A stretch of 64,000 bases of DNA from the human T2T-CHM13v2.0 reference genome, Homo sapiens, in the NCBI RefSeq assembly GCF_009914755.1, contig NC_060936.1, one strand, 5' to 3'. Made by a program: the position numbers and the translations under genes. The notes below the pieces were generated by a model that was not told where the DNA came from, did not search any database, and was given only the letters and a program-made list of their open reading frames with translations. Shown here one piece after another: positions 1-64,000 of the stretch; the first letter of the stretch is position 1; each line of letters opens with the position of its first letter.

Positions 1-125
1 TGTCAGCCTACCCTGCAGATTTTGGATTTTCTAGCCTCCACAATTGTGTGAGCCAATTTCTTAAAATAGATCTCTCTCCATCTCTTTCTCTCTCTCTCTC
101 TCTTTCTCTCTCTCTATATATATAA
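1..125 (+). mobile_element. MLT2-like (ERVL) LTR 3' portion running into (TC)n/(TA)n
   Basis: cagcctaccctgcagattttgga...ctccacaattgtgtgagccaatttcttaaaatagatctctct matches the recalled MLT2 3' region. Confidence 0.7.
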
Positions 126-129
126 AATA

Positions 130-250
130 TGAGGAACCTAATAAAAATATATTCTATATATAGTTAAGGAACTTGTTCATTAAATACATGTATTATATAC
201 TAGAGAGAGATTTATTTTAATGAATTGGCTCACACAATTATGGAGAAACC
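130..250 (-). mobile_element. MLT2-like LTR fragment, inverted relative to 1-125
   Basis: 203-245 is the reverse complement of 36-78 (39/43 identical). Confidence 0.6.
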
Positions 251-256
251 AACATG

Positions 257-410
257 ATGTGTGTGTGTGTGTGTATATTTATATATAGGTTTTAGGTTGT
301 GTACTATATATATCATATATAGTATGTGTATATATATATAATGTGTATATATTATATATACTATGTTGTGTATACATACTCTATGTAATATATACCATAT
401 ATATGTGTCA
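257..410. repeat. (TG)n/(TA)n microsatellite and low-complexity tract
   Basis: Directly visible. Confidence 0.9.
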
Positions 411-429
411 TGTAAACATGGATTCTCTT

Positions 430-535
430 TTTCTCCCAACACAACCTCAGGAGGTAGATATGAGGAAACTGTGGTTCACAGAGGTTAAGGAGCTTGTCCA
501 AGTGTACATAGCTAGCAAGAGGTAGATGCAAAATT
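430..535 (-). mobile_element. MIR SINE fragment
   Basis: atgaggaaactgtggttcacagaggttaaggagcttgtccaag is the reverse MIR core. Confidence 0.75.
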
Positions 536-2861
536 GTAAGAACCACGCTGTCTCCATAACGCATGTGAAGACTCTTAGTTTATGCCCAGAAGAGGGAAGC
601 TGCTCAATATTAATTCTCTTCCGTTTTCCTCTTCCACTGCCTTTTGTCTGATTACTCAGCTGTTTCTGCTAATGTCAGAGCCAGTGAAAGCCACGAAGTG
701 TCGTACCATTCAATTTATAGCTCTCGTGCCATCAGGAATCTGCTCCAAGGTGATTCATGCTGTGACATTCTAGCCAGAAACTGAATCTGAAAGCAGCAAC
801 TAACTGTTCCACCACAGGATCTTGGGTTGCCTCAGTTTTCACGCCTACTAGTGGTCAGTTATGGGAGTGTGGTGACCCACTGAACACAGCCGCAGTCTAC
901 ACTGCTGAATTCATACCCAGAGCCAACCACAGGCCTGTGCGTTGGAATGCACACCTCATTGTCTCCACTTTCATGGTGTAATTTAGAAGTGAGAAGGGAG
1001 AGTGGGTAGTGGTCTGAACCTTCCTTTCTGGCTTGGTGCTGCTCAGAGAGCAAGCTGTCTTTCTCATTTGGTAGTCTTGGTTTGGAAGCCGTAAGTGAAA
1101 CAAGAACCATCCACTCTCTGTTTCTTCTCTCTTCTCCTTTGAAACCACGAAAGAGATCTGTTCCATTAGCACAAAGAATGCATTTATGCATTTTAAGTGG
1201 TTCTTTGGCAAACCAGAGGGCTGTTCTATGACAGGCTACAGACATTGTCTGTAGCTATTCATCAGATTGATAGGTGTCCTTATAATATCGATATCCCCAA
1301 ATGTAACTTCATCTCCTTGTAAATTCATCGCAGTGGGGATGCTAATGTTGGCACCAAGCTATTCTATAATTTTAAGGGAAGAGGTTTTGAGAGTCCTCTG
1401 CAGTTGGCATAACACATGTTATATCCATGCTTGGATTTTGATATACTGAAATAATTTAAAATTTGAGATAATTCTACAAAGACTGGTTTATTTCAAGTTG
1501 ATTACTTCCCGACTTCCAGTATGTAACATAGGCACCATTATCTTTTTAATTAAGCTGTTGCTGTAAAGCATATTTTAAAAAGGCCATTTAAAACTTTAAG
1601 ACTGTATTATACATTTTTATGGTCTGATGCAATGAACAATGTTTGGCATCTGTTATATTGTATCTACAAACACAGTGTATAGCATGGGACAAAGTTACAA
1701 ACATTGGAGCTTTAACTCCTTTCCCGTCTCCTGTCCCTCCATTCTTCCTAAATGATACCAAATTCTTTTCTGGTCCACAAACACGTCATTCTCTTTCATG
1801 TCTTGCATGTGCTGTCTCCTTGGTCTACAACGATCCTTCCATCCTTCATCCCCCTCCTCCTACTACACTTCACAAATTGCTGTTCACCCTTTGACACTCA
1901 GATTAAATGTCACCTCCCTCAGGAAGCCTCTTATGATTTCCTATGCTACTTCCTTGGAGCTTAATATCTATTTCCTATAATTTTCCAAAGGCATATAAAT
2001 TCAAATAAAGTTATCCCTAAACTGTCTGCCAAGCAATCTTAGAAGACATGTAGAGAGCTTGAATGAAATCTGTGCTTCCAAGAAGGAAGCATGTGATGAG
2101 CATAGACAGTTCTATTCAAAGCCTTGAGGACAAAACAATATCCTCCAGGATTCTGCTTTCCCCTAACACCCAGATGGCAGGACTAATACCAGACTCCTGG
2201 AAGAGGATTTGGAAAGTGCTGGAAAACAGAAAAAAAAAATTACCCTTGATCCAATTATCCAGTAATAACCTTTGTTGATGTTTAGTAAATTTCTTTGTTT
2301 TTTGTTTTGTTTTCAATATATGTGTCTATAGACACTTTGGTTCTCTCTATTCCTGAGGCCACAGAACAAATACCCACTTCAATCAAGCTCATTGGGCCTT
2401 GCCTTTTTTTTAGTAAAGTTTTTACTGAAGTATAACATACATACACAAAAATTCACACACAAATCCAGTGTACAGATTGATTACTTTCTACAAAAATAAC
2501 TTACCTGTGCAACCAGCACCTGGATAAAAAAACAGTATTTTACCAATGGCCTAGAAGTCTTCCTTGAGCATATTTTTAGTTATTACCTTCCCTCCAAAGG
2601 TAAGCATATGCATACTTCTCACACTAGATTATATTTTTGCCTGTTTTGGAACTTTGCACAAATGTAATCATCCAGTATATGTTTTTTGTTTGTTGGGCTT
2701 CTTTTGCTCAATGGTAAGTTTATGCAATTCATCTATGTTGCTGCAGGAAGCAATAGACAGTGTATCCTCAGGTAGTATTACATTTTATGAATATACTACA
2801 ATTTGTCAATTCATTCTACTGTTGGTTGACATTTGGGTTGTTTTCAACTTTTGGCTACTAT

Positions 2862-3401
2862 TGAGACAGCAGGCTAGTTGATTCCCTATTTTAAGATGAT
2901 CTGGAGGAAAAGGACAAAAGCCCCTCACTCAAGCTCTAGCTTATCTAATTCTCAGCCAGTCAGTAACAAAAGACCCAAGAAGCTATTAATGTCAAGCTCC
3001 TATTTCAGGGGGCTAGGGACTTCCTCAGAGCCCTGCATGCGCAGTTAGGCTTAAAACTCTAACCTAAAGTTACTCCTTCCTCATTTTCATGCTAAAATTC
3101 ATGCCTAGAGGTGGAAATTTAAAATGTTAATGCTACATACAATGTATGAAGCAGCATGCTGAGCCACTGCACACGTACTAGAAAAAACCCTCCTATACAT
3201 GTCCTCATGGAAGCCCTACTTATAGAAAGATGCTATAAAACTAACCTACACACCACCCTGGGGAGCAGCCCATTCCTTTTCCCTTATCAGTGCTGGCTCC
3301 CTTGTGCACAAGCTGAAATAAACTTTCCTTTGCTGTAATGTTTGGTGATTTCTCTTGATTTCTCTTCTGGGAGATTGCAAGAATCCAGGGTGGTGGTAAC
3401 A
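2862..3401 (+). mobile_element. ERV1-class solo LTR (subfamily not assigned)
   Basis: TG...CA ends (tgagacag...ggtaaca), TATAAAA at 3234, AATAAA at 3317; interrupts the L1M; no clean TSD. Confidence 0.7.
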
Positions 3402-3836
3402 TGACAGTTAGTACTGCTCTAAAAATTCTTGAACATGTCTTTTAATGCATATATATATATATATATATACGCATTTCTATTAATACCTAGGAGTAGAACT
3501 GCAGGGTCATAGAATATGTTTATGTTCACCTTTTAGTAGATTCTGCCAAATAGTTTTCCATTGTATCCATTTATGCTCCCATTAGAAAATCAATTGCTCC
3601 ACATTCTCTCCAACACCTCATATTGCCTATCTTTTTGATGTTAACAATTCAGGTGGGATGTATTTCATCCCAGTATAATGCATTTCTCTGATGCCTTTTC
3701 TTATGTCTATTGAACACTTGATTATTTTCTTTTGTGAAGTTACTATCCAAATTTGTGGCCCATTTTTCTATTGGATTATCTATCTTTTCACCATTTTTTA
3801 CTAGTAATTTGCTGGATATAAGTAAATCAAATATCA

Positions 3837-4155
<319 letters not shown>

Positions 4156-4308
4156 TTACACTATGACCTGCCTCTTCACTCTCTTAGTGGTATCTTTTAA
4201 TGAACTGAATTTAATAATTTTAATAAAACCCAATTTATCAATTTTTTGCTTTATGATTAATAGATTTGTGTCATATTTTAAAAATCTCAGCTCTCCTCAA
4301 GGATATGA

Positions 4309-4664
<356 letters not shown>

Positions 4665-5859
4665 CTTTCACATTTAGATCTGCAATCCAATTCAAATGAT
4701 TTTTATATATGGTATGATGTAGGAGTCAATATTTATTACTTCCACATGAATATTTAGTTGACCAGACCATTTACTAAAATATTTTTCCTTTCCCCACTAC
4801 ACTCAATGTCATACTATAAATGAGTGATCCTATATGTGTGGACCAAGACAATGTCTTTTAAGCAACCCCTTCGCAAATATGCATCTGCCTGAGACTTCTC
4901 AAATGTTTGGCCAGCTCAGAGCAAGGAATTGGGTCCCTAAATCTGTTTCCTTCCCTGTGCTCAGGTAATAGTTGATAATATAGAATCATTTTTTTAAATA
5001 TCCTGAACTTAAGACACTAAAACTGTCAGCTTAGCCTACCACGAAGAAATCGAAGTGGCACTTAGTAAAGTCTTGACATATGTAGCTATTATTATCACTG
5101 TAATAACCAACTTGGTTTCTCCTTAATCCCAAAACCATCTCAGTCTCCTACAAGTGATTCTTTGTCCCAGGCCTACTCTACTCAAATTCACCTAGACTGA
5201 TTTTTAATTAATACTAGATAAGTAGCTATTCACTTCCCTATGATTTGTTCCCTAAAATTATACATCTAATCCATATCCATAAAACACTAAAATTTCACAG
5301 TCCCTGATAAAATAGAACCATCAAATTAAGGATGTTTGTCATGACCAATCTGATTTCAGATTGAGGAAGGAAATACAGGTATCTATTGGGGTAAGGCAGA
5401 TGGCAGGTTATTGTTCACACCTAAATATGCCCAAGGTATAGGAGATCACTCATTTCTTTCATGTAAAGTGTGCTAGGGTCTGTGATCACAATGTAAGTCC
5501 CACTGTAACATTTGGGATTGCCTCAGGGACGGTGGCTTCCCACAGGACCAAGCAGTGAGAAATAACGGACAATTCTCTTTGGCTCAAATTTAGATTAAAA
5601 TGTAATTCTTTTTAAAATAAAATACAAGACTAACCCAATCAAATTATTATTATTTTATTATACCGTAGGTTTTGGGGATACATGTGCAGAATCTGCGGGT
5701 TTGTTACACAGGTATACGCAAGCCATGGTGGTTTGCTGCACCCATTAACCCATTATCTACATTAGGTATTTCTCCTAATGCTATCCCTCCCCTAGCCCCC
5801 CATCCCCTGACAGGCCGGTGTGTGATGTTCCCCTCCCTGTGTCCATGTGTTCTCACTGT

Positions 5860-9866
<4,007 letters not shown>

Positions 9867-9929
9867 TATGATGCTAGCTGGTTATTTTGCCCATTAGTTG
9901 ATGCAGTTTCTTCATAGTGTAGATGTTCT

Positions 9930-10929
9930 TTACAATTTGGTATGTTTTTGCAGTGGCTGGTAGCGGTTTTTCCTTCCATATTTAGTGTTTCCTTCGGGAG
10001 CTCTTTTAGGGCAGGCCTGGTGGTGACAAAATCTCTCAGCATTTGCTTGTCTGTAAAGGATTTATTTCTCCTTCGCTTATGAAGCTTAGTTTGGCTGGAT
10101 ATGAAATTCCAGGTTGAAAATTCTTTTCTTTAAGAATGTTGAATATTGGCCCCCACTCTCTTCTGGTTTGTAGGGTTTCTGCAGAGACATCCACTGTTAG
10201 TCTGATGAGCTTCCCTTTGTGGGTAACCCAACCTTTCTCTCTGGCTGCCCTTAACATTTTTTCCTTCATTTCAACCTTGGTGAATCTGATGATTATGTGT
10301 CTTGGGGTTGCTCTTCTCAACGAGTATCTTTGTGGTGTTCTCTGTATTTCCTGAATTTAAATGTTGGCCTGTCTTGCTAGGTTGATGAAGTTCTCCTGGA
10401 TAATATCCTGAAGAGTGTTTTCCAACTTGGTTCCATTCTCCCCGTCACTTTCAGGTACACCAATCAAACATAGATTTGGTCTTTTCACATAGTCCCATAT
10501 ATTTTGGAGGCTTTGTTCATTCCTTTTTCTCTAATCTTGTCTTCATGCTTTGTTTCATTAAGTTGATCTTCAATCTCTGATAACCTTTCTTCCACTTGAT
10601 CGATTTGGCTATTGATACTTGTGTATGCTTCACAAAGTTCTCGTGCTGTGTTTTTCAGCTCCATCAGGTCATTTATGTTCTTCTCTAAACTGGTTATTCT
10701 AGTTAGCAGTGCCTCTAACCTTTTGTCAAGGTTCTTAGCTTCCTTGCATTGGGTCAGAACATGCTTCTTTAGCTCAGAGGAGGCTTCTGAAGCCTACTTC
10801 TGTTCATTCATCAAACTCATTATCCGTCTACTTTTGTTCCCTTGCTGGGGAGGAGTTGTGATCCTTTGGAGGAGAAGAGACGTTCTGGTTTTTGGAAATT
10901 TCAGGCTTTTCGCACTGGTTTTTCCTTAT
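9930..10929 (-). pseudogene. L1 ORF1p remnant
   Basis: Fragment RRATPRHIIIRFTKVEMKEKMLRAAREKG...YPAKLSF; start codon reads ATA (aagATAaggaaaaaccag); stop in ccaaattgTAA. Confidence 0.9.
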
Positions 10930-11612
10930 CTTCGTGGGTTTATCTATCTTTGGTCTTTGATGTTGGTGACCTTTGGATGGGGTTTCTGTGTGGACGTCCT
11001 TTTTGTTGATGTTGATGCTATTCCTTTCTGTTTGTTAGTTTTCTTTCTATCAGTCAGGCCTCTCTGCTGCAGGTCTGCTGGAGTTTGCTGGAGGTCCATT
11101 CCAGACACTGTTTGCCTGGGTATCACCAGTGGAGGCTGCAGAACAGCACAGATTGCTGCCTGTTCCTTTCTCTGGAAGCTTCATTCCAGAGGGGCACCTG
11201 CCAGATGCCAGCCAGAGCTCTCCTGTATGAGGTGTCTGTCGACCCCTGTTGGGAGGTGTCTCCCAGTCAGGAGGCACAGGGGTCAGGGACCCACTTGAGG
11301 AGGCAGTCTGTCCCTTAGCAGAGCTCGAGCACTGTGCTGGGAGATCTTCTGCCCTCTTCAGAGCAAGCAGGCAGGAACGTTTAAGTCTGCTGAAGCTGTG
11401 CCTTCAGCTGCCCCTTTCCCCAGGGAGATGGGAGTTTTATCTATAAGCTCCTGACTGGGGCTGCTGCCTTTCTTTCAGAGGTGGCCTGCCCTGAGAGTAG
11501 GAATCTAGAGAGGCAATCTGGCTACAGTGGCTTTGCTGAGCTGCGGTGGGCTCCACCCAGTTCGAACTTTGTTTACACTGTGAGGGGAAAACTGCCTACT
11601 CAAGCCTCAATA

Positions 11613-11738
11613 ATGGTGGATGCCCCTCCCCCCACCAAGCTCAAGCATCCCAGGTCGACTTCAGACTGCTGTACTGGCAGTGAGAATTTCAAGCCAGTGG
11701 ATCTTAGCTTGCTGGGCTTCGGGGGTGAGAGCCACTGA
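11613..11738 (+). pseudogene. L1 antisense ORF0-like small ORF (41 aa)
   Basis: ataATGG context; MVDAPPPTKLKHPRSTSDCCTGSEN aligns with the recalled ORF0 N-terminus MAGAPPPASLPPCSLISDCCASNQ. Confidence 0.6.
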
Positions 11739-12230
11739 GCTAGACCACTTGGCTCCCTGGCTTCAGCCTTGTTTCCAGGAAAGTGAACAGTTCTGTCTCA
11801 CTGGCATTATAGGTGCCACCGGAATATGGAAAAAAAAAACAAAACCCTGCAGCTAGCTCAGTGTCTGCCCAAATGGCTGCCCAGTTTTGTGCATGAAACC
11901 CAGGGACCTGGTGGTGTAGGCACCCAAGGGAATCTCCTGGTCTGCTAGTGGCAAAAACTGTGGGAAAAGCATAGTATCTGGGCCAGAATGCACTGTTCCT
12001 TACAGCACAGTCCCTCATGGCTTCCCTTGGCTAGGGGAGGGAGTTGCCTGACCCATTGTGCTTCTGGCATCAGGCGATGCCCCACTCTACTTTGGCTCAT
12101 CCTCAGTGGGCTGCACCCACTGTCTAACCAGTCCCAATGAGATGAGCCATGTACCTCAGTTGGAAATGCAGAAATCACCTGCCTTCTGGGTCAATCTTGC
12201 TGGGAGCCATAGACTGGAGCTGTTCCTATT

Positions 12231-12240
12231 CGGCCATCTT
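12231..12240 (-). promoter_or_regulatory. YY1 site at the L1 5' end
   Basis: AAGATGGCCG on the minus strand at the expected L1 promoter position. Confidence 0.75.
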
Positions 12241-12424
12241 GCCAGCCCAGATCCAGCCGAATTATTTTAAGTATGAGAGAGGGCTCAGCCTCCTGGAAAA
12301 ATTCTAGATCTGGGTGTGTTGAATACATTTTCCTGTGCCAGAAACTATAGACCCATGGATTTCATGAAGTAGATCTATTTCTAAAAGGAAAGATGAAGAC
12401 AAATTCAGTAAAAACAGCTAACTT

Positions 12425-12562
12425 TTATTACCCACCTCTCATATATGCCAGACACTGGTGTGTACACATCAACTGCTTTATATAAATGTATCATGCAGTC
12501 CTCAGGCATACCCTAAAAGGTAGATCCTATTGTCCCCGTATTACAGTTGAAGAAACTAAGGT
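12425..12562 (-). mobile_element. MIR fragment
   Basis: tatgccagacactg...aggtagatcctattgtccccgtattacagttgaagaaactaagg. Confidence 0.7.
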
Positions 12563-14254
12563 GACTCCACAGATCCACATCACCCATACAGGAATGGAAC
12601 TAGTTGGTGAGTTGGTCAAAGAAGGATTCTCAAAGGAGAGTTCTTAAGAATAACAAGACAGTGAGATCAGAGAATCTGAGGGTCTACTCGACAAGAGTGA
12701 TTACTTCTCTGAAACTGGGTAGGAATGGATTTAATTCAACCAAGTAATGTGGAGTGGAGCAGATCTCCTCAAGGAAAAGAGTCCATGTTGGTAGAAGCCT
12801 ATATAGGACCCCAGTGCTAGATTTGAGGATGGAAATGGTGTTGTGATCTTGTAGGGATTCTCATCCCCCAGAGTGGCATCCAACCCTCTTCTGAAGGGAT
12901 GAACAAAATATCTCAGTAACTTAGCCAATGTCCCTGGCATAAAGACTTTCCTTAGCATACTGGAGAGCCCCATGTCCTATGAGCAGACAGACAGACAAAG
13001 AAGAGAGTTGAGAGCAGCCACTGCACAGGAGACCCATGGTGTCTACCTGCCAAGAAGGGAAGGAAAACATCTTTGGGAGAATGATGAATCCAAGCTGGCT
13101 TAATGTGGAGCCAAGACACTGGCTGCAGATTCTGTGCTTTGAAACTTCCTGTAAATATTTATTGAGAGATTTGTCAGCATCTCACCAGATCAGGCTCGGA
13201 GAGCCTCTACCTGGAGAATCCCTTCCAAGGTTCAACTTCTCCTGGGCAGGCAGCTGGAATAGTTTTCCCCCAAATTTCTCATTTAAGAACCAGATGGTAA
13301 GGGATATTAACAAGCAGCATTGTTTCAGCATATCAAATATTCCAACTGCAAAATGGGACTTGTTTCTCTGGAGACAATGAATTGAGTTCACCCCATCTTC
13401 TATAATAAGGTTCTGTGGAGAACCATCCTTAATAAATCAGGAATACTGATGAAGTGGTCCAACAGGCTGATGCTAGGAAAACTGGTAGGGAAGGATGGCT
13501 TTCATTCTTCCATGTTCATAAAGCAAACTCTTCCAGTGTTTACATTCCTGACTCCCCTCTTTCTGAACATCGCAAATACAGGTGGGGAAGTGGGAGTGGA
13601 GGATGGGTGAGAGGGAAACAATGGGACGAACAGGAGGGAGAGAGAGGGAGCAGGAGATGAGAGCAAACAGGGTAAAATTCCAAATAAAAGAGAAATTTCA
13701 TGGTTAAATAATGCTTAAATCTGTCAGTTAAGTTAAAAATAAGCCATTAACAAATTAAAAAGAAATTATGAGATAAATTATGCTTATTTTAAAATTAGAT
13801 TTGAAAAGGGATATTGAACAACTGAAAGCAGCAAGTCAAAAAAGAGTAAAGACTAGACCTAAATATTCCAAATTAAGATTTGAATTTGATGAAAGCAAAA
13901 TAAAATAAATATTTATAATTTTTTAAAAGGCTGAGGGCTAGAGAAATAAGATGAAAACTTTGAAATGGAAAGCTATACCATTAAGATGGAGCTAAAACCC
14001 AAATTTTTTTAAAAAAAGAAAAAAATTTGGCTAAATTTAATTTTAGAAGTGAAAGAAAGTTAAAAAAAAAAAAAGGGAACTTATAAAAACAAAAACTCAA
14101 AACAACAACAACCTGCCCAGCGAGGTCAGACAAGAGAAGCTAGGAAAGAGGAAATTCTTTGGACAGCCAGACTTTCCTCATAAAAAATTTTCCTGAGGCA
14201 TATCCCTGGTGGTAGGTTTTTTTTGGCTGGTTATGTCTTCATTTATGCATACCT

Positions 14255-15100
14255 CCATTCATTCATTCCATAAATATTTATTGTGCCAAGACCTGGGAAT
14301 TCAATGTAAGTAAAGCAGTAAACTTTGCCCCCCATGAAACCTATGGTCCAGTAGCAACATATTGTGATGGGAGAGAAGACAGACATTACACAAATGATTA
14401 CACAGGCAAATTATTAATTACAACCTGTAGTGAGAGTTATGAAGAAACAACCCAGGGGGCTCTAGGGAGTAACTGGCCTGGCTATTGATTGTATGTAGGT
14501 TGGGGATGCTCAGGGAATGTGTAGGTAGGCGGACACCAAGAAAGTCTCTCTGCAAACATATTTGTCCTGAGATCTGAAAGATACATAAGGAATTAACAGA
14601 GGCAAAGTAGGGGTGGAGCTGGCCAACATATGTCAAGGGACTGAAACAGGAAGGCTTTCGTGCATTTGAGGAACTAAAAGAAGGCTGTGGGCCGGGTGCG
14701 GTGGCTCATGCCTGTAATCCCAGCACTTTGGGAGGCCTACGTGGGCGGATCACGAGGTCAGGAGATCGAGACCATACTGGCCAACATGGTGAAACCCTGT
14801 CTCTACTAAAAATACAAAAATTAGCTGGGCATGGTGGCGCGTGCCTGTAATCCCAGCCACTCGGGAGCCTGAGGCAGAATTGCTTGAACCTGGGAGGCAG
14901 AGGTTACAGTGAGCCGATATGCACCACTGCACTCCAGCCTGGCAACAGAGAGAGACTCTGTTTTAAAAGAAAAAAAAAAAAAAAAAAGGCTGTGGCTGGA
15001 ACAGATAGACCTAGCAGGGAAGAAGTATAAGATGTGGTTGAAATGGATGGTAAGGGCCATATTAAGAATTTGGTTTTTATCCTAGGATAATGGGAAACCA
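14255..15100 (-). mobile_element. L2 3' region interrupted by an Alu
   Basis: cattcattcattcc-ataaatatttatt terminus plus typical L2 antisense motifs. Confidence 0.7.
14690..14987 (+). mobile_element. AluS (AluSc-like)
   Basis: Dimer, gatcacgaggtcaggagatcgag, poly(A), TSD ...aaggctgtg. Confidence 0.95.
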
Positions 15101-15285
15101 TTTGTTTGTTTCCTTCATGGCACTAAAACAACTAAAAAGCGTTTCATTTATTTGTCTGTTTACTTTTTTGGGGGGAAGGGTGGGGAGTCCCCTTCCTTAG
15201 GGGCAGAGACCATATCTGTCTTGAGCATCATTGTATTCCCAGCACCTACACAGTGGAGAAGTGTAAATATTTTGAATAAATTAAT
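15101..15285 (+). mobile_element. L2 3' end
   Basis: ggcagagaccatatctgtctt...tgtattcccagcacct...aaatattttgaataaatt. Confidence 0.6.
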
Positions 15286-15339
15286 AGCAAGTAATTTTGG
15301 AAGGGCCATGACCAAAGTCCAATTCTCCTCCAAAACCTA

Positions 15340-15765
<426 letters not shown>

Positions 15766-16051
15766 AACATTGCAGGTTAGCCTCTGAAGTATTGGTTACT
15801 TTTCCAAGTTTTGAGAATTACTAACAGTTAGTGACAGCCTTCCATGATAGTAGACAGCCGTCATTGCTGGTTATTGGTGACAGATTGTGCAAGTGGAGGA
15901 AGGAGATGATTGTTGTCTGTTCATGTGCCCTGACATTCTGTTCCTGAAGAACTAACACATGCAGTGATGAACAGCTTTCCCACCAACAATTTTCAACAAG
16001 TCTCAGAGAAATCTTAGTAACACTTCGAGTCTTATTAAATTTTCCCTCAGG

Positions 16052-17303
<1,252 letters not shown>

Positions 17304-17326
17304 CCCCCAAAGACTATAAACAGTTA

Positions 17327-17640
<314 letters not shown>

Positions 17641-17931
17641 AACCAGTTAACACAACAACAAAGCTCCATCAAAAATGTTACATGTTATTTGAAAAGTAAA
17701 GAGCTTTCCCAACGTCCACTCTGGCTTTTAACAATTTCTAAAATGAAGCCTGCCCTCTGTAGAAACTGCTCAGCTTCACCCAAAATAACCTAACATTCTA
17801 TGTATTTCCCGAATAAAACTAATAAATCAAAGACCAAACAAACAAACAAACAAAAAAAGAAAATACTTTTTATAAATTACTTTTCTAAATAATGTACTTT
17901 GGGAAATAATGGAAAATCTCCAATAATCATC

Positions 17932-17974
17932 TATGTATGTATGTATGTATGTATGTATGTATGTATGTATGTAT

Positions 17975-18013
<39 letters not shown>

Positions 18014-18260
18014 GAGATAGAGTCTCTGTAGCCCAGGCTGGAGTGCAGTGGTGCAATCTTGACTCACTGCAACCTCCGCCTTCCTGGTAGCTGGGACCAC
18101 AGGCGTGTACCACCACACCCAGCTAATTTTTGTATTTTTAGTAGACACGGGGTTTCACCATGTTGCCCAGGCTGGTCTTGAACTCCTGACCTCAAGTAAT
18201 CCTCCCGTCTTGGCCTCCCAAAGTGCTAGGATTACAGGCATAAGCCACTTCACCCGGCCC
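17932..18260 (-). mobile_element. Alu with (TATG)n(TTTA)n tail and a ~30-bp internal deletion
   Basis: Antisense Alu; ccgccttcctggtagctggg lacks the usual ttcaagcgattctcctgcctcagcc segment. Confidence 0.93.
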
Positions 18261-18373
18261 AGTCCTCTATTTTAAAAAGCACTTTGACAAACGTCTTTAT
18301 GAGCTTATTCTCTTATTTCTTAAAGACTAACTCTTAAATGTGGAGTTGCTGGGTCAAAGTACACACATTTTTT

Positions 18374-18678
<305 letters not shown>

Positions 18679-18954
18679 CTATTAACAGGACCTCAAACTC
18701 AAACTAATACATTGGTTTCATGATATTATGGATTAAATAGTGCCTTAATGTGAACTTCAGGTTATATATTATATATAATACTATATAAAATATATAAATT
18801 TCAGCTTATATATATATGAAGCTGTGAATTTCAGCTTTATATTTATATTTATGCATGCAAATAATATGGTTTACATGGAGAAACATAAGTTCTACATAAC
18901 CAAGTTTTCAATAAATAACCAAAACAACTGAAAAACCAAATAAATGCCAGAATC

Positions 18955-19015
18955 CATAAAAAGGGCTTAGAACAGTACCTAGCATAGTAAGGGCTGAAGA
19001 AATGCCAGCTATTTT
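18955..19015 (+). mobile_element. MIR 3' fragment
   Basis: gcttagaacagtacctagcatagtaag...aaatgccagct. Confidence 0.6.
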
Positions 19016-19149
19016 TATGCTTGGCTATCATCACAGTTATGATTACAAGTCTCATTGCAAAGGTCATGAGCACAGGGAGATCATTTACTGGGGCCATCCA
19101 TGCAATGTATCATCAATGACCCTAGTAGTTTGGAATTCTTTAGGACTGC

Positions 19150-19231
19150 TATCTGGAATAAACAGGGATTCTCTTGCTAAGGAGGACAGGGAGAATGGAC
19201 ACTGGAGCTGTCAGCTAGTGACATTGCCACA
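19150..19231 (-). mobile_element. Old MaLR (MLT1J/K/L-type) LTR end
   Basis: cagggattctcttgctaaggaggacagggagaatggacactgg...ttgccaca. Confidence 0.45.
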
Positions 19232-19344
19232 TGTGGTGCAAATCCCACACCAGGGCTTGCACCACTAGTGAGGACTTAGGTGCTTTGCCTCTGGGATAGG
19301 CAGAGCTGCTGGGAATGGGACTTCTCACCCATGGTGTGTACCCA

Positions 19345-19512
19345 GGTGGTACCTTATTTTACTTTCTGAGCCTGGGTTTTCTCACATGCAAATAGAGATA
19401 ATAATAATGCTTGGTTCTTCGTAGCATTGTTGTGAGAATTAAATGAGACACAAAGCAGCTTAGCATGGCACCTGGCCCATAGCAGGGACCCAGAAAATAT
19501 TGGTAATTATTA
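19345..19512 (+). mobile_element. MIR
   Basis: tctgagcctgggttttctcac...ttgttgtgagaattaaatgaga...gcacctggcccatag. Confidence 0.8.
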
Positions 19513-20795
19513 TGCATCCGGTTGGGCTGAACTTCGTGGCGTTTATTTTTTGCCCAGATTAACCAATTTATCTTTCCCACAATTTACAAAAAAGGAACAT
19601 GCCCTAGAAACAGGTCAGTTCATGGTGAGGCACAATTATCTAAGAAGGTCACCTTTAAAAGTATTTGAATAAAACTTGGTATCTGTAGGTACAGAGACTG
19701 GTCTTTTGCCATCTGTCTCCATAGCTGTCATTTATTTTTTCCCCCTTTTGTATAACTGGGCTATTTCATTAGACTTAATGCCCACTGAAAGTAACAGCTG
19801 CCAAGTGCTATTGTTGCTTCACATGGTTCTTGACAGCATTGTGAGCTCATTTTTTCACCTGCTGCCAAGCTAAAGAATGATCAGAATTTGCTTTTTGTTT
19901 TGTTCCAGCCTTGGTGTTTATAAATATGAAAAGAGGCGTAGTGTAGATTCAGGGCGAAGTCAGTTTTTTAAATGATGTGAAGGCTGACTTTGCATGCGAA
20001 TGAGAAATTGTGGGCAGGATGCCTGGCAAAGGAGGCCAGGCAGGGAGGTGTCACCACTGGCTTGGTTGCCTGGTCCTGTGAAACACCTCTGTCCATAAGT
20101 AAGCTCTTGGGTATCTGACACCCTCCGGAAATACCCCTAAACTCTAGGACCTCAGCAAGGAGGAACTTACAGAGCCCAGTTGGCTCTGCAAGAAGTCAAC
20201 CATCTCCTAGTTCTGCTCTAACTTTAGGTACTGGTTCTAGCAATGTAACTGAGTCCTAATATTACTCCTCTGACCTTAGATTTCCCCTGATATTCCAGTT
20301 CTTCTTCCAAGATTGAGTGCTGGCCAGGGCCCTATCCCTTCAAACAGGGACAGGGATCCTACTCTTGACCGTCAGCTCTGTGGCTGGGACCTTGCTAATT
20401 CATGCCAGAATTTTCTGATGCCACCAGTGGTTTGCCACAAAATTCTGTGTTATTGTATTCTTCCTAATTTCCTGAACCTACACCTCTTGATGACTGGTTT
20501 AGGTAACCGCCCATCACCTGTCTCTTCCTTACACTCACTAGAGCTGTGTTTAGCCAGCCTGCCTGAAAGCCCATTCCAATTTGGTTCAGCACCATGGACC
20601 AGGAGTAGTTATAGGTCCTGGACCCCCTAGAAGTTTTTTTGCCAGTGCGTATCAAGTGTCAATTTTGACATGGGCCCCTACCCAAGTCTGTCACTAGTTA
20701 TATGACTCTGGATAAATATCATAACCGAGAAGCCACACCCCATGTTACCTATAGGGACCAGGTGATAAGATAGATCAGTCCAACTGGCTGGGGAT

Positions 20796-20980
20796 CTGGG
20801 TGCAATGGCTCACACCGGTAGTCCCACATACTCTGGAGGCAGAGGTGGGAGGATCACTTGAGCACAGGAGTTCAAGGCTGCAGTGAGCTATGATCACATC
20901 ACTGCACTCCAGCCTGGGCCATAGATCAAGACCCTGTCTCTAAAATAAAAAACAAATGAATAAAATAAAAAATAAAAACC
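20796..20980 (+). mobile_element. FRAM/FAM Alu monomer
   Basis: Single right-arm-type monomer, A tail, TSD aactggctggg(g/t)at. Confidence 0.85.
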
Positions 20981-21029
20981 AAACTGGCTGGGTATGGGAC
21001 ACAATAAACTAGATTGTCATCTTCATTAA

Positions 21030-21240
21030 GCCCTGGATGGTTATTGTGATGCCAGACTATGGGCCTCTTGTTGCCAGGTCTCCAGATTTTCAAAAGAAGT
21101 TAGAAAACCAGGTGCACATGTGTGTGTGCATGTGTGCATGCATGCCATCTTCTGGTTTTTCAGTCTTCACAATGAATTCATACTCTAACTGAGACTGTGC
21201 AGGCCAAGTTTGGCCTTTGAGTTGCCAGTCTGCAAGTGCT
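21030..21240. mobile_element. hAT-Charlie MER102-like fragment
   Basis: ttgccaggtctccagattttcaaaagaagttagaaa...actgtgcaggcc...tttggcctttgagttgccagtctgcaa. Confidence 0.55.
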
Positions 21241-21244
21241 TCAT

Positions 21245-21342
21245 CATGACCTCTCTGTGCCACAGATCCTCCTCTGTGAAAAAGGGGATGCTTTTCTGCA
21301 TAAAATGTAGGATTCCCTACAGCTCTGACATCTTTGTGATTC
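21245..21342 (+). mobile_element. MIR/MIR3-type fragment
   Basis: acctctctgtgccacagatcctcctctgtgaaaa...cagctctgacatctttgtgattc. Confidence 0.5.
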
Positions 21343-22064
21343 AGTGACTCCTTTCCTTGACTTATCTCTAGCCCTTTGGGGACTTCCCTGGCATGGGTGT
21401 TCTTTTGGAAATTGGTAATATACTGCCATACTAGGTCAGTCTCCCTTCTCCTCTCTCTGTCCATTCTCCCTGAAGCTCCTGAATGCCTCAGGAAGATTTC
21501 TAAAAAGCTGTTCTAGCCGCAGCTTGGTAATGGATACTCTAAAAGTTGTTCTCCATGGCTTGGTAGTCCAGTTTACTTAATGCGCTTGCTTTTTTATGAT
21601 AAACTTGTGGGTTTGTTCCGGGTGACTCTATTCTATTTCATGGACACAGAATGCATCCTTCTCTCCCCAGCTACATCTCTAATGCTGTCTGTTGAGAGGA
21701 AGAGTCTGAACAGCAAAAATCTATCATAGCGACCAGGGAAACCACTAAACATTGTTTTGAGAATTGAGATTACTCACTTTTCTGGGTTCTGGCCTGTGGG
21801 ATTAAGGCATTGAGCTTTATGGTCACTAGTGTAAAAGAAAAACCTGAGCACACTTCAGAATGAGAGGATGTTAGAATGGAACTCCTCCTGCCTCTGTTTA
21901 AATGGAGGGGACGCTATGATAGATGTCAGATACCAAAGTGAGTGAGACAGGCACTCCCTCTCCCAATTAGAACATTTAAGAGGAAATGTCTTCAAGAATC
22001 TGTTCCACCGTCCTTGAACTGCACCAAAAGATCAAGATAGACAGAAAGGCTGGGGTGGGGTGGG

Positions 22065-22504
22065 TGTAGTGGATATTGCTGATACCCCTTCAGAGCACTT
22101 TGACCCGTGGCCCTACCCTCTCCCACCCACCAGCTCCTGAGAGTTTGTCTCCTACAATTCTCAGCCACCCCCTTCTCTGGCGAATTGCACATTGTCAGAC
22201 AACCTTGGCCCGCAAAACTTAATCCTACTAGCAGGAGGAAATAAACTGAATTCCTTGCCCCAAAGTAGGACGGTGTTTGTGATGTGCTTTGGGCTGCAGA
22301 ATTTTCCCTGTGGGATGAGACTTAAGCTAGTCTCTAGCTGGGGTCTTGCTTGGTCTGCAAGTGCTGGACCCCCGATCCCCACCACCTTTCCCCCCACTTT
22401 ATCCTTTTCTTCATTCCACTTCTAATGAGAACACTTCCTCAGTAAGTCACTTAAACAAGAATCCTCACTTCAAGCTCTGCTTCTAGGGAGACTGACCTAA
22501 GACA
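22065..22504 (+). mobile_element. LTR16-family (ERVL) solo LTR
   Basis: tgtagtggatattg start; ...aagaatcctcacttcaagctctgcttctagggagactgacctaagaca end. Confidence 0.8.
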
Positions 22505-22930
22505 GAGGAGGTGCACCTGCTGGAGAGTGGTGGTATACCTTGAAGACAGGGACTTCATGGCAACTACAGGCAGAGCTTTAAGTGCTCCCTGCAACCAAGA
22601 GAGAAAAACGGCTAGTCCCTCACTCAGGCTTGAGGAAGGAAAAGTGAACTGTGAATGGTGTCTTGAAGCTCTAGAGGCAACTGCCTCAATGGTGGAACCA
22701 GCAGTGTGCTGCTGCCTAGAGATGTGCCTGACTCCATATGGTAGGGAGATAAGGGATCCAGGAGTGTCTCATGGGCCAGTGTGGGCCAAGAAGAGCAGTG
22801 TGGGTGTTAAAACATTATTCATGATGCTTGGTAAGATGGTAAGGAAGACTGTATTTAAGGGAGGCCATAGCGACATGGATTGGGACCACAGAAATGGGGT
22901 CTTGTAGTGGGGGAGAGAGAATGGACTTGA

Positions 22931-23445
22931 TTTCCCTTCCTTCCTTCCTTCTTTCCTTCCTTCCTTCTTCCTTTCCTTCCTTCCTTCTTCTCTTCCTTCC
23001 TTCTTTCCTTCCTTCCTTCATTCTTTCCTTCTTTCCTTCCTCTCTTTCTCTCTTTTTCTCTCTTTCTCCCTTTCTCTTTCTTTCTCCCTTCCTTCCTTTC
23101 TCCCTTCTTATCCTCTCTTTTCTTTTTTCTTTTCTATTTTCTTTTCTTTTCTTTTCTTTTCCTTTCCTTTCTTTTCGACAGTCTTGTTCTGTTGCCCAGG
23201 CTGGAGGACAGTAGGGAGATCATGACTCACTGAAGCCTCGAACTCCCCGGGCTCAGGTGATTCTCCCACCTCAGCCTCCCGAGTAGCTGGGACTACAGGT
23301 GCATGCCACCACTCCTGGCTAACTTTTGTGGAGATGGGGTTTGGCTATATTGCCCAGGCTGATTCCAAACTCCTGGGCTCAAGCAATTCACCTGTCTTAG
23401 CCTCCTAAAGTGCTGGGATTACAAGCATGATCCACTGAGCCCAGA
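22931..23445 (-). mobile_element. AluJ whose tail expanded into ~245 bp of (CCTT)n/(CTTT)n
   Basis: Antisense AluJ at 23176-23445 preceded by a pyrimidine tract. Confidence 0.9.
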
Positions 23446-23597
23446 CTTCGGCTTGACTTTAATTCCAACAAGGACAAGTGGGGATTTATAGCCACGGAGC
23501 AGGATAGGAGTCAGTGGATGGAAAGTGACTAAGAGGAGAGATCAGGTTTAAGGGAGATTCTTGCTAGATGGACTCAACAGAATTCTTGCTGAAGGTA

Positions 23598-23776
23598 TAC
23601 TGGGTGCAGTGGCTCCCACCTATAGTCCCACCTATTTGGGAGGCTGAGGATTGAGGATCACTTGAGGCCAGGAGTTCAAGACTGTATTGTGCCATGATTA
23701 CACCTATGCATAGCCACTGCATCCCAGCCTGGGCTACATAGAGAGACCCTGTCTTAAAAAAGAAAAAGAAAAAAAA
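23598..23776 (+). mobile_element. FRAM/FAM monomer
   Basis: Monomer, A tail, TSD attcttgct(g/t)aagg. Confidence 0.85.
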
Positions 23777-24056
23777 GTATTCTTGCTTAAGGCAGGCCAG
23801 GGTAAGATATTGAAGGTGGTCAGATACCCAGTGTGGAGAATTTTCACTAACCTGACTTAGCAGGATTCTTCCTCTAACTGGATTCTACAAAGACAGAGAA
23901 GGAAACCCAAGGTCTGGCCTAGTCAGAAAAGACCCAAGGCAGCCTGACTCAAGCTTGGCCAAAGAAGAGAGCCTTTGTCAGGAGCTCTTTTTGTCAACTA
24001 GGCTGCCTGGAGGGGCCTATGTATCTTGAGGTGAAGAAAGTGTCACAAATGGCCAT

Positions 24057-24902
<846 letters not shown>

Positions 24903-25019
24903 CCACCCAAAGGAGAGCATGATCAGCCCAGGTCAAGGGAAGAGCAAGAAACTCTGAAGAACCCATGAAATCTCCCATGAGAAAAGAATCAACTGCTACC
25001 CTCTCTTGTTCTCATCCAA

Positions 25020-25420
25020 GGTTTCCCACTTCAACCATTACCAAGTTCAGCCAAGTAACAGTGTCATATTTTCTTCCTTTTCCTCCCTCTCCCTATTTTG
25101 ACCCCAGCCAGAGAGAAATCACAGGTGGCACAGGTGAGCTGGGAGAAAAGAGAGAACGGAAGGATCACAAACTCCTTCCACATGCAGGCTTTCGACACAA
25201 GCCCAGGCTGGAGAAGAGGTGATGGTTTAGCCCTGATCTCACGTTTGGATTTTTTATTATTATGTGAGACCAACTATATTAACTTTCTAAAATAGGATTG
25301 TTTTACAACTAAAAGTGACTAACACTGAGAGTGGCCCAAGACTCTCCATGAACAAGAAAAGTTTGTCTCCACTGATAAGAGTTTAAAATGATGGAGCAAG
25401 ACAAATATAGTGTTTGGATC
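25020..25420 (+). mobile_element. Possible ancient Gypsy-type LTR (MamGypLTR-like) remnant
   Basis: tttggattttt...aaaagtgact...gcccaagact...gagtttaaaa...agacaaatatag motif order; weak match. Confidence 0.3.
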
Positions 25421-25919
25421 ACATTCTATGGGTCATGCTTGTACAACATATGGTTACATAAGCACAGAGCAGCAGGGACTTCCCACCGCTTCCCTAAGAG
25501 AAGCCCTGTACTGATTCTGTCAGCTGCATTCTCAGCCTTGGCTCCTGGGATAAAAATGTCTATTGGATGAGGATCTGAAACATCAGATTCTGAAACTTTT
25601 TGTCTGGGAAAGTGCCAGGTGACTCAGAGCTGCGTAATGTAACGAAATGAGTCAGATCATCTCTCAATGTGCTCTAAATGAATCTGCTGTCTTTAAAATG
25701 GTGGCAGCCTTTCTCCATGGTCCTGGTTGGAAATAAGTACGTTCATTTATTCATTCATGTTTGAGCAGCTATCAGGTACTGAAGATTAAAAAAACAATGA
25801 AACACAGGCATAAGCTGCAATGATACAATCTGCTTTGTGCTCTTCTTTTAGTGCAGAGGAGGAAATGACTCTAACAGAGATGGTAATTAAAATGAGGCTT
25901 GATCAGGAACTGCTAAAAT

Positions 25920-26093
25920 TGGTAGATCTCAACCTCACTGGTGTGTTTGGAATCACCTGAGGTTCCTTGAAAATACCATCTTTTACCCTTGAGAGATTCT
26001 GATTCATTGGTTTGGGCTTCTGTTTGGGCATCAAAATTTATTTAAAAAATTCCCCAGATAATTCTAATGTGCAGTCAAGATTGTGAACCCTTG
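25920..26093. mobile_element. MER5 (hAT-Charlie)
   Basis: ttggaatcacctgagg...gagattctgattcattggtttggg...ccccagataattctaatgtgcagtcaagattg. Confidence 0.8.
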
Positions 26094-27117
26094 CCTACAT
26101 AAACATAACAAATCTAAGTACCAAGGTGCCAAGATGATAATAGGTGTATTAACATTTTATTTTTATATGAATTAGACATTTTCAGCTTATGAAATGAAAG
26201 CCAGGGATAAATATTTTAATGTGTGCATGAGCCTTTGACAATCTTTTGTATTCCTCTTCAGATATCTAATTTATTAATAAAAGAAACACTAGCACATGTT
26301 ACCACCTATCAGAGAGCACATTTTTTCCAATGATCTTTATAGATTATCATTTTTCACTTTTCTGTAAAATCTGTTTTTACTAATAGACTCTGGTCTTGAA
26401 CTAGTCTATAAAAACAAAGTTCATACATTAAAATGTTGAGTAGAATATTAATAAGACATATCTATTAGTTCATAAGAAACAATCTTTTAATTTTTCTTGG
26501 AGGTTTCAGTATCTCTGATGCAATAGTAGAGGCTGCCTTAAAAACTAAAATAATATTCATTTCTGCTGGATCTTTGAGTAAAATATAAAAGAAAAAAAGA
26601 AAAAAGAAAATCAAATAATAATATACAAGATGCCAAAACTTCAAATTAATTCGCCAGCTTGCTCCTGGGTGTCAGTTATAGAAAGAAAAGATGAAAAAAA
26701 TTCCAAGATTTTATACAAATTTACTATATGTTTTTGTTTTAAAAATCATATTAGAACTAAAGGTGAAAATTAGTCAGTTGTAACTTCCGGGTCCATCACT
26801 AGCCATGTAATTTGTTTTATACTCTGAAGGCAAATGTCCAGTGTGAAATAATACCAGGTACTTACCTCAGGTAACTTCAATTGTTTAAAAACACCCACAC
26901 CCACACGCACCAATGTCCATGTGGTAGCCACATGTGGGAGTGATTCTTGCCTATTCCATCAGTAACATTTAGAAGGGGTAGAAAATTGATGTTTTTTCCT
27001 TTTTATATCATTACGTACATTGTCTTCAAAGTATTTTTTAAGTTCTCTAAATCAATTTTTTCTACCCATCTCTCTCTTTAAAGTGGTCTTTTCTTTCTGA
27101 TTTTTTGTTTCCCAGTC

Positions 27118-27478
<361 letters not shown>

Positions 27479-29257
27479 TCCCAGTCTTTCTTTCTATTAA
27501 TCAAACTGTATTCTCAGTGATAATAGTGGCCCCTCCACTCACTTAGTCCAATCTTTCATTCATTAATCCACTATTTGTGATATGACAATTAATTCTATTA
27601 TAATCAAATGTCCTGCTGCAGATAATGGCTTGTGACATCAAAATTTTGGAAAGAAAAGACTTGTTGATTTCTTTACTGATAGATTGAGTATCTTGCTTCA
27701 TATTCCAACTCTCTTTGAGCAGAGTTTAATCAACAGGGCAACTTCTTGGTATATAACAAAACCCGACGCTAGTGTCCCTGGGCAGTCTCTCTTACCTGCC
27801 ACCTTCTCTTCACCCCCACTTCTCACTAGTCCCTTTCACCAGGTGGCTGGGAACCTGTGATAAACCAGAGTAAAATGCTTAACTACATTAGGAGGTTGAA
27901 GAATCTGCATCATAAACTGTTCTGTTTTCAGCAGGTATTTCTTTTTAAAATTCTTTCCGCCATTCTTTTTTGCCTTCCCCTCTTTACTCCCATTGTCTTA
28001 TTCTTCTATGTATGTTTTTTTTGTTTGTTTTCTTCCTTCCTCTTTCATCCATCTCCTGTACCAACCTATGTCACAGCCAGAGATCTTCGGGCATTATTGA
28101 CCGTCACCAGTAGCCCCAATGCCTTCTGAGAAGTCCCTCGCCTGTCAGTTCTTTCAGCACAAATTAATGGAGGGCTGAGACACTTAAAGATGTAAGTCCT
28201 GAAAGTCACAGGGGTGCCAGGGGGAAGCTATGCTCTGTGAAATGTGACCACAAAAGGATGCAATGGATTTTCGTCACAGTCGTTTCTGAGACTGTTTCAA
28301 AAGTGAATATCCCAGGATGTTTGAGGTATTGGTATAAAAGCTGGAGCCCCTCAAGGCCACTATTTTGAAATAAACAGTACTAATTTGCATGTGTGTCAGA
28401 AGGAAAAGAATTAATGTGTGGAGGTTCCCTGTCATTCCCTTTCTTCTTGTGCCAAAGAGAATTCTGAGTTGTTCTATTTGGCTTTCTGCCCCATCCCCAA
28501 GGTAGATCTTAGATCTTTTTGATGGAGAACAGGGAGATAAGGGGAAAGAGAAGAGAAACACTACCTCAGAGAAGAGTTTTCCTAGAAATTGATAAGATGT
28601 GAAGCAGTAGCTGCTGCAATGAGGGAGGAAGTACAGGAGAGGGGAGGAGGATGACGATGGGCAATGTTCATATCTCCCTTTGTGGTCTTGGTATCTCCTT
28701 CAAAGTATTCAGGAAATGCAAGTAAAGAATGTAAATTATTAAAAAATTTCTTTGACTGTGACACTGCCCTGAGGCTGAGCAGAGAGATGGCTCCATAAAT
28801 TGAATAGATCTTTGCTAAACCAACTAAATAACCCTGATTTCTACTCTGGTTGATGAAATCCAGTCTTGTTCCATTATCATTACACCTTGTATATAACATG
28901 GGTGACACAAGCCACAGCTCATCAGACCAAGGACAGACATTTACAGGTCTTTGGTTGATTCTTGTCCTTGAAGTCTTCAGGACATGGGGTGCTCCTTGCT
29001 ATTTCTTACTTGCCACAAGTGGAAATGGTTTCTTAATAATTATTCCAGAAAATTCTCACAATCCCATAAAGGAAGAGTAATACTGATACAATTTCACTCA
29101 TCTATCACCATTATGTATGCTAAAAAATAAAAGAAAGAAAGTTTTAAACCATGACTGTCACAAACCTCTTTTGTCATTAAAAAAGCACTGTTATGAAAAT
29201 CAACATTGTATATCATGTTCTTCAGTCCAGTGCTTTGTCACTGAAAGGCAGTTGCCA

Positions 29258-29461
29258 GCCTGGGCAACACAGCAAGACCCCATCTCTGCAAAAAATATAA
29301 AAACTAGGCAGGCTTGGGAGGCTGAGGTTTGAGGATCACTTGAGCCCAGCAAATTGAGGCTCAGTTAGCTATGATTGTGCCTGTGATTGTGACTGGGCGA
29401 CACACAAGCCTGGGCAACACAGCAAGACCCTGTCCCTGTCTCAAAAAAAGAAAAAAGAAAA
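29258..29461 (+). mobile_element. 5'-truncated, internally rearranged AluJ
   Basis: Perfect 15-bp TSD GAAAGGCAGTTGCCA at 29243-29257 and 29462-29476. Confidence 0.88.
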
Positions 29462-30084
29462 GAAAGGCAGTTGCCAAAATATTTACCATAGTGTGGCAAT
29501 AAAATAATCCAAGTGTTCTCTACCATGGGAGTGAGTTGGTAAGATATCTAATACTGGTAAAGTAGATTCCAGATTGTCCCTAACGAGTGTCCTCCCCCTC
29601 CTCACCTCTGTCTCCCCAGTTTTCAGGCAAGTCTGGAGGCCTAGTGGGGTCTAGTTTTATAAGTGACCAAGGAACTCCCAAGGTAGAAAGAACTCATCCT
29701 AAGGCACCAAAGAAGCAGACAAGTTGGATTTAAGGACAACAGCAAGTCAGAGGGGAGGGGTGATTCTGAGTCTCACACAGGATCTGTCATTTAGATTTTA
29801 CTTTAGATTCCTATCTGAGCCCTAGAGTAAGAGAAGATTGAAAAAAAAAGTGAGTAATCCACTAAAAGAGCTTTTGAGCAGATGCAGCATCCTCATGCAG
29901 TTTCTGTTGTTTTGGGCACAGCAGGAGGCAGCACCTTTAGCTCACACAACAGGGTCCTTGACATCTGGCACCGCTGTAGGCTTTGTTGGAGACCAGGAGC
30001 ACTGCTAATACCTTTGTCTTTTTGGTGGAGGCAGCAAAGAGAGGACACATCACACAGCAAGCCCCTGGAAAAGGAGGAGGAAAT

Positions 30085-30383
30085 GGCCGGGCGCAGTGTT
30101 TCACACCTGTAATCCCAGCACTTTGGGAGGCCGAGGTAGGCAGATCACCTGAGGTCAGGAGTTCAAGACCAGCCTGGCCAACATGGCAAAACCCCATCTC
30201 TACTAAAAAATGCAAAAATTAGCTGGGCGTGGTGGCAGGCTCCTATAATCCCAGCTAGTCGGGAGGCTGAGGCAGGAAGAATTGCTGAACCTGGGAGGTG
30301 GAGGTTACAGTAAGCCAAGATCGCGCCACTGCGCTCCAGACAGAGCGAGACTCCATCTCAAAAAACAAACAAACAAACAAAAA
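30085..30383 (+). mobile_element. AluS
   Basis: Dimer with (AAAC)n tail; small 3' deletion. Confidence 0.95.
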
Positions 30384-30439
30384 CCCTGGAGGAAATGATG
30401 GATGAGTTGAGAAGCAGAAGGAACAATTCCCCTCAGACA

Positions 30440-31670
<1,231 letters not shown>

Positions 31671-31671
31671 A

Positions 31672-31755
31672 ATAATAATGCACATTGGGTTCTTATTCTG
31701 TGCCAGGCACTCTGCTCACTTATACATTATTTTATTTAATCCTTACAACAACCTT
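31672..31755 (-). mobile_element. MIR, left part (continues at 32830)
   Basis: tgtgccaggcactctgct...atttaatccttacaacaacc. Confidence 0.75.
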
Positions 31756-31768
31756 ACTAAATGGGTTG

Positions 31769-32230
31769 GACACATCAGTCCAACCTTTGCCTTGTCTTCC
31801 CGTGGTCTTCTTCCCCATGTCTCTCTGTGTCTTCTCTATTGCTAGACAGGGGTAATAGACAAGGTTCACACAGAACAATGCAACTTACTGTAGATATTTC
31901 AAGCAGAAATAAATTAACACAAGGGATTGCTAATTTGGCACCCACTGTGGCTGCCTGACCTCCTTCACGCTCTGGAGCTCCACTGACACATCCTCAAGGT
32001 AATGTCATTTCCCATTCTTGGAAGAAGAGCTCTGATTTCCCTGACTCTCCCTCTCCAGCTTGGTTTTAGTGACAATCAAGAACAATCCCTGTAAGGGAGC
32101 TGTCACTTCTACTCAGACATTTCTCCCAAAGAGTGACAACTTAACTTGGGTTCTTTCCCCTCTTGCTTGTGAATTCTAGGCACAATGGTACATATTTTAA
32201 GGGAGGGAGAAAGCAGAAATCCTAGCAGAA
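31769..32230. other. Composite locally templated insertion (inverted copy of 35451-35525 plus direct copy of 33905-34288)
   Basis: Manual alignment; 13-bp direct repeat ACTAAATGGGTTG at 31756-31768 and 32231-32243. Confidence 0.88.
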
Positions 32231-32238
32231 ACTAAATG

Positions 32239-32289
32239 GGTTGTGGTAAGGATTAAATAAAATAATGTATAAATGAACAGAGTGCCTGG
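32239..32289 (+). repeat. Inverted copy of MIR segment 31703-31753
   Basis: 48/51 identical to the reverse complement of 31703-31753. Confidence 0.92.
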
Positions 32290-32291
32290 AG

Positions 32292-32829
32292 TGTCAGGAG
32301 TCCTCAAACCAAACCAATTTCAATGATTCACTAGAAGTACACGCAAGACTCAGGATATAGTCTTACTCAAGGCTAAGATTTATTACAGTAAAGAGTACAA
32401 AGTAAAATCAGCAAAGAGAAAAAGCACATGGGGTAAAGTCTGGAGGAAACCAGGTGCAAGCTTCAAAAGTCCTGAGTCAGGTAGGATGTGCTTAATTCCT
32501 CCAGCAACTTATTGTGACAACACGTGTGAAATGTTGTCTATCAGGGAAGCTCATTAGGGCCTCAGTGCACAGGGTTTTCACCAGGGGCTGGTCATGTGGG
32601 CACTCTCTGTCTAGCATGTACCAAAATGCTAGACATGTACCAAAAAACAGGTGTTCAGCATAAATCGCAGTTTTACAAACAGTCTAGGCACGATAAGCCT
32701 CTCTTATCATTTAGGGAATAGTAGGAACCCTCATCAAATCTAAGTTACCAGACACCAGGCAAGGGTCAACCCTGCCATCAGGCCTTTCTGAGAATAGTAG
32801 TCTTGGGCCTGCTATGTAAACTTCTCACA
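32292..32829 (-). mobile_element. MER21-family solo LTR
   Basis: tgtcaggagtcctcaa...gatttattacag...cctgctatgtaaacttctcaca; TSD ggag/gtag. Confidence 0.8.
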
Positions 32830-32960
32830 GTAGGTACGCTGTTATCCCCACTTTGTAGATGAAGACAAAGGAGGCTTAGAGTAGTCAACTAGTTACTTAG
32901 CTGGCAAATGGTGGCACTGAGATGTAAACACAGGTTTATCTGAATCCCAAGCCTGTGCAA
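32830..32960 (-). mobile_element. MIR, right part
   Basis: gtaggtacgctgttatccccactttgtagatgaag resumes the MIR broken at ~31755. Confidence 0.7.
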
Positions 32961-33053
32961 TAACCTGTGAATTATAATACACTGAAATTTTATTTAAAAA
33001 ATTTGAGAGTTACTACATTTCAGTCAAATAAGTAGGTATATTCAGAGAAGTGA

Positions 33054-33383
<330 letters not shown>

Positions 33384-33481
33384 TTTTTTTCTTTAAATCA
33401 TTGTTTGAACTTCTTTTTAACTTAAGCTTGGTAAGCCTAGGAAATGCAAATCATATTTAATGAATGCAGGAAACTTTGTCA

Positions 33482-33862
<381 letters not shown>

Positions 33863-33904
33863 TTACAAGAGATCAGGGAGACAGTATTTGTCCCAGATCC
33901 TGGA

Positions 33905-34288
33905 GGTAACAGACAAGGTTCACACAGAACAATGCAACCTACTATAGGTATTTCAAGCAGAAAGAAATCAACACAAGGGATTCCTAATTTGGCACCCACT
34001 GTGGCTGCCTGACCTCTCTCATGCTCTGGGGCTCCATTGGCACATCCTCAAGGTAATGTCATTTCCCATTCTTGGAAGAAGAGCTCTGATTTCCCCAACT
34101 CTCTCTCCCCAGCTTGGCTTTAGTGACAATCAAGAACAACCCCTACAAGGGAGCTGTCACTTCCACTCAGACATTTCTCCCAGAGAGTGACAACTTGGCT
34201 GTGGCTTCTTTCCCCCTCTTGCTTGTGAATTCTAGGCACAATGGTATATATTTTAAGGGAAGGGGAAAAGCAGAAATCCTAGCAGAAA
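33905..34288 (+). repeat. Donor copy of a ~380-bp local duplication (possibly old MaLR-derived sequence)
   Basis: About 91-92% identical to 31851-32231 by manual alignment. Confidence 0.9.
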
Positions 34289-34750
34289 TATGAGCTATAT
34301 TCTCTTCCCCCTGGGTTTCATCTGTTCAGCATTAGTCCAGAATCTGGTAATGAGAATGAAAGAAAGGACAAGATGACCCATGCAGAGTGCAGCAACACCT
34401 TCTTGTTCTCAAGTCACAGATGAAAAAAAAAAAAACTGTTCTGACAAGAGATTTGCGTAGACTTGAAAGGTCTTCACTAGATTCACTTCGTGCTGCTATC
34501 CCACAGCCCCACTGTATGATGCTTCTCTCATCTTAGTCACCAATGGAGCTTGCAGGAACCAATTTGCCTGGCCCTGAGCTTCTCTTCCTCTTTTTACCTC
34601 CAGCCTTTTGTTCGTTTTGCTACTTTTAGGTCCACAACAGCGTAAGTCCCCTAAATTTTCTACATGTCAAATATAAAACTGTAAATGACACAAAATTTAA
34701 TAAGGAAAAAAGTGAAAAACAGAAGTATAACATTAAAATTTAGTGTTCTC

Positions 34751-35065
<315 letters not shown>

Positions 35066-35667
35066 TAAAATTTTGTGTTCTCTGTGGATTTAGTATACTC
35101 CTTAAAATATAAAAACTGTATATCAAAGTTAATGAAATATTTGTATAATCACTGTCTCCAAGGGCCATATTGAAGACTGAGCGGGTAACCTTCATCACAA
35201 TCTCCAAGCCCCTCAAGCTGCCTCCTTTGTCCTCAAGATGGCTAATATATTTTTTTCTTGCTGCAATAAGTTGATTTGCTTCTCCCCAAAAGATATGTCT
35301 AAGTCCTAACCCCGATACCTATGAATGTACTCTTATCTGAAGAAAGCGTCCTCATAGATATATTAAGTTATAAATCTCAAGATGAGATCATCCTGGATTT
35401 AGAGTGGGCCCTTATAAGAGATAATTCAATGGCGGGTCCTTATAAGAGAGAGCAATGAAGAAGACACATAGAGACACAGGGAAGAAGACCACGTGAAGAA
35501 AAGGTGGAGGTTGGACTGGGGCATCTACAAACCAAGGAATTGCAAGCATCGCTGGCAGCCCCCAGAAGCTGGGAGAGAGGCATGGAATTGATTCTTCCTG
35601 AGAATCTCCAGAGAGAACCAATCCTGCTGACACCTTAAATTTGGACTCCTGGCTTCTTAGAGTTTGA

Positions 35668-36002
<335 letters not shown>

Positions 36003-36058
36003 CAAGTTCTGTTGTTTTAAGCCATCTAGTTTGTGATAATTTGTTAAGGAAGCCCTAG

Positions 36059-36614
36059 TGTAGCAGTGGAAAGGAAACCTAGCATGACTGTCTCCATTTT
36101 GCTCCTAACCACTTCCACTTCCCCACCTGCAGTGATATCTTTTAGGTTAACTGCTTTTGCTTATCTCTGCACATAGACCAAGCTAACTATGGGAAGAATT
36201 TAGTTTCTTATTTAACTTGAAAGAAGTACAACAGTAGTCCCATTCCAAAATTAACCCCCAAGGAGATAAGAAGAGTATATACACAAGTCACAATGTCGTG
36301 TTAAAGATTTATAGGAGCATTGTAACCTGACCAAGGACAAAAAAGCTTCACAAACTCCCCTTGGACTTCCAGTGCTGCCCAGATGTCTGTGGTCATCAGT
36401 CACCTCTTGACCTCAAGCCTCTCCCTCTTTTCCCTTTCCCTAACATAAAAAGAGCTTAAAATTCTATTAACTTAAGATGGATCTTTAGGACTCTAGTCCA
36501 CCATCTTCTTGGTTTGCTGGCTCTCCAAATGGTCACTTTCCTTGCCCCAACACCTGGTCTCTTGATTTGTTGGCTGTCATATAGTGAGTAGCACGAGCTT
36601 CGAACTTGGGTACA
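36059..36614 (+). mobile_element. MER4-group ERV1 solo LTR
   Basis: TG...CA ends; ctccattttgctcctaacc, accaagctaactatgggaagaatttagttt. Confidence 0.75.
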
Positions 36615-36706
36615 CAGGAAACAAGTACACTTGGTCATCTTTGCTGTTTTTCTATTGTTAGAGCCCACTCTGTACACCAGTTATTACTGCTGCAGTTTCA
36701 TTATAA

Positions 36707-36908
36707 TAGGGGTTGGCATGCTTTTTTTGTAAAGGGCCAAATAGTGAATATTTAGGCTTTGTGTGCCATGTCTCTGTCACAATTTCCCAGCTCTGCAGTT
36801 GTAGTGCAAAAGTAGCCACTGACAATATATAAATGAGTGGGTGTGGCTGTTTCCCAATAAAACTTTATTTACAAAAGCAGGTGGTAGGCCATAGTTTACT
36901 GATCCCTT
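36707..36908. mobile_element. MER58A (hAT-Charlie)
   Basis: aggggttggca...gtaaagggccaaatagtgaatatttaggctttg...ccaataaaactttatttacaaaagcagg. Confidence 0.88.
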
Positions 36909-38425
36909 AAAGGAAAAACTCTTTCTTCTACAGTCTCAACACTTCTGACACCATATATGTGAGGGTTTCCCCCATGCCAACCAATTCTCCAACTCTCTTG
37001 ACACCAACTAGGTGTCCTACAAGTAAATTATGACAGTACTACCTGGAGTTAATGCAAACCTCACAGGTTAAGAGCTCAGTCCCACAAAACTGCCCCCCAC
37101 TTCAGATGCCAGTCACAAGTCCCAGGTTGTCACTCATACTTTTGACCAATTTGACCTGATCTATAGATCAGGAGTTCCCACACCTCCTTCTTCTGGTTTG
37201 ATAATTTAGTATAATTTTTCACAGAACTCAGGGACACACTTACTTATGTTTACTAGTTTGTTATAGAGAATACAATAAAGGATACAGATGAACAGCCAGA
37301 TGAATAGCACAAAGTGGGAGGTTCCAAAGGGTCCCAAGTACAGGAGTTCTATCCCTGCGGATCAAGGGTGTGCCACCCTCCTGGCACATGGATGTGTTCA
37401 CCAACCTACAAACGCTCTGTATCCCATCTTTTAGGAATTTTTTTGATGGCTTTGTTACCAGAAAGAGACCTCCATTCAGACCCAAAGAGAGGGTTCTTGG
37501 ACCTTGTACAAGAAAGAATTCAGGGTGAGTCTATAGAGTGAAGGGAAAGGAAGTTTATTAAGAAAGTAAAGGAATTAAAAAATCGCTACAAAAAAGAATA
37601 GGCAGAACAGTAGCATGGGCTGCTCAACTGATTATACTTGCAGTTATTTCTTGATTATATGCTAAACAAGCGGTGGATTATTAATGAGTTTTTGGGGAAA
37701 GGGGTGGACAATTCCTGGAGCTGAGGGTTCCTCCCATTTTTAAACTATATAGGGTAAAGTCCTGTTGTTGCCATGGCATCTGTAAACTGTCATGGCACTG
37801 GTAGGAGTGCCTTTTAGCATGCTAATACATTATAATTAGCATATAGTGAGCAGTGAGGACAATCAGAGGTCACCTTCGTCACCATCTTGGTTTTGGTGGG
37901 ATTTGGCTGGTGTCTTTACCACAGGCTATTTTATCAGCAAGGTCTTTGTAACCTGTATCTTGACCTCCTATTTCATCCTGTGACTTAGAATGTCTAACCT
38001 CCTAGGAATGCAGCCCAGTAAGTCTCAGTCTCATTTTACCCACTCCCTATTCAAGATGGAGTCACTCTGGTTCAAATGCCTCTGACAGCTTCATCACATA
38101 GGCCCAATCAATTATTAACTCAGTGTCTAGCCCCTCTCTCCTTCCTGGAGGATGAGGGGTAGGACTGAAAATTCCAAGCTTCTAATAATGGCTTGGTTTT
38201 TCTGGTGGCCAGCCCTCATCTTGAAGCTATTCAGGAGCCAACCAAGAGTTGCTTCATTAGAACAACAGATATTACTATTACCTAAGATATGTAAATGGAT
38301 TTAGGAACTCTATGTCAGGAACCAGGGGCAGAGACCAAATATTAGAACACAAAATGCTCCTAGCACTTCTATTACTTAGGAAATGCAAGGGTTTTAGGAG
38401 CTCTGGGCACTAAAACTATGTTACA
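36909..38425 (-). mobile_element. MER21-family LTR, interrupted by a MER51-like LTR
   Basis: acacttctgacacca...cagtcccacaaaactgccccccacttcagatgccagtcacaagtccc; resumes at 38088. Confidence 0.8.
37453..38087 (-). mobile_element. MER51-like ERV1 solo LTR
   Basis: tgttaccagaaag...caagatggagtcactctggttcaaatgcctctgaca; perfect 4-bp TSD GCTT. Confidence 0.85.
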
Positions 38426-38504
38426 GCCCTGAATTGTAATGTTTTAGCCTGAGATCTTGGTGGCTCATCTCTTAGCAGTCCTCCTAGAGTCCTCTGTATA
38501 CCAT

Positions 38505-39093
38505 TGTAACCATAATAGGTTCATTGCCTGATGCACATGGCAAGTCAATATACTGTGACACCAGCAGAGAAAGAGGTTTAATCTCAGGGCCACAGAACAA
38601 GGAGGTGAGAAAGAACCTCAAATTCATCTCCCAGAGGAGTTTGGGACTAGGGTTTTTAAGGGTTTTGGAGTGAGCCAAAATCATTATTTGGTCAACGAGT
38701 GCAGGGTGAAGTCATGGGACAGGGAGATGAAGAAGCTATATTCTCATGCTGATCCCATTCCTCTGTGGGGGTCTTCAAACTGGCTACTGGAATTCGGGGT
38801 CTGAAAAACATCTTAAGCAATCCTTAAATAAAAGCCTTATGATTCTAATGTCAGAGAGCCTGTCTATAGGAATAACAGGGATGAAATCAATTCTTAAACA
38901 GTCTTAAGACCCTAATGTCAGAAATCCTACCTATAGAAACAATGGGCATTCAAATGGTCAGTATCTAGTGGTATGGTGACTTTTAGTAACAAGGAAGTGG
39001 GCCAGAGTACAGCCTGACTAATGCTTAAGTATAACTATATTTCTGTCCAGAAACTGGTATGCAATTTTTATCAACCCTGTGGGGATGGTTTTA
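38505..39093 (-). mobile_element. MER4-group ERV1 solo LTR
   Basis: tgtaaccataataggttcattgcctgatgcac...ggatggtttta; 4-bp TSD CCAT. Confidence 0.8.
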
Positions 39094-39872
39094 CCATTTC
39101 TCCCTGAAGCATTAAGAAGTCTTCATGCAAAAGAATTTCTGATGGCTTGTTTTGATTTCCCAAATTCTCTGATATAGATTTGCTTTGAGTTCCTATTTTC
39201 ACCACTGGTTATCTTAAAATAATCATCTGACCCACTTTATTTCCTATTTCTCAGTTTAAAAAAATTCCAGTCACGAAATATCCTTTTCTTTTTCTTCTTA
39301 CATCCTACAGACCCATTTTCATAGTGGATTTGTGGAACTAATGATAGACGCATTTGTGACTGGCATTTGATTGCACTGAGCTGTCAGCTGCCGTGGAGTA
39401 TGCTTCAAAGTGTGCGGGTGGCTTCAAACACTCGGGCAAGCAGCCTTGCAGCTCTACACTGCTGAGTGGAGGAAATGACAAGAAAAGAAAGAAGGAGCTG
39501 TTTATTTTATGTAACTTTTATTTTAAGATCAAGAACAATGGGAGTGGGGAGGGGAGAGAGACACAGAGAGAGATGGATTCTTCCAAAACAATAAATGATT
39601 ATTCAGAGGTAGGGGGAAAAATGCACAATGTAGTAAAAAAGAAAACAAAATTTTGTACCAGTAAACAAAAATCAGTTATTTGGTCTGTATAGGGCAGTGG
39701 AGCTTTAAAACACAAGTGTCAATGTGAGAGAAGAAGATTTGTTTGAATTCAGAAAGAAGTATTTGGGGTTGAAATGGAAAGTGAGATAGAACCCTTCACC
39801 AAAAATCTGAGACAAATAGATAGGCTCTGATCTACACAGTTCATCCTCTCTTTGACTGTCTAGTTTAGTTCC

Positions 39873-41175
39873 TATATTAATTTCCTATGGCTGCTATAAC
39901 AAATTACCACAAACTTGATGCTTTAAGACAATAGAAATTTATTCCTTTATTCTCTCATGGTTCTGGAGTCCAAAAGTCCAAAATAAATATCACTGGGCTG
40001 AAATCAAGGTGTCTACAGGGTTGTGCTCCCTTTGGAAGCTATAGGGGAGAATCTTTCCTTGGATCTTCCAGCTTTAGTGGCTGTTGGTGTTTTTTGACTT
40101 GGGGCCACATTACTCCAATTTCTGCCTCTAAGGTCACACTACATTCTCCTCTTCTGCCTTCCCCTCTTCTGATTATGTCAAATCTCCCTCTGCCTCCCTC
40201 TTGTAAGGGTATATGTGATGGAGAAACTGCCTTCATAAAATTAATAAAAAGCCACAAATTAAAATTATGGTAGGGCCCCGAATTTTGTTAAGATATTTTT
40301 CTTTCTCTCTGACATTTTCCTCCTTCATACATTATTGCTTGCACATAAACATTTCAATAAACAATAGTCACTAATAATTGATTATCTTCCTATCCTAGCC
40401 CCCAGCCAGGACGTCTGCAATATTAATGAACTTGTTTTTCACTTAAAGAACAATGATCCTTAGCTCATGCAGACCACCTCAATGACTTCCAAAAGCTGAA
40501 TTGGCTGAGGGGTTGAGCAGCTTTGACCACTGGGTATCTCATCTCCTGAAAACCTTTCTGCTAAGGTATAGGGATAGTTAAATGATATCCCACCATTGTT
40601 TCCTAGCTTGATTTTCTATAGTAACTGGCAGTCACAAACGCTATTGTGAAACCTAAGACTGGTCTTCAAGATATTTTTCAGACTTTGCATACAAGTGGAC
40701 CAACTGATACCAACTGGACCAGTTGCCCTTGACCCCAACCAAGGAAGTGATTTGATTGGTCCTGTTACTCCCCTGCCTTCCTGAACTGACTCAATGCATG
40801 AAGACAGTTTCAATTTCATCCCCAGCACATCAGCAGCACCCATTCCCTAGCCCCCTGCCTGCCAATCCATCCTTAAAAATTCTAGCCTCTGAATTCTTGA
40901 GGAGATGGCTTTGAGAAATATCTTCCATCCTCCTTGCTCAGTTGTCTTGTGATAATTAAACTCTTTCTTTACTACAACACCTGCTGTCTCAGTGTTTGGC
41001 TTTATCTGTGCAGTGGACAAGAACCCTGTCAGGTAGTAACAATGGCCGGGAAGGCCCACCCAGTTAAAGGCTAAAGACTTTTTTTTTTCCTTTGGCCATA
41101 TAAGGTAACATTCCCAGGTTATAGGGATTAGGATGTGCCTATCTTTTAGAGGACCATTTTTTCATCCCATGACAG
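39873..41175 (-). mobile_element. MLT1C/D MaLR LTR, interrupted by an ERV1 LTR
   Basis: ttcctatggctgctataacaaattaccacaaactt...; resumes with ccatataaggtaacattcccaggttatagggattagg. Confidence 0.8.
40222..41041 (+). mobile_element. MER4/LTR8-group ERV1 solo LTR
   Basis: gaaactgccttcataaaatt...ataattaaactctttcttt...caggtagtaaca; 4-bp TSD ATGG. Confidence 0.8.
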
Positions 41176-41559
41176 CCCCCAAACTTTATACTCACCACCA
41201 CCAACAAGAACAAAAGACAAAAGCAGTGCAGCTCAGACTCAACTTCCTCAGAGGGCAGTGAAGCAAGCCCCTTTGAGCAGGGTAAGAGAGCAAAGACAGT
41301 TGGCTCAGTTTACCAAATATTTCAACCACATACAGTGTTTCAGCCCATCCATATAGACTGGCTGCCCAGACATTACATGGTTGTCCTTTTCTTTAATCAG
41401 GCTCCTATAAGGGAGTGATTATGAAAATGACCTAAGAAATGCAAAGGTTGGGTCATATTTCAAATAGGCAGAAAGTCAGAAAAATTTTTTATATGAACGT
41501 GTTTCTAAGAAAATAATTGTTTTAAAATATGGTCACTGGAGACCCTGGATTCAAGGCAT

Positions 41560-41750
41560 AGGGCTCATTGTACTGATACATATCCACTCATTCCTCTTGA
41601 TTTAAACATACCTATAAAATTATACAAAACCAGGAAGCATTTTAAACTACTCCTTGGACACTTCCACATGAATATCCTGTCACATGCACCTCAACCTCAT
41701 TATGTCCAAAACAGGACAAAATACCTTTCACCAGGAACCTGTCTTTTTTA
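41560..41750 (+). mobile_element. L2 fragment
   Basis: ttggacacttccacatgaatatcctgtcacatgcacctcaacctcattatgtccaaaac. Confidence 0.5.
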
Positions 41751-41789
41751 TTCATTGTTATATCTTGACAGCAGCTGTGTTAACCTGAG

Positions 41790-41920
41790 ATAAATTAGCT
41801 TTGAAATTGAAAACCCTATGAAACTGTGTAAAAACTTTAGTATATGTGGGCTTATGCCTTTTTCAGGGGAGATTTCCATAGCTTTCATCAGATTCTCCCT
41901 GGAATCTTTGACCTCAAAAC
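41790..41920. mobile_element. hAT-Charlie-type MITE fragment
   Basis: ccatagctttcatcagattctc...tttgacctcaaaa. Confidence 0.5.
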
Positions 41921-42859
41921 AGAAATGAAAGCCAGCTGTGGCGTGGCACTCAGCCAAGTCTGCATAAACATTTGCTGCATAGTGCTGGACATTCTCAGTA
42001 GAGAATGTCCACTGTTTATTTGCATGCATTTGTGTATTGTCATAAATTTTCAGGATGGCTGATCAGGGCTTAGGGTTCAGTAAGTCACTGTAAGACAAAT
42101 TCTGTCACCATGTCTTTCCCGCTAAGTAGAGGTACATGTCTAGGATCAAGTACAAAAGCAAGGTCTTTACCTCTCTGAGGAAATGAATTTTGCCCTCAAG
42201 AATAAGGGAGCAAAGGACCTTACTGAGCATCTTTTCTGTGTCTAAGAATTATTTTGATATGCCAACATGTATCTAATAGACCTTCTTATTCTTGGAATAG
42301 CTTGTCCCATCCCCTCCAACTTTTCTTAATTCATCCTTCAGGTATCAGCTTAAATAAATATTTCTTCCTGAGTAAAAGACTTCCCTGATCAACAACCCTG
42401 GGAAAAGACCACAAACTCAAATTTTGAAATATTGGTCTGGTTTTTTACTGAAGATCTCCATGCAGGAAAGTGAACTGGATCACCAGCTAGAAGCTGGGGA
42501 CTTGGGGACTATCACACTTTGCTCTTGACTCTGGAACACTCCAATATTTCCCTCCAATCCCATCCCTGCTCAGAATCACTTTGGCATCCACAGGGAAGGG
42601 AAGGCTTGTGCTTAGCAGCAAATAAATTTTGATAGGCTATTACATTTGAAAAAGAGATTAAAATGGACATTTTGAAAACAAAAACAGTCACAGTACTCCT
42701 TAGGAAAACTAAGGAAGACTAAGGACGCTATGTCATTGAAAACCATCATGATAAATGTTTAAGGGAATAAAATATTAAGGATTTTTTTCCCCACTGAATT
42801 TTTAATTTTTAGAAACTATAAAGTTCTATTGATTTGGAGGAATTGGTTTTCCCTTCACA

Positions 42860-43075
42860 ATACATTCTTCTATCAGTTTATATTTTTTGCTTATGGCATT
42901 TATTACAATTATAATTAAATAACACATTTATATAATTTTATGTTTAATGACTTTCTTTTGCCCTTGTGCATAGCTCGGTAAGGGCAAGTAATGTCTATCT
43001 TTTGTATTGCCTGACAGTTCCATGCACATAGTGGATGCCAATAAATATTTGATAGATGTAATGGAAGGATTAATT
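42860..43075 (+). mobile_element. L2 3' end
   Basis: gcacatagtggatgccaataaatatttgatagatg. Confidence 0.6.
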
Positions 43076-43233
43076 AATATAGAATTATGATTGTTTCTCT
43101 TTCCCACTGAGAGCTGTCCTTTGACCATACCAGTTAATTATTGAATATGATTTCTTTTTTAAAATGTAGTCTTGGGTGTTTCAAATGAATATGATTCTTG
43201 AAGTGGTATTATTCTACATAGCTCTTCCTAAAG

Positions 43234-43456
43234 CAGGGCTTCTCAGTCTCAGCACAATTGTCATTTTAGACAGGATAATTCTTTGTTGTGGGTGTCTGTC
43301 CTGTGCATTGCAGGATGTTTAGCAGTGTCTCTGACCTCTACCTACTAAATGCCAGTAGCACCACCTCCCCCAAGTTGTGACAACCTAAAGTGTCTCCAAA
43401 CATTGCCACATGTCCCCTGGGGGGCAGAATTGCCCTCCCGAGTAGAAAACCACTTA
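43234..43456. mobile_element. MER20 (hAT-Charlie)
   Basis: ggataattctttgttgtggg...ctgtcctgtgcattgcaggatgtttagcag...tctccaaacattgccacatgtcccctgggggg. Confidence 0.9.
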
Positions 43457-44688
43457 TTAAAGGAAGAAGAGATATTTCTGAATCTGGGACACAATTCCCC
43501 TGGCATGATGTAAAAGGGGAAAATGAAACTGTAGCTGAATGCCCTAAAATCGAGGCATCTGAGGCAATCTTTGCTAGGTGTTTTGTTTTGCTTTGCTTCC
43601 ATTTACTGTAATACATCTGTACTCCAAAAAATTATTGGTTTTTATACTTTGGTGTGTTTTTTTTAAGTATTATTTCTTAGTTTCTTTCTGCAAATACCTC
43701 TAGAAAAATTCCAGTTTTATCTCTGTTGAACTAAGAGGAAGAAGAATTTTATTTTTTAGAAATTCAGCAGGACAGTTACCTGACCCTGAGACAGATGGAA
43801 ACCCAGAAAAGATCACAGAATAGGGGGCAGCTAGGATGTGGTTTCTGAGATGTCTGAGCCACTCTTCACAGTGTGGTTAGGGAGAGCTTCTGACAGCCTC
43901 CTTTGGACAAGCAACAAACCACATGGAAAGGTGACTGGAGCTACCAAGAGTCACATTCTTCAGAGGGTAGATGTTAGAAGTTACTTAGTAATATCTCAGT
44001 TTTGTGTTTTATCAGTTCTGGGTCTTTCTAAACAAAGCATCAAAGAAAGGGAGAATTTAGAGGGAATAATTTTTTTGGTTGTTTTTGCTTTAAAAATTAA
44101 TGACAGCAGTTTCTGCATCCTGAGGAGCTATAAAACTCCTCTCCATAGAAAATCTGTTCAATTCTTTTTTTTAGGAATACATGAGGAATGAAGTTGCAAA
44201 CTGAACACACACTAAAACTCAAAGGTACAAAGACATGTAACTTTAAGACAGTTATTTAGTTTCCAACAGCTGGAAGTCAAAAGCAGGATATTGATTTCTC
44301 CCTCCTCTTTGCATTTCCTCCTGCTACAAACCTAATTCTCCCAAAGGCAAGCAGATACCTCTGGGAGAACAGAGAAGAGGCCATGTATAAAATGATAAAA
44401 GATAAAAGTGGAAGTTATCATATTAATTGTAAAAAGCACAAAATCAATCCTTGTTATTTCCATTTCACTCATTAATGAGCCTTTTAGCTGTGAAAGGCAA
44501 GGCCCACAGACAATATTGTGCATTCAGGAGGATCGGACAACGTTCGGCATCATAAAGTTGAAGTGCTTCCTCCTGGGGTAAGGAAATTTTTTTAATGTAA
44601 AACAACTTCTATCCTCATCTGGATAGATACAAAAAGTGGAACTTATATAAAAGAGGAAATGGGAAATGAAAATCTGGGGAGTGAGGGA

Positions 44689-45036
44689 TGTTAAAAGATA
44701 AACTTAGGCATGTTACAATGTTAAAGAATTCATTTGAGCAAACAGCAATTCACGAATTGGGCAGCACCAAATTGCAAGTGGTTTGGGCTCCACTGAAGGG
44801 GCCTAGGGGGAAAGTGCAAGAAGCAGATGGCAGGGGGGCTTTTATCTATTTTATTGATTAAACTAGAACAGTAGCCTTAAAGTCCCTAGTTAGAGGTTAG
44901 TTGGTGGTTTCTAATTGGTTAGACTTACATTTCATTTTATTGTTTTCATCAACTTGGGTTTTGGTTTGTTTAGTAGCAACCAAAGGCACTGGAGCCATCT
45001 CAGCATAATGGCCTCCCATTTAAATTTTCTTTAACA
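44689..45036 (-). mobile_element. MER57/MER93-like ERV1 solo LTR
   Basis: tgttaaaagataaacttaggc...aaattttctttaaca; TSD ggga/gggg. Confidence 0.75.
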
Positions 45037-45705
45037 GGGGAATCCTTAACAATTTGGTGGGAGAGCAGGCCTGAGGGAGAGGACGACTACCAACAGGTCA
45101 GTCTTCATGGGAGTGAAGACTAGACTACAGGAATTGGGGTGTCTGATGTCTGACTCCCCACTGCTGACTCTCCATTGTCACCCTGTGGCAGCACTACTGT
45201 GGAGCATAAGGGTACAACTATGGTCCTGTTTGGGGATGAAGTAGACCAGAAGGAAATGGAGATTTTGTGATAAAATGACCAGAGGCCACTGAGAAGAATC
45301 TGGGAGCAGGAGTCTGGAGTGAGAGCTGACAGGCAACGACTAGTACGGGTGTCTTCCCCGACACCAATCCAGATCTGGGTCCTTCCAGGTCTATATGAAG
45401 GAGATATAATTTTCTCATGTTAAATGTGAGTGTGGTAGATTCAAAATGGACCCAAATTCTTTGTCACTCCCCACATTGAGAAGGGGTGTTTATTTTCCAC
45501 AGTCTTGAATCTAGTCTGGCCCTGTGACTGCTCTAACCAAGAGAATGTGGTGGAGTAATGCTGGGCCAATACTGGGCCTAAGCCTTGAGAGGTCTGGCAC
45601 CTTCTGCTTTGTAGAACCCTGTGTCACCTCGTGGCTATGGTTCTAGAAAGAACACATGAAAAACCACATAGAGGCCAGGTGACAGTGTGAGGCTCTGAGC
45701 GGGGA

Positions 45706-46715
45706 TGGGGTTCAGGACACAATGCTCCAAAATATGACTGGAGGAGGCAAAAATGCCACCACAGATGTGCTTCTTTGGCATGAGGATTATTTTGAGCTGA
45801 TTATTTTGAGAAACTGTGGACACAGGGGAAGCTCTGAAAATAAGGGTAAAAGTACCCCTGTGTAAGAAAAATTTACCTCTCTAAACAAAATCTCCATTTG
45901 AAAGGGTGTCTCCAGAGGGATCATGGTGATGGAAGGCAGAACTAGATTGCAGCTCTGACTCGAATGGACAGAGCAGCATGTGGAGGCTCACGTCAAGAAT
46001 TTTTGCTCCAGAATGACTGCAGGAATGAATCAGGAAACCTGGAGGACCCACAGACCCTCTGAAGGAAGCGGACTGCTCCTGTGGGACCCAGGAGACATCC
46101 CAAATACTGTGCTGTTATTTACAGCTGAGAGACCCACAGACAGTTCACATCACAGGACTCTGTGCAGACAACCTTCCCTGCACCCTGTCGGCCCCGGAGC
46201 CTGGTAGACTTGCTGGGTGGCTAGATCCAGAAGAGAGATAACAATCACTAGAGCTTGGCTTCCAGGAAGCCACATCCAGAGGAAAAGGGGAAGAGTACTA
46301 CATCAAGGGAACACCCTGTGGGACAAAAGAATCTGAACAACAGCCTTCAGCCCTAGACCTTCCCTCTAACAGAGTCTACCCAAATGAGAAGGAACCAGAA
46401 GACCAATTCGTAATATGAAAGGGTGTCTGCCTCTGTACCATGAAGAGAAGGATGACTCGGAATCACTAGAAACCCAATGGAGAAGGCACCAACTTAAATC
46501 TGCATAACAAACCTAACCCTTGTTTACTATGCTTTTCCTGGGCATCTCCTCATTGCTGCCCCCTTCACACACACATACACACACACACACACACACACCT
46601 TCTACAAAACAAACTTCTACTATTTTTTCTCTTGTTAATCTGTCTTTTGTTACAGGGGTCTGTCTCAACTAAGAACCATGAAGGATAGAGGAAAAATTAT
46701 TTTTCCTGTCCTACA
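45706..46715 (+). mobile_element. MER39/MER34-family solo LTR, interrupted by an L1PB 5' end; contains (CA)n
   Basis: ggttcaggacac...ccaaaatatgact...ctttggcatgaggattattttgagctg...ttttcctgtcctaca. Confidence 0.8.
45914..46416 (+). mobile_element. L1PB (L1PBa-type) 5' UTR, apparently spliced, ending ~33 nt into ORF1, no poly(A)
   Basis: Start gggatcatggtgatggaaggcagaactagattgcagctc; ATGAGAAGGAACCAG at 46384; 14-bp TSD gaaagggtgtct(c/g)c at 45900-45913 and 46417-46430. Confidence 0.82.
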
Positions 46716-46813
46716 GATGACATAGAGAAAAAGAGTAACCCATACAAATCCAGCCTTCAATCCATCCTTGCCAAGGTGCCAGACATGTGAATGAACCATT
46801 GGTTATTGCAGCC

Positions 46814-47210
46814 TGCTATGGTTTGAATGTGTCCCCTCCAAAATCCAGGGGTTGAAACCTAATAACCAATGTGATCGTATTGAGAGGTGGGTCCTTTAGT
46901 AAGTGATTAGGTCATGAGGGCTTCTTCCTACATGAATGTAATTAAGGCTCTTATAAAAGAGGCTTCATGCAGTATTAGACTCTTTTGCTCTTCTATCTTC
47001 TACCAGGTGAGGACATATTGGTCCTCCTCTCTGGAGGATGCAGGAACAAGGAACCATCTTGGAAACAGAAACTGGGTTCTTACCAGACACCAATTATGCC
47101 AACACCTGGATCTTGGACTTCCCAGCTTCCAGAACTGTGAGAAAATATATTTCTGTTCTTTATAAAGTACCCAGTCTCAGGTATTTTGTTATTGCAGTGC
47201 AAACAAAGAC
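46814..47210 (+). mobile_element. MST-family MaLR LTR (MSTB/D-like)
   Basis: tgctatggtttgaatgtgtcccctccaaaatcc...ttacccagtctcaggtattttgttattgcag-like end. Confidence 0.85.
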
Positions 47211-47399
47211 CATAATCTCATTGCACCTGCATGAGACTCCAAAAGAGATCAGCAGAAGACCTCCTGGCTGACCCCCATCAATCCATAGAAGTATGAGATA
47301 GTGGTTGTTTTAGGCCACTACGTGTTAGGGTGCTGTGTTACTAGCTACAACAGTGGGATAGGGCTAAGGTTATTTTGCTTGGATTATGGGGGCAGGGAA

Positions 47400-47720
47400 A
47401 GAGAGCATGGAGTATGGTGCCCCAACCCTTACATACCTCCATCTAGAAGTGACAGGCAAACTTTCCACTCATATTTCATTAGCCAGAACAAGGCACCTTG
47501 CCACACCTAACTTCAAGGAAATTATGCCCAGGAAGAGAAGAACATGGTGGGCATGAGTGATATCTACCATCTCATCTGTAGCAGCAAAGGAGAATAGGGA
47601 AAGGAGCAGGTTTGTAATGATTTGTTGTGCCCAATCATGATTCATTACTTAGGGCTGGGCACATTGCAGCCCTGAACACAATCAGGATTCTTCATTGAGG
47701 ATAAAGGCAGGAATAGATAC
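47400..47720 (-). mobile_element. Old MLT1 (J/K-type) fragments
   Basis: ttccactcatatttcattagccagaacaaggcac...ccacacctaacttcaagg; gggctgggcacattgcagccctgaacacaatcaggattct. Confidence 0.55.
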
Positions 47721-49254
47721 GGGTTTACCCCAAGGTAGAACTGGGGTGAGTAACAAAGAGGTTGCAATGGCTGTCACCTGTATCTTCAACCCCACTGACC
47801 CTAATCTACCAATTTTGAGCTCTCTCAGCCCTTTACTTTCAGTCCATATATTTGGAATTTGAGTTTGGGATGAGTCTGGATGGGGAAAAAGGGAAAAGAG
47901 AGAGGAGAAAGGAAAAGGGTAAGAAGAGAAGAGATGTACTTAGGAGTAAAATAGGAGACAGCTTGAGTGCTCCAGACTCTGACTTCAGCACTTTCAGAAC
48001 CACTTAAAGGAAAAAATAATTAATGTTTACACATGTCAAACTGAAAGACAAAAGGAAGAAAATGTTTCAAAGAGGTAAGAAAAGTGTGGCAGTCTGGGTG
48101 GTCTGGCTGAAAGAGGAAAAACAATGTTCTTGTCAAGTTGTGCTTTGAAGGAGTCCTGGTGGAATGGAGTGGAACATTCTGATCCAAGGCTCAGACAGTG
48201 CATGCCCCACTCCTTATCCAGTATTCTAACGTATTTGATGGCTTTGTTCTTTTCTGTCTTTCTTCTGAAGTTCCCAACTCAGTCCACAAATTTTTCTTTT
48301 TAGTTAAAATTAAGTCCAAAATAACAACTCCCCTTGTCATTTCTATATTAAGCAGAAAATGACATTCTAGAAAAATGCTTACTCATTTTCAAAAGGCTTC
48401 TCATTTATTGTCCTCACAAGAACTTTATTTATTATCCTTATTTTACTTGCTAGGAAATCAAGGCTTATAGAGGTAAATTTATCCAAGGTCACAACACATC
48501 TGAAACTAGAACTGTTCACCTTTATGGTCCACTAAGTTAACCACCATGATATTTTGACTTCCAAGGCTTTATTGGATGCATTGCTCTTAATTGAACCTGG
48601 GATCTAGAAATTTTCTGGCTAGCTCGGACAGCATTTGTTGTCTGATTGGGGAATACAACCTCTGTTTCCTACTTCTAATGGAACTGCCTTTAGCATCCTC
48701 CCACAACTATGTCATTTATGCGTTCTGTCTACTTTTATCCTTAGCCAAATGCTCTCCACTGCACTCCCACCTAACAGTTATGGGTTTCCACATATGTGGA
48801 TATCTTCTCGACATACAGCATTTATCTCTTTCCTCTCCACTCCAGCCTGTTTCTTTTGATAAGTTATACCCATCTGTGGCCAAGTGCGCTATGATGATTC
48901 TACTCATTCAGCTCTGTGATACCTATTAGGTATATTTCCTTCCTTATACTAAAGCTTCAAGGTCACCTAGTTTTTACCCCCGTTCTGCTGTCTCTCCCAC
49001 TCTAACCTCTCCACATAAATCAGATTACCCGCAATGCCTGCCCTGGGCTTGAGTCAAATCTGGATGCAATTCATCCTCACCCCTCCTTGATTGTTAAATC
49101 CATTGCTTTTGTATTTGCTGGTGCCTCTGGGCTCTTAACCTAACTCCTGTTTTCTGTCTAGCTCTATTGATTAGTGACTCGGAGTTGCTCTCCTAATTTT
49201 GTCTATTCTATAATAACGAATGCTTCACTGAAGCATTTGATGGTAATGGGAACT

Positions 49255-49375
49255 GCCATTAGTTATGAGTCTACCATGTGTCAGCCTCTGGGCTAAGTAC
49301 CTTGCAGGTATTATTGCATTTACTCCTCCTGAGAAAATGGGGTTATTTCCTTCATTTTCTAGAAAGAAACAGGCA
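49255..49375 (-). mobile_element. MIR fragment
   Basis: gagtctaccatgtgtcagcctctgggctaagtaccttgc...tattattgcattta. Confidence 0.5.
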
Positions 49376-49589
49376 GTATCAGTGCTATAGGATATCCTTT
49401 ACATTTTAATGACTGCTCTAATGTGGACATCTAGAACTTGCTAGGACCTTTACCTTTAGTATTTCATTTGATCTTCCCAGCAGTCCTGCAAACTGTCTAG
49501 GCCTCCTCATCTCTACTTTTTCAGAGGGAACTAAGGAGGCTCAAGGAGGTGAGGTCAATTGTGAAGCAGGACTAGATTTAAACTCAGGT

Positions 49590-49958
49590 CTTCTCTCCAG
49601 CCATGCTGGCTGGCTTGCTGGTCCTGTTTCAGGACCTTTGTCCCAGCTGTTCCCTCTGCGTAAACACTCTTCTCCCATATCCACAGAACTCCACTCCGTT
49701 TCTCATCTCCACCATGTATTTGCTCAAATGTCACCTTCTCAGTGAGGCCTTCCCTAACCACCCTATTAAAATTGCACCCCACCCACCTCTCTTCCTCACT
49801 TCTTCCTCACTTTATTTTTCTCCATAGCACTTATCACTATCTGACATACCACACATTTGACTTACTAGAATGCAAGTTTAAAAATGGTAGGACTTTTTGT
49901 TAGTTTTCTTCATTAGTATGTGTACGTTCTCAATAAGTATTTGTTAGATGAATGAATA
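49590..49958 (+). mobile_element. L2 3' end
   Basis: caggacctttg...ctcaaatgtcaccttctcagtgaggccttccct...ctcaataagtatttgttagatgaatgaat. Confidence 0.85.
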
Positions 49959-51719
49959 AAAACTGCTCTAATCCCAAAGCCCATTCCCTTATCACCATAA
50001 TACACTCAGATCCTTTGTGTCCATCATATCTTCTTTTTACCTTTGTGGTACTTTGTAATACTAAATAACTTTTTAAAGTAAAGGCTTAAATTCAAGCTTA
50101 TCTTAGAAAAGAAAAAAACAAGTCCAACTTATACTGAACTTGGAAACTCTGCTAGCAACAGTTCTTATCTTTATCAAAGAATGTTTATTATGTGTCCTCT
50201 TGTATGTAATGCTTTGCTGTGTACTGTGCAGAAAAATTAAACTGGATGGTTCATCTCTGGCTCCACTTCATCCTCCAATTGGCTGCTCACTGGGAGAGTC
50301 AGAACTGGTGCAGATGAATAAGTAGAGGACACATTGTACATACAACACCAACCCAAATCACAGGTAATTAGGAGCCAATATGTATAGGGCAATCAGAGAG
50401 AAAAGTCATAAGAGTTTTATTAGTAGACAGGATGAGGTTCACAGAAGTCATCCAGAAAGAACTTTTCCATCCAAAATGTTTCTGAAGTAGACATTGCTGA
50501 GAAGCAGTTTATCTCAAAAACATCAGCTTCTAAAAATTTATAGTTTAGTTCCTGGATACAAACATTTTTTGACTGATAAAGCTACAATAACCATGGAGCT
50601 GGAAGGAAAAATTGGCCACCCTTTGTCCTTGGGAAAAAATCCATCATCTGTGGTGCCATACAGACCTTGAACCTGATGCTAACTCTATTTTAAAAGCCCA
50701 TTTCCTAAGGAGATATGATGCTACCATAAGCTACTGGTCATTGCGACAATCGTCATCATTTAGCATTCCTTAAGCAGCCTAACAAAGCATGAAATTAGAG
50801 ATTCTTAACTACAAGCACCCTGTTTATCATTTTTTCTCTTCCATGCATATATTCCAAGTCATGTATAACAAGACTATGTTACAGAAACATTAAAAATGTA
50901 CACCCATTAAAGCAACATGGACCCAGTCTGACTGCCAGCAGCAAATCCAGCTGCCACCAACATGGCTCCAGAGCCTTTTAGCTCCTCACCAGTGCCAAAA
51001 GACCAGTCATAAGAAAAGACAAATTATGGCAATTAGCATCTGGCATGTATAATTCTAAAATTAATTGTATTAGATTTTAAGCTCCTTTAGAACAAGAATA
51101 ATATTTTCCTCATTTTTGTGTTCCACGAAGTGCCTATTTCAGTGCTTGGTAAATATATCTCCTCCCTCCAGTAGGCTAGGCTGCAGGACTGACAAGGAAA
51201 GGGATTTTTTTTTCCCTTATGGTAAATAGTATACCCATTATCTAACATGCATTTGGCACGAGATAACATTCAATACATATATTTTTTAGCAAATAAAATA
51301 AAGAACATTTACTTGAGTGAATACTGGCTGACCTGTAAAAATTAAATTTAACTCAACATTTGGGTTCTTCTGATTTATCATTAAGGTAACCATAAACAAA
51401 AGACTGTAGATTCAAATATTCTGTAAAAAGTTGCTGATAGGTCTAAAGTGAAATTCTGAATCAGCTCTTGATCGGGGAGAGGGTGGTTTAAACAAGTCAT
51501 TTATATATTTTGGGCTTTATTTTCCTTGCTCCTTTCTGATGAATCTTAAAAGAAAATGAAGACTTGGGTTAGATCATCTCTATAGCTCTTTTAGCTCCAT
51601 GTTTCTGTATTTATTATTTGTATAACCCACAAGGACATAGATGTATCTGCAGATGCTGATTCATTAACTGGCTGGGCCAAATGACTTTTTCTAAAGGAAC
51701 AAACTACTAACAAACTTCC

Positions 51720-52124
51720 AGTGGTAGCCAGTTCCAAGATGGCCTCAATCATTCCAGCCCCTAATATTCACACCCTTGTGAGTCCCCTCTCACATCATAC
51801 TAGAGTTGGTCTGTTTGACCAGTAGCATACAACAGAAGTGATTATGTATTACTTCCTAGACTGGGTTACAAAAATGAAAAGTGAGGAACTGAAGCCATCT
51901 GTAATAACCACATGGTTGTCTGGAAATGGATTCTTCAGCGTCAGTCAAACTTTCAGAAGACCGCAACCCTAGCTGACATCTTGACTGCCGCCCCAGGAGT
52001 CAGAACCATGTGGCTAAGCTGCTCCTGGGTGCCTGACCCCCAGAAACTATTTAGATGTACATTTTTATTTTTTCATTTGCTAAATTTGGGGGTAATTTGT
52101 TATGAAGCAGTAGATAACTATTAC
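51720..52124 (+). mobile_element. MLT1E/F-type MaLR LTR
   Basis: gtggtagcc...ccaagatggcc...gctaaatttgggggtaatttgttatgaagcagtagataactattaca. Confidence 0.8.
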
Positions 52125-52681
52125 ACTTTCTCATTCAAAATCCTACCTCCTCCTGGGCACATGACCAGTGTTGATTTCACCATTCCTGGAACTTACGCAG
52201 TGTTTGGTAACATATGTCTGATAAGAAAAGACACATGTTAGTGCCAGCATTTGTGTAGCCACTTGCTTTTAAACTCATCTTCATGGCTACATCATTGTAT
52301 GTTGCAGTGATCTCATTATGATTTCCATCTCTGTTCTTTCAAGGTTGCACCTTGCTGTTGGCAACAATTCCCTTCTTACATGGCTGCCTGTATTACCCCA
52401 TGTCATGCTTTCTTACTTAGTTGTACCATAAGTCAATTGATTGCTTTAACAGAAACACATTCATAGTACTTGTTTGTTTTTCAGTACTTCCTTAATTCAT
52501 ATATTTGCTCTTTGTGACAAAACGATCTTTGAAGAACTTTGAATACTTTTTTTTGGTCAAAGAATTTTTAAAAATTAAAATGAGTGGAATTCAAGTCCTT
52601 TAGGGATTCCATTTCCCACCTTAGGAAGTAATGTATACAAAACTCTTAGAACAGTCTGGCATAGAAATGTTCAATAAAACT

Positions 52682-52983
52682 GGCCAGGCACAATGGCTCA
52701 TGCCTGTAATCCCAGCACTTTAGGAGGCCAAAGCAGGAGGATCACCTGAGGTCAGGAGTTCGAGACCAGCCTGGCCAACATGGTGAAACCCCATTTCTAC
52801 TGAAAATACAAAAATTAGCCGGGCATGGTGGTGCATGCCTGTAATCCCAGCTACTCGGAAGGGTGAGGCAGAAGAATCACTTAGAACCCAGGAGGCAGAG
52901 GTTGCAGTGAGCCGAGATCACGCCATTGCACTTTAGCCTGGGCGACAGAGCGAGACTCTGTCTCAAAAAAAAAAAAAAAAAAA
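52682..52983 (+). mobile_element. AluS
   Basis: Dimer; TSD aatgttcaataaaac. Confidence 0.95.
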
Positions 52984-53243
52984 GGAATGTAGGAATGTTC
53001 AATAAAACCATTATTTATATGGTAGTGCAGGTTGACTATTATGTAAATAAGGAAATGTTTAATACGAGAAAGTGCTTAATACCTGGGCACCAACTAACTG
53101 AGGAAGTCCATTAACACAGCCTGGACTCTGTAGTGAATGTCAAGTTCAGAATAGCGACCCTAATTCCAATTAAAGCCCCTCTCCATAGCATTTATTTCTC
53201 CATATAGAATCATGAACAAAATTGTTCTCTCTTAAAAGCTTCC

Positions 53244-53521
53244 TGGCCACGCCTGTAATCCCAGCACTTTGAGAGGCCGAGGCGAGCAGATCACTTGTGC
53301 TCAGGAGTTTGAGACCAGCCTGGACAACATGGTGAAACCCCATCTCTTCCAAAAATACAAAATATTAACCAGGCATGGCAGCGTGTGCCTGTAATTCCAG
53401 CTACTTGGAAGGCTGAGGTGGGAGGATTAAGCCTGGAAGACAGGGGTTGTAGTGTGCAGAGTTAGCTCCACTGCACTCCAGCCTGGGCAACAGAGTGAGA
53501 CCCATCTGAAAAAAAAAAAAA
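53244..53521 (+). mobile_element. Alu (J/S) with a short 5' deletion
   Basis: TSD aaaagcttcctg. Confidence 0.92.
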
Positions 53522-54565
53522 GCTTCCTGATATACCAGAGAAACATCATTTTACAATAATACAGCACAAAATGACTCAACAATCTCTGTGGACAGGAATG
53601 GCTATCAACACATTGCTGCACCTTTGGTCAAACATATTTTTTAGATTTAAACTTTCAAATTGCTGCCCCACGCTTATAGGAAACTGTGTACATATCTTAC
53701 CTGGTCTGCAAAGATACAAGCTTCAAATAGTATGCTGGATCTTTCTTACATCAAAGGTATACAAGGACCAATGATGCGGGCTGGTCAATAATATAAATTC
53801 TAGTAAAAATAAAAATGACTAGATTTACACAAAGAAAATATCAGCAAGAGTATATAGTGCGTCCTGATTCCTCTGATCATGAGATTGTGAGAGCCTTGTG
53901 GGCGGAGAGAGAAGGAAGGCTCTGGGGCCAGTGGCCCTGAGGCAAACTATCATGTCCTTACCCTACAGGAAACAGGAAAGAGAAATGACTACAAGGCAAG
54001 AAGTTCTATGCTTAGAGACTTAAGGAAGGCATAAGATGCTGTGAAAACTTTTTTGCTCCTAACTCCCTTATCCTCCTGGTCTCCCAGATCAGTGTTCTTT
54101 GAGAAAAGGAATGGGTTCATCCAGAAGGAATTTATTCTAAAATAAATTCTAAAATAAATTCCTTAGGTTCTAGTTCTAGATTTTTAACAGTTATAGCCAA
54201 AAGCTAATAATTTATGGCTATCACAGTTCTTCTTGCACGAAAGTCATAATACTCTAAAAGTGAGTTTGCCCAATTACTTGTGGGTCAGAACTAAAGCCAA
54301 TAAAGGTTTTGAAAAATGATGTTTTCAAATAAAAAATATTTGAGCTGCAGACTATTTCCTCATGATTTCACCAAAGAAATGAAGACAAACTATAACATAT
54401 TTAAATTACAGCCTAGTATTAGGGCAAGAGAAAACAGTCACTGAGTGTTGTCCAGACAAGCATTCAGAGAGCAGTGATGGTGTTATTTATTTATTCTTAT
54501 TTTGCTACCTATTGAGAGAAAGATGTGTCAATTTTCATGTCATCATGTCGTAAATAAGTTATTGA

Positions 54566-54821
54566 GGCTGGATACGATGGCTGAGGCCTATAATCCCCAC
54601 TTTGGGAGGCCGAGGTGGGTGGCCTTGAGCCCAGAAGTTCAAGACCAGCCTGGGCAACATGGAGAAACCCCATCTCTACAAAAGATAAAAAAATTAGCCA
54701 GGCCTGGTGATGTGTGCTTGTAGTCCCAGCTACTAGGGAGGCTAAGGCAGGAGTATCACTTGAGCCTGGGAGATTGTGTCTGCAGTGAGCCATGATCCTA
54801 CCACTGCACTACTGCCTGGGC

Positions 54822-54864
<43 letters not shown>

Positions 54865-54890
54865 GGAAAAGAAAAAAGAAAGAACAAGAA
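54566..54890 (+). mobile_element. AluJ whose 3' end is replaced by (AC)20
   Basis: cctgggcaacacac...ac followed by an A-rich tail. Confidence 0.9.
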
Positions 54891-55059
54891 ATTTAGCATA
54901 AAATACACATTATTGTATCTGAGCAGAACTTTGAGAGCAAAAGATCTCTTATAGCCTAATTACAATGAGACCAGTTATGCCTCTTGACCCCTACATTAGT
55001 TATGATCTTCAACTTATGTGGCCACTTGTAACTCCAACAAATGTAACTAATTTAACCCA

Positions 55060-55320
55060 ATATTAGTTACTTTTTTGCGTAACAACTACCTGTAAACTAC
55101 TAAGCTACTGGCTTAACACAACTACCTTTAATTAGGTTCACAATTCCTTGGGTCAGCAATTTCAGTTGGGCTCAGCCGAGCAGTTCTACTGGTCTTGGCT
55201 GGGCTCGCTCATGATGAGTATGTGGTCATCTACTGGGTAGGCTAAGTGGCTCCACTTCTGAGGCTGAGTTTGTCTAGGTTAACTTCAGCTGGGACTGCTC
55301 ATCTCTGTTATACATTGTCG
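55060..55320 (-). mobile_element. MLT1 (H/I/J-type) LTR fragment
   Basis: tattagttact...gcgtaacaactacc...ggtcagcaatttcagttgggctcagc. Confidence 0.65.
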
Positions 55321-56050
55321 TGTGACTGTGAGCAAGTTACCTAACCTCTCTGGTTCTCTGCTGGATCATTCACATCAGCATACAAATATGCTGTTATTTC
55401 TCTCTCATCGCCACCCTGCCGCCCCAAAAACCCACTCTGCTCATTTTTATAGCAAAACTCTTTTTTTCCTAAGCAAATTAACACTGGAGCAAAACTCTTT
55501 TTAAAAGGGATCTGTACTCACTGTCTTCAATTCTGTTTTTCCCACTCTTAGTAAAACCCACTCCAAAAGGTTTTAGCCCCCATTACTCTGCCCAAACTGC
55601 TTTAGTCAAGGCCACCAGTAATTTTCCATTGTTAAATCTAGCAATCCATTCCCTATTCTCATCTTTCCTGACCCATCAGCAGCTTTTGACACGTGTCATC
55701 ACTCCCTTCTCCTTGAAACACTTTCTTTACCTGGCTTCCATACAGCACATCCGCCAGGTTGCTTTCCTACACAACCAGCTTCTCCTTCTAGGTCTCCTTA
55801 GCTGTTTCCTTTTCATCTTTCTGATGTCTCAATATCAAAGCCTTCCAGAACCGTTTTTGCACTTTTCCCCTCCCCTCCTCCTCTTCTCTTCTCTTCTCCT
55901 TACAACTTCCTTGGTGAGCTCATCCAGTCTTCTGGTTTTAAGAATCATCAGTATGCTGATAACTTCCAAATTTGTATCTCTAACCCGGACCTCCACCCAA
56001 AATCCAGACTTGTATATCCAATTACCCACCAGGTATCTCCACTTGGATGT

Positions 56051-56531
56051 TGTATTTTCCTATTGCTGTTGCAACAAATTGTCACAAACTTAGTGGATTA
56101 AAACAGCACACATTTAAATCGATCTCACTGAGCTAAAGTCAAGATGTCAGTAGGTCTGCATTCCTTTCTTGAGGCTTAAGGGGAAGAATACATTTTCTTT
56201 TTAGCTTCTAGAGGCTGCCTGCAGTCCTTCACATGTAGCACCCTCCATCTTGAAAGCCAACGGTGGCCGGCCAAGTCTTTCTCACATTGCATCTCTCAGA
56301 GATACCAACTTCCCTGTCTCCCTCTTCCATATTTAAAGACTTGCAATTACACTGGGATATACCTGAATAATTCAGGAAAAAAATCTCCTGATTTTAAAGT
56401 CAGCTAATTAATTCTATCTTAATTCTATCTGCTATGTTAACTCCCCTTTGCCATGTAACCAAACATATTTACAGGTTTCAGGGATTAGGACCTTGAATGG
56501 CCCCTTTGGGGGCCATTACTCTGCCTGTCAC
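56051..56531 (-). mobile_element. MLT1D/E MaLR LTR
   Basis: tgtattttcctattgctgttgcaacaaattgtcacaaacttagtgg...ggccattactctgcctgtcaca. Confidence 0.85.
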
Positions 56532-56847
56532 AGACTTCTTATAGTCCTGTCAAATGCAACATGTCGGAACTGAATTCCTGATTCTACTAAGCCTGCTCCT
56601 CTTTAAGTCTTCCTCTTCAGTTAATGCCAACCTCACTCTTCCTGTTGGTCACTGGTCATCCTTACTCTTATCTTTCTATCTCATGTCCAATCTATTAGCA
56701 AATCCTATGGACTTTACCTCCAAAATATAACCAGAATCTGATGGTTCTCATCACTTCCAGTGCAGCTATCCTGGCTCAAGACCCTCTCATTGCTCACCCT
56801 AATATTGTTAACAGTTTCCAGAGTTCTCAGATTATGGTAATAGCCTC

Positions 56848-57263
56848 TGTATTAGGCTGTTCCTGCATTGCTATAAAGAAATACCTGAGACTCGGTAATT
56901 TATAAAGAAAAGAGGTTTAACCGGCTCATAGTTCTGCAGGCTGTACAGGAAGCATAGCGACATATGCTTCTAGGGAGGCCTCAGGAAGCTTCCAATCATG
57001 GCGGAAGACGAAGGAGGAGCAGGCGCATCACATGGTAAAACCAGAAGCAAGATAATGAGGGGGGAGGTGCTACATACTTTTAAATGGCTAGATCTCATGA
57101 GAACTCACTCATTATTGCGTGGACAGTACCAAGAGAAATGGTGCTAAATCACTCACAAGAAACCAACCCCATGATCCATTTACCTCTGACCAGGCCCCTC
57201 TTCCACCACTGGGGATTATACTTTAATATGAGTTTGGGCGGGGCACGCATCCAAACTATAACA
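56848..57263 (-). mobile_element. MSTA/MSTB MaLR LTR
   Basis: tgtattaggctgttcctgcattgctataaagaaatacctgagact...ccaaactataaca; perfect 5-bp TSD GCCTC. Confidence 0.9.
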
Positions 57264-57361
57264 GCCTCCTAAACCATCACTCTGGTTTCTGCCCTAGCCT
57301 ACCAGCATCTCATCCCCAGTCAACCAAAATATCATCTATTCTCAATATAACATCCAGATAA

Positions 57362-57744
<383 letters not shown>

Positions 57745-57804
57745 CCAGATAATATTTTTACAATGAAAGTCAGATCATATTATGTCTCTGTTCAAAACCT
57801 TACC

Positions 57805-58940
57805 AATAAAAATATTTGCTAAAGATACATGTGATAAAGGACTGTTATCCAAAATATAAACAGAACTTTAAAACTCAGAAATAAGAAAACAAGCAGCCCA
57901 ATTTAAAAATAAGCCAAAGACCTTAAAAGACACCTCACCAAAGACGACATATGGATGGCAAATAAGCATATGAAAAGATGCTCTAGATCATATGTATTAT
58001 AAGGAAATGCAAATTAAAGTGACAAATCAGATACCACTACATATTATTAGGTTGGCCAAAATTCAGAACATGGACAACACCAAATGCTGGCAAGGATGTG
58101 CAGCAACAGGATATATTTTTCTTTACATCACTCATCACTTTCTAACTTATCAAATAATCCCCACAATCATTCATTGCTTGTGGGAATGCAAAATGATGCA
58201 GCCATTTTGGAAGACAGTTTGGCAGTCTCTTAGAAAACTAAACACACTCTTTACCATGAAATCCGGCAATCACGCTTCTTGATATTTACCCAAAGTTGAA
58301 AACGTATGTTCACACAAAAACCTACACACAGATTTTTACAGCAGCTCTATTCATAATTGCCAAAACATAGAAGCAAACAAGATGTCCTTCAATCAGTGAA
58401 TGGATAAATAAACTGTGATACATCCAGACAATGAATATCATTCAGTCCTAAAAAGAAATGAGCTATCAAGCCATGAAAAGATATGGAGGAAACTTAAGTG
58501 CACATTAATAAATAAAAGAAGCCCATCTGAAAAGGCTACAAACTGTATAATTCCAATTATATGGCATTTTGAAAAAGGCAAACTATGGAGCCAATAAAAG
58601 ATCAGCAGTTGCCAGGGATTTGTGGAGAGGGATGATTGAAGAGGCAGAACACAGAAGATTTTTAGGGCAGTTAAAATACTGTGTTTGACATAACATGATG
58701 GATTACAGGTCATTTTTCCAGACCCATAGACTGTACAACGCCAAGAATAAGACCCAATATAAACTATGAACTTTGGGTGCTAATGATGTGTCAACGTAGG
58801 TTCATCAATTATAACAAATGTGCCAGTCTGGTAGGGGGTTGTGATATAGGGAGGCTATGTAGGTGCAAGGGCAGATAGCCTGTGGAAAATCTCTGTACCC
58901 TCCTCTCAATTTTGCTGTGAACCTAAAACTGCTAAAACAA
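57805..58940 (+). mobile_element. L1MB/MC-type 3' end
   Basis: gataaaggactgttatccaaaatata...cagccattttggaagacagtttggcag...ctcaattttgctgtgaacctaaaactgct. Confidence 0.88.
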
Positions 58941-59382
58941 CAATAACCCCTCCCAAGACTTCTCAGTTCCGTGAAAGCTGACGTCTGCCAGGACCACAGG
59001 ATCCGGCTCTTCCTCCTACGCCTCTGACCTCTTCTCAGGCTCCCCAACTCCATGCTTACTTCCTTCCACCCACAGGGGCCTCCACACTGTCTGCAAAACT
59101 CCAGGTACCTCCTCAGAGTTTCTGCACTTGGCTGTTTGCTCTTGTTGAAATATTCTCTGGCCAGGCATTTGTGTGGGTCTCTCTCTCCTCTCCCACGATC
59201 TTTGCTGAGAAATCACCTTCTCAGTGAGGCTTCCTCTGTCCATCATCCTATGTTTGAAATTGCACCCCCACACAAGCACATTCACAGAACCCTCTCCTTC
59301 TTTATTGCTTTACTTTTCTCTATTACTTATCACTTTCTAACTTTTCATGTAATTGATGTATTTATATATTTTTTGTCTCCGC

Positions 59383-60117
59383 TTAGGAGATCAGAATATA
59401 CCACCCCAAAATATGCCTCTCTGGCATACAGATTATTTCAAGCTGATTATTTTGAGAAACAGCAGACACAAGAGGAGCTATAAAAACAGAGTAGAAGTTA
59501 CCCTTTTATAAAGAAAATTTACATATATAAAGGAAACCTCCATTTCTGAGGGTGTCTCTCTCTGTACCATGAAGAGAAGAGTGACTCTAAACCACTAGAG
59601 ATTCTTATCAATGGAAAAGGCACCAACAAACCTGACCCTTGTTTACTGTGCTTTTCCTGGTTACCCCTCCATAATGGCTCCCCCAACTCCTTTGTTTCTT
59701 TGTTCCAGCAGACAATGACATTTAATTCTGAATTCAAAGGTACCTCTGTGAGACTTGCTCATTTTACTAGGTATTTCCCGTGCATATATAAGATATACAA
59801 GTTGGCCAGGTGCAGTGGCTCACACTTGTAATCTCAACACTTTGGGAGGCCAAAGTGGGAGGTTGCTTGAGCCCAGGAATTTGAGACCAGCCTGGGCAAC
59901 ATGCTGAGCAACATATTACTATATGGGCAACATATTACTAAAAATAAAAAATAAAAAATTAGACAGTCATTGTGGCATGTACCTCTAGTTCCAGTTACTC
60001 AGGGGTCTGAGCTGGGAAGACCACTTGAGCCTGTGCATTCGAGGCTGCAGTGAACTATGATCACACCAGTGTACTCCAGCCTGGGCAACAGAGTGAGACC
60101 CTATCTCAAAACAAAAC

Positions 60118-60148
<31 letters not shown>

Positions 60149-60262
60149 CCACAACCCCACCAGTTAATAAACTTACTTATTTTTTTCTCTTGTTAACCAA
60201 GAGTTTGCCCCAACTAAGAATATAAAGGGTAGAAATAAAAATTATTTTTTTCCTCCCCTACA
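59383..60262 (+). mobile_element. MER39/MER34-family solo LTR with a nested AluJ
   Basis: ggagatcagaatataccaccccaaaatatgcctct...ttcctcccctaca. Confidence 0.8.
59804..60143 (+). mobile_element. AluJ with an internal rearrangement and (AAAAC)n tail
   Basis: Dimer; duplicated gcaacatattacta at the left-arm end. Confidence 0.92.
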
Positions 60263-60368
60263 TCTGTCACCACTACATGGTAAATTCCATGAAGGCAAAG
60301 AAGTTTTGATTATTCCTAGTTCTTAGGCCAGTAGTAGACACTTAGTAAATATTGGTTAAATAAATGAC

Positions 60369-61103
<735 letters not shown>

Positions 61104-61104
61104 A

Positions 61105-61602
<498 letters not shown>

Positions 61603-62744
61603 TGAGCACCAAACATTACTCCTCTTAAAGTTACAATAATATTATAATAATACATTGAGAATGTGCTATGGTCTAGCAATGAAGACTTATGTAAATACTT
61701 GTCTCTTTATATACTTTAAAAAGGCCCTCAGTGAGTTAGGGTCTTGCATTTATTGCTACTGAACTCTCCAGGTATGTATGTTGATCATAGAATGTACTTT
61801 CCTTCATTATGCTTATTTTTAATTTTAAATACACACATGGTAATGTGGACAAAGGAACTAAGTTTTAGACACTCAGGTGCTCAAAACTAACCACAAAGGG
61901 CAGACATAGATTAACTAAATCCTCATGACTGACATGGTTTCACATTCCATTGTCATTTGTTGTTGGATTTAGGTGATGACCTTCAAGTCTAAAAATGACA
62001 CCATTCTTTACCAGTTTGAATATTGACACAACTGCAGACCATCGTAATCTTATTTCAGGATGTTAAAATTCCAGTATTCAGAGCATTTGAAGCTGTGCAA
62101 ATGTCTTTCTGGGGCACATAAAAAAATCAAAGTATTATCATTGGTTTTATTCCCTCACTGCCTTGTAGCATATACAAACTGAATCTCAGAGATTCCGGTA
62201 AACTTATTTCCATTTCTATGTCAGTGAAGCCAAAAGAGAAAAAGTTATTATCTGGAAGCACACAGTGGAGAGCCAAACCTCAGACTTACACATCAATGAA
62301 AATTAAAGTGTCTCTTGACAAGATAGGTCAAATATCAATGATGTGTGGCTACTTAGTGGTCAATCTAATTCACTCTCTAATAAATATGAAGCACCCCATA
62401 GTCAGTTTTATAATAAATAGAGTCACAGCTGACTGTTTGTCTTTGATTAAATATCACCTTTGCTATTTAATTCAGTTATTTCAGAAAGAGTTTTGACATT
62501 TGACTCTAAATAACACATTTTGTTTTTTTTGAAAAATAAAGGTCTTTCAATGTCTATCTCCTTCCATTTCCTTTAATTCATAAAAACATGGTATTTCATA
62601 GATGTGACTTCTCTTGATCTTAGCAACAGTCATATTATTAGTAACACTATGTGTTCTACATTGCTTACTTCTATGCTGTGTTTTATAAACAGAGAGCTAT
62701 AATAGGTATTATGAGGAATATTAGAACAGTGCTGTCCAGTAGAA

Positions 62745-63307
62745 TGTAGTAGTGAGATAACCTTCTCTCTTCCCTCTGTAATAACTGAGTCTGTTGAAAT
62801 AAACTGACAGTAGATTGACAGGAGAAAAGGTATACAAGTTTATTACATGCACAGTGACATTACAGGAATCTGACTGTCCAATAATCCAATGAGATTCAGA
62901 AGCTTAAATAACCTTCTTAATAGGGGAGAGGGAAGTGGGGGCTGTAGGCATTTTAGTTAAAAAGTAAGTGATTTTTAGGGGAGATGAATGGGCCCAAAGA
63001 ACAGACAATAGCCTAGGAAAAAATTCCTCTGGGCTCTAGGTCTGGTGTTGTAACTAGTCTTCTTTCCTGTGAGTTAATCATCCCTGTTCAATGAGGCTAT
63101 AGGGAGGGGGGCTCAAGACAATTGCATTCCTTCTGAGGGAGCTTTCCTTCCTCGATAAAGAAACTTCAGAGAAAGCTTGTCCCTGTGGGATGGACTGGAG
63201 GGCAGGAGGAGTTCAGAGAGACCTTGGTTCTGAGGCTACTTTTTAGTTTAAAGTACTCAGCATGTCAAAGTGCCATGCTTTGGGGTATGATTTTCTGAGC
63301 CCCAACA
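62745..63307 (-). mobile_element. MER34-family ERV1 solo LTR
   Basis: tgtagtagtg...gattgacaggagaaaagg...catgctttggggtatgattttctgagccccaaca; perfect TSD AGAA. Confidence 0.85.
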
Positions 63308-63393
63308 AGAACCCTCTGTAATGATAGAAATATTTTGTATCTATACTGTCTAACATGATAGCAACTAGCCACATGTGGCTATTGAGCACTTGA

Positions 63394-63724
<331 letters not shown>

Positions 63725-63764
63725 GAAACTGAATTCTTAATTTTATTTAATGCTAATTTATCTT

Positions 63765-64000
63765 GTTTATTTATTTTGAGGTGAAGTCTCACTCTGTTGC
63801 CCAGGCTGGAGTACAGTGGCACAATCTTGGCCCACTGAAACCTCCGCCTCCGAGTTCAAGCGATTCTCCTGCCTCAGTCTTCTTAGTACCTGGGATCACA
63901 GGTGCCTGCCACCATGCCTGGCTAATTTTTGTATTTTTAGAAGAGATGGGTTTTCGCCTGTTGACCAGGCTGCTCTTGAACTCCTGGCCTCAGGTGATTC
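63765..64000 (-). mobile_element. AluS, cut by the window edge
   Basis: Antisense Alu right arm and part of the left arm. Confidence 0.93.

What the first reader, a model, noticed from the sequence alone, without database searches (positions are those of the whole stretch)
31703..32289. Two-template, poly(A)-less composite insertion with a 13-bp TSD at the tip of a DNA palindrome
Seen: the insert 31769-32230 has three parts. 31776-31843 is the reverse complement of 35451-35518 inside the MLT1 LTR 3.7 kb downstream (58/68, ungapped, several differences of CpG-decay type). A ~7-nt linker (agacagg) follows. 31851-32231 is a direct copy of 33905-34288, 2 kb downstream (~91-92%). The insert is bracketed by a perfect direct repeat ACTAAATGGGTTG. 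Removing the insert and one repeat leaves a hairpin with 51-bp arms and a ~10-nt loop. Inference: extending each broken 3' end inward gives minus-strand copies of both donors, so both ends could have primed on one plus-strand template (ssDNA or a local RNA) and been joined in the middle. That is L1 twin-priming geometry, but there is no poly(A), no L1/Alu cargo and no good TTTT/AA site. It could be a fossil of cruciform cleavage repaired by templated synthesis (Pol theta-type end joining, MMBIR/FoSTeS, or RNA-templated repair). The ~8% copy divergence suggests an old primate event.
Basis: partly seen in the sequence, partly recalled or inferred. Interest (0 to 1): 0.85.

Follow-up and report, generated by a model that had tools for sequence, protein, structure and literature searches.

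The report
Break-repair scar at palindrome tip
Two pieces of DNA copied from spots 2 and 4 kb away were patched into the tip of a small hairpin-forming repeat in an ancestral primate, which looks like a fossil of error-prone break repair rather than a jumping gene.

Summary
There are 51-nt inverted arms (48 of 51), an exact 13-bp direct repeat, a 381-nt direct copy (B, 348 of 381) of unique DNA 2.1 kb downstream, and a 68-75-nt inverted copy (A) of an old LTR 3.7 kb downstream.

Searched across the genome, B has one relative, the local donor. A and its local donor are each other's best hits.

New here: an old SINE was split by an old LTR (R, 32292-32829), and its two halves abut. So the whole block 31769-32291 is secondary, including the right palindrome arm. 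That arm is a fold-back copy primed at a native 5-nt inverted microhomology, so the palindrome is itself a repair scar.

Best reading (about 0.45): two successive DNA-level repair events. Fold-back synthesis first made the palindrome. A later break at its tip was patched with two locally templated pieces, leaving the 13-bp duplication.

L1 twin priming fails on poly(A), cut site and cargo. It agrees only in duplication length and geometry. A shared plus-strand template is a 1-in-2 outcome by chance.

A single multi-switch event, RNA templating and fragment capture remain open. No outgroup genomes were available. Interest is moderate.

The parts
31675..31768 (+). 5' half of an old SINE (MIR-like by recall). 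It contains the left arm, the loop and the native 13-mer.
   Evidence: Family copies align from 31675-31698 up to 31753-31767.
31703..31753 (+). Left palindrome arm, native SINE sequence.
   Evidence: 48 of 51 complementary to 32239-32289. Genome-wide, its best hit is the right arm at 94%, against 75-82% for other family copies of similar length.
31749..31768 (+). Native inverted microhomology CAACC (31749-53) ... GGTTG (31764-68) with a 10-nt spacer. This is the inferred fold-back priming site.
   Evidence: Read directly. It folds as a 5-bp stem. Both motifs belong to the SINE family sequence.
31756..31768 (+). Left copy of the 13-bp direct repeat ACTAAATGGGTTG.
31769..31843 (-). The donor is 35451-35525.
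   Evidence: 58 of 68 ungapped over 31776-31843. Reciprocal best genome-wide hits. A and its donor share rare states.
31844..31850 (+). Linker AGACAGG, 3-7 nt of uncertain origin.
   Evidence: TGCTAGACAG, which spans the end of A and the linker, has an exact 10-nt match on the minus strand at 32607-32616. This is a weak lead.
31851..32231 (+). Piece B, a direct copy of unique DNA at 33905-34288.
   Evidence: 348 of 381 identical. It is the only other copy in the genome.
32231..32243 (+). Right copy of the 13-bp direct repeat. Its first base overlaps the last base of B.
32239..32289 (+). Right palindrome arm, a secondary inverted copy of the left arm. 32244-32289 is the newly made part.
   Evidence: It lies between the SINE 5' half and LTR R and belongs to neither.
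32290..32291 (+). AG, two unassigned bases between the right arm and LTR R.
32292..32829 (+). Old LTR-like repeat R (TGT...ACA) that split the SINE long before these events.
   Evidence: At least 790 word-level candidates, of which the 40 scored were 72-78% identical. 5' starts cluster at 32288-32293 in 7 of 13 copies. 3' BLAST ends fall at 32822-32823 in 6 of 7 copies. 4 of 6 copies run on to an ACA end.
32830..32960 (+). 3' half of the same SINE.
   Evidence: Collinear with the 5' half in 7 of 9 family copies. In L078 the halves overlap by 7 nt.
33905..34288 (+). Donor D2 of piece B. It is unique sequence with no flanking duplication.
35451..35525 (+). Donor D1 of piece A, inside an old LTR.

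Best explanation
This is a fossil of two successive DNA-level break repairs in an ancestral primate germ line. It is not a transposition.

Step 0 (shown). An old SINE had been split by an old LTR, R, so the sequence read ...ACTAAATGGGTTG | R.

Step 1 (inferred). A break occurred at that junction. The 3' end GGTTG folded back onto CAACC, 10 nt upstream on its own strand. It was extended about 46 nt and then joined to R, with 2 stray bases. This created a 51-bp-arm, 10-nt-loop palindrome.

Step 2 (inferred). The new palindrome broke at its tip with a 13-nt stagger. Each 3' overhang primed short DNA synthesis on nearby sequence. The left end copied about 75 nt of an LTR 3.7 kb downstream. The right end copied about 385 nt of unique DNA 2.1 kb downstream. 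The two new strands were joined through a 3-7-nt junction. Both overhangs were kept, which gives the 13-bp duplication.

The 462-bp spacer then stabilised the inverted repeat. The enzymes involved (Pol delta/MMBIR-type or Pol theta-type) are not identified.
For: 1. The block is secondary. The SINE halves 31675-31768 and 32830-32960 are collinear in 7 of 9 family copies and overlap by 7 nt in L078. R's ends lie at about 32292 and 32829. So 31769-32291 belongs to neither repeat.
2. The right arm is a copy of the left arm: 48 of 51, and it is the left arm's best genome-wide hit. The copy starts at a native 5-nt inverted microhomology.
3. B has exactly one relative in 3.1 Gb, the site 2.1 kb away. 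It is the only high-identity low-copy pair in the window.
4. A and D1 are reciprocal best hits (78.8 bits against 68.9 for the next). Their identity lies at or above the 99th percentile (77.8%) of 496 pairs among 32 other copies, in both alignments. They share a state seen in 1 of 32 other copies.
5. Excluding CpG-context sites, A/D1 differ at 9.4% and B/D2 at 7.9%, compatible with a single age.
6. The 13-mer is exact and bounds the insert. Deleting the insert restores a -46 kcal/mol hairpin.
7. There is no poly(A) and no L1-type cut site.
8. Known parallels read in passages. Fold-back inversions of 2-150 bp primed at short inverted microhomology next to a break, and two-donor inverted insertions from one locus, are reported in yeast (PMC11724301). 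Germline multi-template insertions attributed to MMBIR are reported in humans (PMC8421209).
Against: - No allele with the bare palindrome was seen, because no outgroup genome was available. The order of events and their number are therefore inferred.
- The arms differ less (3 of 51) than B/D2 (33 of 381), although the model makes them older. The difference is not significant.
- Microhomology at the outer junctions is weak. There is 1 nt at B/13-mer. At 13-mer/A there is 1-3 nt, or 5 of 6 with a 2-nt offset.
- A is more diverged from D1 (58 of 68, and 4 of the 7 extra bases differ) than B is from D2.
- A 13-bp duplication equals the median for L1-mediated insertions (PMC12016303).
- Arms of 51 bp are short by the standards of experimentally fragile palindromes (recalled).
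- Templated patches of about 400 bp are long for Pol theta-type joining (recalled).
Confidence: 0.45

Rival explanations
1. One complex replicative event (MMBIR/FoSTeS type). A single broken or stalled 3' end at the SINE|R junction switched templates four or five times. It copied D1 inverted, perhaps 6 nt from inside R, then D2 direct, then 13 nt of its own left flank. It then folded back on the left arm and joined R. On this reading the '13-bp duplication' is one more templated piece, and an uninterrupted palindrome never existed.
For: All pieces come from within 4 kb and lie in mixed orientations. Divergence is similar for all pieces. A possible third 6-nt template with 4-nt microhomology lies at 32607-32616. 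Multi-part germline templated insertions and microhomeology at initiation are described (PMC8421209, passages).
Against: The direct 13-nt copy would have to stop at exactly the base where the insert begins (31768). A staggered break explains this for free. Recopying the strand's own flank needs a sister chromatid or strand displacement. Microhomology is 1 nt at the B-to-13-mer switch. The 10-nt linker match is expected about 0.02-0.15 times by chance in the local region (my estimate).
Confidence: 0.2
2. RNA-templated insertion. Both 3' ends at a staggered break primed reverse transcription on one local plus-strand transcript spanning 33.9-35.5 kb. The enzyme would be either L1 ORF2p (twin priming without poly(A)) or a repair polymerase with reverse-transcriptase activity.
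For: Extending each 3' end inward gives minus-sense copies of both donors, so one plus-strand template would suffice. The 13-bp duplication equals the L1 median. 5' inversions occur in 18-22% of L1 and 13% of processed-pseudogene insertions (PMC12016303). The donor LTR carries an AATAAA near 35666-35671.
Against: There is no poly(A) at either end. The implied nicks TAGT/A and GTTG/T are outside the TTTT/A, TTTT/G, TTTC/A set. Poly(A) is found in over 90% and the cut-site motif in 63-70% of bona fide events. The cargo is unspliced intergenic DNA plus an LTR piece. The two copied segments lie 1.16 kb apart on the putative RNA rather than adjoining. A retrocopy landing within 4 kb of its source is about a 1-in-10^5 to 10^6 coincidence for trans mobilisation (my estimate). 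With a duplex DNA donor, same-strand origin is expected half the time. No gene is annotated in the window (hub annotation).
Confidence: 0.1
3. Capture of ready-made DNA. The staggered tip break had 5' overhangs that were filled in, giving the duplication. A pre-formed fragment was then ligated in by end joining. That fragment would be either two separate pieces, or one displaced nascent strand that had already switched template, in inverted orientation, within the donor locus.
For: Junction microhomology at the target is 0-3 nt, as in end joining. In yeast, complex insertions with two donors from a single locus in reverse orientation are described and explained this way (PMC11724301, passages).
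Against: I found no clear microhomology between D1 and D2 at the internal junction, whereas the yeast cases have a median of 6 bp. Nothing explains why fragments from 2-4 kb away would be available. It cannot be told from primed synthesis by sequence alone.
Confidence: 0.15

Closest known systems
Fold-back (snap-back) inverted insertions at double-strand breaks (yeast Break-Ins study PMC11724301; Pol theta snap-back synthesis, PMC4912351, seen in search listing and abstract only)
   Same: An inverted copy of the sequence right next to the junction. It is primed at a short inverted microhomology beside the break (here 5 nt with a 10-nt spacer). Its length is within the reported 2-150 bp. The far junction has 0-2 nt of homology.
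   Different: Here it is fixed in a primate germ line. At 46 nt it is longer than most reported cases. The product then became the site of a second insertion.
MMBIR/FoSTeS templated insertions (germline MMB-TI events, PMC8421209)
   Same: Donors are retained. Templates are nearby. The insertion has several parts in mixed orientation. There is microhomeology at initiation (GGGTTG against GGTTTG).
   Different: Templates are 2-4 kb away rather than within 100 bp. The pieces reach 385 nt. An exact 13-bp duplication flanks the insert. Some junctions have only 1 nt of homology.
L1 twin priming (Ostertag and Kazazian 2001, seen only as a cited reference; features from PMC12016303)
   Same: A 13-bp duplication, an inverted 5' piece next to a direct 3' piece, and both pieces as minus-sense copies of one strand.
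   Different: There is no poly(A), no EN-type cut site and no L1, Alu, SVA or mRNA cargo. The segments are 1.16 kb apart on the template. The source is only 2-4 kb from the target.
Templated sequence insertion polymorphisms, classes 1 and 2 (PMC5110952)
   Same: Non-repeat genomic sequence is copied into a new site while the donor is retained.
   Different: Class 1 has a duplication plus poly(A) and a TTTT/A site. Class 2 has none of these. This case has the duplication alone, two donors, and donors on the same chromosome a few kb away rather than distant.
Centre-break palindrome revision and breakage at palindromic AT-rich repeats (Cunningham et al. 2003, seen only in the reference lists of PMC3300023 and PMC7680136; content recalled)
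   Same: The break is at the centre of a hairpin-forming inverted repeat. The outcome destroys the short spacer and stabilises the repeat.
   Different: Arms are only 51 bp. The outcome is a templated insertion with a duplication, not a central deletion or translocation. No evidence was obtainable that a cruciform formed.

Membership tests
L1 ORF2p-mediated insertion with twin priming | Target-site duplication of about 5-25 bp | tested here: met
   Exact 13-bp repeat. The L1 median is 13 bp (PMC12016303).
L1 ORF2p-mediated insertion with twin priming | Poly(A) tail at the 3' end of the non-inverted piece | tested here: not met
   B runs into the 13-mer with a 1-nt overlap. A runs into the other copy. 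There is no A or T run at either end.
L1 ORF2p-mediated insertion with twin priming | Endonuclease cut site of the TTTT/A type | tested here: not met
   The implied nicks are ...TTTAGT/AAGG on the bottom strand and ...GGGTTG/TGGT on the top strand. Neither is TTTT/A, TTTT/G or TTTC/A.
L1 ORF2p-mediated insertion with twin priming | Cargo is L1, Alu, SVA or a processed mRNA | tested here: not met
   B is unique intergenic DNA with a single local relative. A is a fragment of an old LTR.
L1 ORF2p-mediated insertion with twin priming | Inverted and direct pieces are adjoining or overlapping parts of one RNA | tested here: inconclusive
   The strand sense is the same for both pieces, but the segments lie 1162 nt apart (34289-35450), with an Alu of unknown relative age between them.
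Fold-back inverted insertion at a break | Inverted copy of the sequence immediately beside the junction | tested here: met
   32239-32289 is the reverse complement of 31703-31753, 48 of 51. It lies outside both the SINE and R.
Fold-back inverted insertion at a break | Primed at a short inverted microhomology next to the break end | tested here: met
   CAACC at 31749-53 and GGTTG at 31764-68 are both native SINE sequence, and GGTTG lies at the very end of the SINE half.
Fold-back inverted insertion at a break | Arose at a double-strand break and depends on Pol delta or Pol theta plus end joining | not testable with these tools
   This needs genetics. Only the sequence outcome is visible.
MMBIR/FoSTeS templated insertion | Inserted pieces copied from nearby retained templates | tested here: met
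   Donors lie at +2.1 and +3.7 kb and in the left flank. All are still present.
MMBIR/FoSTeS templated insertion | Microhomology at each template switch | tested here: inconclusive
   5 nt at the fold-back. 1-3 nt (5 of 6 with an offset) at 13-mer/A. 1 nt at B/13-mer. Possibly 4 nt (TGCT) if the linker came from 32607-32612.
Templated sequence insertion polymorphism, class 2 | No target-site duplication, with end-joining features at the junctions | tested here: not met
   An exact 13-bp duplication is present. Class definitions are from PMC5110952.
Centre-break revision of a palindrome | Break at the symmetry centre of an existing palindrome | tested here: inconclusive
   The duplication spans -3 to +10 nt around the centre of the reconstructed hairpin. 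Whether the bare palindrome ever existed as an allele could not be checked.

The most novel reading that the evidence does not exclude
A fold-back repair created a palindrome that later extruded as a cruciform and was nicked on the 3' side of both hairpin loops (2 nt inside the loop on one strand, 5 nt past it on the other). Both 13-nt 3' overhangs then primed on a single local plus-strand molecule, either a nascent transcript or exposed lagging-strand template. This would be a natural germline example of dual-primed, single-strand-templated (possibly RNA-templated) break repair that mimics L1 twin priming without L1.
Probability: 0.12. Interest if true: 0.8.

Novelty: new variant of a known kind. 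Interest (0 to 1): 0.45.

Why it matters
Templated insertions and fold-back inversions at breaks are known mainly from yeast assays, cancer genomes and short germline events. Here every junction of a larger, fixed germline example can be read to the base.

It also suggests a sequence of cause and effect. A repair scar, the fold-back copy, created a hairpin-forming structure. That structure then attracted a second break, and a spacer insertion neutralised it.

The case shows that a 13-bp duplication plus an inverted 5' piece is not proof of L1 action. That matters for pipelines that classify such insertions as retrotransposition.

It is a single anecdote. Its value depends on whether a genome-wide search finds more cases.

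Tried and rejected
- **Ordinary repeat or retrocopy with both pieces pre-joined.** Rejected. Genome-wide searches with the insert and with A alone found no such locus (7 of 7 candidates scored; 6 of 6 scored).
- **B as the ancestral copy.** Rejected by the SINE/LTR anatomy.
- **Two independent inverted SINEs as the arms.** Rejected. The arms are 94% alike, against 75-82% for other family copies of similar length, and the right arm lies outside the SINE.
- **A structured RNA.** 0 Rfam matches over 31000-36500.
- **Other local low-copy duplications in the window.** Only old pairs of 75-88% identity were found, none related.
- **A third template for the linker.** A 10-nt exact match at 32607-32616 is kept only as a weak lead. 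In 26 of 100 shuffles the 13-nt pattern with up to 2 mismatches had at least as many matches (3) as observed.
- **Several single-event hairpin-intermediate schemes.** I worked these through on paper. None gave a direct 13-nt duplication without a second copy of the flank.
- **Cunningham et al. 2003.** Not held.
- **Not available.** There was no repeat library, so the family names MIR and MLT1 are recalled, not tested.

Full report
**1. The observation.**
- The arms 31703-31753 and 32239-32289 are 51 nt long and 48 of 51 complementary.
- ACTAAATGGGTTG occurs exactly twice in the window, at 31756-31768 and 32231-32243. None of 100 shuffles gave two copies.
- 31851-32231 (piece B) matches 33905-34288 (donor D2) at 348 of 381 aligned positions, with 29 transitions, 4 transversions and 3 gap columns. 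The Kimura two-parameter (K2P) distance is 0.094.
- 31776-31843 (piece A) is the reverse complement of 35451-35518 (donor D1), 58 of 68 without gaps. Four of the ten mismatches form two TG/CA pairs, the pattern left by independent CpG decay.
- A script removed 31769-32243 and folded the result. It forms a 51-bp stem with a 10-nt loop at -46 kcal/mol (DNA parameters), z = -15 against 200 shuffles.

**2. Are the local sites really the donors?** I searched the window's own 3.1-Gb assembly.
- B has one relative only, D2. The flanks of D2 have no other copy apart from the neighbouring Alu.
- B/D2 is also the only high-identity low-copy pair in a self-comparison of the window.
- A belongs to a large old LTR family (100 word-level candidates, 40 scored), so its origin needed more care.
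  - With A as query, all 6 candidates were scored. The best non-self hit is D1 (78.8 bits, 85%). The next is on another chromosome (68.9 bits, 83%).
  - With D1 as query, A is the top non-self hit. It ties in bits with a longer 74% match.
  - I aligned A and D1 with 32 other copies. These were chosen as the best hits to A or D1, which works against my claim.
    - D1's best other match is 72.6% and A's is 70.8%.
    - The 496 pairs among the others have a median of 57.9% and a 99th percentile of 77.8%.
    - A against D1 is 54 of 69 in that alignment and 58 of 68 ungapped.
  - A and D1 share a C seen in 1 of 32 other copies and a G seen in 4 of 32.
- If A had come from some other copy at the age of B, a relative of about 91% identity should exist. 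None was found.
- Against this, the 7 bases of A next to the 13-mer (31769-31775) match several other family copies 7 of 7 but match D1 at only 3 of 7. Either D1 changed afterwards or copying was inaccurate there.
- I put the local origin of A at about 0.85.
- Outside CpG contexts, A/D1 differ at 9.4% and B/D2 at 7.9%. That is compatible with a single age.
- By recalled neutral rates, a K2P distance of 0.094 is roughly 30-45 million years. I did not test this.

**3. New anatomy: the palindrome is itself secondary.**
- To the right of the right arm lies an old LTR-like repeat, here called R. It has at least 790 word-level candidates genome-wide, of which the 40 scored were 72-78% identical.
- Alignments to 13 copies start at window 32288-32293 in 7, at 32298 in 1, and at 32308-32320 in 5. 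Several copies begin TGTCAGG-like, as the window does at 32292.
- At the other end, 6 of 7 BLAST alignments stop at 32822-32823 and 1 at 32817. Past that point, 4 of 6 copies inspected run on to an ACA end, which the window has at 32827-32829. So R is about 32292-32829.
- Directly after R the sequence resumes the same old SINE whose 5' part forms the left arm.
- I aligned each half separately to nine other genomic copies of that SINE.
  - In 7 of 9, the best match of the right half lay just downstream of the left-half match on the same strand, with spacing close to that expected.
  - In L078 the two halves overlap by 7 nt. That is about what the target duplication of R would leave.
  - Taken singly, only 1 of the 9 right-half scores beat all 100 shuffles. 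The argument rests on collinearity.
  - By BLAST alone, 1 of 9 copies matched both halves.
- It follows that the ancestral state was SINE half, ending ...ACTAAATGGGTTG, directly on R (uncertain by about 3 nt).
- All of 31769-32291 is therefore later. That block contains A, the linker, B, the second 13-mer, the new part of the right arm and two stray bases AG.
- This shows that B is the derived copy without needing outgroups.
- The right arm starts at GGTTG (31764-31768 in the native copy). That motif is complementary to CAACC (31749-31753), 10 nt upstream, and both are native SINE sequence. This is the signature of a 3' end folding back on its own strand and being extended.

**4. Junctions.**
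- 13-mer to A. The flank ends GGGTTG, and the reverse complement of D1 reads GGTTTG two bases before the copy starts. That is 1-3 nt of terminal microhomology, or 5 of 6 with an offset.
- A to B. There are 3-7 unassigned bases. TGCTAGACAG, spanning the end of A and the linker, has an exact 10-nt match on the minus strand at 32607-32616 inside R. By my estimate such a match is expected 0.02-0.15 times locally, so it is only a lead.
- B to 13-mer. One shared A.
- 13-mer to right arm. 5 nt (GGTTG).
- Right arm to R. AG, with no homology.

**5. Mechanism.** Retrotransposition in trans is very unlikely. Both donors lie within 4 kb of the target. There is no poly(A). The implied nicks (TAGT/A and GTTG/T) are outside the motif set used for L1. 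The cargo is unspliced unique DNA plus an LTR fragment.

The simplest account is two DNA-level repair events.
- First, a break at the SINE|R junction was healed by fold-back synthesis of about 46 nt and end joining. This made a near-perfect palindrome.
- Later, a break at the tip of that palindrome, with a 13-nt stagger, was patched with two locally templated pieces.
- If the overhangs were 3' overhangs, the nicks lay 2 nt inside the loop on one strand and 5 nt past the loop on the other. Both are on the 3' side of the respective hairpin loops. Each overhang could then prime synthesis, which keeps both copies of the 13-mer.

With a duplex DNA donor, however, that has a prior of one half, so it does not indicate an RNA or single-stranded template.

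I favour two events over one multi-switch event. In a one-event model the direct 13-nt copy has to end at exactly the base where the insert begins, and the strand has to recopy its own flank. A staggered break explains both at once. This is a parsimony argument, not a test. The arms are, if anything, less diverged than B/D2 (3 of 51 against 33 of 381), though not significantly so.

**6. Comparison with what is known.** I read passages of five papers.
- PMC11724301 describes yeast fold-back inversions of 2-150 bp. They are primed at short inverted microhomology beside a break and captured by the other end with 0-5 bp of homology. It also describes complex insertions with two donors from one locus in reverse orientation.
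- PMC8421209 describes germline multi-part templated insertions attributed to an MMBIR-like process. It notes microhomeology at initiation. Its detector, though, only looks for templates within 100 bp.
- PMC5110952 defines class 1 templated insertions (duplication, poly(A), TTTT/A site) and class 2 (none of these). The present case fits neither.
- PMC12016303 gives the L1 hallmarks: duplication with a median of 13 bp, poly(A) in over 90%, and a cut-site motif in 63-70%.
- PMC3300023 supplied the context on how inverted repeats form hairpins and cruciforms.
- The centre-break idea is cited in PMC3300023 and PMC7680136. The original paper was not held.
- I ran five literature searches. None turned up a duplication-flanked, poly(A)-less, two-donor local insertion at a palindrome tip. 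Five word searches do not show that none exists in print.

**7. Verdict.** Its interpretation is partly right. It is a templated repair scar with an L1-like geometry but is not an L1 event. The palindrome is a scar too, and the single-template inference is not supported by the data.

It is a new variant within known kinds of templated break repair. It is interesting as a fully readable germline example and as a caution for classifying insertions, but it is one case. The decisive test, orthologous loci in other primates, could not be run here.

Noticed in passing
window 32292-32829 with 31675-31768 and 32830-32960: An old LTR-like repeat (TGT...ACA, about 538 bp, copies 72-78% alike) sits inside an old SINE. 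The SINE's two halves overlap by about 5-8 nt, which is probably that LTR's target duplication. NCBI's repeat mask, as listed by the hub, covers none of these three pieces.
   Followed up: yes
window 32607-32616 (minus strand): An exact 10-nt match to TGCTAGACAG, the string spanning the end of piece A and the linker. It could be a third 6-nt template reached through 4-nt microhomology, or it could be chance.
   Followed up: partly
window 35510-35518 and 31769-31775: Donor D1 reads GGGG where piece A and nearly all of 32 other family copies read GATG-like. So D1 seems to have changed after the copy was made, or the copy was inaccurate next to the junction.
   Followed up: partly
locus L070 (G000:C2:126629712-126629748): Another copy of the SINE on a different chromosome matches 31726-31762 at 36 of 37, including most of the loop sequence. 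This shows the loop and the start of the 13-mer are native to this SINE subfamily.
   Followed up: partly
window 60423-60493 and 47089-47160: An inverted low-copy pair, 66-72 nt at 86-88% identity and 13 kb apart. Other low-copy pairs of 75-80% lie at 5644-5802/7166-7325, 20796-20956/23600-23771 and 45742-45912/59385-59558. They are probably members of old repeat families.
   Followed up: no
window 34040-34125 (and the copy at 31986-32070): The donor and its copy both keep a short stretch bounded by AAG/GTAATG and ...CCAG/C. It looks like a splice donor and acceptor pair about 70 nt apart. It is unspliced in the copy, and there is no evidence that it is used.
   Followed up: no
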